Shown in pieces: positions 1 through 20,000 of a stretch of DNA of 20,000 bases. The first letter of the stretch is position 1; each line of letters begins with the position of its first letter. The position numbers were made by a program, and so were the translations under genes. The notes beneath the pieces are model-generated. The model had not been told where the DNA came from. It did no database searches and was given only the letters and a program-made list of their open reading frames with translations. Where the stretch lies: IMG/VR virus record IMGVR_UViG_3300045969_000082; one strand, 5' to 3'. This stretch comes from an uncultured virus (IMG/VR IMGVR_UViG_3300045969_000082) (Duplodnaviria; Heunggongvirae; Uroviricota; Caudoviricetes).

Positions 1-1370
1 TGAGGTGATCCGAACCGAACTTTCACCGCGCCGATCTCTGCGATGTCGACTCCATCGTTCCGCACCGCCGACGGAAAAGCCTTCTCGATCTTCTTCCAAT
101 CCGAGTCGCTACTGGCGATCGCCTTCCTCTCCTCGAGGAATTTCAGGAAGCGATAGAGGTAGAAGATCGCATCGAACGGCGTCTTCGCAGGATCCCCGCC
201 AAACAGGTCCATCGAGATCGGCCGCGGATTGTCGCGCTTCATGCCGAAGCTGTTGCGCTGGTTGAGCACAAGCCATGCGGCATCCGTCATTTCGGCTCCG
301 GCCTTCAGGATTTGTCCGATACCCTTGGCCTTGGTGCCCTCGTCAGCCCGACGATCTTCGGGCTTCACCACGCCGATGTGGTCAACCACCACGAACGGCA
401 CCTTGTCGTTGCCGCGCCGTTTCACGAAGGTCCGCGCCAGCCCGACGAGTTGCGGCGCTGATTGATCGGTGCATTTGATGACCTCGAACGGGACCGAGCC
501 GATCCAGCGGGCGAAGCTCATGCAAGTCTCGAACTCCTTCTCCGACAGCAGCTTTGCGTCCCGCTGCCGACGAGCCTCGATCTCGTTCTCCTGCGCCACC
601 ATCTGACGGATCACCTGATCCGACGATTGGTCAAAGGAGAGGAAGCAGACCGGATGCCCCTTCTTCAGGGCATGCAGGATCAACTGGATTGTAAGGGAGG
701 TCTTGCCCTCGCCCGACGAAGACAGCAGCCCGTAGAGGTTTCCCGCCTCGAAGCATGGTTCCGAAATCACCTCAGCGATTTCGTCGAGAGCGATAGGCAC
801 GCCCCTGACTTCGCCTCGCTGGTAGGACATCGACAGGCTGTCGAGGTAGGACTGCCCGGCGTTCTTGATCGGCGAGGATTTCAGCGCATCGGCGCGGATC
901 GCAGCCATGCGCTCCTCGATCGGCTCGAACGCCTTCAGCGGATTCTCGCCCGGCGCGAGGTTGAAGTAGGTGTCGACGCCATCCTGAAGCGCGCCGATTG
1001 CTTGCCGCGCGACCCACGCATCGAAAATCGCTGCGGCATAATCCGGCGCATTCACCACCGTCACCGCATGCGTGCAGAGATGGGCGAGATAGCCAGAAAC
1101 CGTCGCCTCCTGCCCCTCGATCTTCAGACCTTCGACCTTGGCAGGCAGGCTGTTCTTCAGCGTCACCGGGTTTGCGCCGCGGCCGTTCGCAAGTGACTGG
1201 CCGATCACCTCATAGACGCGCTGGTGCAGCGGTTCGTAGAAGTGCTGCGGTTCCAGCAGACGGTTCACCACATCGAAAGCGGCGTTATTCAGGAGGATCG
1301 CGCCGAGAAGCGCCTGTTCCGCGGGAACGTTCTCGGGAACGGCACGGACGGATGGATCGTGCGCGTTCAT
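1..1370 (-). CDS. dnaB: Phage DnaB-like replicative helicase (3' end beyond the window; absent from the ORF track)
   Basis: Hand translation from ATG 1370 gives the DnaB N-terminus MNAHDPSVRAVPENVPAEQALLGAILLNN...PQHFYEPLHQRVYEVI. Also Walker A LLSSSGEGKT, Walker B FVVVDHIG, LVLNQRN, RPISMDLFGG...DAIFYLYR and AEIGAVKVRFG, all in the same frame. Confidence 0.9.
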   Translation of the reverse strand, partial: MNAHDPSVRAVPENVPAEQALLGAILLNNAAFDVVNRLLEPQHFYEPLHQRVYEVIGQSLANGRGANPVTLKNSLPAKVEGLKIEGQEATVSGYLAHLCTHAVTVVNAPDYAAAIFDAWVARQAIGALQDGVDTYFNLAPGENPLKAFEPIEERMAAIRADALKSSPIKNAGQSYLDSLSMSYQRGEVRGVPIALDEIAEVISEPCFEAGNLYGLLSSSGEGKTSLTIQLILHALKKGHPVCFLSFDQSSDQVIRQMVAQENEIEARRQRDAKLLSEKEFETCMSFARWIGSVPFEVIKCTDQSAPQLVGLARTFVKRRGNDKVPFVVVDHIGVVKPEDRRADEGTKAKGIGQILKAGAEMTDAAWLVLNQRNSFGMKRDNPRPISMDLFGGDPAKTPFDAIFYLYRFLKFLEERKAIASSDSDWKKIEKAFPSAVRNDGVDIAEIGAVKVRFGSP

Positions 1371-1915
1371 GCCACCACTCCCGCCGCCATCAGGCGGAAC
1401 TGGTCGCACTTCTTCGCCGTCCAGTAGGCGATAATGCAGGCGTCGCGAGCGTCTTGGTTGGTGGCGACGATCTTCAACCGCTCACACATTTGCTTCGCGC
1501 GCTCCTTCGACGAGCCCTTGATGTCCTTGTCGATCACCGACAGCCACGACTGCGGCCTCACCTCGACGCAGGGTATGTTTTGGCCGGTGACGCAGATCTG
1601 CGCCGCGCCGGCGAGCCGGTTGAGCTGCATCACCGTGCCGGGATTGATTGTGGAGACTTCCTCCTCCTCGCCGAACATCGTCTTCGACTTCTTGGTGAAG
1701 GTCGGAACGATCGAAAGAGGCGCTTCGATGGCACAGAAATCCGGCCGATGCTCGCGGATCAGCTTTGGCAGCTTCCTTCGCATGTCGGCCACCTTCTCGA
1801 AGGCGTTATCCCCGATGAACTGGAGAGCGCCAGAAAGCATCGACGACGGGTCGCGATCGGCATCCCAAACCGCATATCCGCACTTCGTTGCCACGTCCAA
1901 GGCGAGGATCTTCAT
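1367..1915 (-). CDS. RuvC-like Holliday junction resolvase
   Basis: MKILALDVATKCGYAVW, PDFCAIEAP and NQDARDA supply the RNase H-fold acidic residues. Start moved to ATG 1915, which forms an ATGA overlap with the upstream stop. Confidence 0.8.
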   Translation of the reverse strand: MKILALDVATKCGYAVWDADRDPSSMLSGALQFIGDNAFEKVADMRRKLPKLIREHRPDFCAIEAPLSIVPTFTKKSKTMFGEEEEVSTINPGTVMQLNRLAGAAQICVTGQNIPCVEVRPQSWLSVIDKDIKGSSKERAKQMCERLKIVATNQDARDACIIAYWTAKKCDQFRLMAAGVVA

Positions 1916-2205
1916 GGCTGCCCGCCTCCCCTGACGAGCCGATAGACCTCGCCAGTGCTGACGCCGCCGTCGATCGACATCCCGTGTCGGCGGAGGATTC
2001 GATCCAGCCGCATCACTTCGTTGCAGAACTCGACGTAGGCGATGACGGGCTGGTCCTTCGGGCTCGGGAACCCGCACCAGTGGATGATCTTGTCCCGATG
2101 GCTCGGGCCGTTATCGCGCAGATATCGGTAGACCCGCAGCGCGCGGCCATAGACGTCGGCGCTGCGGATTCCATCCTCTATCGACTTGTTGAGGCCGGCG
2201 GTCAT
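1912..2205 (-). CDS. Hypothetical phage protein, possibly winged helix
   Basis: 97 aa with ATGA overlaps at both ends; helix-helix-helix-hairpin-like pattern. Confidence 0.7.
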   Translation of the reverse strand: MTAGLNKSIEDGIRSADVYGRALRVYRYLRDNGPSHRDKIIHWCGFPSPKDQPVIAYVEFCNEVMRLDRILRRHGMSIDGGVSTGEVYRLVRGGGQP

Positions 2206-2939
2206 GCGATTGCCCTCGCTCCTGAAAACATATCCGGTCCAGCATGGGCGGCGCGCAGCCGCGCCACGGCCATGTCGAAGAACGGTTCGTGGATCTCGAT
2301 GCCGATGAACTTCCTGCCGAGGCGCATGCAGGCGACTCCGGTGGTGCCACTGCCCATGAAAGGATCGAGCACCACCTGTCCCGGCGCCGAGGAGTTGCGG
2401 ACGTATTCCTCCATCAGGGCGACCGGCTTTTCGGTCGGATGCCCCGCTTCCTTCTCTATGCCGCCGCGGAGAAGTTGCTTGGAGGACGGATCGTTTATCG
2501 TCTTCGCCCGGCCCTTCCAGAGATAGGCCGTGAACTCCAGGTTCTTCATGTACCAGCGGTTCGCCGTCGGCGTGACCTTGTCCCAGACCAGCACGTTGTG
2601 GAGGCCAAACCCGGCATCCGTGGCCGCATTGAGGATCGGCCGAAGGTTCTTGTCGTTCGACATCACGTAGCAGTCGGCGTCGTCGACGAGGACGTCATGA
2701 AGAGCCGCCATCATCTCAGGGAACGGTACAGTCGCCATGATGAGTTGACCGTCGTTTGCATAGTTGTGCGAGGCGAAGATGCCGGACATGGTCTTCGATG
2801 ATTTCGAGACGCCGCCGGTGGTGAGCGCATACGGCACGTCGCTGACGACAAGGTCGACCTTCGGCAAACCGGGCAGGATCGCCATGGCATCACCAAGGAG
2901 AAGGCGGCAATCGCCTACGATTTCCTCGCGGACGATCAT
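2202..2939 (-). CDS. Orphan beta-class N6-adenine/N4-cytosine DNA methyltransferase
   Basis: LLLGDA, catalytic motif IV VSDVPY (a DPPY variant), HPTEKP, and motif I VLDPFMGSGTTG in beta order. Start at ATG 2939 (TGATG overlap). Confidence 0.92.
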   Translation of the reverse strand: MIVREEIVGDCRLLLGDAMAILPGLPKVDLVVSDVPYALTTGGVSKSSKTMSGIFASHNYANDGQLIMATVPFPEMMAALHDVLVDDADCYVMSNDKNLRPILNAATDAGFGLHNVLVWDKVTPTANRWYMKNLEFTAYLWKGRAKTINDPSSKQLLRGGIEKEAGHPTEKPVALMEEYVRNSSAPGQVVLDPFMGSGTTGVACMRLGRKFIGIEIHEPFFDMAVARLRAAHAGPDMFSGARAIA

Positions 2940-3178
2940 CAAACCGCCCCCATGAACCACAGGAACGCGACGATGGCCGCAGCCTCGATCACGACCAGAG
3001 ACAGGATCGGGCGATACGAGAACGGCCGATCATGCCAACGCAGCGGCTCGTCGCGACCATCAATGCCTGGATCGTCAGGCTGGCGCGCCGGCCAGTGCGT
3101 ATCGCCACGCGCCTTCTTCGCGGCCACGGCGGCATAGTAACTGCCGATGCCGTCCTTCTGCGGATCGTACTCGCTCAT
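2939..3178 (-). CDS. Hypothetical protein with C-terminal transmembrane helix
   Basis: 79 aa, coupled to both neighbours; hydrophobic tail ILSLVVIEAAAIVAFLWFMGAV. Confidence 0.7.
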   Translation of the reverse strand: MSEYDPQKDGIGSYYAAVAAKKARGDTHWPARQPDDPGIDGRDEPLRWHDRPFSYRPILSLVVIEAAAIVAFLWFMGAV

Positions 3179-3273
3179 CGCCCCAGAACCCAGCCGAGAA
3201 CGAAGGCGAAAGCCACAACGACGAGGATGGCGACGAACTCGCCGTCAGCCGGTTGAGACAGCCACTCCATCAT
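3175..3273 (-). CDS. Small single-pass membrane peptide (32 aa)
   Basis: MMEWLSQPADGEFVAILVVVAFAFVLGWVLGR with a GAGGG RBS and ATGA overlaps at both ends. Confidence 0.6.
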   Translation of the reverse strand: MMEWLSQPADGEFVAILVVVAFAFVLGWVLGR

Positions 3274-3623
3274 GCCGCCCTCGCGCTTTTCTGGGCGAGG
3301 CTCCAGCCGACGCCCCAATGGGTGACTATCTCGATGCCTTGGCGAGCGAGCTTGCGACGCAGCTTGCACAGCCAAACGTCTATGATCTTTGGATCGGGCT
3401 GGGCGGCTATGTGGCCGTAGAGAACCATCATCGCGGATTCGCGCGTCACCAGTTCTCGGGCGGCCATGTGCGCGTAGAGCCGGCGTTCGCGATCAGTCAG
3501 GCCCCACGACAACGGCGCGTTCTTCCCGCCCTCGACAAGCTGCTGCTTCAACTGCCGCACCTGCTCGCGGAGCGTTTCGTTCTCCACGCGGAGCCTGTGC
3601 TTTTCCATGTCTTCGACTGCCAT
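3270..3623 (-). CDS. OmpR/PhoB-type winged-helix regulator resembling the CtrA DNA-binding domain, with no receiver domain
   Basis: PDPKIIDVWLCKLRRKL...IVTHWGVGWSL matches the CtrA C-terminal motif PELKIIDVFICKLRKKL...IETVWGRGYVL. The N-terminus is a short coiled coil. Confidence 0.8.
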   Translation of the reverse strand: MAVEDMEKHRLRVENETLREQVRQLKQQLVEGGKNAPLSWGLTDRERRLYAHMAARELVTRESAMMVLYGHIAAQPDPKIIDVWLCKLRRKLARQGIEIVTHWGVGWSLAQKSARAA

Positions 3624-3677
3624 GACCCCATCCTTGATAATGGGAGCGCCTGTCGGCCGGCGCGCGCCACGCTCGGA

Positions 3678-4067
3678 TTACTCGGCCGTCAGGATTTCCA
3701 GCGCCGCCTCGCAGGACGACACGATCTTCTGGTCGGCCTCGATGTCGCGCGCGGCCTGCGCTTTGGCCTCGGTTTCACGCTCGGCAAGATCGGCCAGCGC
3801 CGCCTCGTGCCGGGCCTTCTCTTCCTTCCGCGCCGCCGCGATGCTCGCCAGCGTCGCCTTCAGGCCCTTCTTGGTGTCGGAAATCCGCTGCTTGCGCTTG
3901 GTGATCGAGTGCCGGTGCGCCGCCGCGATCCGGTCCTGCTCGTTCTCGGGATCGGGCGCGACGTAGCGCGAGACCGTCGGCTTCTTCAGCGCGACCACGT
4001 TCATGTCGCGATCCAGTTCGGCGCCAAGGTCGCGCTCCAGATTGCGCAGTGCTTGTGCTGTGCTCAT
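3678..4067 (-). CDS. Hypothetical coiled-coil protein
   Basis: 129 aa, A/E/K/R-rich, with an AAGGGAG RBS before ATG 4067. Confidence 0.7.
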   Translation of the reverse strand: MSTAQALRNLERDLGAELDRDMNVVALKKPTVSRYVAPDPENEQDRIAAAHRHSITKRKQRISDTKKGLKATLASIAAARKEEKARHEAALADLAERETEAKAQAARDIEADQKIVSSCEAALEILTAE

Positions 4068-4069
4068 GT

Positions 4070-4162
4070 TCAAACTCCCTTGATGGAGATGCCGGCCACG
4101 ACGATGCGAACTCGGGCGCGCGGCCGGCGCTGGCGGAAAAATCTGGCGAGGCGGACGATCAT
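4070..4162 (-). CDS. Putative 30-aa basic peptide
   Basis: MIVRLARFFRQRRPRARVRIVVAGISIKGV starts immediately after the upstream TAG and fills the gap to the next gene. Confidence 0.4.
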   Translation of the reverse strand: MIVRLARFFRQRRPRARVRIVVAGISIKGV

Positions 4163-4705
4163 CTACTTGCTGCCGATCTCGCCCATCTTCTGAAGCATCT
4201 CCCGTCGACCGGGAGGCGGATCGCCCATGATCGAGGCGGTGACGTTTCGGACGGGCTGTGCCCGCGCAGCGGGGCGCTGTGCTGGCTGCGTGGTCTGCTT
4301 CTTATTCGGCGCGGTCTCGTCGGCCCACTTCGGCAGGACGATCTCGATCCAGCCCTCGTCGACGTTTTCCCATTGGCACCACAGCGCCGGCTCGGAACGG
4401 TTAACGAAAGCGTCCTGGTGCCCCATCTTCAGCGAGAACCAGACACCCTTAGCGGCCTTTTGTTGGGCGATTGCCACCTGCCCGGCGCTGTTGTTCTTGC
4501 GAAGGCGCAGGAGACCGTGATGCTCGCCACTGCCGATCATGATCTCGATCTTGTCTCCGTCGGACCAGCCGAGCTTCTTCCCGACAGTTTCGCTGATCGA
4601 GAACGACATCTGGGCCGGAGACTTCGACGTCTGCCGGAGCGAGACCTTGATCCCGGTGCCGACCGACGCCGGCTTGATCTCGATATGCGCCTTCGCCCAC
4701 GCCAT
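4163..4705 (-). CDS. Hypothetical protein with an AbrB/SpoVT-like swapped-hairpin motif
   Basis: SFSISETVGKKLGWSDGDKIEIMI resembles the AbrB pattern ITIPKEIRxxLGLxxGDxVEI. Confidence 0.65.
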   Translation of the reverse strand: MAWAKAHIEIKPASVGTGIKVSLRQTSKSPAQMSFSISETVGKKLGWSDGDKIEIMIGSGEHHGLLRLRKNNSAGQVAIAQQKAAKGVWFSLKMGHQDAFVNRSEPALWCQWENVDEGWIEIVLPKWADETAPNKKQTTQPAQRPAARAQPVRNVTASIMGDPPPGRREMLQKMGEIGSK

Positions 4706-4709
4706 CGGA

Positions 4710-5270
4710 TCAATCCTCGTCCTCGTCGAAGACGTCGTCGTCAGCGTCGGACTTGATGAGTTCGTCGCCGGCGGGCTCCATGGACAGGATCAGTTCCCGT
4801 TCACGGGTCCCATCATGGAAAGCCGAAATCCAAGCCTGACCCTGCTCGCTGTCGACGGCGTAGGGGTTCTGGTCCATGCCCTGCCCCATAATGCCGACAT
4901 ACCGACCAAGCTCCTTGGCCTTCGCGGTGCTGTCGCGGCTCGGCGTCTCGACCCGGAACATATCGAGCTGCTTCTTCTCGATCGGCGTGCCCAGGATCAT
5001 CAGGTACTCGGTGAGCGCCTTGAGGTACGCGACTTTCTCGTCGACCTTGCCGGACTTCTTGATCGCGAGCGCGTCTTTCGCGGCGGCGAGATGGATGCCC
5101 TTTGCCTCGACGTGCTTCAGGGTGTTCCGGTAGTTGCCGTTGGCGGTCTCGAACTCCGCCTTGGCGCGAGCGATCTTGCCAAGCTGAAGCGCGACGACCG
5201 CGTCCTCGGCCGGGCCGTTCTTCCTCAGTTCGACGACGTTGTCGTCCTTCTTCGCCTGTGCTTTCGCCAT
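4710..5270 (-). CDS. GapR(DUF2312)-like N-terminal domain fused to an RMF/CrpP-like domain, with an acidic tail
   Basis: EAKGIHLAAAKDALAIKK...LTEYLMILG resembles GapR AKGNGFDVKVLKKVVRIRK...LDLYLSAIG. GRYVGIMG.....NPY....Q...W resembles RMF GYQAGIAG.....CPY...Q...W. Confidence 0.65.
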   Translation of the reverse strand: MAKAQAKKDDNVVELRKNGPAEDAVVALQLGKIARAKAEFETANGNYRNTLKHVEAKGIHLAAAKDALAIKKSGKVDEKVAYLKALTEYLMILGTPIEKKQLDMFRVETPSRDSTAKAKELGRYVGIMGQGMDQNPYAVDSEQGQAWISAFHDGTRERELILSMEPAGDELIKSDADDDVFDEDED

Positions 5271-5289
5271 TGTTGGCTCTCCTGTTGAG

Positions 5290-5484
5290 TTACGCGACCT
5301 CGACGACCATCACGTCGCCGTCGTCGAACTTGATCCGCATCAGTGTCTTGTCCTGTTGGAAGGCCGAGCGGAGTTGCCCGTCCTCATCCTCGTAGGCACA
5401 CTGGTCACTGACGCCGACTTCCGTGATGGCCGCGCCTTTCCTGATCTTCCGGATCAGGTCGCGCTTGCCGGAGATTTTCGCCAT
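5290..5484 (-). CDS. Hypothetical protein
   Basis: 64 aa with a strong GAGGAGG RBS. Confidence 0.7.
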   Translation of the reverse strand: MAKISGKRDLIRKIRKGAAITEVGVSDQCAYEDEDGQLRSAFQQDKTLMRIKFDDGDVMVVEVA

Positions 5485-5523
5485 TGTTGGCCTCCTCTGG
5501 CCGCTGGTTAGGATTTCAGGTGC

Positions 5524-5733
5524 TCACCGCCGCCAGTCGCGCGTGTTCCGCAGCGACAGCCACGGAAGCGCGATGGCGAAGATGATGAGAACGAGGGCGA
5601 TCGGCCCCCAAATCGGCGCGAGAACCCACCACCACGACCAGTCGATGAAGCCGGTGAGCTTGAGCCCGATGAAAAGGATGGCGAGCAGGCTCAGAAAGAC
5701 GCTGCCGCCACCGGAGGAATTGGCGTTGCTCAT
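5524..5733 (-). CDS. Small two-TM phage membrane protein (Tmemb_185A/'Fragile-X-F'-like motif)
   Basis: LFIGLKLTGFIDWSWWWVLAPIW signature, widespread in phages. Confidence 0.8.
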   Translation of the reverse strand: MSNANSSGGGSVFLSLLAILFIGLKLTGFIDWSWWWVLAPIWGPIALVLIIFAIALPWLSLRNTRDWRR

Positions 5734-5736
5734 GGC

Positions 5737-6159
5737 CTACGCCTCCTCTCGCGGCGCAGCCGCCACCACTCCTCGACCATCCGGGCCAAGGCTCGCATCA
5801 ACCGCATCGGCATGGTTCCTGATCTGGAGGCGCTGGCGCTCGTACTCGTCAGCCTTGGCCTCGACGCGCTGGCACAATTCCTCGTAGGCCAGCATGAACG
5901 GGATCATCACGCTTCCCGCGACGGTCTTCATTTCCTTCCAGCGATCCCAGCACCGCTTGGCCTGAGACACCGGAGCGCCGAGTTCGTCGGCAACGCGCTG
6001 GACAGCGGCGCCCATCGTGTCACCACGACCGCGGAATTGCGCCCGCGCAACGCACTCCATCCAGAACACCGTCCGCTCGGGATCGGTCATTCCCTTCGTG
6101 TCACGAAGCGCGCGAAGGTCACGCGCTATGACGGATTCGTCATTCCTTCTGACGGACAT
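5737..6159 (-). CDS. HTH protein in the cII position
   Basis: GAGGAG RBS before ATG 6159; RGRGDTMGAAVQRVADELGAPVSQAKRCW is HTH-like; lies downstream of cro. Confidence 0.65.
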   Translation of the reverse strand: MSVRRNDESVIARDLRALRDTKGMTDPERTVFWMECVARAQFRGRGDTMGAAVQRVADELGAPVSQAKRCWDRWKEMKTVAGSVMIPFMLAYEELCQRVEAKADEYERQRLQIRNHADAVDASLGPDGRGVVAAAPREEA

Positions 6160-6305
6160 GCTCGGCACTCCTCGATACGGTTCACGCATCGAGGAAGCGC
6201 GCCGGTCGCCGGAGCGCCGATCAGGGAAAGGAAGAACAGATGCAGCGCCGACGGAACCGCCAAGCTCAGACCGGCATGCAACTGGATATGTTTGACACAG
6301 GATGC

Positions 6306-6500
6306 TCATTCCGAGCCCCCGACATGATGGACCGCCGAGAGTTCGCGCCTGATCCTCTGGATTTCGCTCAACTCATCCGACAGTTCCCGGCCCAGGTCCG
6401 TCAGATCCCTGAGCGTGAAAAGCAGGGTGATCATCACGTGACCGCCTCCGATCAGCCACACCGCAGAGATCGACCACATGACGATGACTTCGAGGCTCAT
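6306..6500 (-). CDS. Hypothetical protein with hydrophobic N-terminus and coiled C-terminus
   Basis: 64 aa with an AGGAGG RBS. Confidence 0.55.
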   Translation of the reverse strand: MSLEVIVMWSISAVWLIGGGHVMITLLFTLRDLTDLGRELSDELSEIQRIRRELSAVHHVGGSE

Positions 6501-6586
6501 GCCGCGCCTCCTGCTGGACGCCCCTTCGCTCCGGGAGCAGGATTGAGGTGCGAATCCAACCCGCCAGCCGAAGCGAAGGAGCGAAC

Positions 6587-6913
6587 ATGGAAAGAACGAT
6601 GGAGGATTTGGAAGTCGACCTCAGGATCGCCAACGCAAGGGCCGAGGTCGCGATCGGGCTCGTGCGAACACTGGTCCGCGAGCTTTCCGGCATCGTATCG
6701 TGGAACGAGGACGACCTGTTCCGGTCCTACCTCGACAGCTTCGATGACGAAGACCCGGCCAGGGACTATGCCTGCCTCGACTTCGTCCGCTTCCACGGCG
6801 GAGATGATGGCGTCAATCCCGGAGAGGCTTACGGCGCAGACCTCCAGCGACGCGAAGTGCTCGACCACAAGATCAGGAAGCAGATCAGGCAAGATCGCGC
6901 CTCCTCGATTTGA
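6587..6913 (+). CDS. Acidic hypothetical protein oriented against the cro operon
   Basis: AAGGAG RBS before ATG 6587; 108 aa with protein-like composition and GC-rich third codon positions. Confidence 0.65.
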   Translation: MERTMEDLEVDLRIANARAEVAIGLVRTLVRELSGIVSWNEDDLFRSYLDSFDDEDPARDYACLDFVRFHGGDDGVNPGEAYGADLQRREVLDHKIRKQIRQDRASSI

Positions 6914-7244
6914 GGTGGTGCCCCATCCTGAAGGCGTAGCTGGACATTCCGGGTGGGCAGACGCGGCTAATGGTGCGCGTGAGATTCTGACGCGCACGCG
7001 GTTCGCTTCTCCGAAAAAAGTCTCGAAGGAGCCGGGCATGCAGGGTGCGGCTCACCCGACCGCGCAACTCCACGTACTCGTTGTAGTCGATGGCGCCGCG
7101 CATCCACATCGAGCGCAGAGTCGCGCGCTCCTTCCTCACCGCAGCATAGAGCTTGGCATGCGCGTCCGTGCAGCGGGCCTCATCTTCCAGCCTCTGGAGG
7201 AACCCAGATGTGCGGAGAGCTTGATAGATTGGGTTGCGGATCAT
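6885..7244 (-). CDS. Basic hypothetical protein downstream of cro
   Basis: ATGA-coupled to the cro stop; its 3' end overlaps the convergent gene. Confidence 0.55.
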   Translation of the reverse strand: MIRNPIYQALRTSGFLQRLEDEARCTDAHAKLYAAVRKERATLRSMWMRGAIDYNEYVELRGRVSRTLHARLLRDFFRRSEPRARQNLTRTISRVCPPGMSSYAFRMGHHLKSRRRDLA

Positions 7245-7495
7245 GCCGCGACACCTTCAGCAGCGCGGGCACGGGACGCTTCGTCCGGCGTCGGGACCGG
7301 GATGCCGTTCTCCTGTGCAATGCGGAGGATGTCGTGAGCATCGCGAGCCTTGAGGGCCTGATCCTTCAGCGCCTCCATCCGAAAGATGCGGACCTGATAG
7401 AGGAACAACCGCTTCGCGAACTCGCCCTGCGTTTCCCCGAGCGCTCGCCGGATGCACCAGAGCTGATTGCCGGTCAAGCTTGGGCCCGCACTCAT
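7241..7495 (-). CDS. cro: Cro-like XRE HTH regulator
   Basis: LTGNQLWCIRRALGETQGEFAKRL XRE signature, AGGAG RBS, divergent from cI. Confidence 0.8.
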   Translation of the reverse strand: MSAGPSLTGNQLWCIRRALGETQGEFAKRLFLYQVRIFRMEALKDQALKARDAHDILRIAQENGIPVPTPDEASRARAAEGVAA

Positions 7496-7505
7496 GTATT
7501 GATCT

Positions 7506-7566
7506 CCTACAAATCGTATTAGACGAATACGCAAAGATTGCGCCCCATGTCAATACCAATCGTATT
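7506..7566. promoter_or_regulatory. OR-like operator cluster with leftward PR-like promoter
   Basis: AATAC-CAATC-GTATT (7552-7566), CCTAC-AAATC-GTATT (7506-7520) and a half-matching site at 7526-7540. Minus-strand TTGACA at 7548-7553. Confidence 0.75.
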
Positions 7567-7591
7567 TGAAAATATGCGACGCTCGGCGACC

Positions 7592-8308
7592 ATGAAAAAT
7601 GACGCGCCGAATCCCGACGAGAACAACCAGCACACCCGTCTTCGAGCCGCCCGTGAGAAGCTGAGGATTTCAGCCTCGGAAGCCGCACGCTCCATGGGGA
7701 TGAACATCTCCACCTACACGCATCACGAGAACGGGACGCGGACCTATGGGGAGGAAGAGGCTCGGAAGTACGCCAGGCGCCTGAAGACCACGCCGGAATA
7801 TCTTCTGCTTGGCATTACCGGCGGTTCACCAAAGGGAATCGTCAAGGAAATCGACTCTCGGGCCGGCGCTGGCGGCGGCGGTGTCGTCGATCTCGTGAAC
7901 GTCACAGATCAGAACGGGAATATAGTTTCGGCCGAGGTCATCAAGGATCACTGGCAGATACCCGAGTCGTTCCTTCGCGGCGAACTCCGGATGGAGGCGA
8001 ACCGCGCCCTCATCATCGAGGTCTCCGGTGATTCCGGCTACGATCCGAGCAATCCGAACGCGCCAGGTTCCTTGATGCCGGGAGACCGGGTGATCGTCGA
8101 TGCGAGAGATACGAAGCCTTCGCCGCCAGGGCCGTTCCTCGTCTACGACGGCGTCGGGTTCGTCGTGAAGCTTTGCGAGCCGGTCTTCGGATCTGATCCG
8201 CCGCGGATCAGACTGTCGAGCCGCAATCCGACCTATGAACCTTACGACGTGAGTGCTGAAGAAGGGCACATCGTCGGAAGGGTTCGAGGGCGAATCACGG
8301 CGATGTAG
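7592..8308 (+). CDS. cI: CI-like repressor (XRE HTH plus S24 autopeptidase)
   Basis: RLRAAREKLRISASEAARSMGMNISTYTHHENGTR HTH; Ala-Gly site RAGAG; VSGDS catalytic Ser; VVK catalytic Lys; IVGRV ending. Confidence 0.93.
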   Translation: MKNDAPNPDENNQHTRLRAAREKLRISASEAARSMGMNISTYTHHENGTRTYGEEEARKYARRLKTTPEYLLLGITGGSPKGIVKEIDSRAGAGGGGVVDLVNVTDQNGNIVSAEVIKDHWQIPESFLRGELRMEANRALIIEVSGDSGYDPSNPNAPGSLMPGDRVIVDARDTKPSPPGPFLVYDGVGFVVKLCEPVFGSDPPRIRLSSRNPTYEPYDVSAEEGHIVGRVRGRITAM

Positions 8309-8316
8309 CCGTAACT

Positions 8317-8328
8317 GGGGGGGGGGGG
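8317..8328 (+). repeat. G12 homopolymer tract
   Basis: Twelve consecutive G between the cI stop and the ATG at 8335. Confidence 0.9.
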
Positions 8329-8334
8329 ACTCGC

Positions 8335-8661
8335 ATGACGAGGATAGTGGTCGAGACCAAAGTGAAGTTCACTGCTGCGGGAGGCATCGGGGCTTTGCTA
8401 TTCGTCGCTGCGCCCGCCGTTTTGGCGTTCATGGCCCTGGACGATATCCGGTATGGATATGGAAGAATGACAAGCTTCGCGGCGGCTGGCTACTTCATCT
8501 TCGCAGGCATAGCCGCTTCTCTTGGACTCGTGCTTCTTATGATTGGGCGGGAATACACCCACGAGGTGCAAATCCTGAAACCTGGTGAGACCGCGCCAAA
8601 GGATAATGTCCCACCTTTCGGCGGCACCGAAGCCGAACGACGCAACCTTGGCCTGAAGTGA
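8335..8661 (+). CDS. Two-TM membrane protein downstream of cI
   Basis: 108 aa with two hydrophobic segments; noticeably more AT-rich than the core phage genes. Confidence 0.75.
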   Translation: MTRIVVETKVKFTAAGGIGALLFVAAPAVLAFMALDDIRYGYGRMTSFAAAGYFIFAGIAASLGLVLLMIGREYTHEVQILKPGETAPKDNVPPFGGTEAERRNLGLK

Positions 8662-8665
8662 CGCC

Positions 8666-8890
8666 ATGACCCTCGACCAGCTCGAGACCGCCCTCCATGA
8701 CATCCGCTGGACGCCAGACATTCTGGCCCGCGCGCTGGAGTGCGACGTCTCGCTCGTTCACGCATGGCTCGACGGAAATGCCGAGATCCCCATGAAGGTC
8801 GGCGTCTGGATCAAGGTCATCGCCGAGCACCATCAGGCTTTTGAGCAGACCAGGCCGAAGACGGTGAAGGGGAAGAAGTTTGTCACGTGA
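8666..8890 (+). CDS. Small Cro/CI-type HTH protein
   Basis: MTLDQLETALHDIRWTPDILARALECDVSLVHAWLDGNAEIP fits the XRE-like pattern. Confidence 0.75.
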   Translation: MTLDQLETALHDIRWTPDILARALECDVSLVHAWLDGNAEIPMKVGVWIKVIAEHHQAFEQTRPKTVKGKKFVT

Positions 8891-8902
8891 AAGGAGAGAA
8901 AA

Positions 8903-9028
8903 ATGATGTGCATGGGCGGGGAAAAGGACAGAGAGGACAACGACCCACCTCCTCCTCCGCAGGATTGGGATAGCCGCAAGAGCGAAGACCAGTACGAGAA
9001 GCGCGATTCACGCGAAAAGGGCAACTAG
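8903..9028 (+). CDS. Putative 41-aa charged poly-proline peptide
   Basis: AAGGAG RBS; MMCMGGEKDREDNDPPPPPQDWDSRKSEDQYEKRDSREKGN; below the ORF-track cutoff. Confidence 0.5.
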   Translation: MMCMGGEKDREDNDPPPPPQDWDSRKSEDQYEKRDSREKGN

Positions 9029-9499
9029 CCCCGCAAGAACCGCCGCCGCTGGCGTCCACATACCGACTTGGACAGCGGTATGGAGCGCCGCGGCAGTCTT
9101 CTCATTCAGATCACGATTGACATCCTGCTTCTGATGAAGCTCCGAGAGATAGGCGCCAACGGCCTTGTCGATCGTGACACGCTCATCCATTGCCCATAGC
9201 CAGAACTCCGCGCCTCGGCCAGGGAGATTGATCGTCGCCCGAGACATCGCTTTGGTGCAGAAGTAGGCGCCGATCGCCAACATCAACGCAGATGTCGACA
9301 TAGACCAGCGCGAAAACTGAAGAAGTTCATCTGAACGAAAGAACCCGGCCGTAGCTGTCACGGCCGCAGCGACGCCGATGGTGACATATATCCGAAACAC
9401 CGCCATCGCCTTCTGGTCGGTGAAGAGCACAAGGTTGACCAGAGCCTGATGACGCGCCCTTGCGTCGTCCAGTGCGATTTTGAGATCGTCGGGCTTCAT
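9008..9499 (-). CDS. Three-TM membrane protein with a DUF5706/PycTM-like layout
   Basis: N-terminal helix ending TDQKA, two TM segments, a soluble loop, the helix NRDLNEKTAAAL, then a third TM. GAGGT RBS before ATG 9499. Confidence 0.7.
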   Translation of the reverse strand: MKPDDLKIALDDARARHQALVNLVLFTDQKAMAVFRIYVTIGVAAAVTATAGFFRSDELLQFSRWSMSTSALMLAIGAYFCTKAMSRATINLPGRGAEFWLWAMDERVTIDKAVGAYLSELHQKQDVNRDLNEKTAAALHTAVQVGMWTPAAAVLAGLVALFA

Positions 9500-9524
9500 G
9501 GCTACCTCTCGCGTAGACGCCAAG

Positions 9525-9595
9525 TTCTGAAACGTCTCAGAATCTTGAACTTTGAATCTTCTATATCAAGAGCTTGATTCTGAGAGGTCTCAGAA
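9525..9595. repeat. Two related 18-bp palindromes flanking an AT-rich core with three GANTC sites
   Basis: TTCTGAAACGTCTCAGAA (9525-9542), TTCTGAGAGGTCTCAGAA (9578-9595) and ATCAAGAGCTTGAT (9565-9578). GANTC at 9540, 9554 and 9576. Confidence 0.8.
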
Positions 9596-9599
9596 CCGC

Positions 9600-10075
9600 C
9601 TCTGTTCTCTATCCCGCAAGGGATAGGGGCTTAGGAAACGGCGCAGTACACCCTTGCACGCCGGAAGCGATCCGACGCCAAGGGTACTGCATAGAGCCAA
9701 GGACAGAGCCTTGAGGTTCCCGTATGCATCCCCGCATCGCGCCATATGACGGCGCATAGCCCCTGCGGATCATGGTCCGTTTCTATTGGCCGGGGTGGCC
9801 TCACGCGCCGGGTTCGGACTCCCGTGGTGGCATGCGCGCCCTTCTGGTTGTTTATCAACGGCTGACCAGCCAGCCCAGCGGTTCCCATCTTTCCACCGAT
9901 TCCCTCCGGGCAGCATCCAAACCGCAAACCCACTCCCGAAGGAAACTGGCCTGAAAATCAACGTTTGGCTTGAGAAATCGAGTGGGACGCTATATGTTGT
10001 GCCCACTGGATATTCCCGGTCGCCAAACCAGTTTCTCATCCAGTCATGCCCCGATCGCTTGCCGGCGATGCGGGG
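9600..10075 (-). ncRNA. Putative long structured RNA; ends approximate
   Basis: Nested stems GAAACGG/CCGTTTC, GCAGTAC/GTACTGC, CCTTG/CAAGG, CCGCA/TGCGG and GCGCC/GGCGC. Several mismatches become G-U pairs only on the minus strand. Candidate -35 TTGACG at 10105-10110 on the minus strand. Confidence 0.45.
9970..10002 (+). promoter_or_regulatory. Sigma70-type promoter overlapped by an NrdR-box-like site
   Basis: TTGAGA (9970-9975)-N17-TATGTT (9993-9998). ACGCTATATGTTGTGC (9987-10002) matches acaCwAtATaTwGtgt at 13 of 16 positions. Confidence 0.5.
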
Positions 10076-10085
10076 CTTTCTTTTT
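10005..10085 (+). ncRNA. Putative ~80-nt two-hairpin small (antisense) RNA
   Basis: Lies between the promoter above and the terminator; first stem ACTGGAT (10005-10011)/ATCCAGT (10038-10044). Confidence 0.45.
10048..10085 (+). terminator. Rho-independent terminator
   Basis: GCCCCG-ATCGC...GCGAT-G-CGGGGC followed by TTTCTTTTT. Confidence 0.85.
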
Positions 10086-10126
10086 GCGCCCGATCGGCCG
10101 CCCTCGTCAAGTATGCGTATCAATTT

Positions 10127-10167
10127 CATACTTTTCGTATTGACACAACAAATACGGCTCGTATTAT
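10127..10167 (+). promoter_or_regulatory. OL-like operators with PL-like promoter
   Basis: CATAC-TTTTC-GTATT (10127-10141) and AATAC-GGCTC-GTATT (10151-10165) overlap TTGACA (10140-10145)-N16-TATTAT (10162-10167). Confidence 0.8.
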
Positions 10168-10173
10168 CGCCCT

Positions 10174-10654
10174 CGTTCACCCCAGCCACGAAGAAGCGCA
10201 CCGCGCCGATCTGTCTGGGATCAATCGAGGAGCAAGAGATGCTTTCCGTCAGCACTGGAGGTCGAGATGTAAGCCGCAGCGCAGAGCGCGCGCCCTTTGG
10301 GCTGGATCAGTTCGATCGCCTGGCTGGAGGCGTAATTCCAGCCCCCAATTCTTCAAACCCCGACCCCCGAACCTTGGCTGGCGCCGACGGCCGCCGGAGC
10401 ACACCAAGCCTGCTTGCTGTGGGGGCAAAAAGCGATGGCGCTAGTCCGCTGTCGTCGGTCGGGGCCGCTTCCGAGCGGAACGTGGGTGTCCACGAAAGCA
10501 GGCAAGCCGTCCCCTATTCCCATTCGCAGGTTCCGTCCCCCCGGCCTGCGGATAAGCCGGAGGCGGATACTCTCCTCCCATCCGTCTCCGGCGCCTATTC
10601 CCCTTGGCAGGTCCAGCGCCCGCACCTTGAGCCTATGGCGAGGAGGGCGAGCGA
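10174..10654 (+). ncRNA. Structured leader of the rightward early operon
   Basis: At least eight stems, with G-U pairs favouring the plus strand, including a multibranch domain closed by GCCTGCTT/AAGCAGGC (10408-10503). Confidence 0.5.
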
Positions 10655-10658
10655 ATGA
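10239..10658 (+). CDS. Doubtful Ser/Pro/Ala-rich ORF running through the structured leader
   Basis: GAGGAG RBS and an ATGA overlap with the next gene, but non-protein-like composition. Confidence 0.3.
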   Translation: MLSVSTGGRDVSRSAERAPFGLDQFDRLAGGVIPAPNSSNPDPRTLAGADGRRSTPSLLAVGAKSDGASPLSSVGAASERNVGVHESRQAVPYSHSQVPSPRPADKPEADTLLPSVSGAYSPWQVQRPHLEPMARRASE

Positions 10659-10888
10659 GCGTCCGTGTCGTCAACGACTTCGTGCCCCATTGGGACAACA
10701 ACCATGAGGGCTACCGCGCGATCTTCAATGCGGCGCTGACCGGCATCTGCGCGAACCCGAATTTCTTCGGCCCAATCCTTCAAGGAAGCCCAGAGGCGGC
10801 AGTCAATTTCGCCAATGAGGTCACGCTCGCTGCGATCTACGGCGACAAGTACGTGCCGTCCCACGAGCGCGATGGAGAAAAATCATGA
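10655..10888 (+). CDS. Hypothetical phage protein
   Basis: 77 aa, GAGGAGG RBS, coupled to the next gene. Confidence 0.75.
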   Translation: MSVRVVNDFVPHWDNNHEGYRAIFNAALTGICANPNFFGPILQGSPEAAVNFANEVTLAAIYGDKYVPSHERDGEKS

Positions 10889-11139
10889 ACGCGATGGACA
10901 TCACGCGCGACGGACTTGTCGCGGCCCTGACGCCTGCGCCGACGCTGGAAGAGCAGCTTGAGCGCGCCGAGCGCGACCTGGTCTGCGCCCAGATGATCGA
11001 CTCGACGGCGAGGATGATCGCCGAGACCGAGGAGTGCGAGCGGCGTATCGGCTCGATCAAGCGCCAGATCGCCGAGCGTGACGAGCGCGAGCATGTCGAG
11101 AACGCCGTTGCGGCGCTGGGTGATGACCATGCCCGCTAA
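10885..11139 (+). CDS. Hypothetical coiled-coil protein
   Basis: 84 aa, GGAG RBS, ATGA overlap. Confidence 0.75.
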   Translation: MNAMDITRDGLVAALTPAPTLEEQLERAERDLVCAQMIDSTARMIAETEECERRIGSIKRQIAERDEREHVENAVAALGDDHAR

Positions 11140-11326
11140 GCATCAGCCCACGTTCTACCTCACCGAGGAAGCGGCGCAGAAGCGCATCACGCGCCTCGTC
11201 GAGCGGATCGCCAAGGAAGGCCGCGCCAGCGCCGACTACCGTCGCGTTCCGCCCAGCATCCGCAAGATGGTCGACGCCCTGATCGACGGCCGCTTGTTCT
11301 TCGCAGATCAGATGGAGGCGGCGTAG
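11123..11326 (+). CDS. Hypothetical protein
   Basis: Start at 11123 or 11129; stop directly abuts the next ATG. Confidence 0.65.
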   Translation: MTMPAKHQPTFYLTEEAAQKRITRLVERIAKEGRASADYRRVPPSIRKMVDALIDGRLFFADQMEAA

Positions 11327-11683
11327 ATGGCCTCGCTTCCGAAAATCGATCCAGAGTTCATCGTCATCTGCCAGTCGGCGTGGTGCAACGAGAGTGGGAT
11401 CGGCATCCACTACGGCTGGAACGGCGAACGGTTCAACAACCGAAACGACGCCATCAAGCACGGCTGGGAAGTTCGCGGTTCCGACGACTTCAACATCGCG
11501 CAGACCTACGGTGACGACCTCATCTGGTTCGGCTGGATGGACCAGCGCATCGACGAGGATGAGGACACGATGCGCGAGATCGCGGAAGCGGTTGGACTGA
11601 CTTTCGATCCCCGCTGGTATCGCCTCGAACTGTCGAGGGCCGATGGGCGAGTGATCGGATTGCGCAGCGAGGCCCGGCCATGA
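11327..11683 (+). CDS. Hypothetical protein
   Basis: 118 aa, GGAGG RBS, globular-looking with many W/D/G residues. Confidence 0.8.
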   Translation: MASLPKIDPEFIVICQSAWCNESGIGIHYGWNGERFNNRNDAIKHGWEVRGSDDFNIAQTYGDDLIWFGWMDQRIDEDEDTMREIAEAVGLTFDPRWYRLELSRADGRVIGLRSEARP

Positions 11684-11901
11684 ACCGCCTCATCATCCAG
11701 GTCTTCCGCTGCGGCGAATGGCGGAACGTCACCACCATCCCGCTGGAGATCGGCCACAACAGCCGCGACGCCGAAACCAAGTACGCCCGCGCCTATCGCG
11801 AGGCGATGCTGATGCTGTCGCGCTGGCGGGGATATTTCGACGAGCCGCTGCGCATTGCCGAGCCGACGACTACCGGTGGGTATGTGGAGGCGCGGCCGTG
11901 A
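11680..11901 (+). CDS. Hypothetical protein
   Basis: 73 aa, coupled on both sides. Confidence 0.7.
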   Translation: MNRLIIQVFRCGEWRNVTTIPLEIGHNSRDAETKYARAYREAMLMLSRWRGYFDEPLRIAEPTTTGGYVEARP

Positions 11902-12173
11902 AGTCCGACCTCCATTGGCCCGACGCTGGCTGCTGCTGGCCCGGCTATCCCGGTGGCTGCGTTTGCCCGCCCGACGAAAAGGCCCTCAGGGCTTGGAAGC
12001 GTGGCGAGATCATCACTCCTATGAACGCCGACCAGCGCGAGTTCTGCCTAGCTGAAATCGGGCAGGTCGAGGGCTACACCCGCGCCGACCATGCCGAGGA
12101 CAACGACGCTGACCTTGCAAGTGCTGTCCTCGATGCGTGGACCGCCTACGCGCGCGACAAGGGGCTGATCTGA
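11898..12173 (+). CDS. Hypothetical protein with Cys-rich N-terminus
   Basis: GTG start in a GTGA overlap, GGAGG RBS, motif GCCWPGYPGGCVCP. Confidence 0.7.
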   Translation: MKSDLHWPDAGCCWPGYPGGCVCPPDEKALRAWKRGEIITPMNADQREFCLAEIGQVEGYTRADHAEDNDADLASAVLDAWTAYARDKGLI

Positions 12174-12358
12174 TGCCCGACCTCGTCCAAACCGTCGCTC
12201 TGGCGATCTATGGCACATGGAGTCGCGAACGCGACCCGGCCCGCATTGAGGCCCGGTTCAAGCGCCTACCCCAATCCACCCGAGAGAATTTCGAAGCTGA
12301 GGCGCGTGCCGCGATCCGCGTGTGCGAGGCCCATTTCACAGGAGCTTACGCAGCATGA
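12173..12358 (+). CDS. Hypothetical protein
   Basis: TGATG overlap; 61 aa; VALAIY...FEAEARAAI. Confidence 0.7.
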   Translation: MPDLVQTVALAIYGTWSRERDPARIEARFKRLPQSTRENFEAEARAAIRVCEAHFTGAYAA

Positions 12359-13419
12359 CGATGGAGCAGATCGGCGGCATTGCCGCGAAACTCGTAGACC
12401 GCTGGGCTTGGTATCAGGCCGCGCTAAAAGACCCGGCGCAGATCGGCAACACGCTGAAAATCTACGACGGTGAGCCGCAGCAGGGATACTACCGCGTTCG
12501 CCCGAAGGATGGGCAATGGGAACCTGTCGCAATCTTCTACCCAGAGGATTCCGATCAGATCGTCGCCTATCGCAACGGCAAGGAAGTCCGGGCCGACGAT
12601 GTCTGGCTGTGGTGCTGCCGGAACCCGATCAGCTTCGACGCCTATGAGAAGGCGATGGCTGGCGGCGGGTTCGACGACGAGCCCGAGAAGGCGCCCGGCC
12701 TTGGGCACAACTCCGGTGAAGCCGATCCCTTCGACGCCCTGACGATGGAATACCTGGGCGAAAAGGAGATGGCCGAGGAGTTCCTGAAGAAGCCGGTGAA
12801 GACCAAGGCCGACGCCGACCGCGCCGCGATTTGGGCCGACCGGCTGAAGAAGATCGCCTCCAAGGCCGTCGCCTTCCATAAAGTTGAGAAGCAGCCATTT
12901 CTCGACGGTGGCCGCGCCGTTGATGAGAAGTGGCGTGGCCTGAAGGAAGAGCCGGGCACGGTCGTCGACGCGCTGCGCGCCCACGTCAAACCCTACTTCG
13001 CCGAACTGAAGCGGCAGGAGGAGGAGCGCCAGCGCATCGCTCGCGAAAAGGCCGAGCAGGAGCGCCGCGAGGCCGAGGAGAAGGCGCGCGCCGCCCGTGA
13101 GGCAGCGGCCAAGGCCGAGGAAGGCGATCTCGCCGCCGAGAAGGCCCGGCAGGAAGCCGAGGACGCCGCGCGCCGCGCCAAGGAAGCCGAGAAGGAAGCC
13201 GAGGCCCGTAAGGTCTCTGCCGGCCGCACAGGCGCCCGCATGGGGATGAAGACCGAGACGGTCTACGTCGTCACCGATTATCTCAAGGCCGCCACCGCCA
13301 TGCTCGCGCTGGGCAATACCGATCTCAAGACGGAAATCGACCGGCTCGCCAAGCGTCTGATGAAGGCAGGCGTCCCGCTCGACGGTGTCGAGGCGCGTGA
13401 CGAGGAGGTGGTCCGGTGA
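12355..13419 (+). CDS. Phage coiled-coil protein of the recombination module
   Basis: 354 aa: globular N-domain, GHN linker, EKQPFLDGGRAVDEKW helix and a long A/E/K/R stretch. Confidence 0.85.
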   Translation: MTMEQIGGIAAKLVDRWAWYQAALKDPAQIGNTLKIYDGEPQQGYYRVRPKDGQWEPVAIFYPEDSDQIVAYRNGKEVRADDVWLWCCRNPISFDAYEKAMAGGGFDDEPEKAPGLGHNSGEADPFDALTMEYLGEKEMAEEFLKKPVKTKADADRAAIWADRLKKIASKAVAFHKVEKQPFLDGGRAVDEKWRGLKEEPGTVVDALRAHVKPYFAELKRQEEERQRIAREKAEQERREAEEKARAAREAAAKAEEGDLAAEKARQEAEDAARRAKEAEKEAEARKVSAGRTGARMGMKTETVYVVTDYLKAATAMLALGNTDLKTEIDRLAKRLMKAGVPLDGVEARDEEVVR

Positions 13420-13610
13420 AGGTCGTCTCCGTCCTCTTTTCCAATTCACAGAACCGCTACGATTACTTGGACCCGTTCGGCGCGAAGGTTGGCGATGTCG
13501 TTGTCGTGCCGACGCGACGTGGCGATGCTGAGGTTGTCGTGGCCGAGGTCAAGGAATCGTCCGACCGCGCCACCGTCGAAATCCTTCGCATTGTGGAGAA
13601 CCCCTTCTGA
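13416..13610 (+). CDS. Small beta-rich protein resembling the PriA N-terminal 3'-DNA-binding / YaaT N-terminal motif
   Basis: RYDYLDPFGAKVGDVVVVPTRRG...VV; GAGGAGG RBS. Confidence 0.65.
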   Translation: MKVVSVLFSNSQNRYDYLDPFGAKVGDVVVVPTRRGDAEVVVAEVKESSDRATVEILRIVENPF

Positions 13611-13813
13611 TGGCGAAGTGGGAACGCGGCGGAGTCATCGAAGACGTCGACATGGCGCTCAGCATGATCGCCCGCGGCGACCCGATCTACGAGCGCCACA
13701 AGCTGCAAACCGCCGGATGGACGCAGAGTTGGCCCATCCGCCTCGTCATCAACGCGGTCAATCGCCGCCACCTTTTCATCGCCCTTCCAACCGACAGGAA
13801 CCCGCCGCAATGA
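13610..13813 (+). CDS. Hypothetical protein
   Basis: 67 aa, coupled at both ends. Confidence 0.65.
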   Translation: MAKWERGGVIEDVDMALSMIARGDPIYERHKLQTAGWTQSWPIRLVINAVNRRHLFIALPTDRNPPQ

Positions 13814-14766
13814 ACGCTGTCACAACGACCGATCACGAAGAAGCCCCTCGCCTTCCGTCGCTCCAGTCGGGCGGACAAGTCCGCGCCATCGTCCCGCAGG
13901 ACTTCGACGGTGCATGGCGCATTGCCAATGCCGTCGCCAAGGCCGGAATGGCGCCGAAGGGGCTGGAGACGCCCGAGAAGGCGATGGTCGCCATCATGCA
14001 CGGCATGGAGGTCGGCATGACGCCGATGGCCGCGCTCCAGTCGATCGCTGTCGTCAATGGCAGACCGACGATCTGGGGCGATGGTGCGATCGGCCTCGTC
14101 CGCAGTTCGGGCAAGCTGGAGTGGATCAAGGAGACGATCACCGGCGCCGACGACAGCATGGTCGCGACATGCGAGGTCAAGCGCAAGGGCGACCCCGACC
14201 CGGTCAAGGCGACGTTCTCTGTGGCCGACGCCAAGAAGGCTGGGCTCTGGGGCAAGCAGGGGCCGTGGCAGCAGTATCCGAAGCGCATGCTCGCGATGCG
14301 TGCCCGCGCTTTCGTTCTGCGCGACACCTTCGCCGACATTTTGCGTGGCCTCGGCATTGCCGAGGAGGTCAGCGACTACCAGCCCATGCGCGACGTGACG
14401 CCGGCCGCGCCTGTGCCGCCCAAGCCGCCCGTTCCGCCGCAGGTCAGCGACGCGCGCGCCGAGCGCCAGAGCGAGGATCCCACCGCTCAGTCTGAGCAGC
14501 AGAACGACATCATCGACGCCGAGATCGTAGATCCCGACACCGGCGAGGTGACGGACGAGCAGCCGGCGGGCGCCGACGAGTTCGACGACACCGCCTTCTT
14601 CGAGAAGCTTGAAGAGGACATGGCCGTCGCCGCAGACGAAGCCTCGATCGAGGAAGTGTGGACGGAAGCTGACCCGATGGCTCGCTTCGAGAACGACGAG
14701 ACCAGCCAGGCAATCGCGCTCGCCATCAAGAAGCGGGCTCTCAAGCGCGTCGGAGGCAAGAAGTGA
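13810..14766 (+). CDS. recT: RecT-like single-strand annealing protein
   Basis: AIMHGMEVGMTPMAALQSIAVVNGRPTIWG, DAKKAGLWGK and PWQQYPKRML..RAR...RD.FAD motifs; acidic tail containing VDPDTGEV. Confidence 0.85.
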   Translation: MNAVTTTDHEEAPRLPSLQSGGQVRAIVPQDFDGAWRIANAVAKAGMAPKGLETPEKAMVAIMHGMEVGMTPMAALQSIAVVNGRPTIWGDGAIGLVRSSGKLEWIKETITGADDSMVATCEVKRKGDPDPVKATFSVADAKKAGLWGKQGPWQQYPKRMLAMRARAFVLRDTFADILRGLGIAEEVSDYQPMRDVTPAAPVPPKPPVPPQVSDARAERQSEDPTAQSEQQNDIIDAEIVDPDTGEVTDEQPAGADEFDDTAFFEKLEEDMAVAADEASIEEVWTEADPMARFENDETSQAIALAIKKRALKRVGGKK

Positions 14767-15620
14767 GCAGCAAGTCCGACGCCCCTGCCCTGCGCCTAGT
14801 TGTCGAACGTGGGCCGAAGCTGGTGCCGGCATCAGCTTTCGACGCCGAACGGCTGGATACGTTCAAGGTCGGCCGCGTGCTCCGGTTCACCCCGGTTGAG
14901 GAAGCCGACCGCAAGGACATTCGCCGCTGGTGGGCAATCCTGAATCGCGCGGTGAAAGACACCAAGACACCGTGGCGCACGGCGACGCAGGCCAGCGAGG
15001 CGATCAAGCTCGCGCTCGGCATCGTCGAGTACGGCAAGACCGTCGGCGGCCAGTTCATGCAGTGGCCGAAATCGTTGAAGGAACTCGACGACGAGGAGTT
15101 GGCCGAGGCCGTCCGCGACATGGCAGCCCTGCTGCACAGGATGACCGGCGTCGATCCGCTCGAATGGAACAGGGAATCGGCCGACGTCGGCCAAGATGAG
15201 GCAGAACAGCCGGAGCAGTCGGCCCCCGACGATACCGGCTCAGGCAGCAGCGGAGACGAAACGCCCCCCGCCCAAAACTCCGCTGCTGCCGATCAATCCG
15301 CGAGTGCGGCGGACCAAGAGGATGGCGCCGAGCCGGGCGGGGCCAGCGCAGGCGATGACACGCCATCCTCCGATCTCGACGGTGTGAAGCGAATGCTCAT
15401 GGAAGAGTGCGCCGACAACATGCTGCGCGACGCCTTCTCCGAGCCAAAGGATCAGCAAGCAGAGAAAGTCGACAAGCTGGAGCGCATCTTCCTTGAGCCG
15501 CAGAACCTCGGATCTCACCCGCATTTCGTGAAGCTATGCGCCGAAACCGCACGCCGCATCATCGGCAAGCCACAAGAGCGTGGCCGTGCCCGTGAATACT
15601 TGATGGGAAAGATCGGCTGA
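14763..15620 (+). CDS. NinB/DUF1367-like N-domain plus disordered linker and C-terminal helical domain
   Basis: RRWWAIL...EAIKLALG...PKSLKELDDEEL pattern; sits between RecT and DUF1364. Confidence 0.65.
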   Translation: MSSKSDAPALRLVVERGPKLVPASAFDAERLDTFKVGRVLRFTPVEEADRKDIRRWWAILNRAVKDTKTPWRTATQASEAIKLALGIVEYGKTVGGQFMQWPKSLKELDDEELAEAVRDMAALLHRMTGVDPLEWNRESADVGQDEAEQPEQSAPDDTGSGSSGDETPPAQNSAAADQSASAADQEDGAEPGGASAGDDTPSSDLDGVKRMLMEECADNMLRDAFSEPKDQQAEKVDKLERIFLEPQNLGSHPHFVKLCAETARRIIGKPQERGRAREYLMGKIG

Positions 15621-16033
15621 TGGGGGTCATCTCCGAGAAACTGCGCCGCAGCGCCCGAGGCCAGGATTGCACATTCGAGATACCGAATGTCTGCAACCAT
15701 GATCCTGACACGTCGGTCCTTTGCCACGCCCCAAGCGAGGTTAAGGGGATGGGGTCGAAAGGCCACGACTACAACGCCGCAATCGGGTGCAGCGACTGTC
15801 ACCGCGCACTCGACGAACACCGTCTTCCTCGGGAGGACGAGATGTTCTTCTGGCTCCGCGGGCTCCAGCGCACATGGGCTATCTGGGTCGCGAAGGGTTT
15901 GATCCTCCTCCCCGTCGATCCTGCCACAGCCAAGAAGCGCCCGAAGAAGCCGTCCTATTGGCCGTCGCGCCAGATCCAGTCGCGGAACACCCTGTCACGA
16001 AAGAGGAAGGAGCCTCGCGATGACGATGCTTGA
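15620..16033 (+). CDS. DUF1364/YbcO-like zinc-binding putative nuclease
   Basis: KLRRSARGQDCT..IP.VCNHDP.T.VLCH...G.G.K.HD...GCS.CH..LD signature. Confidence 0.9.
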   Translation: MGVISEKLRRSARGQDCTFEIPNVCNHDPDTSVLCHAPSEVKGMGSKGHDYNAAIGCSDCHRALDEHRLPREDEMFFWLRGLQRTWAIWVAKGLILLPVDPATAKKRPKKPSYWPSRQIQSRNTLSRKRKEPRDDDA

Positions 16034-16898
16034 TCCTCGCGCCCTCGAAGCTCTCAAGAACAATCAGCGCCAGCTTGACATGGATGGCTGCGAAGTCGGC
16101 GTGTCCCGACAGGCGCTAAACGAGGCAATCTCCTACATCGGCCGACTGACCGCCGACCGCGATTTCTGGAAAGAGCGGTTGCAGGTCGAGACACGCGCCC
16201 GGATCGAAGCCGAAGCCCTCTCCCGCACAGGCGCGGTGAAGGTGCCGAGCGGTGAAATTGAGGAAATCGTGTCTGATCTTGAATACTGGTCCGAGCGCCT
16301 AGCAGATATGCGTCAGCCGCAAGGACAATCTTCACTGAAACATGCGGCTTCCATCCTCTCCGCCCTTGAGCCAGCCGCGCCGGAGCGGAAAACATTGGTT
16401 CACGAGCCTATGGTGTGGACGGGGCGCGGCCCCTACGGCATGTCGCCAGCCGCACCGGAAGGCCAGCAGGAGGCAGCGGCGTGGCAATCGCAAGACCTTA
16501 TCGAGAGTGTGTCTTACGTCAGCAAGAACTTCGGCCTTGTGCGATACGAAGGGATTGACCGCTACTTCGGCCAGTCTACGCACAAATTCTCGACCGGGCA
16601 CGGTGCACGGTATGTTCTGCCGGAGGCGCTAAACGACTTCCTCTCTCCAAAGCCTGTCGCCCGCCCCGCAGCACAGGCGGTGACAGACGCCGGAGTTGAG
16701 GCTGCTGCTCGTCACATCACCAAATGGCTAGGCTTCGCATGGGATGACCTCCATGACGGCCGCGTGATCGAGAAGGGCTTACCGATCTTTCTCCACCACA
16801 GCCAGTTCGGCTGGCAGTTCCAGGGCCATAAGGGCGACATGATCGACCTCGCCCGCATCGCCCTCAAGGCCGCGATGGAGGCAGGGCGCCATGAGTGA
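16020..16898 (+). CDS. Mosaic multi-segment phage accessory protein
   Basis: 292 aa, AAGGAG RBS, short domains joined by Ala/Pro linkers (PAAPE occurs twice). Confidence 0.75.
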   Translation: MTMLDPRALEALKNNQRQLDMDGCEVGVSRQALNEAISYIGRLTADRDFWKERLQVETRARIEAEALSRTGAVKVPSGEIEEIVSDLEYWSERLADMRQPQGQSSLKHAASILSALEPAAPERKTLVHEPMVWTGRGPYGMSPAAPEGQQEAAAWQSQDLIESVSYVSKNFGLVRYEGIDRYFGQSTHKFSTGHGARYVLPEALNDFLSPKPVARPAAQAVTDAGVEAAARHITKWLGFAWDDLHDGRVIEKGLPIFLHHSQFGWQFQGHKGDMIDLARIALKAAMEAGRHE

Positions 16899-17079
16899 CG
16901 CACACGACGAATACGCCATGCTTCAGGCGTTCGGAGGCGCATGTTCTCTCGGCATGGACGCGCTGCGATTGTCCATTGGCCAGCAACCGAAGAAGCACAG
17001 CCCGGAAACGATTGCGGCATGGTTCGCCTATCTCGCATCCCGCCAGGCCCTCGCCAAAATCAAGGGAGGGGAGAGGTGA
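16891..17079 (+). CDS. Hypothetical protein
   Basis: 62 aa, overlapping both neighbours. Confidence 0.65.
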   Translation: MSDAHDEYAMLQAFGGACSLGMDALRLSIGQQPKKHSPETIAAWFAYLASRQALAKIKGGER

Positions 17080-17294
17080 GCCGATTGAACGACAATGGCG
17101 GCGACAGCGCCCGCGTCCGCGTGGTGGCCCATGCGATCCTGCGCGCGTCTTACCCGAATATGAGCGCTGAGCGGTTCACGGCGTCTTGGAAAATCTCGAC
17201 GGATGAATGGCGCTGGCAGTTCCTGCACCATGCCCGCGCGGCACTTGAGGCACTGGATAGTCACGACGCCACCCGCCCCGGAGGCAGGACATGA
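17076..17294 (+). CDS. Hypothetical protein
   Basis: GTG start in a GTGA overlap, GGAGG RBS, VAHAIL...FLHHARAAL. Confidence 0.65.
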   Translation: MSRLNDNGGDSARVRVVAHAILRASYPNMSAERFTASWKISTDEWRWQFLHHARAALEALDSHDATRPGGRT

Positions 17295-17473
17295 GCAGGG
17301 CGCTCGCGCTTACTCAGCGACAGGTGAGAGCCTTGTGCGAGGGCGCGAAAAAGGCCGGCTATGCACCAATCGCCCAGTTTGGCAATGTGCTGGTGCGCCT
17401 TGTCCCCGAAGAACACGCTATTCCTGACCAGCCATCACCGCGCGTTGACGATGGGGAGGACTTTGATCTTTGA
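17291..17473 (+). CDS. Putative excisionase / recombination directionality factor
   Basis: 60 aa directly upstream of the integrase; LTQRQVRALCEGAKKAG. Function inferred mainly from position. Confidence 0.55.
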   Translation: MSRALALTQRQVRALCEGAKKAGYAPIAQFGNVLVRLVPEEHAIPDQPSPRVDDGEDFDL

Positions 17474-17481
17474 TGGAGGGC

Positions 17482-18579
17482 ATGCCGCGCAAACGCCCCG
17501 CCTTTGTCATTCGCGAAAAGAATCGCCACGGAAACTGGCGATGGTATTTCCGCAAGAAGGGGACGCCGCGCGTCCGGCTCCCCGATGAATATGGGACGGA
17601 AGAGTTCTGGGCAGCTTACAACGCGGCGCTGACGGGGCAGGCAGTCGAAAAGCCGAGGCCGGCTTCATCGGGGACGCTGGAATGGCTGGTCAAGCGGTAT
17701 ATGGCCAGCGCACACTACGTCTGCCTTGCCGAGACCACCCAAAGAAGCCGGGGCAGCTTCTATCGGGGCGTCTGCAAGAAGTCCGGCCACATCGATTTTC
17801 GCAGGATCACCAAAAAGAAAATTCAGGAAGCCATGGACGCGAGGGCCAAGACCCCTTACGCGGCCAACAATTTCCTCGTCGCGATGTCTGTCCTGTTCGA
17901 TTGGGCGGTGAAGAATGAATTTGTCACCGACAATCCATGCCAGAAAGTTACGCCGATCAAGGTGAAATCGGCCGGCTACCACACATGGACAATGGAAGAA
18001 GTTGAGCAATACCGAGCGCGCCATCCTCTGGGCACGCGGCAACGCCTCGCGGTCGATCTCCTGCTGTTCACGGGCTTGCGCATCTCCGATGCTATTCTCG
18101 CCGGCCGCCAGCATGTGCGCGATGGCGTCCTGACGATCACGACCGGGAAGACAGGCACTGTCGTCTCCGTCCCGATCTTCCCGGAGTTGCGGCGGTCAAT
18201 AGATGCGACCAAGACTGGAACGCTGACGTTTCTCGTTGGGGCAAGAGGCCGCCCGTTCACGTCATCATTCACATTCGGGGCATGGTTCAGGAAGGCTTGT
18301 GATGACGCCGGACTCACTCACTGCACGGCTCATGGGCTACGAAAGGCCGGCGCAACTATCGCTGCCAACTCCGGCGCGACAGTCCACGAACTCATGGCGA
18401 TGTTCGGCTGGTCGCGCTCGTCTATGGCTGAAATCTACACCAAGAAGGCCGACCGGGCACGGCTCGCGCGAGCAGCCGCCGAACGGATTGCGAACGCCCA
18501 AGTCTCCAACCCTGCGCCGGGGTGCGGCCCAACCGAAGAAAATAGCGGTGGAAACAACGGCTTAAAAAGCGCTACATAG
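17482..18579 (+). CDS. int: Tyrosine recombinase / phage integrase
   Basis: N-terminal arm-binding-like REKNRHGNWRWYFR; catalytic TGLRISD, GKTG, HGLRK, FGW and EIYT; GGAGG RBS before ATG 17482. Confidence 0.95.
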   Translation: MPRKRPAFVIREKNRHGNWRWYFRKKGTPRVRLPDEYGTEEFWAAYNAALTGQAVEKPRPASSGTLEWLVKRYMASAHYVCLAETTQRSRGSFYRGVCKKSGHIDFRRITKKKIQEAMDARAKTPYAANNFLVAMSVLFDWAVKNEFVTDNPCQKVTPIKVKSAGYHTWTMEEVEQYRARHPLGTRQRLAVDLLLFTGLRISDAILAGRQHVRDGVLTITTGKTGTVVSVPIFPELRRSIDATKTGTLTFLVGARGRPFTSSFTFGAWFRKACDDAGLTHCTAHGLRKAGATIAANSGATVHELMAMFGWSRSSMAEIYTKKADRARLARAAAERIANAQVSNPAPGCGPTEENSGGNNGLKSAT

Positions 18580-18676
18580 TTTTGACACAGTGACGCTGTT
18601 TCTGCTTTCGTCACGCGCCGCCTTCAAGGAAGGCAGATGGGAAAAACGAGAAAAAGCCAATCAGAAGGACATGCTC

Positions 18677-18943
18677 ATGCGCACCGTGACAGGGATGGTT
18701 TCCGCGCTCGTCGTGGCGGCGGGGCTGGCGCTTTCCTCCGCGGCGGCGCTTGCCGCCGACGATGAAGGCAAGGTCGCCCGCGTCGACGCCGAGGCCATGA
18801 CCTTGACGCTGGAGAACGGCAACACCTACAAGCTGTCCGGCGAGTTCGACGTCGAGGCGCTGGAGGTCGGCGTCGAGGTGGTTCTGGCCTATGACACGGT
18901 CGGCGGGGAAAAGCTCGTCACCGACCTCGTCATCTACGAATAG
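18677..18943 (+). CDS. DUF1344-family small exported protein (host)
   Basis: Signal peptide followed by EGKV..VD....TLTLENGNTYKL..EFD...L..G..V...Y. Confidence 0.8.
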   Translation: MRTVTGMVSALVVAAGLALSSAAALAADDEGKVARVDAEAMTLTLENGNTYKLSGEFDVEALEVGVEVVLAYDTVGGEKLVTDLVIYE

Positions 18944-18945
18944 GC

Positions 18946-19052
18946 CTACAGCATCGGCCCGAAAATCGGAATCGATTTTCGGAAAGCACGATGCGTGGAT
19001 TCAAACAGCTGGAGCGTCCTTCGTGCATCCGAAAGGACGCACGGCGCTCCAG
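18946..19052. repeat. Rhizobiales intergenic two-palindrome mosaic element (RIME/Bru-RS type)
   Basis: GCATCG-CCGAAAATCG-gaat-CGATTTTCGG-CGATGC plus GGAGCG-CGTGCATCC-gaaa-GGACGCACG-CGCTCC, between convergent genes. Confidence 0.75.
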
Positions 19053-19053
19053 C

Positions 19054-20000
<947 letters not shown>

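Follow-up and report, generated by a model that had tools for sequence, protein, structure and literature searches.

The window analyzed here, a stretch of 20,000 nucleotides, is a lambdoid prophage of the Rhizobiaceae, and positions 9500-10240 are its interval between cI and the PL promoter. A cro-like gene on the minus strand and a cI gene with HTH and S24 domains on the plus strand occupy 7241-8308. Genes for an exonuclease, RecT, a YbcO nuclease, and an integrase lie downstream of 10140, and DnaB lies at the far left. Immunity in temperate phages is a textbook case of gene control, and almost all of what is known about it comes from enterobacterial phages. In lambda, for example, the order of the immunity region is PRM-cI-rexAB-tImm-OL/PL-nutL-N. 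An earlier note on the present DNA had found no credible protein in 9500-10110 and had proposed that the region is either an RNA-primed replication origin or an antisense-controlled leader for the cargo gene to its left. The first point is borne out, as the codon-position GC signal is absent throughout 9500-10238 and the three long ORFs have no Pfam or PHROG match. The features of the interval and of the transcript that would begin at PL are listed here, with all transcript ends and every function inferred from the sequence.

9008-9499, minus strand: 3-TM cargo gene, 163 aa, matching phrog_25606 (PHROG E 9.9e-26), with no function assigned
9525-9542 and 9578-9595, no strand: two operator-like palindromes, exact matches to TTCTGA-N6-TCAGAA, 53 bp apart with AT-rich DNA between them
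9618-9921, strand not assigned: Element E, a folded non-coding element of ~300 nt, recognized by its DNA homologues and covariation
9970-9998, plus strand: candidate promoter of a small RNA (sRNA), TTGAGA-N17-TATGTT, from a promoter scan; TTGAGA-N17-TATCTT in relatives L015 and L013
10003-10088, plus strand: candidate sRNA of ~80 nt, predicted to fold into a 5' hairpin with a large internal loop followed by an intrinsic terminator
10048-10085, plus strand: the intrinsic terminator, a 10-bp stem with one bulge and then CTTTCTTTTT, from a terminator scan and the fold
10105-10110, no strand: CGTCAA, read as TTGACG on the minus strand; a GTCAA(G/T) motif that is conserved and lies ~30 nt before the PL -35
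10117-10167, plus strand: OL operators and the PL promoter TTGACA-N16-TATTAT (10140-10167), scoring 11/12, the best site in the window
10172-10654, plus strand: PL leader, a predicted long conserved RNA (~480 nt) containing most of the next feature
10239-10658, plus strand: 139-codon ORF with 25 matches in public protein collections and no Pfam or PHROG match
10257-10272, plus strand: GGAGG-N5-ATG-TAA (Shine-Dalgarno, start, stop), read from the sequence and out of frame with the long ORF
10350-10525, plus strand: 176-nt structured RNA domain of at least six helices (model R1), recognized by covariation inside the PL leader
10520-10600, plus strand: 81-nt module of two hairpins with C-rich loops, flanked by CCTATTCC direct repeats

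As in lambda, OL and PL are identified by operators of the cI-cro type that overlap a strong promoter. Repeats of the AATAC-N5-GTATT type are common to the cI/cro spacer (7506-7566) and to 10117-10165, and the repeat families D2, D4, I6, and I9 join 7496-7568 to 10117-10165, so that the sharing of operators between OR and OL is directly observed. The operator DNA is also specific to each immunity. It cannot be aligned over 10090-10170 among the window and the relatives L015, L013, and L017, each of which surrounds TTGAC with inverted repeats of its own, and phage-specific operator DNA is found again in L060-L062. The GTCAA motif just upstream is invariant in the alignment of relatives (A2) and is also present in L060 and L062. 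On its minus strand, this motif was taken in the earlier note as the -35 box of a leftward promoter. The TTGACG does exist at 10105-10110, but together with the -10 available to it (TTGACG-N17-GCAAAA, or CAAAAA), it fails the promoter scan, and no other minus-strand promoter was found by that scan in 8800-10900.

At the other end of the interval, the AT-rich palindromes of the earlier note are present as two exact TTCTGA-N6-TCAGAA sites within 9524-9596. At two mismatches or fewer, this pattern has 3 matches compared to 0.48 expected. The pair makes up repeat family D1 and inverted repeat I3, is unlike the cI operators, and is presumed to be the control region of the 3-TM gene, meaning that the two sites would act as operators for its leftward transcription. 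Homologues of the 3-TM protein in Ensifer and Rhizobium (59-63% aa) are preceded by an HTH gene and not by this spacer. A search for a remnant of that HTH gene by tblastx gave short chance-level matches only (E 0.005 or weaker), and PADLOC, run on six neighboring proteins including the 3-TM protein, gave zero matches.

Modules shared separately among relatives

Three of the related loci (L013, L015, and L017) align with the window at 8665-8879 and then again from 9944/9945 or 10171 on, and the gap from 8879 to 9944/10171 is filled in them by other genes amounting to 0.8-2.5 kb. The block at 9944-10092, which carries the sRNA, is confined to the window, L015, and L013 among the loci compared. 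The latter two have the sRNA block without Element E, and L060-L063 have Element E without the sRNA block. This pattern of conservation and the independence of the modules can be read directly from the alignments. The interval is considered here to be a mosaic of separable modules rather than a single RNA switch, a reading to which we give a probability of about 0.6. Such prophages of the Alphaproteobacteria would then have a different solution from the enterobacterial one, in which independently recombining RNA modules surround operators exchanged between heteroimmune phages.

Searches of 9500-10240 against phage and plasmid records found zero DNA similarity, and 401 genomes from the order of genome G002 contained only chance-size matches of 31-40 nt. 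Loci with a relative of the 3-TM protein (L002-L004) or of the gene at 10655 (L005-L007) do not contain the spacer either. A comparison with Rfam, which had been proposed in the earlier note, returned no gathering-level match for Element E, the sRNA, or the PL-leader domain in the window and 11 related loci, and E-value scans of Rfam 15 gave matches at chance level with the exception of the cuckoo-like one described below. A search of titles and abstract openings in the literature turned up nothing pointing to Element E, the sRNA, or the PL-leader elements. Contigs from four RNA libraries cover 7000-12000 at a flat, low depth, with gaps whose positions vary by run, and neither strand nor transcript ends can be read from them. 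As a side observation, 9386-9832 is uncovered in one of these runs; gaps fall elsewhere in the others, and this is not evidence for any feature.

The candidate sRNA gene consists of a promoter, a short body, and a terminator. The rightward promoter named in the earlier note is present and is kept in two relatives, but taken alone, it is at the level of chance (4 sites in 20 kb compared to 3.6 expected), and its score of 9/12 is one that chance yields in the window. The hairpin and terminator are present as well, and the predicted RNA of ~86 nt at 10003-10088 folds with -30.2 kcal/mol (z -2.7). The body (10000-10047) is identical in the window, L015, and L013; its flanks diverge, and the adjoining operator DNA is unalignable. 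The terminator has a G+C-rich stem at 10048-10076 followed by the U-run CTTTCTTTTT. Its stem shows compensatory changes in L013, and the GGGGCTTTCTTTTTGCGCC tail is invariant in all four sequences, including that of L017, which is without the sRNA body. Within the window, the best duplex of the sRNA with a possible trans target (-40.2 kcal/mol) falls inside the range given by 15 shuffled sRNAs (-34.4 to -41.6). By analogy with lambda tImm, the terminator at 10048-10085 probably also insulates PL from read-through from its left side. The strong terminator of the sRNA gene would in this way halt rightward transcription from the cI and cargo side ahead of PL.

Element E

Element E takes in the multi-stem domain of the earlier note and the greater part of its G-rich stretch. 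Among 400 sampled genomes of the Rhizobiaceae, four contain homologues (71-77% DNA identity; nhmmer E 1e-60 to 1e-75), and exact-pattern scans of IMG/VR with two of its stretches gave 0 matches. The reading frames across it are not conserved in four further metagenomic relatives. In the window, the multi-stem domain at 9626-9770 folds with -58.0 kcal/mol on the plus strand (z -2.5) and -67.2 on the minus strand (z -2.9), and 2 of 200 shuffles equal it on each strand. The outer helix of the window, GGGGCU/AGCCCC, is not kept in the homologues, and sliding fold z-scores are about 0 over 9680-9979. These z-scores fail to separate real from unreal structure, as they are also about 0 over the covarying domain at 10350-10525.

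The earlier note had named conserved, covarying stems in homologues as a check, and both the sRNA and the long element are conserved, with covarying helices in the latter. In an alignment of five sequences (the window and L060-L063), on which the structure of Element E rests, its 46 pairs are 82.7% paired compared to 73.2% in shuffles, a value that 0 of 500 shuffles reach. Changes on both sides are observed at 16 of the 46 pairs, compared to 8.1 in shuffles, and slid controls give 33%-43%.

The surroundings of Element E are similar from one locus to another. A PL-like promoter of the TTGACG/TTGTCA type lies 130-200 nt to its right in three of the four genomes (L060, L061, and L062), flanked in each by phage-specific inverted repeats, and in L062, cro and cI lie to its left. 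At four of the five loci, an ORF that has a Shine-Dalgarno-like sequence and runs leftward begins 56-118 nt past the left end, and the cargo gene found there is different at each locus. The ORFs of L061-L063 are mechanical calls of 38-106 aa; beside the element in L060, a credible leftward ORF was not found.

The likeliest of the readings, held at just under even odds, is that Element E would be transcribed leftward as a structured 5' leader or regulatory RNA of a cargo gene that is expressed in the lysogen and lies to its left. Element E is found with promoters of the PL type in a group of Rhizobiaceae prophages, and it would serve whichever leftward cargo gene is present. The consensus fold (RNAalifold) is consistent with this, at -47.1 kcal/mol on the minus strand compared to -37.4 on the plus strand. 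The proposal in the earlier note of a leader for the 3-TM gene thereby gains some support from the leftward ORFs at four of five loci, but its antisense control does not. The preference for G-U pairs on the minus strand, also claimed there, was not found: among the 38 pairs common to the predictions for both strands in the five homologues, 10 G-U are counted on the minus strand and 9 on the plus strand.

Transcription in the other direction is fairly unlikely, though it has several observations in its favor. Element E would then be a stand-alone rightward noncoding RNA or would form the 3'-terminal part of the immunity transcript, and in the window it would close at the conserved terminator at 10085. 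Element E does have a plus-strand terminator after it both in the window (10048-10085) and in L063, but L060-L062 are without an evident terminator between Element E and PL. The orientation of the element relative to PL is constant at four of five loci, but no plus promoter can be recognized to its left at any locus. The pairing itself is divided. The invariant long-range helix GGAAAC (9635)/GUUUCU (9780) pairs better on the plus strand, where it has a G-U that would be an A-C on the minus strand, and U-G pairs occur only on the plus strand in several helices. In helices 2 and 6, however, G-U pairs are gained only on the minus strand, the strand that the consensus fold energy prefers by about 10 kcal/mol.

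The PL leader

The cI operators and PL at 10117-10167 are proposed to drive a leader of ~480 nt. Conservation among the relatives restarts at the expected start of PL transcription, with invariant runs of ~30 bases despite 20%-30% overall divergence. The hairpins at 10181-10219 and 10323-10346 show compensatory changes with G-U pairs on the plus strand. The unit GGAGG-N5-ATG-TAA is kept in the window, L015, L013, and L017, and takes the form GGAGG-N6-ATG-TGA in L061. The leader would begin with a conserved 5' hairpin and a Shine-Dalgarno/start/stop unit, followed by the covarying domain at 10350-10525. Within the window, no further copy of the 5' leader motif was found that could be a nutR analogue; a degenerate pattern of the motif, itself poorly designed, found no match over the related loci.

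In the 176-nt domain, covariation is again directly observed, as 19 of 40 pairs are compensatory among six sequences. Pairing reaches 90.8% compared to 72.2% in shuffles (0 of 500 shuffles attain it; slid controls give 30%-42%), and 23 pairs are changed on both sides compared to 12.5. A cmsearch with model R1 gave 8 matches of 63-193 bits, and the domain is present as a single copy in the 20-kb window. It also sits in the middle of operons. In the genus of G484, for which there are only six genomes, R1 found no new member. The domain may act, for example, as a protein-independent antiterminator or in protecting the long leader from Rho.

In some phages, the leader would also include the 81-nt module, which is present in the window and L013 and absent from L015 and L017. 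By analogy, it resembles the "cuckoo" anti-Shine-Dalgarno hairpins. The cuckoo family (ar14, CcsR1-4, NfeR1) is described as two to four adjacent hairpins with CCUCCUCCC in each loop (PMC4615179). The module at 10520-10600 is likewise an alphaproteobacterial element in which two hairpins with C-rich loops lie side by side, the first loop being CCGUCCCCCC and the second CUCUCCUCCCA, with CUCCUCCC in the second. However, neither loop is an exact CCUCCUCCC, the second being one mismatch off, and the module is no free sRNA but part of a phage leader and ORF. Its Rfam scores are half the gathering cut-offs, at 28.7 bits compared to 58.8 for ar14 (RF02344) and 28.6 compared to 65.3 for CcsR1 (RF02791), so it is not counted as a member of the family. 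A search of the literature for a link between cuckoo RNAs and prophages found none.

The long ORF at 10239-10658 raises the question of what is being conserved. It is probably translated, judging from its sequence, yet its residues are not conserved in the manner of a protein, and there is a better than even chance that nucleotide sequence and fold, rather than protein, are what is kept in the leader. Substitutions are spread 36/36/48 over the codon positions, with 19 synonymous and 53 nonsynonymous. This codon-position test is not decisive because one of two control genes, the phage gene at 10885-11139, behaves alike (16/12/19). One could consider the ORF as a fast-evolving, disordered phage protein, the first of the PL operon, in which RNA pairing is secondary. 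It keeps its ATG, its Shine-Dalgarno sequence, and an ATGA overlap with the gene that follows, the frame is intact in all four DNA homologues through indels of 114, 81, and 6 nt, and the 25 database homologues and the codon statistics of the neighboring real gene agree with this as well. The invariant runs of ~30 bases, however, span third codon positions, the covariation is strong, and there is no Pfam or PHROG match. In addition, the 176-nt domain has an in-frame stop of the leader frame in L021, has stops in all frames and lies outside any ORF in L056, and abuts tRNA-Met in L035, and L061 retains the 5' motifs of the leader with a mere 5-codon ORF. A protein as the main product of selection is for these reasons unlikely. 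With RNA as the preferred reading of the leader, ribosomes would probably pass through the long ORF, and what public collections hold as a family of "hypothetical proteins" would at least partly be an RNA element, which bears on ORF calling and on the discovery of RNA classes.

Taken together, PL may be bracketed by two structured RNA families missing from Rfam, a picture for which the odds are somewhat on the unfavorable side. Element E would be a portable structured leader or regulatory RNA that drives or gates the cargo genes expressed in the lysogen beside OL, and the 176-nt domain would be a mobile RNA module acting on the transcription or translation machinery or as a counter-defense decoy, with the long ORF open only for the travel of ribosomes. 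If the domain in the leader is an antiterminator or an antidefense RNA, it would be a new class of mechanism for these phages. Because both elements are short and have covariation behind them, they lend themselves to direct testing.

Comparison with other systems

Two other explanations were considered. Element E could work as DNA, for example as a platform near OL for binding a phage or host protein or as a recombination site for the exchange of cargo, its helices being incidental palindromes. It does border a cargo slot that is filled differently in different relatives, and its strand signal is symmetric. Protein sites are not expected to show long-range pairing across 30-50 nt or compensatory changes at 16 of 46 pairs, however, and cargo is exchanged without Element E in L013, L015, and L017, making this explanation very unlikely.

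The second is the Rep-independent, ColE1-like origin, with a leftward G-rich primer RNA controlled by a short rightward counter-transcript. In ColE1, RNA I is a three-stem-loop RNA that kisses RNA II. The likeness is that a short terminated RNA adjoins a long folding region that is G-rich on the opposite strand. The short RNA sits where a transcript from the leftward TTGACG would begin, and 9860-9945 (36 C and 17 G of 86 bases on the plus strand) has 42% G on the minus strand, as the earlier note had indicated. Its observation that no O-like initiator can be recognized between cro and DnaB also stands, but several unannotated ORFs there could be the initiator. The provirus G794 shares with the window DnaB (78% aa), RuvC and methylase DNA (80%-91%, with the methylase at 91%), and other early-right genes and is without 8891-9944. 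This DNA is therefore not the origin of the family, given that G794 has the same replication module without it. Since the sRNA and Element E are found separately in related loci, coupling of the RNA I/RNA II type is not conserved either. With a long RNA for which no promoter passes the scan (its candidate -10 being GCAAAA), a G-rich tract without a fold signal, and an sRNA made of one internal-loop hairpin and a terminator rather than three kissing stem-loops, a ColE1-like origin at 9500-10110 is contradicted and can be set aside as practically untenable.

The mosaic reading has a close parallel in lambda. In both, the repressor operon and PL point in the same direction, operators are common to OR and OL, the space between cI and PL contains accessory cargo genes, OL/PL is immediately preceded by a terminator, and a conserved RNA signal comes early in the PL transcript. 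Here, however, the terminator before PL is used by a separate sRNA gene with a 300-nt folded element adjoining, the cargo gene points away from PL, and the predicted leader is long (~480 nt), structured, and ORF-bearing. Neither an N-like protein nor a boxA/boxB site was recognized.

Antitermination without N is known from HK022, whose cis-acting put RNAs of ~70 nt have two stem-loops and follow both PL and PR. Like them, the R1 domain is a folded, conserved RNA that a lambdoid prophage without a recognizable N gene would carry near the start of its PL transcript. It is set apart by its description, having 176 nt and at least six helices and occurring also in mid-operon and after a tRNA. The window, which covers only part of the PR operon, contains one R1 copy.

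Another parallel can be drawn with DicF, a 53-nt base-pairing RNA. As with put, the comparison is one of description, namely of an early, repressor-controlled prophage operon whose 5' part has RNA-level functions and small ORFs. In the dicBF operon of the Qin prophage, DicF is reported to be an sRNA processed from an early repressor-controlled transcript (bioRxiv 10.1101/2023.04.14.536235).

Predicted RNA elements in the prophage control center

Comparison with related DNA points to two RNA elements, supported by covariation and belonging to no described family, in the region between cI and PL and its right-hand neighbor. Both lie in the prophage control center, and the region is more interesting than a plain spacer; their functions and transcript boundaries are inferred. 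Comparison with related regions, which the earlier note had proposed, gave covarying helices in one of them, Element E, and a search of Rfam 15 gave no gathering-level match in the window or 11 related loci. Among the papers listed by literature searches, no title or abstract opening pointed to these RNA elements.

The window is a prophage. Among the records compared, the closest, the IMG/VR provirus G001, is 100% identical over 9500-10240, and the same DNA is present in ant-metagenome runs. By gene content, the map reads as follows.

3-1409, minus strand: DnaB
between DnaB and the cro-like gene: RuvC-like nuclease and methylase
7241-7534, minus strand: cro-like gene
7538-8308, plus strand: HTH and S24 cI, followed by two small plus-strand genes
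9008-9499, minus strand: 3-TM gene (phrog_25606)
right of the gap, plus strand: operon with exonuclease, RecT, YbcO nuclease and integrase (17470-18579), with host genes beyond

The top-scoring promoter of the 20 kb in a promoter scan is TTGACA-N16-TATTAT (10140-10167; 11 of 12 positions), and the AATAC-N5-GTATT-type repeats around it also occur in the cI/cro spacer (7506-7566). This region is therefore OL/PL, which bears out the earlier note's placing of the gap as the cI-to-PL interval (9500-10140). In alignment A2 (the window and its related loci L013, L015, and L017), 10090-10170, just past the terminator tail of the small RNA, is unalignable and each sequence surrounds TTGAC with inverted repeats of its own, the picture expected of immunity-specific operators. 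A GTCAA(G/T) motif (window 10105-10111), about 30 nt upstream of the PL -35, is kept in six of seven loci despite variable flanks (window, L013, L015, L017, and the Rhizobiaceae loci L060 and L062). At 7496-7570, mechanical ORF calling leaves just 3 bp between the cro-like gene and cI and puts the operator repeats within their first codons, so the true starts probably lie deeper in the ORFs, e.g., MKND... for cI.

What the earlier note saw in the gap is largely right. It had found no credible protein, and the codon-position GC signal is indeed absent from 9500 to at least 10238, while the long ORFs have no Pfam or PHROG match. Its palindromes are two exact TTCTGA-N6-TCAGAA sites spaced 53 bp apart (9524-9596), and its minus-strand G-rich stretch is seen at 9860-9945, C-rich on the plus strand (36 C vs 17 G).

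Element E

Element E is a folded non-coding stretch of about 300 nt (9618-9921). In the first similarity searches, of phage and plasmid DNA and of genomes of G002's order, 9500-9944 looked unique. Four metagenomic relatives came up when the spurious minus-strand ORF 9631-9933 served as a protein query; they match 9506-9947 in shifting frames, so what is conserved here is non-coding DNA. In G002's family (400 scored genomes, G687 left out), DNA comparison located 9628-9874 in four genomes, at 71-77% identity (loci L060-L063), and nhmmer E values ranged from 1e-60 to 1e-75 across some 300 nt.

By RNAalifold, 21 of 72 pairs on the plus strand and 22 of 57 on the minus strand show compensatory changes. 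For 46 tested pairs (38 common to both strand predictions plus eight predicted on the minus strand, seven in the inner hairpin and one beside it), 82.7% of cells were paired compared to 73.2% in shuffles, and both sides had changed in 16 pairs compared to 8.1 expected. The observed pairing values were reached in none of 500 shuffles, and slid controls gave 33-43%. This covariation evidence, from five sequences, is moderate. Together with the conservation, it indicates that the multi-stem domain of the earlier note is real and conserved, but its outer helix GGGGCU/AGCCCC is lost in homologues. The domain's fold beats shuffled sequences by a modest margin on either strand (z -2.5 and -2.9).

From its genomic context, the favored reading is that Element E may be transcribed leftward, as a leader or regulatory RNA of variable cargo genes. 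In L060, L061, and L062, it has the window's orientation and is followed 130-200 nt to the right by a TTGACG/TTGTCA promoter, with phage-specific inverted repeats on both sides of the promoter. On the left, L062 carries cro and cI, and the L061 leader has 5' leader motifs in common with the window. In the window, L061, L062, and L063, an ORF that reads leftward and has a Shine-Dalgarno-like sequence starts 56-118 nt beyond the left end of Element E; L060 has no such ORF. These ORFs are mutually different, and none in L061-L063 is a 3-TM homologue. The main rival is a rightward RNA: the invariant GGAAAC/GUUUCU helix favors the plus strand, but the consensus energy is better on the minus strand (-47.1 vs -37.4 kcal/mol). 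G-U pairs, which the earlier note had read mainly on the minus strand, number 10 there vs nine on the plus strand among the 38 shared pairs.

The PL leader

10172-10654, plus strand: PL leader
10239-10658: ORF contained in the leader
10350-10525: RNA domain of 176 nt
10520-10600: two-hairpin module of 81 nt

Conservation resumes at about 10172, the expected PL transcript start, and is very high, with invariant runs of about 30 bases (A2). Compensatory changes are seen in both the 5' hairpin (10181-10219) and the hairpin at 10323-10346, the latter with G-U on the plus strand. Four sequences keep GGAGG-N5-ATG-TAA (10257-10272), and L061 has it as GGAGG-N6-ATG-TGA.

The predicted RNA domain is strongly supported. 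In six sequences aligned with MAFFT, independently of the model, 19 of 40 pairs are compensatory. Its covariance model found eight members at 63-193 bits in the 165 kb of DNA searched. In an alignment fitted to that model, 90.8% of cells were paired compared to 72.2% in shuffles (slid controls 30-42%), and both sides had changed in 23 pairs compared to 12.5. The domain also occurs alone in other prophage-like loci: the L021 copy has a stop in the window's frame, and the L056 copy, placed after a gene's stop codon, has stops in all frames. In L035, it abuts a phage tRNA-Met(CAT) on the same strand, directly after it (1556-1633 and 1420-1558, both minus), and tRNA processing would free it as a separate RNA.

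The leader frame reads as probably translated, with the constraint on the RNA. A purely RNA leader is opposed by the ORF, which is intact in four of four close homologues, with its start and its ATGA overlap with the next gene conserved and with indels of 114, 81, and 6 nt. Its substitutions are flat across codon positions (36/36/48; 19 synonymous vs 53 non-synonymous); of the control genes under the same count, one is dominated by position 3 (3/6/22) and another is equally flat (16/12/19). In genome G484, a gene downstream of a 5' leader motif copy has many tandem 21-nt repeats at L022:1930-2300 (GGCCATGCCTCGGCGGCGGGC-like), and its product would be a repetitive protein.

The 81-nt module is found only in the window and L013; L015 and L017 lack exactly this stretch. 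It is bounded by direct repeats CCTATTCC (10512-10520 and 10593-10601) and looks like an insertion or deletion between short repeats. It resembles the cuckoo anti-Shine-Dalgarno hairpins in having two hairpins, but falls outside that family by the definition in PMC4615179 and by Rfam cut-offs.

The putative small RNA, the cargo slot, and the origin reading

The rightward promoter (9970-9998) and terminator (10048-10085) of the earlier note are both present, and the short RNA predicted between them (about 86 nt) folds at -30.2 kcal/mol, z -2.7. The promoter score by itself is at chance level. Within A2, 9945-10047 is almost identical in the window, L015, and L013, its -10 being TATGTT or TATCTT. 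L013 has compensatory changes in the terminator stem (GATCGC/GCGAT to GGCCGT/ACGGT), and all four sequences keep the tail GGGGCTTTCTTTTTGCGCC unchanged, L017 included though its upstream part differs. Among the loci compared, the block is confined to the window, L015, and L013, and no target was found within the window. We read 9970-10088 as a probably genuine small RNA gene, whose terminator may also shield PL from rightward read-through. In lambda, tImm does this job.

Related DNA was collected via alignment of the 25 database homologues of ORF 10239-10658. The window aligns with L015, L013, and L017 over 8665-8879 (88-89% identity) and again from 9944/9945 (L015, L013) or 10171 (L017) up to 10519-10607. 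Between these stretches, the three loci carry 0.8-2.5 kb of unrelated genes; 8891-9944 is therefore a cargo slot, and it looks like a moron or defense hot spot.

The ColE1 interpretation is wrong; the earlier note's other version, a leader for the 3-TM gene, may hold. G794, the provirus containing L013, has DnaB (78% aa), the methylase (91% DNA), and further early-right genes in common with the window yet lacks 8891-9944, which removes the origin reading; Element E and the small RNA occur together only in the window and are apart in all relatives compared, which argues against an RNA I/RNA II-type pair. The supposed leftward promoter has a -35 only, its would-be -10 being GCAAAA, and went unreported by the promoter scan.

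The DnaB homologue of G794 (C1:18684-20078, L025) is reported with one in-frame TGA. The slot, between a conserved 74-aa gene (8666-8890) and the small RNA/PL block, has different cargo in each relative: opposite window 8891-9944, L015 has membrane-protein ORFs (1899-2707) and L013 has four or five genes, an HTH gene among them (219-2687). In the window, a small putative plus-strand ORF (8904-9026, about 41 codons) with AAGGAGAG ahead extends into the 3' end of the 3-TM gene, which is convergent with it. In Ensifer and Rhizobium (L002:2769-3004, L003), a small XRE-type HTH gene precedes the 3-TM homologue with an ATGA overlap; the window's 3-TM gene lost this partner or never had it, and has palindromic operators in its place.
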